NCBI RefSeq assembly: GCF_900232105.1 | Contig: NZ_LT934425.1 | Span: 1,680,001-1,712,000, forward strand | Source of the DNA: Candidatus Kuenenia stuttgartensis | GTDB taxonomy: Bacteria; Planctomycetota; Brocadiia; Brocadiales; Brocadiaceae | Length of the DNA stretch: 32,000 nucleotides | Direction of reading: 5' to 3' | Shown here: positions 1-32,000 of the stretch, in pieces | How the letters are laid out: every line of letters starts with the position of its first letter | How positions within the stretch are numbered: position 1 is the first letter of the stretch | The notes under the pieces: generated by a model | Database searches by the model: none | Seen by the model: only the letters and a program-made list of their open reading frames with translations | What the model was told of the DNA's origin: nothing | Program-made: the position numbers and the translations under genes

Positions 1-34
1 ACAATTCTGGCTATGAACAAAGAAAGAGGGATAA

Positions 35-427
35 ATGACAACAGCAGTATTAGAAATACCTGAAGCAAAGCATGTTATATGCGATGGAGAAGAGGTACAA
101 TTAATAATAGAAGAAAAACTGAGTGCTTTTGATAAGGCGATTGAGCAGCATGACTTCCTGGAAATAGATGGCGACATAGAAGGCGATTCACCGGAAGAAC
201 ATTCGATAAAGATTATCAACCACAGGGCAGAATGTGCATATTCAATCAGTATCGATGCGGTTATCAGACAAGATTTGGGCTATGTAATAGATTCACTCGA
301 AACAGGAAATACCACGCGCCTTTACGGAATAACAAGAATTGTGGGGTATTACAGCCGTGTATCCAATTGGAATAAATCCAAAATCAGTGAATTACACGAC
401 AGGCATACGGGAAGTTATTCTGTATAA
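35..427 (+). CDS. small protein ending in an NrdD-type (class III ribonucleotide reductase) glycyl-radical motif
   Basis: 130-aa ORF with GAAAGAGGG upstream of the ATG. The C-terminus TRIVGYYSRVSNWNKSKISELHDR matches the RxxGYY..WNxGKxxE..R tail of NrdD as I remember it. No zinc-ribbon cysteines and no catalytic barrel. The ATG overlaps (ATGA) the stop of a frame-3 ORF that enters from the window edge. Confidence 0.5.
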   Translation: MTTAVLEIPEAKHVICDGEEVQLIIEEKLSAFDKAIEQHDFLEIDGDIEGDSPEEHSIKIINHRAECAYSISIDAVIRQDLGYVIDSLETGNTTRLYGITRIVGYYSRVSNWNKSKISELHDRHTGSYSV

Positions 428-525
428 GTATTATCCTGGCATTCGCTGGCATCCCCAAACGGGAAGGAAGTTTAATGACGTTAAGCAAAAGTGTTAAATC
501 TTCCTCTTGAAAGGCATCATTTTTT

Positions 526-580
526 AAAAACCATTGCGGCAAAGAACGTATTCGTGTTCATGTGCTGCAATGGTTTTTTT
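526..580. terminator. bidirectional intrinsic terminator between convergent genes
   Basis: AAAAACCATTGCGGCA (526-541) pairs with TGCTGCAATGGTTTTTTT (563-580), 12/13 stem matches. An A-run lies on the left and a T-run on the right. It sits between the 35-427 (+) and 615-1070 (-) genes. Confidence 0.5.
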
Positions 581-614
581 ATTCACAAGATCCTGCCACA
601 GTAGGCATGCTTTT

Positions 615-1070
615 TCAAACAACGTTGGCGGATGGACGAATTCTTACCGTAAGCACGGGGCATGGCGCCTTGCGTACAACCTTTTCCGCCACACTTCCCA
701 TCATAACATGGGCGAGGCCGCTCCTGCCGTGAGTACCAATTACAATGATATCCATCTCCAGCTTTTCGCCCTTATTGACAATTTCGTTAAAAGGTATCCC
801 CTTTTCAACAATTGTTTCCACTTCTAACAAATCGGTAGTGCCCTCCGGAAGACTTTTTAACAGATCGGCGTGAATTTTTGACATCGTTGCCTCATCAAGG
901 TTGTACGGACTAAATTTGTATATTTCCGTATCATATGCACGGGTATCGATTACATGCATAATATACAACTTTGCTTCATCTTTTAATGCCAGAGAAACCG
1001 CATATTTTAAAGCAAGGTAAGAACATTCGGAATGATCTATAGGACATAATATATTTTTGAACTTTATCAT
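615..1070 (-). CDS. universal stress protein (UspA family)
   Basis: The ORF was trimmed to the internal start MIKFKNILCPID, which is preceded by AGGAGAG. Classic Usp motifs: ILCPIDHSE...LYIMHV...IIVIGTHGRSGLAHVMMGSVAEKVVRKAPCPVLTV. Confidence 0.85.
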   Translation of the reverse strand: MIKFKNILCPIDHSECSYLALKYAVSLALKDEAKLYIMHVIDTRAYDTEIYKFSPYNLDEATMSKIHADLLKSLPEGTTDLLEVETIVEKGIPFNEIVNKGEKLEMDIIVIGTHGRSGLAHVMMGSVAEKVVRKAPCPVLTVRIRPSANVV

Positions 1071-1197
1071 ACACTCTCCTGTTCTGTTTGAAAAAAAGAA
1101 GCAACACAAAAAATGAGTAACATTTTCACAAAATGATGTATCATTCACTATTTAAGGCATATACCGTATTACCTTCAGGGACTTTTTGCGTAAAACA

Positions 1198-2208
1198 TCA
1201 CATGCCAATACCGTCAATAACTGCACCACATTTCGAACACTTTGAATTGGTAATATTATTTTCAAGGATTTGGTAGCCATATCTTTTGATGAGCATTTTA
1301 TTGCATTGATAACAATACGTATTTTCTCCCCCTTCGCCGGGGACATTGCCTTCGTAAACGTAACGCAGTCCCGCCTCCAAACCAATCGTACGCGCTCTTC
1401 TCAATGTTTCAACAGGAGTAGGCGGTGTATCGGGCAACCGGCATCTTGGATAAAAGCGACTAACATGCCAGGGGATTTCAGGTCCTACACTCCTGATAAA
1501 TCCGGCAATCTGTTTTAATTCCGAGTCGGAGTCATTAATTCCGGGAATGATAAGGGTGGTTATTTCTATCCAGATGCCCAATTCTTTATAAGCACGAATA
1601 CAATTCAGCACGGGTTCAAGTCTTGCCCCGCAAATCCTCTTATACGTTTCGTCGGAAAAACTTTTCAAATCGATATTTGCCGCATGAAGACAGGGTTGTA
1701 TAGTTGACAAAGCCTCATACGTCGTGTATCCATTCGTTACGAACACGTTCATAATTGACCTTGAAGAGGCCAATTGTGCAATTTCATACGCATATTCAAA
1801 AAAAATAGTGGGCTCTGTATAGGTGTAGGCAATGCTTTTACAGTTATACTCCAGGGCGTCTTCAACAATCTTTTCCGGCGGCACCTCTTTGCCGGGTATC
1901 GTGTCTGAATCTTTGGGGAGTTGTGATATTTCATAATTTTGGCAATTAAGACATCTGAAGTTACACCCCGCCGTTGCTACAGAGTAAGAAGTTGACCCAG
2001 GATAGAAGTGAAAGAATGGTTTTTTTTCTATCGGGTCTATGTTTTCCGAAATAAGTTTTCCATACACGAGAGAATATAACGTCCCCCCGAAGTTTTGCCT
2101 GACATGGCAAATGCCTCTTTTGCCATCAGTAATCACACATGTATGATTACAAAGGTGGCATTTTACCTTACAATCGCCGAGTTTTTCATAAAACATTGCT
2201 TCACGCAT
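1198..2208 (-). CDS. amrS: AmmeMemoRadiSam-system-type radical SAM enzyme (PFL-activase-like)
   Basis: 336 aa with a GGGAGG SD upstream. N-terminal CHLCNHTC...GICHVR cluster, IDPIEKKPFFHFYPGS, and the radical SAM motif CNFRCLNCQNYEIS, as in the TIGR04337-type family (from memory). Confidence 0.8.
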   Translation of the reverse strand: MREAMFYEKLGDCKVKCHLCNHTCVITDGKRGICHVRQNFGGTLYSLVYGKLISENIDPIEKKPFFHFYPGSTSYSVATAGCNFRCLNCQNYEISQLPKDSDTIPGKEVPPEKIVEDALEYNCKSIAYTYTEPTIFFEYAYEIAQLASSRSIMNVFVTNGYTTYEALSTIQPCLHAANIDLKSFSDETYKRICGARLEPVLNCIRAYKELGIWIEITTLIIPGINDSDSELKQIAGFIRSVGPEIPWHVSRFYPRCRLPDTPPTPVETLRRARTIGLEAGLRYVYEGNVPGEGGENTYCYQCNKMLIKRYGYQILENNITNSKCSKCGAVIDGIGM

Positions 2209-2750
2209 GTTATATCAACCTCCCATACTTTATTATAGGGAATAAACGACTCTTTGTTTATTTGCAGTGTATATCTTATTACGAAAAAATTTCCAGCGAT
2301 ATTGTTTTTTCTTTATTGTGATAACGAAAAAAAGGCCTTTCTTCCCATTTACTTTTTGCATAAGTATAACAAAATACCTGCAATGGCATGAATATAAAAT
2401 TAAATATAACAAAAGCTCCGCAACTCCGTAACCAAAAAGATTTTAACCATAATACACGAAAGGTTTATACACCGTAATAGGTAACTATTCAGCGAAAATA
2501 ATTTAGAATTTACTTGACAGCAGAAATGTTACAAACAAGCAATTTACCTGGTAGTGTATGTATATGTTTGTAAATGCGTTAAAAACAGGCAGCAAGATGC
2601 CGTGCATAGAGACGTGTGTGGGGTCTGTTCAGTTATAGAATTTCGAGCCCTTGTGGTGTGTTATAGAGCGAAAGAAAAGGGTGAAAAAACCTGCAGTATA
2701 ATAGATGCAGTAGATAATTTCAGGCTAATTATATATACAGGTATCATCCA

Positions 2751-3362
2751 TTGACGATAGAGAATATAGACGTAGACGCAACACTCCAAAAAGTAGAGAA
2801 GCTGCTTTCAGAAGAGAAAGGGCTGTCACCGGCGGTGAGGTCAATGATAGAGTTGTTGGTATTATTGATAACACTGCTGGTAGGACGTCTGAACCGGAAC
2901 AGCCGCAACAGCAGCAAGCCTCCCTCAAGCGATCCGAATCGCAAGAAAGAAAGCAAGGCGAAGGGTGAAAGGAAGGCAGGCGGGCAAAAGGGCCGTGATG
3001 GAGTAACGCTCAAAAAGGTAGACAATCCTGATGAGGTGGAAGTAATAAAAGTAGACCGGAGGAAGTATCCGCGCAGCAAATACAAGGTGGTAGGTTACGA
3101 AGCACGCCAGGTGTTTGATATAAAGATTTCGCGTGTAGTGACGGAGTATCGTGCAGAGGTAGTAGAGGATGCGAAAGGGAATCGGATTGTAGCGTCATTT
3201 CCGGAAGGGGTAACAAAGGCGGTGCAGTATGGTCCGGATTTGAAAGCACATGCAGTCTATATGTCGCAGTATCAATTGATACCCTACAAGAGGATACAGG
3301 AGTATTTTGAAGGGCAGATTGGGATACCGCTGAGTGAAGGTGCTAAGCCCCACAATAAATGA
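2751..3362 (+). pseudogene. IS66-family transposase, N-terminal fragment
   Basis: Contains the hallmark NSSKPPSSDPNRKK plus GGQKGRDG...VDRRKYP...AVQYGPDLKAHAVYMSQYQLIPYKRIQEYF. Family-like sequence ends near IPLSEG (about 3340), after which the frame runs into unrelated DNA and stops. Confidence 0.8.
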
Positions 3363-3378
3363 ACCTGGAATTCTCAGA

Positions 3379-3681
3379 TTAAGTGGAATTAATATATTGA
3401 GGTAAAACGGATTTTAGCAGATAGACAGCATCTGGGAAAGAGGAGTTGGAATCTACCATGACGATGTCGATGGTATTAAAGTTTTTTTTACAACGGAAAC
3501 ACCTGGCGAGGTTCGTATTTGGGTTGGTGGCGGAATTAAATTCAGAACAGAGAGGGCAGAGGAAGCGGAAATAGCCTTCGGAGTATTTATGAGGTATGGA
3601 GAGGACATCAGCGATGAGTCGATCGATGGGGATATCGTTTCGTAATGAGCGCAAGAGTTGAGGGGAAAAGAGACGGGCCAT
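3379..3681 (-). CDS. small zinc-finger protein (CHC2 primase-finger-like CPLC...CFRC)
   Basis: 100-aa ORF, last gene of the module. FRFLCPLCSEFNSATNPNTNLARCFRCKKNFNTIDIVM resembles the CHC2 zinc-finger layout. It starts 11 nt after the ATPase stop. Confidence 0.5.
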   Translation of the reverse strand: MARLFSPQLLRSLRNDIPIDRLIADVLSIPHKYSEGYFRFLCPLCSEFNSATNPNTNLARCFRCKKNFNTIDIVMVDSNSSFPDAVYLLKSVLPQYINST

Positions 3682-3692
3682 GGTAGACCTCC

Positions 3693-4484
3693 TTAAAAAG
3701 ATTGAATTTCAGCAAGAGCCTGATGGAAGATATCCTGGGTAATTTTCTGTGATTGTCTGATGGAAGCGTTAATCAGGCAGGCGGTGGAAATGGCGTTGAT
3801 TTGCCTTGGGATGCCGGCGGAGAACTCATGGATCAGGTCTTTGACGTCTGAGTCAAAGATTTTATCGGATGCGCCGGAAGATTTCAGATGGAAGTCTATG
3901 TATGCAGCGGTTTGAGTTTTAGTAAGGGGATGAATGTGGTAATGTACCGAGATGCGTTGTGCGAAGTCGGCATGGATGTCTCTTTTGAGGATATATTTGA
4001 GGTGTTCCTGTCCCGAGAGGATGATTTTGAGATGAGTGGAAGAATCAAGCGGAGAGCTGACAAGGAGTCTGAGGTCTGTGATGGCGTCGGTTTTCAGGAG
4101 ATGAGCCTCGTCGATAACGATAATGGGAGTGAGATTTGAGCGCAAGGATTTATCCATAATTTGGAGGAAGAGCCGGTCTTTGGTGTGTTTTGGTATTTCA
4201 CCGAGCTGGGAGACGATTAAGGAGAGAAGGCTGGATGATTTTAGGTGGGTAAAATGGAGGTAGATGGGGAGAAACAGGTTTTGGGGGATTTGTGAGAGGA
4301 AGAGTTTGAGGAGTGTGGATTTTCCGACTCCCGTCTGTCCGTAGAGGACGGCGATAGAGCCTGAGTGTAAGAGGTATTGGAGTCGTGCAAGCCCCTGGGT
4401 AAAGCGTTCGTCTTTCATGATAAGGCTGGTGTTGATTCTTTCAGAGAACGGCTGAGTAGTCATGGAAAAATGAGAAGTAAACAT
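3693..4484 (-). CDS. AAA+ ATPase, ExeA/TniB-like transposition helper
   Basis: 263 aa with Walker A GQTGVGKST and Walker B IIVIDEAHLL. It starts 2 nt after the transposase stop. Its position downstream of a Mu-type transposase matches the Tn552/Tn5053 layout. Confidence 0.8.
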   Translation of the reverse strand: MFTSHFSMTTQPFSERINTSLIMKDERFTQGLARLQYLLHSGSIAVLYGQTGVGKSTLLKLFLSQIPQNLFLPIYLHFTHLKSSSLLSLIVSQLGEIPKHTKDRLFLQIMDKSLRSNLTPIIVIDEAHLLKTDAITDLRLLVSSPLDSSTHLKIILSGQEHLKYILKRDIHADFAQRISVHYHIHPLTKTQTAAYIDFHLKSSGASDKIFDSDVKDLIHEFSAGIPRQINAISTACLINASIRQSQKITQDIFHQALAEIQSF

Positions 4485-4486
4485 GG

Positions 4487-6047
4487 TTAAGAGACCTCCT
4501 TTTTCGAGTAAGCGATTTGTAATTCACGAATGATATAGGGTAAGGTTTTCACGGAGGCATTTTGGAATGCCTCCGTGAGCAATGATTCGTTGAGAGCGGG
4601 GATACGGTTGTAGCATTTTTTAAGCGATTCGAGTTCATGAGAGCTGAAGGCGGAGAGAGAGCCTTTGTGTCCCATGAGGAGTGCGAGTTTCTGGACGAAT
4701 GCCATGAATGGCCAGGGTCGTTCGGAGATGATTTGGTGGTAATCAATGCCTTTGGCCTGAGCCTGGAGAATGGATTTGTGTTTCTGAGTGATAAGGTCGA
4801 GGTAATTATGTTTTGGTTTTGAAGGTGAGGCGGCTGGAGTTTCAGCGCCCTGGTCGCGCAGGTAGAGATTTCCCGAGCCGAGGTATTCACCGTTTGCGGA
4901 ATAGATCAAGACCTTTTTGAGATCGCCGTATGGGTCGTAACGGACTTCTACTTTATCGCCTCTGAGTTTGGGGTCAACACGGTAAAAGCGGTTATCAATG
5001 CGGACATCGGCAAAGGTTCTGTCAACGGTTCTGGGGATGCGTTTCATGAAGAAGGCAAGAGCGGCGTCCATATCGACGTGTCGGATGACGGTAAGCCCCT
5101 CGTCGTAGCGTTGTTTTGGAGATTGATTGGTTTCGGAGTGGATTCTTGCGTGATAGACAACGGCAAGGTAAGCGGAGAAGGCCTGGTTAATGGCATCAAG
5201 GGTGATAATGTCGCCGGAGCGGACTTCCGACTCGAACTGTGTCTGGCTGGTGCCGAAGAAACGTTCGACCAGTCCGCCGGGAGCAGGGTCGCGTGGTGGT
5301 CTGTGGATGAGTTTAATGCCGAGGTTGTAACAGGCAGAGCGCAGGGCGTCAGAGTGGTAGACCTTGGCATTGTCGAGGTAGAGTTCTTTGGGCGAGCCGT
5401 GGATAGTCCAGGCCCTGATGAGAGAATCGATAAGGATATCGAGGGTTTGTTTGAGATAATACCGTTCTTCGACCACATAACGGCTGTAGCAGTCGATAAA
5501 GAGACAGAGGTTTGTGGGAAGCGCCTCGCCGTCAACGAGCACGAAAGGGCCTTCCTGGAAGTCGCCAATCCAGAGGTCGTGGGTATGCTCACGGCTAAGA
5601 GCGTATACGCACCTTTTGCTGTGAGACGCCGAGTTTGAGCCGGGTCGCCCCTGCGAGTCTGAGATGGCGGTAGAGGGTGGATTTGGGGATCGTTTTCCCA
5701 TAGTATTTCTCAAGAAAGCGGTTGAGGCAATCGTCGCTGCGGCGTGGTTGTTCTTTTTTGAGTTCAACGGCTTTGTCGATAATTTCAGGAGAAAACCTTC
5801 TGGATGCGCCACGGTCGCTCCTCGCCTTTCTTGCAAGAGATTGAAATCCATCTTTGCGGTAGCGGTTGAGTTTTCTCCTGAGGGTAGAGATAGTGGGTCT
5901 TTTCCGCTTTCCGTTGGGGAATACGACCTCCTGAAGGCAGAGTTTTTTCAGAAAAAGGTTGGTCTGCTCCTTCTCAATCTCACCGAAGATGACAGGATGC
6001 AGAAGATTGCACCAGAATAAAGCCCATTTTTCGTCTTTCGATTTCAT
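4487..6047 (-). pseudogene. Mu/Tn552-type DDE transposase (HTH + rve core), split by a frameshift
   Basis: Two overlapping ORFs, 6047-5595 (HTH part, 150 aa) and 5851-4487. The second holds the rve core: LWIGDFQEG, LYLDNAKVYHSD, GGLVERFFGT. The family-like sequence switches frame by +1 near CAGCAAAAGG (plus-strand 5611-5620). Confidence 0.8.
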
Positions 6048-6085
6048 AATTCACCTCCTTTTTTAAGTGTGGAGGTGATTGTAAC

Positions 6086-6724
6086 TCAAGACCAGCCGCT
6101 TTTTGTTGCCAGTTCGGGGAAAAATGAATGCCCAAAAATTCGGTGATATTCCGGCTCGGCGCTGAACAATTGAATCGATTGATCGAGGGAGGTTTTTCGT
6201 TGTTTGCTTTTATACTTTCCGTGGTAAATGGGAAACATTTGGCGAAAAACCGGAGAGTTGGGGTCGGCCTGCCTGATGAGGTCAAAGGCGTTGCGGAGTG
6301 TGTATTTCAGTGAGCCAAAGAAACGCAGCCACCTCCAAACGGTTGACCAGGCAAGCATGCGGTTGTCTATTTCCTGTGTTCGGGTAGTATATCCGATGGC
6401 AGAGGAGACACTCCGGTAGGTTTCTGTATCATCTTTGACATAAGCCTGACTGAAGGAGAGACAGTGATCCTTTACGTACCGCTTGTAAGGGAGCGCATAC
6501 TCAGGATAGGAAGTAAACGTCTTCTTGCACAAGGAACATTTCCAACGTCCCAGGAAAGATTCTATCGTATGAACAAGGGAGTCGATAATAACGTGAAACA
6601 ACCGATATCTGCATTCATGAAGGGTGAAATTGACATGGGTACTCTTGCACTTTGGACAAAAGCATGGCTTCTGTTTTGTCGCAATAAGCTTTTCATGCTT
6701 GTGGATTTTTTCTATAATATTCAC
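6086..6724 (-). CDS. zinc-ribbon protein of unknown function, first gene of the module (DUF6431-like by memory)
   Basis: 212 aa with a GTG start preceded by AAGGAGG at 6-nt spacing. Two CxxC pairs (CPKCKS, CSLCKK), with conserved-looking HECRYR and LPYKRY. Confidence 0.55.
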   Translation of the reverse strand: MNIIEKIHKHEKLIATKQKPCFCPKCKSTHVNFTLHECRYRLFHVIIDSLVHTIESFLGRWKCSLCKKTFTSYPEYALPYKRYVKDHCLSFSQAYVKDDTETYRSVSSAIGYTTRTQEIDNRMLAWSTVWRWLRFFGSLKYTLRNAFDLIRQADPNSPVFRQMFPIYHGKYKSKQRKTSLDQSIQLFSAEPEYHRIFGHSFFPELATKSGWS

Positions 6725-6753
6725 GCACTGCCTCCTTTGTATAGGGGGGAAAT

Positions 6754-6805
6754 GGGCAGGAGGATGAAGTTTCCCAACGTTCGGTCCTCCTGCCCTGAGT
6801 TTTTT
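6754..6805 (+). terminator. hairpin plus T-run (plus-strand intrinsic terminator geometry) inside the module's upstream end
   Basis: GGGCAGGAGGA (6754-6764) and TCCTCCTGCCC (6785-6795) form a perfect 11-bp stem, followed by tgagTTTTTT (T-run 6800-6805). Confidence 0.4.
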
Positions 6806-7128
6806 ATGTTCCGGAAAAATCTTACAAAACTTGTCCTCGTGAAAACGGGGAACTGGGAAGTAAACCGCCGTTAGGAAGTTTGGAAGTGGTTTTAACCTCT
6901 TCCAAACTATTTAATGAGGCTTTACTCCGCCTTACGGACGGAACTTCTTTCTAACGGGGTAAACGATGTATTTTTCTTAACGTGAACAAAAAATCAAGTG
7001 AAATACTTACGCAGGATAAAAAAAAGGCGGGGTAGCTGGGTAAGATTTTTCAAATCATTTGCTGGGTATTAGACTCAAATATTCTGAGACTAATTGGGCA
7101 TTTTTGGAGCATTTATTCTAAGACGTAG

Positions 7129-7539
7129 CAGCTGGGAACTGATGAGTCAGAAAAATACCGGCAAAGGTATAGGAAGATACTCCAAAACGCAGAAGCCGAA
7201 AGCCCTCCTCCTGATGAAACGAACCGTAAGGGAAAAAGGGGGAGGGTAAAAAGGACAAAGGCACGGAATCTTCTGGAACGATTGAGGACGTATGAGGGTG
7301 ATGTGTTGAGGTTTATGGACAATAAAAATGTTCCCTTTACGAACAATTTGGCAGAAAACGATATCAGGATGACGAAGGTTCAGCAGAAGATATCTGGCTG
7401 TTTTCGTTCTTTGGAGGGAGCGAAAATTTTCTGCCGCATTCGGAGTTATCTCTCGACCTGTCGAAAACAAGGTGTAAATTTGAGCCGGGCATTACAGATG
7501 CTATTCCGTGGCGAATTGCCTGATTTTGCTAGCTCGTAG
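7129..7539 (+). pseudogene. IS66-family transposase, C-terminal fragment
   Basis: Frame 1 after a TAG at 7126-7128 reads QLGTDESEKYRQRYRKILQNAEAESPPPDETNRKGKRGRVKRTKARNLLERLRTYEGDVLRFMDNKNVPFTNNLAENDIRMTKVQQKISGCFRSLEGAKIFCRIRSYLSTCRKQG, which is the typical IS66 tail. Confidence 0.8.
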
Positions 7540-7629
7540 CGACAGTGGGTGAAAATACGCTGAATAGATACCCGTAATAGTATAATACCGGGAAAAAATG
7601 TTTTTGCTCTATCTTAATGGAAATAATAA

Positions 7630-7657
7630 TTGACATTTATTTTCTTTGTGGTACAGT
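7630..7657 (+). promoter_or_regulatory. sigma70-like promoter candidate
   Basis: TTGACA (7630-7635), a 16-nt spacer, then TACAGT (7652-7657). It lies just upstream of the riboswitch-like sequence. Confidence 0.4.
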
Positions 7658-7671
7658 ACCGCCGAATATTT

Positions 7672-7777
7672 CATCGATTGAAAAAGGCAAACCAACCGCA
7701 AGTTTGGGACGCAAAGCCATGGGTCTTAAGCGTGAGTTCTTTATACGTAAAGATTGCCAGGTTGCCGAATTGAGATG
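7672..7777 (+). promoter_or_regulatory. candidate c-di-GMP-I (GEMM-I) riboswitch aptamer
   Basis: GGCAAACC (7686-7693), a hairpin capped by the GNRA loop GCAA (7698-7701), GGGACGCAAAGCC (7706-7718), a second hairpin (TCTTTA-tacg-TAAAGA, 7738-7753), and closing GGTTGCC (7760-7766) complementary to GGCAA(A)CC. The order and spacing parallel the V. cholerae Vc2 aptamer as I recall it. Confidence 0.6.
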
Positions 7778-7946
7778 TTCGCACTTTGCGAGAAGGATAA
7801 GAATTTTCGGGCCATTCATTACGCTTTCACCATATTGCAGAGATCACAAGTAGATTGTAGCGCATAATACTGAAAATGCTTAAGACTTATAGAAAATTAT
7901 CGGGAAATCTTAACAAAGTGCTTCTGGTAAACGTGCATTATAATAA

Positions 7947-7991
7947 AGACCCAAGCCTTTTGCATTACTATGGTTTTGGGTCTTTTTTTTT
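7947..7991 (+). terminator. intrinsic terminator (plus strand)
   Basis: AAGACCCAA (7947-7954) pairs with TTGGGTCTT (7976-7984), followed by a T-run extending to 7991. Confidence 0.6.
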
Positions 7992-8148
7992 GAATAAAGA
8001 AGGTAAAAAAACAGATTGAGATATACGAACGGTGGCATTTTTTTAACACAAAGATAAGGGATGAGTATATTTTTTACGTTTAGGCGCCAATTCGATGTAT
8101 TTTGTGATGGTGTTGTCTTAAACAATTTTTTTTAATGGGAGAGTAAAA

Positions 8149-8787
8149 ATGTTAAAACTTAGAAAGTGGGGGAATGCGGGTTTTACCCTGATTGAGCTGC
8201 TGGTGGTAATTGCCATTATCGGCATCCTTGCCGGTATACTGCTGCCGGTGCTTGGTAAGGCACGTGAATCGGCACGAAAGACGCAATGCGCATCAAATTT
8301 GAAACAGATTGGACTGGCGCTGAATATGTTTGCCAATGATAATGGTGAAGCTTTTCCCAATAAGGGTACAGGTATGACTTCCTTGGGACAATTGTTTAAT
8401 ACATATATTACTGACAGGAAAATATTTCGTTGCCCAAGTGATAGCGGTGTGACAGAGGAAAATAATTTAAAGTTAGCCGAGATGTCTGAAGGACCGCTAG
8501 TTGAGAACACTAACTTTACTATAGATAAATGTAGTTATGGTTACGATGGTAATCATACGGCAGCAGATGACCCAGGCGTAGTGTTGGCAGCAGATGCGCG
8601 AGGATCAAGTACCGCTGGCACTAATTCAGATAATCATAACCAAACCGGTCAAAATGTGCTTTACCTGGATGGACACGTGGAATGGAAAGGCACTGCCACA
8701 TGCGGATATTATGAGGGTACAGCGTCAACGTATGATAATATTTACGCAGGAACAGGGGGCGGTACGGATACCGCAATATTACAATAA
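8149..8787 (+). CDS. prepilin-type N-terminal cleavage/methylation domain protein (DUF1559 / pseudopilin-like)
   Basis: 212 aa with a GGGAGAG SD. The N-terminus ends in G|[16 protein letters not shown] with the conserved Glu5, followed by [21 protein letters not shown]. The C-terminus [17 protein letters not shown] resembles the H-X9-DG end of planctomycete DUF1559 proteins. Confidence 0.85.
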
Positions 8788-8813
8788 TAATTTTTTTTCT
8801 TTCTCTTACTAAA

Positions 8814-8848
8814 AAGGGTGATATTCATAATGGATATTGCCCTTTTTT
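8814..8848 (+). terminator. intrinsic terminator
   Basis: AAGGGTGATAT (8814-8824) pairs with ATATTGCCCTT (8834-8844) if G-U pairs are allowed, followed by a T-run. Confidence 0.6.
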
Positions 8849-8905
8849 ATTACTTGTTCAAGGGTGTCAATTACAATCCACCTTCATTTTCATGAGATAC
8901 TTGCC

Positions 8906-9535
8906 ATGTTCAAATTAAAAACCCGGGGGATTTCTGGTTTTACATTAATCGAATTGCTGGTAGTAATTGCAATTATTGGCATTCTGGTATCTATCCTCTT
9001 GCCGGTTTTGGGAAAGGCGCGGGAATCCGCACGTAGAACGCAGTGTGCATCAAACCTGAAGCATATTGGCCTGGCGCTTCGAATGTATGCTAATGATCAT
9101 GATGGGGCGTTTCCTGCCGGAGGAAGCACGGGCATGGAATCGCTCGGCACATTATACAATAAATATATAATTGAGCGAAAAATCTTTCGTTGCCCAGGCG
9201 ATAGCGACGTTAGCGAAGCGAATAATCTGAATCTGACGGCGGTATCGGACCTTTTGTCCCCAAATACTTCATTTACCACTGCCGGTTGCAGTTACGGCTA
9301 TGACTACACCCACACACTGGAAGATGACCCGGGTGTAATCATAGCCGCAGATGCTCAGGGAACAAGCACTACCTGACGTTCAGACAATCATAATGAGACG
9401 GGACAGAATGTGTTATATTTAGATGGACATGTGGAATGGAAAGGCACTACCACCTGCGGATATTACAATGGTTCAACGTATGATGATATTTATTCCGGTA
9501 CGGGGAATGGTACTGATACCTACATAGCACCGTAA
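8906..9535 (+). pseudogene. paralogous prepilin-type/DUF1559 gene interrupted by an in-frame TGA
   Basis: Starts [11 protein letters not shown]|[16 protein letters not shown]. It can be aligned along its whole length with the 8149-8787 product. A TGA at 9374-9376 sits in a conserved stretch, and the same frame continues as [30 protein letters not shown] to a TAA at 9533-9535. No obvious SD precedes the ATG. Confidence 0.75.
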
Positions 9536-9569
9536 TGATTTTCCGGATTTTTCAGACGAAAAAAGAAAA

Positions 9570-9607
9570 GGATGCAATATTCTTTTTGAATAGTGCCCCC
9601 TTTTTTT
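9570..9607 (+). terminator. probable intrinsic terminator
   Basis: GGATGCAATATTC pairs with GAATAGTGCCCCC (10/13), followed by T7 (9601-9607). Confidence 0.4.
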
Positions 9608-9641
9608 GTTATAAAGAGAGAACGCTTACCATATTAAATTA

Positions 9642-9712
9642 TAGGGGCGAAGCATTTGCCATAAATTGTCGCAAATGTATGCATACCCAAACTGACAAAT
9701 GCTTCGTCCCTA
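9642..9712. repeat. palindromic copy pair of a dispersed ~26-30-bp repeat
   Basis: TAGGGGCGAAGCATTTGCCA (9642-9661) and TGACAAATGCTTCGTCCCTA (9693-9712) are inverted copies, 18/20 matches. The same unit recurs at 15609-15636. Confidence 0.75.
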
Positions 9713-9741
9713 CTTTAAATTCGATTATCAAGAAAGGAGAA

Positions 9742-10143
9742 ATGATGATACTTAATCCTGAAAAACACCTAAAAGACGCTAAACAAAGATTTTATAATTA
9801 TATAGAGGAGGACGTTATCCTTTGGCTTAAAGAAAGAGGAATAAAGGCCAAGCCAGATGAGGTTGAATTTGTTTATGGCACAAAGGAACATTTTACTTCC
9901 ACGGGATATACCGAAGGCTATTTTGCTGAATATTCAACAAAAGGGTGGAATAAGGTACAAGAGAATGAATTATCCGAAGAAGGATTAAAGGAATTAAAAA
10001 AAACAGGGGGATTGATCTGGCCAAATGTGTGGTATGCAGTCCGGCTGAAAGAAATAGATGAAATACTCCCAGTGGAATCCGGCGCAATAGAAGAAGCCAT
10101 TTTAAGCGGTGGAATCCCGGAAAAATACCGGGTTAAACATTAA
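9742..10143 (+). CDS. hypothetical protein
   Basis: 133-aa version of the 202-aa ORF, starting at the ATG preceded by GAAAGGAGAA. I recognised no motif. Confidence 0.5.
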   Translation: MMILNPEKHLKDAKQRFYNYIEEDVILWLKERGIKAKPDEVEFVYGTKEHFTSTGYTEGYFAEYSTKGWNKVQENELSEEGLKELKKTGGLIWPNVWYAVRLKEIDEILPVESGAIEEAILSGGIPEKYRVKH

Positions 10144-10221
10144 CGGGAAAATCAAAAAACGACAGGATAATACAAAAAAATGTAACACTTTAGTTTTTTG
10201 AAAAAACACCGGCGGGTTCGT

Positions 10222-12349
10222 GTTTGCAACCCAATGTCATTAAGTTAAGCAATCTGCCAGAAAAGTCCCCCTTAAACTAGCGTGAGTTTATCACGAAATA
10301 AGGTGTAAGACAAAGACATCAAGTTGCAATCCAATGATTTGTATCGGGTTGCGACTTTTTTTGTCTAAAAAATTATGTATACACTGAATAATACTATATT
10401 TATATTGCATTATATGCCTGTATATACTATTATACACGGAGTATTAATCTATTACGTATACACTAACAACTAATAGCCATGGCTACCATTCAATCTAAAA
10501 ACTCCAGAGGTTATAAATATTGGTATATTGTCGAATCGCGGCGCGTTAACGGCAAGCCCAGGCCCATCGTCCTGGCCTATCTTGGCAAGGCAGACGATTT
10601 ATTAAAACAACTGCAAGGTCTTACCGAAAAATTACGGCTCAAATCTTATTCACATGGCGCGGTAGCCGCATTGCTAAGTGTGGCCAATGCCCTGGACGTC
10701 CCTTCCGTGATTAATAAATATATAAAGTCGCCACGGCAGTATTGTGCTAAAAAACCTGTTCGAAATAATCTGACCGCCGGAAGTACCCTCTTGTTGGGTG
10801 CCGTGGGGAGAGTGTGTGTGCCTACCAGCAAAAGAGGATGGTGGGATTGGGCAAAGACGACTACTGCCGAATACTTACTCAGACACAGCTTGAGTAAAAT
10901 AGACAGTCAGCATTTCTGGGATTTGATGGATGCACTTCCTGAAGAATCCATTGCAGAAATCGAGCGCGAATTAATTGAAAAGACATTTAAAACATACAAC
11001 CTTCAAAGCGACACACTGTTTTTTGATACAACCAATTTTTTCACGTATATCGACACAACTAATCTGCGATGCACTATTGCCCGGCGGGGGAAAAACAAAC
11101 AAAAGCGATACGATCTCAGGCAGGTCGGGTTGGCGATGGTCGTTACACGTAACGACATGATACCGTTGTTTCACCATACCTATCAGGGGAACATGGCGGA
11201 TGCAAAGGTGTTCAGCGCGGTTCTTGAGACGATAAAAGACAGGATGACCGGATTAGGTTTCGACAGCAAAAAGCACACTATTGTTTTTGATCGTGGAAAC
11301 AATTCCATGGACAATATGGCTATTGTAGAGAGATTGGCATTGCATTACGTTGGAGCGCTTACACCGTATCATCACAAGCAGTTGGTAGGGGATGCCATGT
11401 GTAATTTCAGGGAATATGACGTTGACGGCAGTAAGATACAGGTGTACCATGACAAACGGGTTATTTGGGGGCAGGAAAGAACCGTTGTCGTATTTATTTC
11501 CGAGAAATTAAAGGTTGGGCAATTAAGGGGAATGTCTCAGTCTCTGGAAAAGGCAGAACATCAGTTAAAGCTCTTACAGCAGCATCTGTGTAATCCAAAG
11601 GGAAAGATGCGGGACAAAGAGGGTCTGGAGGATACGATAAGAAGTGTAGTGAAATGTCAATTTGCGAAGGATGTTATCGATTGGTCGTTAAAAGAGGTAT
11701 CTGAAGGCAAGTTTCAATTGAATTTTTCAATCGACCAGAAAAAGCTCGAAGAAATAGAAGGGGAACTGGGGTTCAGGATTCTTATGACAGACCATCACGA
11801 TTGGGATACCGCGGACATTATAAAAGCCTACTATGGGCAATCAAAAATTGAACATGCCTTTAGAAATCTCAAGAACCCCTATCACCTTGCTTTAAAACCG
11901 CAATTTCACTGGACGGATCAGAAAATCAGGGTGCATTTTTTTATTTGCGTCCTCGGATACCTAATGGCGGCGATTGTGTGGTATCAGGCAAAAGCGCACG
12001 CACAATTTAGTGGAACGTTAGATACCCTGTTAGACACCCTTAATAATATAAGGCTTTCTGCTATGCTTGAAGAAACAAAGGCCAGAGGGAGAGTTAAGGC
12101 TACCTACAAATTGGAAGAAATGTCCGACAAGGAATCTCTGTTGATGAATGCGTTAGGCATTATGGATTTCCACAAACATCGGCTGAAACTTCAAGGACTC
12201 AGTGTATACAATTGATGTTGTGCTTAACGCATTGACTGTATTTATGTTACGTTGCTTCATGCCTTATTTTGTGATAAACTCACGCTAGGGGGATAAAGGG
12301 GGTTGTTTTTAATCAAATATCCTTAACTTAATGACATTAGTTTGCAACC
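10222..12349 (+). mobile_element. IS1634-family insertion sequence with long (~80-bp) imperfect terminal inverted repeats
   Basis: The left end 10222-10303 and right end 12262-12349 are inverted copies. Shared blocks include TTGCAA, AATGTCATTAAGTTAAG and CTAGCGTGAGTTTATCAC-AAATAAGG. No target duplication is evident. Confidence 0.75.
10479..12215 (+). CDS. IS1634-family (IS4-related) DDE transposase
   Basis: 578 aa. The N-terminus YKYWYIVESRRVNGKPRPIVLAYLGK is typical of IS1634 transposases. DDE-region motifs FFDTTNFFTY and IVFDRGNNS are present. Confidence 0.85.
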   Translation: MATIQSKNSRGYKYWYIVESRRVNGKPRPIVLAYLGKADDLLKQLQGLTEKLRLKSYSHGAVAALLSVANALDVPSVINKYIKSPRQYCAKKPVRNNLTAGSTLLLGAVGRVCVPTSKRGWWDWAKTTTAEYLLRHSLSKIDSQHFWDLMDALPEESIAEIERELIEKTFKTYNLQSDTLFFDTTNFFTYIDTTNLRCTIARRGKNKQKRYDLRQVGLAMVVTRNDMIPLFHHTYQGNMADAKVFSAVLETIKDRMTGLGFDSKKHTIVFDRGNNSMDNMAIVERLALHYVGALTPYHHKQLVGDAMCNFREYDVDGSKIQVYHDKRVIWGQERTVVVFISEKLKVGQLRGMSQSLEKAEHQLKLLQQHLCNPKGKMRDKEGLEDTIRSVVKCQFAKDVIDWSLKEVSEGKFQLNFSIDQKKLEEIEGELGFRILMTDHHDWDTADIIKAYYGQSKIEHAFRNLKNPYHLALKPQFHWTDQKIRVHFFICVLGYLMAAIVWYQAKAHAQFSGTLDTLLDTLNNIRLSAMLEETKARGRVKATYKLEEMSDKESLLMNALGIMDFHKHRLKLQGLSVYN

Positions 12350-12619
12350 TGAATCTACGCGTTTATGCGTATAATGGAGCCGTGTACTGCGGTAAAATTC
12401 CAATGCCCAAAATCACAAAATCCATGTTTGGAATGGGAACATTCTCGATTTTTGGTTAACTACTTGTACATTGACCTCAAGCTGGATGCTTATGTTACTA
12501 TTCTTCTCCTCCCCCGCTAATGGCATTTTACAAAAAATCTGGTATGCTCCCAATATTCGATATTCCTTGTTCTGCGGTTCGGTATTCTCTTAAAAAAACC
12601 GCCGAAGTCCTAATTTATT

Positions 12620-12633
12620 CGCTGAATAGTTAT
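12620..12633. repeat. solo IS66-terminus-like motif
   Basis: CGCTGAATAGTTAT is the reverse complement of ATAACTATTCAGCG, 13/14 identical to the IS66 left IR at 2481. The adjacent ~12 bp also resemble the IS66 left end. Confidence 0.5.
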
Positions 12634-12662
12634 GATTCTTTTTAATAGCTACCTTTATATCC

Positions 12663-13340
12663 TTATCCCGTATATGCACACATCCCAACTCTCGGAGAGT
12701 TAACCACTGGCAGAAACATCTCCTCGCCGCACGCATGTTTGTCAGCGCACTTATCGCAAAGCCACCCTTCGCCTGAGTAGACACATTGTGAGCAGACTTG
12801 CGAAGCCGCCTCCCCGCATTCCATGCATTTTATTGAAGTAGCCTCATTCCTGGCCAGAAGCTGAATGGACTCACCCTTTGTTCCACCTTCCCGTTCAGAC
12901 ACAACTTTTAAAGTAAGATCCGTAGAGGTGCCGAAATCGTATTCATAATAAAATTTCATTCGGGCGACAAGTACCTTCCCCAGCGCAACATACATGTTTT
13001 TTCCTTCATGTTCTCCCATCGGACTTCGGGAGTATGTTGTTCCTCCTATTATAAATGCACTTAGGTGACTACAACACTCCAACCAGATATTTCTCAGGAA
13101 GCGATCTAAGCCTTCAAGCGTTGCATTCGCTGGTGCGGAAAGATGCATCCAATATTCAGGCGAGTAGCGTCCCTCAACCACAAGATGCAGTATTTTTGTT
13201 TTCTGCGGCTTCCGTTTTGCCGGTAATGTTTCCGATTCAACGTTTCTTTGCTTGCACGACGCCAGGTGCTTAGACATTGCCGACTTATCGAAGGTAGCAT
13301 TGCAAAAACCACACGTTCCCTGCGAAACGGCCTTGTCCAT
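12663..13340 (-). CDS. pRiA4b ORF-3-like domain protein with N- and C-terminal cysteine clusters; translation signals cut off by an IS
   Basis: 225 aa. ILHLVVEG...YWMHLSAPANATLEGLDRFLRNIWLECCSHLSAF resembles the PF07929 pattern (from memory). CGFC...C at the N-terminus and CMECG...CSQC...CDKC...C at the C-terminus. Its AGGAGGTG SD now lies 1.86 kb away, at 15205-15212. Confidence 0.5.
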   Translation of the reverse strand: MDKAVSQGTCGFCNATFDKSAMSKHLASCKQRNVESETLPAKRKPQKTKILHLVVEGRYSPEYWMHLSAPANATLEGLDRFLRNIWLECCSHLSAFIIGGTTYSRSPMGEHEGKNMYVALGKVLVARMKFYYEYDFGTSTDLTLKVVSEREGGTKGESIQLLARNEATSIKCMECGEAASQVCSQCVYSGEGWLCDKCADKHACGEEMFLPVVNSPRVGMCAYTG

Positions 13341-13347
13341 TTTTCAA

Positions 13348-15198
13348 CGGATGTTCACCCCTGCCAAAACGCATAAGTGCTTAATACATAGTTTGTTAAG
13401 GCTGTATTTTAATAAATATGTAGTCACTAATATATTGTTATTTACGACAATATACTTGACTGATAATGGTTGTTATCTGTACAATGGTGGACATGCATAT
13501 TGTAGAGAACAAGTCAAAATCCGGTAAAAAAATCTATCGATCTACCCTTCTGCGGGAATCGTACCGTGAGGATGGGAAGGTCAAGAAACGCACCATTGCG
13601 AATCTGTCGAATTGCACTCCCCTGGAGATTGAAGCGATAAGACTTGCACTCGCACATAAAGACGATCTCTGTGCATTGGGCGCATTGTCAGAATCGGTGA
13701 AACTCCATGAGGGTTTGTCTGTGGGAGCAGCGTGGAGCGTGTACCAAGTGGCAAAGGAATTAGGGATAGAAGAGGCATTGGGAAAGGACTTTGAAGGAAA
13801 GCTGGCGCTTTGGCAAGTAATGGCAAGGGTAATAGGCCGGGGGTCAAGACTGTCTGCAGTAAGGCTGGCGCAGATACATGCTGCGGGTGACGTCCTGGAT
13901 ATGAAGCGTGGGTTTGACGAGAACAATCTGTACGATAATTTGTCATGGTTGTCAGAGAATCAGGCAAAGATAGAGCGAAAGCTGTTTGAGTTAAGACGAG
14001 GAGGCAATAAGCCGAAGTTGTTTTTGTATGACGTGACGAGCAGTTATTTAGAGGGGAAGTCGAATCATTTTGGTGAGTACGGGTATAATCGTGACGGCAA
14101 AAAGAGGAAAAAACAGATAGTGATCGGTATGCTTTGTGATGAATCCGGGGAGCCGGTATCAACAGAAGTATTTAGGGGCAACACCCAGGATCCGAAGACC
14201 TTTGAATCTCAGGTAAAGAAGGTATTAGAGCGGTTTGGATGCAAAGATGTAACGATTGTAGGAGATCGTGGGATGATCAAGACGGTGCAAATCGAAAGTT
14301 TACCGGAAGGGTTTCATTACATAACGGCGATAACCAAGCCGCAGATAGAGTCGTTGATAAATAAAGGGATACTGCAATTAGGATTGTTCGAAGAAAAGCT
14401 CTGCGAGATAAAGGATGATGAGGTTAGATATATTCTGAGGCGCAATCCGGTAAGGGCGGAAGAGATGTCAAAGACCCGTGTATCAAAATTACAGAGTATA
14501 GAGAAATACATCGTGAAGAAGAACAGTTATCTGAAGGAACATCCTAAGTCGTCAGTATCGAAGGCCCTGGAAACAACAAGGGAAAGGCTAACGAGATTGA
14601 AACTTGATGGGTGGGTGCAGATAAAAGAAGAGGATAGGACGCTAAAGATAGAGAGAGATGAGGAAGCATTAAAGGAGGCATCATACCTTGATGGTTGTTA
14701 CGCAATCAAGACTGATCTTGAGGAGAACGAGGCGGATACCAATCTGGTACATGAACGATACAAGGATTTAACGGAAGTGGAGAAGGCGTTTCGGGACTGT
14801 AAGACGGTGAATTTGGAGGTTCGTCCGGTGTATGTAAGAAAGGAGGATAGTACACGGGGACATGTGTTTGTGGTAATGCTTGCGTACATGATAATTCGAA
14901 GGCTGCGCAGAGCGTGGAAGAATTTTGACTTGACGGTAGAGGAAGGTCTCGCACAATTGACGACCATTTGTTCGATGGAAGTAACAATCAAAGGCCAAAA
15001 AGCTAGTTGCCAGAAGATCCCGCGTCCGCGGCAACAATCACATGAATTATTAGAGGCATTACAGATAAAGTTGCCAGAAGTATTGCCAAGCCGGAACATA
15101 CGGGTAGTCACTAGAAAAAAGCTTGCTGTTCGGCGTAAAAGCCAATAAATATAAGGCTTTTACGGCACTTTTGTTTTTTGACTTGGGGTGAACATCCG
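13348..15198 (+). mobile_element. second, different IS1634-family insertion sequence with a 6-bp target duplication
   Basis: IRs CGGATGTTCACCCC (13348-13361) and GGGGTGAACATCCG (15185-15198), with further partial matches inward. They are flanked directly by TTTCAA (13342-13347 and 15199-15204). Confidence 0.8.
13493..15148 (+). CDS. IS1634-family DDE transposase
   Basis: MHIVENKSKSGKKIYRSTLLRESYREDGKVKKRTIANLS is the family-typical N-terminus. Motifs LFLYDVTSSY and IVGDRGM are present. Alternative in-frame ATGs lie at 13466 and 13484. A TTGACT-18-TACAAT promoter candidate at 13456-13485 favours 13493. Confidence 0.85.
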   Translation: MHIVENKSKSGKKIYRSTLLRESYREDGKVKKRTIANLSNCTPLEIEAIRLALAHKDDLCALGALSESVKLHEGLSVGAAWSVYQVAKELGIEEALGKDFEGKLALWQVMARVIGRGSRLSAVRLAQIHAAGDVLDMKRGFDENNLYDNLSWLSENQAKIERKLFELRRGGNKPKLFLYDVTSSYLEGKSNHFGEYGYNRDGKKRKKQIVIGMLCDESGEPVSTEVFRGNTQDPKTFESQVKKVLERFGCKDVTIVGDRGMIKTVQIESLPEGFHYITAITKPQIESLINKGILQLGLFEEKLCEIKDDEVRYILRRNPVRAEEMSKTRVSKLQSIEKYIVKKNSYLKEHPKSSVSKALETTRERLTRLKLDGWVQIKEEDRTLKIERDEEALKEASYLDGCYAIKTDLEENEADTNLVHERYKDLTEVEKAFRDCKTVNLEVRPVYVRKEDSTRGHVFVVMLAYMIIRRLRRAWKNFDLTVEEGLAQLTTICSMEVTIKGQKASCQKIPRPRQQSHELLEALQIKLPEVLPSRNIRVVTRKKLAVRRKSQ

Positions 15199-15608
15199 TT
15201 TCAACACCTCCTGATATACACAACAGCCTAATAACAACATGAATTCAGTACAAACAGAGTGAATACGCATTACTGAACAAAAATATTAAGAACAATTTCG
15301 AATTTCGAAACAACTCCTAACGCATTCGGCCACAAATCGGAAGAGTAGAGGGGGGAGGTCTATTTTGAATTCTATCGGTAAGGGGTGGTTTAGCGGATGG
15401 ATGTCACAAGGAGGTGTGGCGCTCCTGAAAACAGGATTAATTATGGCTCTTGGCCTATGTCCTGACGCCCCAGGATTTCTCAACCTCTGTCCTGGTATTT
15501 GGACCAGTGATCATCCACCCAATAAATAGTATACTCATGCATTTTAAAGTGTCAAGTGTCTATTTTTAGAGCATTATTCTTCCTTTGATGTTTAGTTTTT
15601 TGAAAACG

Positions 15609-15636
15609 TAGGGGCGAAGCATTTGCCAGTTTGGGG
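15609..15636. repeat. third copy of the dispersed GGGGCGAAGCATTTGCCAGTTTGGG repeat
   Basis: TAGGGGCGAAGCATTTGCCAGTTTGGGG matches both arms of the 9642-9712 palindrome. It is preceded by TTTAGTTTTTTGAAAA (15591-15606), which also occurs at 10189-10204. Confidence 0.7.
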
Positions 15637-15658
15637 TAACTATTCAGCGTAATTTACT
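15637..15658. repeat. solo IS66 left-end-like motif
   Basis: GTAACTATTCAGCG (15637-15650) is identical to the IS66 left IR at 2481-2494. It is followed by AATTTAC, also seen near the IS66 left end. It overlaps the stop codon of the 15654-16028 gene. Confidence 0.55.
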
Positions 15659-16028
15659 CCGGAATCAGGGGCTTTATAAATTGTGAAATGATATACCTGT
15701 TATCAGCAAGTTTTCGATAGAGAGCAAATAAAACTGATTTTATAACGGGCAGTTTGAATAATACGCTTAATATCCTGTAACCTCTTAAACGGCTAATAAT
15801 TTCCGGTATTACTTCGTCTCCCGCCAGGGTATGCCCATCGGGAAATATCAATTGCAAGGATTGCATGCATCTCTCTTCTGCCAGCCAGGGAAAGCGAAGT
15901 CTTCGTTCCTCAGACTGACACGAAACGAATTCAAAGATGCCTTTTCTTATTGCATGCAGTTCAATCCACTTCATACTTCCCCGGCATAAACTACATTTAT
16001 CGTCATAAATTAGCGCAACGTTCTTCAT
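15654..16028 (-). CDS. thiol-disulfide oxidoreductase DCC family protein (DUF393)
   Basis: 124 aa. The N-terminus LIYDDKCSLCRGSMKWI carries the DxxCxxC motif, and size and layout fit the family. Confidence 0.75.
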   Translation of the reverse strand: MKNVALIYDDKCSLCRGSMKWIELHAIRKGIFEFVSCQSEERRLRFPWLAEERCMQSLQLIFPDGHTLAGDEVIPEIISRLRGYRILSVLFKLPVIKSVLFALYRKLADNRYIISQFIKPLIPE

Positions 16029-16099
16029 TGCCGGTATCGATATTCTCTATTATAGTATTACCCTGTAAAAACTTCTTTTTTTTGTAAGTTTTTCTTTGT

Positions 16100-16165
16100 G
16101 TCCTTTGTGGTTAAAGGACAGACGCATGGCCGTGCGTCTCTACATTTCGGTTGCGGCCTTGCCGC
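16100..16165. other. three consecutive perfect hairpins in an intergenic spacer
   Basis: GTCCTTT-6-AAAGGAC (16100-16119), AGACGCA-6-TGCGTCT (16120-16139) and GCGGC-3-GCCGC (16153-16165). No adjacent U-run on either strand. Confidence 0.5.
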
Positions 16166-16176
16166 GAGATGAATCA

Positions 16177-16722
16177 TTATTGTTTCTCCGGAATCTCTAT
16201 CTCGCATAATCTGATGCCGGATAAATTCGAAATATCTTTCACCGGCAATCTTCCGTCATAGAGGCTTTCCAAAATCGCATTACCGTTATTGTAGACTGTG
16301 ACGGGAACATCGTTAATATTCCTCTGGAGTAAAAATGTATAATGAAACCTTGTTCTGTCCCCTGCATTTCTTGCCATGACGGCCACGATCCTGTTGTTTC
16401 CCTTTCTTAATTTATCTGATGCATCACAAAAACCTCTTTGCTGAAATGTTTCAGCTTTTTTTGTGTCGATAAAAATCAATGCCACTTTGTCGCCTTCGGA
16501 TATTTCTTTAAGTTCAAACCCCAACCCTTCCAGACCGTCCGCTACAACAATTTTTAAAGGAGTCGTATGGGTAACCCTCTTCGTATCCTCCCATGCATTG
16601 GGGTTGTTTAAGAAATAGTCTACAATATTTTCACGTGCATAAGTGTCATTGCTTCCCGGAAAAGAAAGCATCATTATCACCATAAATAAAATTGCCATTT
16701 TTAAAAAGCCCATATTTGCCAT
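16177..16722 (-). CDS. secreted hypothetical protein (signal peptide)
   Basis: 181 aa with a hydrophobic N-terminus, MAILFMVIMMLSFPGSNDTYA. Its ATG directly abuts the nadD stop (TAAATG), so the two genes are probably co-transcribed. Confidence 0.6.
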   Translation of the reverse strand: MANMGFLKMAILFMVIMMLSFPGSNDTYARENIVDYFLNNPNAWEDTKRVTHTTPLKIVVADGLEGLGFELKEISEGDKVALIFIDTKKAETFQQRGFCDASDKLRKGNNRIVAVMARNAGDRTRFHYTFLLQRNINDVPVTVYNNGNAILESLYDGRLPVKDISNLSGIRLCEIEIPEKQ

Positions 16723-17340
16723 TTACCTCTTTGCATAAAGTGAATGTTTCCTGATATAGTTTTCCACGCGCTCGGGAACTAAATATTTTATACTCAATCC
16801 TTTGCTTAACTTCTTCCTTATTTCCGTTGAAGATATATCCAGAGAAGGAATCTGAACCATTAATTTTTCAATTTCTGCCTTCTTTTCACCGGAAATAGCA
16901 CTTTTCTTTATTATTTCGCCATTCAGCGTAATGGGAAACCTGTTGACAACGATAAAATGACACATGCAAGAAAGCTCCTCAATATCCTTCCATGTGTTGA
17001 TTTCATTTATCATATCTGTGCCCAGGATGAGGAATAAATTAGACCCAGGTCCGTATGTCTCCCGGAGTATTTTAATCGTGTCAATGGTGTATGATTTTCC
17101 GGGACGCTTTATCTCGATATCCGATACCTCAAAATGCTCATTATCCCCGATTGCTTGTTTTACCATTTCATACCGGTGAAACGAGTCTATCAGGCCGCCT
17201 GATTCCTTATGCGGAGAAATCCCTGTGGGGATAAATAGTATTTTGGACAATTTCCTTTGTTGAAATACCTCTTCCGCAACAATTAAATGCCCAATGTGAA
17301 TCGGATTAAATGACCCACCAAATATGCCTATATTCATCAT
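16723..17340 (-). CDS. nadD: nicotinate-nucleotide adenylyltransferase
   Basis: GIFGGSFNPIHIGHL (the HxGH nucleotidyltransferase motif), ISPHK, and ISSTEIR near the C-terminus. 205 aa. Confidence 0.9.
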   Translation of the reverse strand: MMNIGIFGGSFNPIHIGHLIVAEEVFQQRKLSKILFIPTGISPHKESGGLIDSFHRYEMVKQAIGDNEHFEVSDIEIKRPGKSYTIDTIKILRETYGPGSNLFLILGTDMINEINTWKDIEELSCMCHFIVVNRFPITLNGEIIKKSAISGEKKAEIEKLMVQIPSLDISSTEIRKKLSKGLSIKYLVPERVENYIRKHSLYAKR

Positions 17341-17474
17341 GTGTTTTTAGCTTGATATTTACAGTGTTTCAATGGTAGAAGTTTGATAACATATAACAAA
17401 TTAAATATCAGAACTATAGCAATTATTTCTTTGGGATAAAAGCATATTGCATAATTTTAGAGGGGCGGATGTAA

Positions 17475-18677
17475 TTGAAGATTGCATACTTTGATTGTTT
17501 TTCGGGCGTTAGCGGAGATATGATCCTCGGGGCATTTGTGGATGCCGGACTCGAAATCCATTTGTTAATAACCGAACTGGAAAAACTCCATCTTCATGGA
17601 TACGAACTCTCCTGTGAAAAGGTGAAACGCGCCGGTATTGCCGGCACAAAGGTGTATGTGAATATTCCCGAACGGCATGGGCATTCACATACCGCGGGCC
17701 ACATGCACCATCTTACCTTTCCCGATATTCGTTTGATTATTGAAAAAAGCCGGCTCCATCAACAGATTAAGGATAATGGCATTAAAATATTTCATCGACT
17801 TGCTGCTGTTGAAGCAGAGATTCATGGTACTTCTATTGAGGAGGTACATTTTCATGAAGTGGGCGCGATAGACTCAATCGTTGACATTGTTGGTGCTGCC
17901 ATAGGCCTGCATTTGCTTGGCATTGAAAAACTATATTTCTCACCAGTTCCCACCGGCAGCGGATACATAAAATGCGAACATGGCGTATTGCCGGTTCCCG
18001 CTCCCGCAACTGCCGGGCTTCTGAAAAATCAGCTACTGAAATCTGTGGCAATAGAAAAGGAATTAACCACCCCCACCGGCGCTGCGATTGTAACAACCCT
18101 GGGAGAAGGGCTTAAGACTATGCCGAAAATGAAGGTACTTACCATCGGTTATGGCGCCGGCAGCATTGATAATCCCGAAGTCCCGAATTTGTTGCGTATA
18201 GTAATCGGCGAAGATACGCAACGCCAGGAGTCTGATGAGGTGTGGGTCGTTGAGACCAATATTGATAACATGACGGGGGAGATCATGGGGTATGTAATGG
18301 ATAGATTATTCAGCGCCGGGGCAGTTGACGCATATTTTACCCCGGTGCAAATGAAAAAAGGAAGGCCAGGAATTATTATCAGCGCGATAGTGCCGGAAAA
18401 ACACCTTTTGTCCGTAGAGGCGGTCTTGTTTAATCAAACCACCACCTTCGGGATACGAAAATACAAAGCGGTTCGCAGCATATTATCAAGAGAGGTAAAA
18501 GAATACGAAAGCTCATTGGGGAAAATAAGGATGAAGATTGGCTCGCTTAACGGCGATATTAAAAATATTTCTCCTGAATATGAAGATTGCAAACGAATAG
18601 CGGAAGAAAGGCATATTCCCCTAAAACACGTCTATACTATTATCACCAAAGAACTTGATACATTTAATCACTTTTAG
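17475..18677 (+). CDS. larC: nickel-pincer cofactor biosynthesis protein LarC (DUF111 nickel insertion protein)
   Basis: TTG start with a GAGGGG SD. The N-terminus KIAYFDCFSGVSGDMILGAFVDAGL and the motif HFHEVGAIDSIVDIVG are present. 400 aa, a fused full-length form. Confidence 0.9.
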   Translation: MKIAYFDCFSGVSGDMILGAFVDAGLEIHLLITELEKLHLHGYELSCEKVKRAGIAGTKVYVNIPERHGHSHTAGHMHHLTFPDIRLIIEKSRLHQQIKDNGIKIFHRLAAVEAEIHGTSIEEVHFHEVGAIDSIVDIVGAAIGLHLLGIEKLYFSPVPTGSGYIKCEHGVLPVPAPATAGLLKNQLLKSVAIEKELTTPTGAAIVTTLGEGLKTMPKMKVLTIGYGAGSIDNPEVPNLLRIVIGEDTQRQESDEVWVVETNIDNMTGEIMGYVMDRLFSAGAVDAYFTPVQMKKGRPGIIISAIVPEKHLLSVEAVLFNQTTTFGIRKYKAVRSILSREVKEYESSLGKIRMKIGSLNGDIKNISPEYEDCKRIAEERHIPLKHVYTIITKELDTFNHF

Positions 18678-18681
18678 AAAA

Positions 18682-20605
18682 ATGCTACGGGGAATTTCAG
18701 GGACAAGAACATCTTTTAATCTTATCATACCGGTTCTTATTATTGTATGTTTGTCACAATTTGTTTACTTAAATACATTATCAAACCAGTTTGTATATGA
18801 TGATGAATTTATTATTACCAACAACTCCTTCATAAAAACATGGAACAATTTCCCCAAACTTTTCAATAGGGAATATTTTGAATATTCCGGAGAATTAAGC
18901 TACAGACCTGTCGCTACGGCTACGTATTTCATTGATCATGCCTTGTGGCGGCTTGCTCCCGCCGGTTATCACTTCACCAACAACTGCTTGCACACATTAA
19001 ATGCGGCGCTGCTTTTCTTTTTGCTCCTGCATTTGTTCAGACACACGGGGGGCGCATTTGCCGGAGCGCTCCTTTTTGCGTGTCACCCTGTTTTATCCGA
19101 AACGGTAAATGCCGTTTGTTTTCGGGAGGATTTATTGGCATGCGCTTTCTTCCTCTCCTCTTTTCTGCTTTATTGTAAAACAAACGCACGTCGTTCGTAT
19201 TTCCTCTATGCCGCCTCCTTAATATGCTATTTCTTTGGGATATTTTCGAAGGAAATAGCAATTACACTTCCGTTGCTCATTTTTCTCTACGATGTGCTTT
19301 TTACCGGAATGTGCAAAAAAACCCTGCATTATTATTCAGGATATGTCTTCGTGACGCTATTTTATCTTATAATCAGATTTGTCTTCCTGCATAATCCTGT
19401 GGAATCAACCGTATCATATCCGGAAAACAGTATTTGGGTAAATTGCCTAACAATGTCAAAGGTATGTGCTTATTATATAAAACTCCTTTTTCTTCCGGTA
19501 AAGCTTTGTTCAGACTACGTTATCCCACGTTCTTTTTCCCTCCGCGAACCTGCCGTTGCGGTATCATTATTTCTTATCGCCTCTGTTGCAGCCGTTGTTT
19601 ACAAATTATTTATTCACCATAAGCACCTGGTATTTTCACCGGTATGGTTTTTTATCACGCTGCTGCCGGTTTTAAATATCATACCCATAGAAAATATCAT
19701 GGCGGAGAGATACCTTTATCTGCCTGCGGTAAGTTTTTGTATACTGTGTGCCGGGTTTGATTGCGCACGACAGGCATACGAGTGTTTTTTTTGGAAAACA
19801 GTATGTAATTGCCGCCATTTTGAGTGGCACAGTAATATTGTTTTCAATAAAAACTTTAAATAGAAATAAAGTATGGGAAAGCCAGTCTGCCCTATGGGAG
19901 AATACGGCAAAGACATCGCCGGACAGCTTTAAGGCGCATAATAATCTGGGGAATTTTTACCGGGACTCTGGCAGGCTGGACGAGGCAATTGACGAATTTC
20001 ACCATGCGCTGAGACTTTTTGAAAATTACGCGGAAGCGCATAACAATCTCGGCATAACGTACCGGAAAAAAGGCATGCATGAGGAAGCATACAATGAATA
20101 CCAAAAGGCGTTGCAGCTTAATCCTGATTATCCCGATGTGCATAATAACCTCGGCGTTTTATATACAAAGATAAACAGATCTGACCTGGCAATGGAGGAA
20201 TTCAAACGAGCCATAAAAAGCAAACAGATGTATTCCGACGCGCATAATAATCTGGGTATACTGTACGCTTATACCGGAGAATTGGACTTAGCCATCGAGT
20301 CATTTAAAAATGCGATTTCCAGCAGGCCTGACCATCCTGACGCCTATGCGAACCTTGGAACCGCATATTTAAAAAAGGGTATGTACGATGAGGCGATACA
20401 ACAATTTCTTAAAGCAATTTCATATGACAACCAATACGTAAAAGCGTATTATTATCTAAGCACAGCATATTGGAATAAGGGACAATATGAGAAAGCCGCG
20501 GAAACGTGCAGAAGGATATTGTCTATCGACCCGACTCACGGGGACACGCTGACGTTGCTAAATACAATTGAACAAAGGCAGGGACGGACGCAGACAGCGC
20601 AGTAG
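18682..20605 (+). pseudogene. TMTC-like GT-C membrane domain + TPR-repeat protein, frameshifted
   Basis: The first ORF (to 19863) has multiple TM helices and the FVYDDEFIITNN loop motif. The second ORF (from 19748, +1 frame) continues with a TM helix and then about 7 TPR repeats (AHNNLG...). The two frames overlap around the T8 run at 19785-19792. Confidence 0.7.
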
Positions 20606-20634
20606 CATGGAGATTTGGGTTGGTGTGTTACAGA

Positions 20635-20859
20635 CTATTTCCTGAAGAATGCAAAAAGGATGGCCGTTAAGACGCCAACAACGGAAGCGAATTGTCCAAT
20701 CCAGAATATAAACATCCACTTGATAATTTCCGCTTTTGCCTCGGCGAGATCTTTCTTTGTGGCAACTTCTTCAAGTAAAGCTGCATGGCTTGTTTCCAAC
20801 GCAGTTTCGATTGCTTCAGCAATCCTGGCTGCCTGTTTTTCATCGAAAACAGAACGCAA
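20635..20859 (-). CDS. DUF1640-like coiled-coil protein with a C-terminal membrane anchor
   Basis: VATKKDLAEAKAEIIKWMFIFWIGQ plus a hydrophobic tail resembles DUF1640 (from memory). The listed start is TTG with no SD. The family-like sequence (INTLKVFETL) continues upstream in frame, with no ATG/GTG/TTG. Confidence 0.5.
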   Translation of the reverse strand: MRSVFDEKQAARIAEAIETALETSHAALLEEVATKKDLAEAKAEIIKWMFIFWIGQFASVVGVLTAILFAFFRK

Positions 20860-21037
20860 TGTTTCAAATACTTTTAGTGTATTGATGTATGCCGTGAACA
20901 GTCTCCCGTGGTAATTTATACGGATATGTGTGTTTATTTGTCGCGAGAGTAATTTGATTTTAACATTTTATTGTTTTTATACTCAAGGAGCATTTTGTTT
21001 CATCTTCTTATTTTTACCGTTTTTTTAAAGGATTTGT

Positions 21038-22291
21038 ATGAACAGGCAAGAAAGAAACGCCGTCAGAAAAAGCCTTAATGTTTCAATCAGGGACGGCATT
21101 GCAGCCGCGGCGACATCGGGATTTGGAAACAACTATGTCAACCCCTTTGCCGTTGCCCTTGGCGGGACAAATATCCAGATAGGCGTATTAAATTCCATAA
21201 TACACTTTATCCCCGCGCTTATGCAGCTTAAGGCAGCGGATATAACCGAATACTTCGGCAGCCGGAAAAAGATCATCGTAATTTCCGTTCTTTTACAGGC
21301 CAGCATGCTTATTCCCATTGCCTCCATTCCCTTTTTCCCGAAGCATTTCCGTATGATTGCGCTTATTTGTTTTTGTACCTTCTATATGTCTTTTGAGTCC
21401 CTTGCTACCCCTGCATGGGGATCACTTATGGCCAACCTTGTGCCCAAAAAAAGGCTGGGACGGTATTTCAGCAGACGTTCAAGGATTGTCAGCCTTGTCA
21501 CTTTAGTAACAACATTTTTAGCAGGTTTTTTGCTGGATGTTTTCAATAATCCCTCACTTACTGGTTTTACGATTATATTTTTGCTTGCAATGATTTCCCG
21601 GTACATTTCGTGTTACTTTCTCAGCAGAATGTATGAGCCACCTCTGGAAATAAAGCGGGAACATTACTTTTCATTTGTGGATTTTCTAAAAAGATTAAAC
21701 ATTGGAAACTTCGGGAAATATGTGCTCTTTCAAAGTTCTTTTAATTTGTCAGTGCATATAGCATCGCCGTTTTTTGCCGTATATATGCTCCGCAATCTTG
21801 GCTTTTCGTACCTTACCTACACAATCGTCATAACAGTAGTACCCCTCGCGGCTATATTATCGATGAGTTACTGGGGACGATACGCCGATACGGCGGGGAA
21901 TAGGAAGGTGCTTACCCTATGCAGTTTTATTATATCAAGCCTTCCTGCATGGTGGCTTATTTCGCATGATGTATTTTTTCTGATAGGGATTCAGGCGTTA
22001 TCGGGATTTTTCTGGGGCGGTTTTAATTTATGTTCTTCAAATTTTATCTACGAATCGGCAATCCCGGAAAAACGCACTCGTTGCATTTCATACTTTAATA
22101 CCATAAACGGTTTTGCAATATGCCTTGGAAACTTACTTGGCGGTTTTCTCGCAGTACATTTACCGCCGGTCTTCGGCCACCGATTGCTTGCCGTCTTTGC
22201 AATATCAGCTTTTCTGAGATTCCTTGCAGCGTTTGTTTTATTAAGACGGGTAAAGGCTGCCGGAAATGCTATATTGTGCCAAAAAGTGTAA
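21038..22291 (+). CDS. MFS transporter
   Basis: 417 aa with about 12 predicted hydrophobic helices and loop motifs such as GRYFSRRSR and GRYADTAGNRK between helices. Confidence 0.8.
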   Translation: MNRQERNAVRKSLNVSIRDGIAAAATSGFGNNYVNPFAVALGGTNIQIGVLNSIIHFIPALMQLKAADITEYFGSRKKIIVISVLLQASMLIPIASIPFFPKHFRMIALICFCTFYMSFESLATPAWGSLMANLVPKKRLGRYFSRRSRIVSLVTLVTTFLAGFLLDVFNNPSLTGFTIIFLLAMISRYISCYFLSRMYEPPLEIKREHYFSFVDFLKRLNIGNFGKYVLFQSSFNLSVHIASPFFAVYMLRNLGFSYLTYTIVITVVPLAAILSMSYWGRYADTAGNRKVLTLCSFIISSLPAWWLISHDVFFLIGIQALSGFFWGGFNLCSSNFIYESAIPEKRTRCISYFNTINGFAICLGNLLGGFLAVHLPPVFGHRLLAVFAISAFLRFLAAFVLLRRVKAAGNAILCQKV

Positions 22292-22312
22292 GGTCTGTTG
22301 CTTCATTTATTG

Positions 22313-22954
22313 TTATATCCACAAGTGTGCCCACCAGCGCAGGTCGTCCTTTGAATACAACAATATTGTTCTGCCGCGTTCTGCCGGAGAGTTTGTTGGG
22401 GTCTGATTTGTGCCTGTGAATAATGTTTCAGAACTATTAAGAATATCGCATAATTGCTGAACATATCTGTTGTTCCCTGGGTTTGTCATGTTATGAATTG
22501 TTATCCTTAAGACGCCATTCTTTTCATCCGGCATTATATCTGCATCTGTCATAAAAATTTGACGTACCAGTGATCTTGCTTCATCTTTTTTAGAAATATA
22601 TTCCTGCAATGTATTTGCCATTGCCGTCTCTGCCCGATAAGCAATCATTTTGATTGTGTCTACGAATTGCTTTCCGCTCTTCTTTAAATCCTGAAATTTC
22701 TTATCTTCCGGGAGTTTTGAAAACTCTATATGTTTCTCCGTATTATTTTTTGTAGCCCTGAGTTGTTCAATCTTTTCCTCCAGCGTATCTATCGATTCTC
22801 TTATTGTTGCTTTCTCCTGTACATACTTCCGGATATCGGGTTCTTCTCCTTCTGCTTTTAATACCAATGCACCATATTTTACCCGCTGCCTGTTTAACAG
22901 TGTAGTTTTGGTTTTTATCTGACTTTCCAATTCCCTGTAACGGGGATTCACCAT
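22313..22954 (-). pseudogene. C-terminal remnant of a DDE transposase (family not assigned)
   Basis: IKMIAYRAETAMANTL...ADIMPDEKNGVLRITIHNMTNPGNNRYVQQLCDILNSSETLFTGT resembles the tail of a transposase family I recognise but cannot name. No DDE core lies upstream, and the ORF is bounded by a TAG 11 codons before the ATG. Confidence 0.45.
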
Positions 22955-23240
22955 CTTTGTCGTCTCACTTATTGCCTCCTGTTCGTACTAGATAAGTCTG
23001 TCTATACCATATTATTTATCAGTTTGCAGTCAGGGGAAAACAGGGGTAATACTAACTGTAGTATGAGTACCCTCCCTTCTTCCGAAAAAAAGGGATCATA
23101 TCATTTTCCACCCACATATGGCAATACTATATATATACCTATCTCTACACAATTCAATAGCTTACATGCTTTTTAACTAAAAATGCACTTCCTGGGTTCT
23201 GAATTTCTACTTCATAAGAATTCACTTGAATCTGGTATAA

Positions 23241-23384
23241 CGTTTCATTAAAATATCTACACTGATACCGTCATCGTAAGGAGTGGAGCGACGAAGTAAT
23301 CTTAAGTCTTTTGGGAACAAGAGATTACTTCGTCGCTCCACTCCTCGCGATGACATTTTTTTACGTACACATTTTAACGAAACG
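23241..23384. repeat. 144-bp imperfect palindrome (MITE-like or operator-like) upstream of the RND operon
   Basis: The core arms 23270-23302 and 23322-23354 match 31/33 (GTCATCGtaAGGAGTGGAGCGACGAAGTAATCT), with a 19-nt loop. The outer arms CGTTTCATTAAAAT (23241-23254) and ATTTTAACGAAACG (23371-23384) match 13/14. Confidence 0.8.
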
Positions 23385-23418
23385 ATGTACTAGTTAATAA
23401 TTTTACTAACCTTGAAAA

Positions 23419-24621
23419 ATGCCTAAAAAGCAATCTCCTCTCATCCATCCATTCACTATTGGACGCACTATTTTACTTCTACTCATTCTCGCAGCCCATT
23501 CATTTCTGCTAATCGGATGCGAACGGCAGCAGACACAGGCACCACCGCCGCCTATAGTTACTGTGAGTAAGCCCGTGGTCGAGGAGGTCGTGGAGTGGGA
23601 CGAGTATACGGGGCGGCTCGAAGCCGTGGATACGGTAGACGTGAGGGCGCGCGTAAGCGGTTATCTGGAATCCATACATTTTAAGGACGGCCAGATGGTG
23701 AAAAATGGTGACCTGCTCTTCGTAATAGACCCGAGACCCTATCGGGCAGAGCTGGACCGGGCTTTGGCCCAGTTAAAAATCTCAAAAGCCCGCCTTTCTC
23801 TTGCGGAGAAAGACCTCCGTCGCGCGAAGCACCTCCTGAGCGAGCTGGTAATTTCGGAAGAAGAGGCCGACACCAGGGTTTCCGACGAGCAGGTAGCTCG
23901 TGCATCAGTCGAGATGGCGCAGGCTGACGTTGACGCCGCCAGACTAAACGTAGAATTCACGCAGGTGAGGGCGCCCATCTACGGTTTGATCAGCAGAAAA
24001 TACGTCACCGAAGGGAACCTCATTAACGGTGGTACCGGTGGTACACTCCTCACTACCATAGTTTCAACGGACCCGATTTATTGCTACTTAGAGGAAGACG
24101 AGCAGTCCTATCTCAGATACAGCCGTCTGGAGCGGGAGGGGATTATGCCTGGATCCGGGAAAGGAGAAAACCCGGCTTTTATGGAACTCTCGAACGAAAC
24201 GGGTTATCCGCACAAGGGCTACATCGACTTCGTCGATAACAGGATGGACCCGAATACTGGGACTATCAGAGGAAGGGGCGTATTCCCCAACCCGGACAAC
24301 ACCCTCACACCGGGACTATTCGCCCGGATGAAGATCGCGGGCAGCGAGCAGTATAAGGCCATGCTCGTGCCCGACGAAGCTGTAGGAAGTGACCAGTCGC
24401 TGAAGTTCGTGTTTATAGTCAACCCTGAAAATACAGTTGAGTACCGTCAGGTTACGCTAGGCCCCAGGATGAACGGGCTCAGGATCGTAAGAGAAGGAGT
24501 GATGCCTGAGGACCGGGTAATAGTCAAAGGCCTGCAGAGAGTCCAGCCTGGGATCAAAGTAGATCCCGTCGAAGAAGACATAGTCGTTGATGAAATGAAT
24601 TTCCTCATGCCCGGGTCCTGA
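23419..24621 (+). CDS. efflux RND transporter periplasmic adaptor subunit (lipoprotein)
   Basis: 400 aa. Signal peptide with an LLIGC lipobox, then typical MFP motifs: GRLEAVDTVDVRARVSGYL, GDLLFVIDPRPY, FTQVRAPIYG. Confidence 0.9.
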   Translation: MPKKQSPLIHPFTIGRTILLLLILAAHSFLLIGCERQQTQAPPPPIVTVSKPVVEEVVEWDEYTGRLEAVDTVDVRARVSGYLESIHFKDGQMVKNGDLLFVIDPRPYRAELDRALAQLKISKARLSLAEKDLRRAKHLLSELVISEEEADTRVSDEQVARASVEMAQADVDAARLNVEFTQVRAPIYGLISRKYVTEGNLINGGTGGTLLTTIVSTDPIYCYLEEDEQSYLRYSRLEREGIMPGSGKGENPAFMELSNETGYPHKGYIDFVDNRMDPNTGTIRGRGVFPNPDNTLTPGLFARMKIAGSEQYKAMLVPDEAVGSDQSLKFVFIVNPENTVEYRQVTLGPRMNGLRIVREGVMPEDRVIVKGLQRVQPGIKVDPVEEDIVVDEMNFLMPGS

Positions 24622-24683
24622 CGCTGGAAAAGGAGGGCGATTTTACACAAGAGCCCGATAGCAATATTGGAGGGTAATAGATA

Positions 24684-27600
24684 GTGTCCCGGTTTTTCAT
24701 AGACAGGCCTATATTCGCTACAGTGATCTCGATCCTGATAGTAATCGTAGGTTTGATAGCGTATTTTACATTGCCCGTAAGCCAGTACCCGAAGGTCACT
24801 CCGCCTACCATAGTCGTTCGCGCGAGCTTTCCCGGCGCAAACCCTGAGGTCATAGCTGACACCGTAGCAACGCCGCTCGAGCAGGAGATAAACGGAGTTG
24901 AGGACATGCTCTATATGTCCTCGCAGTCGACGAGCAACGGCATGATGCAGCTCACGATAACGTTCGCGATCGGAACCGATATAGACAAGGCTCAGGTGCT
25001 TGTTGAAAACAGAATCGCCGTGGCCGAGCCCAGGTTGCCGGAGGAGGTTAGGCGGATAGGCATCACGGTGAGAAAAAGTTCTCCGGACATGTTGCTGGTA
25101 GTTCATCTCCTCTCGCCCGATAATACCTACGATCAGCTCTACATAAGCAACTACGCGTCGATCAGGGTTTACGACGTTCTTACTCGTATAGGGGGTGTCG
25201 GCAACGTGACCTTGTTCGGGGCGCGGGAATACAGCATGAGGGTATGGCTCGATCCCGAAAAGCTCTACTCGATGGGCATGACTGTAAATGACGTGGTGCA
25301 GTCGCTCCGTGAGCAGAACGTAGAGGTCGCGGCCGGCATCATTGGGCAGCCGCCCATGCCCCAGGGCAACGCCTTTCAGATCTCCGTTAACACACTTGGA
25401 AGGCTGGTCGAAGAAAAGCAGTTCGGCGACGTAATCATCAGGACTGGTGAAGACGGGCGTGTCACGCGGTTAAAGGACGTGGCGCGGATAGAGCTAGGAG
25501 CGAGGGATTACGGCGTCAACAGTTATCTCGACAGTAAGTCTGCGCAGGGGCTCGGTATATTTCAGCTCCCAGGGTCTAACGCACTGGCTACGGCAGAGGC
25601 CATAGAAAAAACGATGGCCCGGATCAGCAAGGACTTCCCCAAGGGTCTCGAATACAGGATTGTCTATAACCCGACGAAATTCGTGCAGCAATCCATAAAC
25701 GAGGTGTACCACACTCTCTTCATTGCATTCATACTCGTTTTCATCGTTGTCATAATATTCCTTCAGGACTGGAAGGCCGCACTGCTGCCCATGATAGATG
25801 CAATAGTGTCGCTCGTCGGCACGTTCGCCGTCATGTCGGCCTTCGGATTCTCGCTCAACAACCTCACGCTGTTCGGCCTTGTGATCGCGATAGGCATCGT
25901 GGTGGACGACTCTATCGTCGTTGTTGAGAACATCAAGCGGTGGATGTCGAAGGGACTCGAGCCCAGGGAGGCCACCTTAAAAGCGATGGCTGAAATTACC
26001 GGCCCCGTGCTCGCGATTACCCTCGTACTTAGTTCGGTGTTTATACCCACTGCATTTCTCCCCGGGATAAGCGGCCAGTTCTACAGGCAGTTCGCGCTTA
26101 CTATCGCGGTATCTACTATCCTGTCCGCCATAAACGCGCTTACTCTCGCACCAGCGAGGGCGGTGCAGCTAATCAAGCCGTATAGCGAGGCCGAAAAACA
26201 GGTGCCGCTGCCACGTGTTGGCATAGCCGTAATTGTCGGCTTTGCCACCTACTCGTTACTGACAGGCCCTCTCGCATCTATCCTGGGCGTTAATATTACC
26301 GGACAGGCTTACGATCACTCGTCACCTTCTCACAGCACGGTTGCCCCTTGGGCAATCCGCATAGGGCTTCTCGCTGCCGGATGCGCCATCGGATGGTTCG
26401 CGGGACATTATCTCAACATGGCTCTTAAAAAGGCGTTCGGCGTTTTTAACCGCTCTTTCGACCGCGTGACAAACCTTTACGGGAGGACTATCAGCAGGAT
26501 TTTACGCTTCAGCATCATTGCCGTAATTGCCTATTGCGGACTCATCGGACTGACGTATATCGGATTCACGAAGGTATCCACTGGATTTATACCCGCGCAA
26601 GACCAGGGGTATCTCATAGTGGACGTCGCACTTCCGGACGGCGCCTCTCTCGAGAGGACTGACGCAGTCATCGCCCGCGCGACGAATATTATCCTGGGTA
26701 CGCCGGGCATTGCCTATGCTGTAGGGCTTGCGGGGTTCTCGGGGGCGACATTCACGAACAGCTCGGACGCGGGCGTCATATTCACCCCGCTCGCACCATT
26801 CGACGAACGGGCCAAAAACGGTCCCGCGCTCGATCAGATAATAGCCGACCTTAGCAAGAGGCTCTCTGTTATACAGGAAGCCAGACTCCTGGTTATTTCT
26901 CCCCCGCCGGTCAGGGGATTGGGTACGTCAGGCGGGTTCAAGATGATGGTAGAAGACCGCGCCGGCATGGGCATAAAGGAGCTCGAGAAGGCGGCCTACG
27001 CCTTGATCGATGCAGCGAATCAGGAGCCAGGCCTGACTGGGGTGTATACCACGTTTAGCACGAAGACCCCGCAGATATACGTCGAGGTCGACAGGACAAA
27101 GGCAAAGAAGTTAGACGTCCCGCTGACTAATATCTTCGACGCGCTTCAGGTTTATCTGGGGTCGGTGTATGTGAACGACATCAACCTCTTTGGGAGGGTT
27201 TACAGAGTTACGGCGCAGGCGGAAGGAGGCTTCCGTCAGCAGGCCGAAGACATCGCGAAGTTAAGGACACGTAGCCTAAACGGGAATTCCATCCCTCTTG
27301 GCTCGTTTGTTGATATCAAGCACGAAACGGGACCTGACCGTGTTGTGCGCTATAACCTCTTCCCCGCGATCGAAGTGAGCGGCGCCACGCTGCCCGGATT
27401 CAGCTCTGGCCAGGCGATTGAAGCGATGGTGAGGTTAGCAGGCCGGATACTTCCCGTGGGCATGAGCTACGAATGGACGGAACTTGCATATCAAGAGGTC
27501 ACGCAGGGAAACACGTCGCTGTATATATTCCCGGTATGTGTGTTGTTCGTATTCCTCATATTGTCTTCGCTCTATGAGAGCTGGTCACTCCCTCTGACGA

Positions 27601-28028
27601 TCGTACTGATCGTGCCCATGTGCCTCCTTTCGGCGATATTTGGCATATGGCTTCGGGGCATGGACAACAATATCCTTTCACAGATAGGGTTCGTTGTGCT
27701 CGTGGGGCTCGCGTGTAAGAACGCGATTTTAATAGTGGAATTCGCCAAAGACTATCAGGATACGGGCAAGGGGTGCGAGGAGGCCGTGATCGAGGCCTCG
27801 CGCGTCAGGCTTCGTCCGATATTGATGACCTCGTTCGCTTTCATACTTGGGGTAATCCCCCTATTGATTGCCACAGGAGCCGGCGCCGAGATGCGTCAGG
27901 CGTTGGGAACCTCGGTATTCAGCGGCATGTTCGGGGTCACGTTCTTCGGCCTGTTTTTAACCCCTGTGTTCTACATCGTGATCAGGAAGATCACGGAATC
28001 CGGAAAAAACCGGAGTGTAAAAGTGTAA
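24684..28028 (+). CDS. efflux RND transporter permease subunit (AcrB/MexB-type, HAE1)
   Basis: GTG start with a GGAGGG SD. The N-terminus SRFFIDRPIFATVISILIVIVG is characteristic. 1114 aa with about 12 TM segments and two large periplasmic loops. Confidence 0.95.
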   Translation: MSRFFIDRPIFATVISILIVIVGLIAYFTLPVSQYPKVTPPTIVVRASFPGANPEVIADTVATPLEQEINGVEDMLYMSSQSTSNGMMQLTITFAIGTDIDKAQVLVENRIAVAEPRLPEEVRRIGITVRKSSPDMLLVVHLLSPDNTYDQLYISNYASIRVYDVLTRIGGVGNVTLFGAREYSMRVWLDPEKLYSMGMTVNDVVQSLREQNVEVAAGIIGQPPMPQGNAFQISVNTLGRLVEEKQFGDVIIRTGEDGRVTRLKDVARIELGARDYGVNSYLDSKSAQGLGIFQLPGSNALATAEAIEKTMARISKDFPKGLEYRIVYNPTKFVQQSINEVYHTLFIAFILVFIVVIIFLQDWKAALLPMIDAIVSLVGTFAVMSAFGFSLNNLTLFGLVIAIGIVVDDSIVVVENIKRWMSKGLEPREATLKAMAEITGPVLAITLVLSSVFIPTAFLPGISGQFYRQFALTIAVSTILSAINALTLAPARAVQLIKPYSEAEKQVPLPRVGIAVIVGFATYSLLTGPLASILGVNITGQAYDHSSPSHSTVAPWAIRIGLLAAGCAIGWFAGHYLNMALKKAFGVFNRSFDRVTNLYGRTISRILRFSIIAVIAYCGLIGLTYIGFTKVSTGFIPAQDQGYLIVDVALPDGASLERTDAVIARATNIILGTPGIAYAVGLAGFSGATFTNSSDAGVIFTPLAPFDERAKNGPALDQIIADLSKRLSVIQEARLLVISPPPVRGLGTSGGFKMMVEDRAGMGIKELEKAAYALIDAANQEPGLTGVYTTFSTKTPQIYVEVDRTKAKKLDVPLTNIFDALQVYLGSVYVNDINLFGRVYRVTAQAEGGFRQQAEDIAKLRTRSLNGNSIPLGSFVDIKHETGPDRVVRYNLFPAIEVSGATLPGFSSGQAIEAMVRLAGRILPVGMSYEWTELAYQEVTQGNTSLYIFPVCVLFVFLILSSLYESWSLPLTIVLIVPMCLLSAIFGIWLRGMDNNILSQIGFVVLVGLACKNAILIVEFAKDYQDTGKGCEEAVIEASRVRLRPILMTSFAFILGVIPLLIATGAGAEMRQALGTSVFSGMFGVTFFGLFLTPVFYIVIRKITESGKNRSVKV

Positions 28029-28062
28029 TAGGATTCATATTTGTGGAAGGCGGTTGTTTAAT

Positions 28063-28216
28063 CCTAAATCCCGCAGATAGTGATGTAGCCACGTTTCTGT
28101 GAAGCGCGGACCGGTCGCGTTACATCCTTTGCCCGTTGGGTGAGGCATGATTAAGTAAACAAGTTCCTTGTCAACGACCGCTTGCATCGGAAAACAAAAA
28201 TTTAACTGCGGGATTT
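28063..28216. repeat. pair of perfect 12-bp inverted repeats bracketing ~130 bp
   Basis: TAAATCCCGCAG (28063-28074) and CTGCGGGATTTA (28205-28216), in the spacer between convergent genes. Confidence 0.5.
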
Positions 28217-28302
28217 ACGTGAACAGCTTGCCATCACTTTGATTGGCGAGGCAATCGGCAAGATTGCATCCATCCGTGGCACTCCATGGCTATCCCTGAA
28301 GT

Positions 28303-30180
28303 TCATGGAGCGTAGGTCCAATCTGGTTTCTTCTTTGTCTGCTTTTCGTCGTAGGAGAAATGGTGTTTCTCTTCATCATAATCCACGATTTTCGGGATCG
28401 GCCAAGGCTCGGACTGAGGCCGCTTGCCTTTCGCGTATGGCTCAAACTCCTCCCGAAATGACTGCACCAAACCGGGAATCAACTTCGCGCCCTGCGCCGG
28501 CAGAAAGCAGCGATTTGCCTGCGGTGCGGAATGTGCACCTTCCATGATCCAATCGAGGCCTGCCCGGTCATCATGGAGATGAAGGTGCTGGAGGAGTTCG
28601 TCGATGCCGTGCGAAGCGGTCCGTAAACCGGCTTTGCAAGCCGGACATTGATTGCAGGATTCGACATAGAGAAACCGAGCCACGGCCTGCGTTACCCGTG
28701 GAATGCTTGCGGCGTTGTCCAGCACGATGAAGCCCGCCGAGCCCAGCCCGGAGCCGATCATCTGGAATGCGTCAAATTCGGTTGGCGTGTCGAACCTGTC
28801 CGCGAGAATGACCCCGCAGGCCACGCCCGAGAGCGCCACCTTGAATTGCCGCCCCGTGTGCGGTCCGCCTGCGACATCGTAGAACAACTTGCGCAACGTA
28901 ATGCCCGCTTCGCACTCATACACACCCGGGCGTTGTACGTCGCCGCATACGGTAAAGATCAAAGTGCCGGACGTATCGTGCGTGCCCAGCCGACGGAACG
29001 ACGCCCCGCCGTGCCGCACGATGCTTGGGACATGCGCTAGCGTCTGTGCGTTGTCCAACAGGGCCGGGTTTGGGGAGTTGGGCGTAGCAAACAGTCCGAT
29101 CTCGTACGGCGGACAGTACGCCTCGCGTGGCATGGGCGGGAATCCTTCGACTACGTTGAGCAACGCTTTCTCCTCGCCGAAGAGGTATTCTTCCGGGCCT
29201 TCCACGATTTTGATCTCGATCCCATCCATCAATCCTTTGGAGGCCATTTCGCTGATCGCCTGCCTGACGCGTTCGATGGACGGCCCGAAGCTTCGTTTGA
29301 GCGCGATGTAAATGCCCGCCGCATTGACTGCATGAGCCGCAATCAGCATCCCCTCAATCGTGGCGTACGGATTCTTGCGCAGAAGGTAGCGGTCCTTGAA
29401 CGTGCCGGGCTCACCCTCTGCCGCATTGCAGACCACGTAACGGGTGGGACAGGTGTGTCGCACCAGTGTGCGCCACTTGACGCCGGTGGGAAATCCCGCC
29501 CCGCCCCGACCGCGCAACCCCGACGCCAACAACTCCGTCACGATCTGCTCCGGAGACATCGCGCGAGCCTTGTGCACGGCGTTCTCGCCGGTCGCGCACA
29601 GATATTCTTCGTACGAGAGGAACGGTTCCGACGGAATCAGCCAGTGCGTCTTCAGGCCGGTGGGCGTCGTGAGGGGAAATTTTCGGCGATGCCGGATCGC
29701 GGCCAGCACCGCTTCATCAGTCGGGCAATCGCGGATCAGTTCGAAGAACTCGACGCAGCCGATGCCCAGTTCCCGTAGCACGGCACGACTTTGGCTACAG
29801 GGAAAGAAAAGATCGTCCGCCAACCGACCTTCAAGTTTAGCCCGCGCCTTGTCAATGACGCGAGGTAATCCCGCGATATCGCCGAGCGTCGCCTCGGCCG
29901 GCCGGTAATCGGTTTTCAACGGTGGAGTTTTTCCGCCTTGCGCATGCAGAAAGTAATCACGACGAATCTCGTGCAGCCGCAAAATTTCGGCGTAGGCCGG
30001 TGCACCGTTGTTGAGCAGATCGTCGCACGCGTTGAATATTTCCTGCGGTTTGCTGCCGATCAAGCGAAGAAACTCGCGGTCGGCCTCGGAGAATATCCTG
30101 GCCGGGGTTCGCTCCCCGGCTGCCAGTTCCATCAGGACGTGTCCGCACAATAATTTGAATTCCAGTTTCCAATCGATCAT
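28303..30180 (-). CDS. NuoF-like FMN/4Fe-4S flavoprotein with a ~250-aa N-terminal extension (DUF5069-like by memory)
   Basis: The C-terminal two thirds carry GLRGRGGAGFPTGVKW (FMN/NADH site), AAEGEPGTFKDR, an SLBB-like middle, and ESCNQCPACKAG plus a distal Cys (4Fe-4S). The start was set at the second ATG (MIDWKLEF) with GAAGGA 7 nt upstream. The longer ORF, to 30330, runs into AT-rich DNA. Confidence 0.8.
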   Translation of the reverse strand: MIDWKLEFKLLCGHVLMELAAGERTPARIFSEADREFLRLIGSKPQEIFNACDDLLNNGAPAYAEILRLHEIRRDYFLHAQGGKTPPLKTDYRPAEATLGDIAGLPRVIDKARAKLEGRLADDLFFPCSQSRAVLRELGIGCVEFFELIRDCPTDEAVLAAIRHRRKFPLTTPTGLKTHWLIPSEPFLSYEEYLCATGENAVHKARAMSPEQIVTELLASGLRGRGGAGFPTGVKWRTLVRHTCPTRYVVCNAAEGEPGTFKDRYLLRKNPYATIEGMLIAAHAVNAAGIYIALKRSFGPSIERVRQAISEMASKGLMDGIEIKIVEGPEEYLFGEEKALLNVVEGFPPMPREAYCPPYEIGLFATPNSPNPALLDNAQTLAHVPSIVRHGGASFRRLGTHDTSGTLIFTVCGDVQRPGVYECEAGITLRKLFYDVAGGPHTGRQFKVALSGVACGVILADRFDTPTEFDAFQMIGSGLGSAGFIVLDNAASIPRVTQAVARFLYVESCNQCPACKAGLRTASHGIDELLQHLHLHDDRAGLDWIMEGAHSAPQANRCFLPAQGAKLIPGLVQSFREEFEPYAKGKRPQSEPWPIPKIVDYDEEKHHFSYDEKQTKKKPDWTYAP

Positions 30181-30393
30181 GTTCATATCCTTCTTTTCTG
30201 GCCGGTTGCCTCGGGATGCACGACGGAATCCATGACCAGGCTGTTGAGTTGATAGTTGATAAGAAATCGCTTTTCCCCATGAGTTGTTCAGTATAGCAAA
30301 GGCGAAGAGGATTACAACTTTTTTTAGCAAAATATAAGAAACAATGCAAGGGAAAATAATGATATGGAATTACAGAAGAAATTGGGGGGATTA

Positions 30394-31608
30394 TCATGTG
30401 ATGTGTGCGGTTTCCTTTTGCGCATGTAAGGCATCGAAAGTAACGACACGGTCTTTTATGTCTAAATCATCAAACAATACCGGAACCATCGGTATTTCGT
30501 TTGTTTTGCAGTCTACCTGAGTTTGTGCGAGAACTATACCCTGTTTATGAAGAAAAGCGGCAAGCAAATGTACCTGTTTGCCGTCAGGCTGTCTTGCACC
30601 GCAAAGGGTTTTCCCGTCAACCGCAATGGGCAGGCTTTTATCACCTACAGATTGAAACCAACGCGAGAGGACTTTATCAACTGCTTCTGCATCCACCTGC
30701 TGTAAGAAACGCCTGATGGTAGGTTCACTCGGTGGTTCGTATCGTTTCGTTTTTGTATTATAACGGCAGGAGAGACGTTTTAGCATATTTTGCGGACAAC
30801 GCTTTGCCCACTCTGCAATGGCGGCAAAGCTCCAGGCATTGCAGATGATAGCACAGATAGAAATTGCCAGGATAGAACGTTTCCTGTGGCGAACGCCTCT
30901 GGGCATGCGATGTTCAGGGATTTGCTGCAATAATTCGTCAAGAAATTCCGCATCTTTTAAAGATAATTTCATAGGCTTTGTCTCCTTTCTTAATTGTATG
31001 GTAAGATTAGGGTTATTAAGTTGTTTTTGGACTTGTGCTTTCAATGAGCGAACAAAGACCATCTTTGGCTTATTGTGCAGAAGATAGCCTTGTGATGATC
31101 TGGCAAAACCGGTTGAATGTCCTAAAAAAATCCATCCTGCGGCCTTATAGCAGACGCCTTTAAAAAAACGAGGGTCGACAAAGGTCTCCACAAGCCAGAT
31201 TGGATGCCCATAGACCTTAGTCCAGTCTTGTGATAAGCGTTTAAGGTTAAGAGAAAGAATACGGGAGGCAAGGTTTGGTACGTGTATCTGAGGAAGGATC
31301 AGGAAACGTGAGTTGTTTGCTATGAGTTTCAGGCGTTGTGATTTTAAAAATGGCGGCCATCCAATCCACTTATCGCGAACGGTACATTTTAATGCTGCGG
31401 CAGCCCAGCCGATCAAGGCAAGCCATTGTCCCTGTGATTCCGCTACGTAGCGAATTGATTCTCCTACGAGAGAACGAAATCCAAGGTAATGATGCTGGCG
31501 CATCAGTGTGTCCCAATTTGCCTGGTCGTTTTGTGAAACAGGACGAACGGTAATTGAATGAAGTAGTTCGTTGTGTGTGTTATCGATTGGTGTTGTATGC
31601 TGGTTCAT
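30394..31608 (-). pseudogene. DUF4338 (DruA-like) domain fused to an ISAs1-family transposase, 3'-truncated
   Basis: The N-terminal ~200 aa have HHYLGF, RDKWIGW, NNSRFLILP, NLASRILSL, ETFVDPRFFKGVCYKAAGW (DUF4338 pattern). Next come the DDE_Tnp_1_assoc-like RHRKRSILAISICAII and ISAs1 motifs AVDGKTLCGA, KTNEIPMVP, VVTFDALHAQK. The ORF stops shortly after the second Asp, so the Glu-containing tail is missing. Confidence 0.75.
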
Positions 31609-32000
31609 GCCCTATAATATAAAATATTTTAGGGGGAATGTCCACGTTTTTTTACATATCTTTGTATATTATGTGCTTATGGAAAACTTTGACAGCGCCA
31701 TGGATTTTGGGAGAGAGGTTTATTCCTTGAAATAGGGGATTTTTGCCAATTCCCCAAAAAATTTTCGTATCCATAATTTCAGAACCCCTGATCCTTAGAC
31801 AGGTCAATTGCATTATCTCTCTCCTTAAAGAAAACTGAGATGTGTTGATGGAACTAAAGATTTATTTATTGAAGAAGAACTCCATAATAATTTTATCCTC
31901 GCAGATTTGCCTACATCGTTATATTCTATAGATATCTTGTGCCATCCTTTTTTCATACTAATCTCAGATTTGTCCTCTGTTGCACTATGTTTAGTCCAAT

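Follow-up and report, generated by a model that had tools for sequence, protein, structure and literature searches.

A probable c-di-GMP class I riboswitch with a candidate OFF-switch platform in the leader of tandem pilin-like genes of Candidatus Kuenenia

Genes and signals at the locus

The window analysed here, a 32,000-nt stretch of Candidatus Kuenenia stuttgartensis DNA, contains two tandem pilin-like genes preceded by a long leader (Table 1). Both gene products carry N_methyl and DUF1559 domains, as expected from an initial annotation that had described the pair, from the sequence alone, as prepilin-type genes. The first is named 'type II secretion system protein' and 'DUF1559 domain-containing protein' (Ca. 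Kuenenia stuttgartiensis) at NCBI, and the pilin-like protein is found exactly in GCA_900232175.1, contig OCTL01000036.1; for the second, the mechanical open reading frame begins at 8837 and the publicly called gene at 8906. Homologues of the pilin-like protein with 60-80% identity are abundant in Brocadiaceae, and the loci share an order in which Usp is followed by a radical-SAM gene on the minus strand, the intergenic leader, and one or two pilin-like genes on the plus strand.

Upstream of the leader, the locus is interrupted by an IS66-family element. A nested transposon on the minus strand divides this element in turn, leaving the N-terminal part of the IS66 transposase at 2751-3362 and the C-terminal part at 7282-7539. 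A second K. stuttgartiensis allele (L090, L088) has flanks that are 99.5% identical and is without 2481-7567. Comparison with this uninterrupted allele puts the right junction at 7567/7568, which leaves 58-62 bp between it and the -35 hexamer, close to the 50 bp or so originally estimated; the insertion has spared the core promoter and the adjoining 58 bp on its upstream side. In the aptamer and terminator described below the two alleles, interrupted and uninterrupted, agree at 100% identity, whereas the adjacent pilin gene is 84% identical, a difference that argues for constraint.

Table 1. Features of the leader and its surroundings, in window coordinates
Feature	Position	Strand	Basis or description
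Mobile-element insertion, 5.1 kb	2481-7567		Missing from the L090/L088 allele; domain evidence
Sigma-70-type promoter	7630-7657	+	Score 10/12 with TG; kept in 5 orthologous leaders
c-di-GMP-I aptamer (probable)	7677-7770	+	RF03167, 69.1 bits (gathering score 59)
Candidate switching strand GGGACGCAAAGCCAUGGGUCUU	7706-7727	+	Duplex energies, truncated-transcript MFE, constrained full-length folds
Closed hairpin domain (predicted)	~7774-7928	+	Consensus fold of 5 leaders
Intrinsic terminator	7945-7991	+	13-bp stem, 14-nt loop, T9; -15.9 kcal/mol
Post-terminator leader	7992-8148	+	Conserved in alignment; Shine-Dalgarno GGGAGAG at 8137-8143
Pilin-like gene 1	8149-8787	+	212 aa; N_methyl + DUF1559 (Pfam SBP_bac_10), H-X9-DG C-terminus
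Pilin-like gene 2	8906-9376	+	156 aa as called publicly; N_methyl + DUF1559

The promoter proposed in the initial annotation is present, with the -35 hexamer TTGACA at 7630-7635, a 16-nt spacer and the -10 hexamer TACAGT at 7652-7657; a TG at 7649-7650 gives an extended -10 element, TGG-TACAGT (7649-7657). Promoter-like sites in the leader region are about as numerous as expected from shuffled sequence. All five orthologous leaders have TTGACA unchanged, and their -10 regions share the consensus TGTGRTAYAGT. Transcription would start near 7664. Another promoter-like site, TTAACA-17-TATATT, which also scores 10/12, lies at 8043-8071 and was dropped as a second promoter because its TATATT box is deleted in one orthologous leader (L091) in the alignment and the site is thus not conserved.

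Between 7580 and 8148 there are only short open reading frames, none with a Pfam match, and orthologues differ in this region by non-triplet indels, in line with the earlier statement that no credible coding sequence lies here. The small frames at 7617-7853 and 7876-8019 were rejected as genes, as neither has a Pfam match. An ATCGAT palindrome that would pair 7672-7678 with 8093-8098 is not conserved and was also set aside. In orthologues, a Shine-Dalgarno-like AAGGAGG occurs 3' of the terminator, and no open reading frame is conserved in frame there.

The aptamer and its conservation

Searched in full with cmscan against Rfam 15, the window gave a sole riboswitch match, to RF03167 (c-di-GMP-I-GGC) of clan CL00126 at 7677-7770 on the plus strand, with an E-value of 1.5e-14 for the whole window and 3.2e-16 in an additional local search. 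The match exceeds the gathering score of the model (Table 1), and the best model is RF03167, not the RF01051 towards which the initial annotation had pointed. Another family of the clan reached its own gathering score and was suppressed by clan competition; this is almost certainly RF01051, as its gathering score is only 35. No other Rfam family gave a match better than E ~2 in 7550-8250.

The predicted architecture follows the P1-P2-P3 plan of the family. P1 pairs 7677-7680 with 7766-7770 and can be extended to 7674-7773, P2 pairs 7692-7697 with 7702-7707, and P3 pairs 7715-7727 with 7750-7763. The helix that had been described as capped by a GNRA tetraloop is P2, whose loop is GCAA at 7698-7701 in the window and GUGA or GCGA in orthologues. 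C7710 and G7755 correspond to the interhelical C-G pair that is conserved universally. Two other elements of the earlier description survive in part. The GGTTGCC sequence is where it was said to be; in the family fold, however, it does not close onto GGCAAACC, as its GGUU forms the 3' strand of P3, C7765 contacts the ligand, and C7766 and G7767 belong to P1. Likewise, the second hairpin does contain CTTAAG and a UACG tip in the window, but CTTAAG differs from the canonical 11-nt tetraloop receptor, and orthologues have no UACG tip. The CCUAAG...UAUGG receptor of the 11-nt tetraloop type is absent from the aptamers of both the window and its orthologues; many members of the c-di-GMP-I family (type 2) have no tetraloop receptor.

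In Vc2, the residues that contact the ligand are G20, A47 and C92 (PMC4744006). Once these are placed on the Vc2 sequence, their equivalents in the cmscan alignment are G7686, A7713 and C7765, respectively, and all three are kept in all orthologues. Judged from the alignment, this triad is the canonical c-di-GMP set.

The aptamer is present in every Kuenenia-type orthologous locus, with scores of 68-72.8 bits, and in three more distant Brocadiaceae loci (L099, L100 and L101/L102), for one of which (L100) the best model is RF01051, at 58.3 bits against the gathering score of 35. Seven distinct Brocadiaceae leaders carry it in the same intergenic region, between the radical-SAM gene and the pilin-like genes; Brocadia- and Wunengus-type orthologous loci, which have short intergenic regions (250-324 nt), have no aptamer. 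Independently of Rfam, RNAalifold applied to the seven distinct aptamers recovered P2, a two-pair G-C/C-G clamp and P3, with compensatory changes at 8 of the 21 consensus pairs. Homologous leaders thus supply the covariation that the initial annotation had looked to for support and, along with the clan match above its gathering score, bear out the c-di-GMP-I (GEMM) aptamer that it had placed in this leader. A predicted expression platform whose alternative pairing conflicts with the aptamer fold, having a promoter upstream, a terminator downstream and an antiterminator that overlaps the core and P3, is in keeping with this assignment. We consider it very probable that 7677-7770 is a genuine c-di-GMP class I aptamer, and its ligand would then be c-di-GMP. 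A plain minimum free energy (MFE) fold of 7660-8000 mispredicts the aptamer and has a z of -0.93, which is not significant, and we left this fold out of the evidence.

R1, a covariance model derived from these Brocadiaceae aptamers, matched the window only at 7677-7770, with 89.4 bits. As a negative control, we applied R1 to 80 DUF1559/pilin-like loci of other PVC bacteria, taken from a pilin-alignment scan of the genome collection whose peptide pattern was too generic and whose listed matches were all distant; R1 detected no aptamer in any of these 80. This blank result suggests that, in the data examined, the association of the riboswitch with DUF1559 genes is specific to part of Brocadiaceae.

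Terminator, hairpin insert and predicted switching

The terminator had been placed at 7947-7991, and our analysis confirms it, with its 5' strand at 7945-7957, its 3' strand at 7972-7985 and the T9 tract at 7983-7991. The consensus scanner skipped it because of its 14-nt loop. Its stem is invariant in the five Kuenenia-group leaders, and a strong terminator lies 3' of the aptamer in all seven distinct leaders, at distances of ~14 to 176 nt.

In the window, much of this distance is taken up by the hairpin domain, which in the consensus fold of five leaders is closed by a helix of GCACUUUG (7781-7788) with CAAAGUGC (7914-7921), with the consensus GCRCUUUG / CAAAGYGC and an A-U to G-C compensatory change. 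An inner helix pairs 7802-7808 with 7892-7898, and the apex (~7813-7891) is variable to the point of being completely different between species. One leader (L095) has the apex deleted and keeps just one copy of ATTTTCGGG, the direct repeat that flanks it. In the more distant L099 the hairpin domain is missing entirely, and 14 nt separate the same aptamer from the same terminator (AAAGACCCAG...CUGGGUCUUUUUUU). The loss of the apex in the former and of the whole domain in the latter indicate that the ~170-nt gap is, in the modelled fold, a closed, lineage-specific insert with a dispensable apex, such that the terminator adjoins the aptamer in secondary structure. If folded as modelled, the platform is a clear natural case in which a closed hairpin has come to lie between aptamer and terminator with the switching complementarity kept.

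That complementarity involves both halves of the terminator. The 5' strand AAGACCCA (7946-7953) is a perfect 8-bp complement of the distal 5' strand of P3, UGGGUCUU (7720-7727), and the best duplex between the aptamer and the terminator 5' strand has a predicted energy of -14.1 kcal/mol, which ~1% of shuffles reach (p ~0.01); the equivalent duplex in L099 has -17.6 kcal/mol, reached by none of 500 shuffles. The 3' strand of the terminator, GGUUUUG (7972-7978), complements the core CAAAGCC (7712-7718) at -17.3 kcal/mol (p ~0.002). As the two pairings are nested, the one 22-nt stretch, 7706-7727, could sequester both terminator halves. When transcripts were truncated before the terminator 3' strand, the MFE structure paired the terminator 5' strand with P3 in five of five leaders, with the aptamer not intact. 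Enforcing the aptamer fold cost 4.9-14.2 kcal/mol, a penalty comparable to the energy with which class I aptamers bind c-di-GMP. With the aptamer enforced, no complement to either terminator strand was left and the terminator formed.

On balance, we favour the reading that these elements constitute a transcriptional OFF switch for the DUF1559 pilin-like genes, transcribed from its own promoter; the complementarity and the truncated-transcript folds fit this sign of regulation better than the opposite one. Without ligand, 7706-7727 would pair with the terminator 5' strand (7946-7953) and later with the 3' strand (7972-7978), the terminator would be blocked, and RNA polymerase would read into 8149. 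With c-di-GMP bound, G7686, A7713 and C7765 would contact the ligand and P3 would be locked, so that the terminator could fold and a ~325-nt RNA would end at 7991. The 150-nt hairpin would bring aptamer and terminator together but stay outside the basic switch. For the full-length RNA, the MFE structure contains the terminator even without any ligand energy, with the antiterminated conformer 0.7-4.7 kcal/mol above it, and so a working switch would need to be kinetic. Both antiterminator strands are identical across the Kuenenia and L099 leaders compared, which means that this helix is one without covariation support, and the same antiterminator pairing did not appear in the more distant leaders L100 and L101. 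Separately, the antiterminator helix spans a long range, 220 nt, over which an MFE prediction is weak evidence.

The same aptamer could also act with the opposite sign, c-di-GMP promoting read-through, for example if GCACUUUG were to alternate between CGCAAAG (7710-7716) and CAAAGUGC and thereby change access to the terminator. The initial annotation had proposed such a long-range ON switch, and GCACUUUGCG does have 7-nt complementarity to the aptamer core. Furthermore, four metagenomic relatives (L138, L163, L169 and L171) have clear ON-type platforms with overlapping terminators, in which the 5' half of the terminator is the aptamer's own 3' strand, and the platform of L101 looks like an ON-type design after a segment duplication. 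The ON-type relatives imply that this RNA lineage has no fixed sign of regulation. For the window, however, the finding that nothing is left to block the terminator once the aptamer has folded argues against an ON switch. The gap on which the long-range proposal was based is a closed hairpin in the modelled fold, and the complementarity fits OFF. In addition, L099 has the aptamer and terminator without the hairpin, and a hairpin-dependent mechanism cannot be ancestral. We give the ON reading a modest chance at most.

A somewhat different possibility, also raised at the outset, is that the functional output is the gated small RNA of ~325 nt that ends at 7991, with the pilin-like genes mainly transcribed from the 8043-8071 site. 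The 10/12 score of that site would allow this, the hairpin domain is large with a conserved stem, and the region after the terminator is conserved. However, the loss of the -10 box in L091 disfavours independent transcription of the pilin genes, the hairpin apex is hypervariable or deleted, the best matches to Rfam small-RNA families in 7550-8250 reach only E ~2, and the linkage between aptamer and pilin genes is kept across Brocadiaceae. The suggested RNA survives as the terminated product of the OFF mechanism; that it serves a separate function we regard as improbable.

It is also conceivable, if doubtful, that the aptamer is conserved but does not regulate, or that IS66 has uncoupled it through same-strand read-through from the transposase. 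There is a precedent in Bc1 of Bacillus thuringiensis, a conserved c-di-GMP-I aptamer with a long platform that can fail to regulate in vivo (PMC11218506). The C-terminal transposase frame ends at 7539 on the plus strand, no terminator was detected between it and 7630, and Brocadia-type loci manage without an aptamer. Against this stand the higher identity of aptamer and terminator than of the pilin gene between alleles, the intact promoter with its 58 bp of upstream sequence, and the near-equal energies of the two conformers.

A further speculation, to which we give a slim chance, starts from the preferred OFF switch and holds that the hairpin is not passive but a second module: a kinetic timer, a binding site for a protein or ligand, or the body of a trans-acting RNA. 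High c-di-GMP would then release a structured regulatory RNA of ~325 nt while shutting off the DUF1559 genes. If true, DUF1559, a very large and uncharacterised family in PVC bacteria, would be linked to the control of aggregation by c-di-GMP in anammox granules.

The RF03167 label and comparison with known riboswitches

The top-scoring model, RF03167, raises the possibility of a different ligand. The GGC name reportedly denotes a G that replaces A47 (triad G-G-C), a description attributed to Weinberg and colleagues in 2017 that agrees with the model consensus, and the c-GAMP riboswitch (GEMM-Ib) is said, in work from 2015 ascribed to Kellenberger and to Nelson (both cited in PMC7266159), to have an A at position 20 (G20A). 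Despite the RF03167 score, it is highly improbable that the aptamer belongs to either variant class, as the defining G of RF03167 (model position 37) corresponds to A7713 in the window, the position-47 equivalent, which is A in all orthologues, and the position-20 equivalent is G7686, not the A of c-GAMP variants. The difference can be seen in the cmscan alignment of the core, where the RF03167 consensus is GGGACGCGAAgCc and the window has GGGACGCAAAGCC.

How the label may arise is indicated by other aptamers. A metagenome pattern scan for the core together with GGGTC returned 80 aptamers, all of which have the A, and none of which has a pilin-like gene downstream. Twenty of these were scanned against the Rfam models; the best was RF03167 in 16 and RF01051 in 4. 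The four RF01051 winners all have a receptor-type P3 (UAAxG/UACGG...CUAUGA/CUACGA), whereas a plain P3 hairpin predominates among the rest. Since 16 of 20 unrelated, A-bearing aptamers were labelled RF03167, the label appears to come from competition between models; on this sequence comparison it is a reflection of scaffold subtype and not of a ligand-pocket variant. The practical warning is that a best match to RF03167 does not identify a GGC-variant aptamer. The window thus resembles the GGC variant in its top-scoring model and plain P3 scaffold, and differs from it in having A7713 where the variant-defining G is missing. The combination of core and GGGTC, which we had considered as a lineage-specific leader signature, was rejected because it is common to GEMM-I generally.

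With Vc2 and RF01051 the window shares the P1-P2-P3 architecture. Its GGCAAACC and GGGACGCAAAGCC cores also agree, it has residues equivalent to G20, A47 and C92 and to the interhelical C-G pair, and its P2 is capped by a GNRA loop. Unlike Vc2, its P3 is without the canonical 11-nt tetraloop receptor and has a non-conserved apical extension, its host is an anammox planctomycete, and its targets are pseudopilin-like DUF1559 proteins. The logic proposed here has a closer parallel in Cd1, a c-di-GMP-I riboswitch upstream of flgB in Clostridioides difficile in which the ligand favours an intrinsic terminator (OFF). Aptamer class and OFF logic would be the same; in contrast to Cd1, the predicted antiterminator of the window uses J2/3 and the 5' strand of P3 and could sequester both terminator strands, and a 150-nt hairpin lies between aptamer and terminator. 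Like the window, Bc1 combines a class I aptamer with an unusually long terminator-based platform; its terminators, however, form a tandem pair, whereas in the window the closed hairpin stands between the aptamer and a single terminator.

A c-di-GMP riboswitch in the leader of a pilin gene has a counterpart in C. difficile, where a c-di-GMP-II riboswitch upstream of pilA1 has reportedly (Bordeleau and colleagues, 2015, cited in PMC11224092) been tied to surface fibres and aggregation. That riboswitch is an ON switch of class II acting on a true type IV pilin, whereas the aptamer of the window is class I and its target is DUF1559/H-X9-DG pseudopilin-like. Our literature searches turned up no description of a c-di-GMP riboswitch from anammox bacteria or Planctomycetes, nor any paper on riboswitches of other kinds in anammox bacteria. 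What is new here is the host and target and the hairpin-insert platform; the aptamer class itself is well known and can be found by Rfam-based annotation. In anammox sludge, c-di-GMP levels correlate with extracellular-polymer production and granulation (reviewed in PMC11224092). The locus is predicted to be a direct, RNA-level target of c-di-GMP in Kuenenia, and it offers a testable link between this second messenger and the very large DUF1559/H-X9-DG family of surface proteins, in an organism for which a genetic system is lacking.

Model labels and ON-type platforms among related aptamers

Of 20 canonical (A47) c-di-GMP-I aptamers taken from the metagenome loci (L108-L187), 16 receive their best score from RF03167, the Rfam model for the GGC variant, and best-hit clan competition between RF03167 and RF01051, the c-di-GMP-I model, therefore mislabels ordinary c-di-GMP-I aptamers as this variant. 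Four metagenome loci (L138, L163, L169 and L171) carry related GEMM-I aptamers whose platform is of the ON type: the P3/P1 3' strand of the aptamer itself doubles as the 5' half of the terminator. The more distant Brocadiaceae leader L101 (2760-2855) appears to be such an ON-type arrangement in which GCCUUGCU(A/G)C and ACCGAAAA have been duplicated.

Hairpin insert and SD-like motif

In the hairpin insert between aptamer and terminator, a direct repeat (ATTTTCGGG at 7804-7812 and ATTATCGGG at 7897-7905) flanks the variable apex, and the orthologous leader L095 retains a single copy of the repeat and lacks the apex. Together these features suggest that the apex was gained or lost through recombination at the repeat. 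Immediately 3' of the terminator, an SD-like motif rich in purines, (A)AGGAGGU-A-rich, is conserved in the Kuenenia leaders and in L101, and its version in the window is AAGAAGGUAAAAAAACAG (7992-8010); no ORF with a conserved frame was found downstream of it in these leaders.

Pilin-like genes and insertions around the riboswitch

Between the two K. stuttgartiensis alleles, the pilin-like gene nearest the riboswitch (8149-8787) is 83.9% identical in nucleotide and 79% in amino-acid sequence; in the same comparison the aptamer and terminator are 100% identical and the flanks at least 99%. This gene is a hot spot of divergence. The second pilin gene is present as two separate ORFs in the other allele (L088-L090). 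The two pilin-like genes are separated by a hairpin that resembles a terminator (8811-8847; 17 pairs followed by TTTTTATT), and the first gene may therefore be largely monocistronic.

Upstream of the riboswitch lies a nested mobile-element insertion of 5.1 kb, missing in an allele that is 99.5% identical elsewhere, in which an IS66-family transposase is interrupted by a second, minus-strand transposon. Relative to L090, the window has two more insertions, and contig ends in public assemblies of the locus (L002-L006) coincide exactly with these IS boundaries.

Insertions in the window and their coding features
Feature	Position	Domain or content
Nested insertion	2481-7567	
IS66-family transposase, N-terminal piece	2751-3362	DUF6444
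Splitting transposon (-)	3379-3681	CHC2 zinc ribbon
Splitting transposon (-)	3693-4484	AAA_22
Splitting transposon (-)	4487-5851	rve + Mu-transposase C
Splitting transposon (-)	5595-6047	HTH_32
Splitting transposon (-)	6086-6724	DUF6431
IS66-family transposase, C-terminal piece	7282-7539	DDE_Tnp_IS66
IS element	10281-12284	DDE_Tnp_1; ORF 10479-12215
Inserted segment	13349-15198	560-aa ORF 13466-15148; found in L088, not in L090

Elsewhere in the window, an ORF at 30394-31608 (-) carries both a DruA (Druantia) domain and a DDE_Tnp_1-associated domain.
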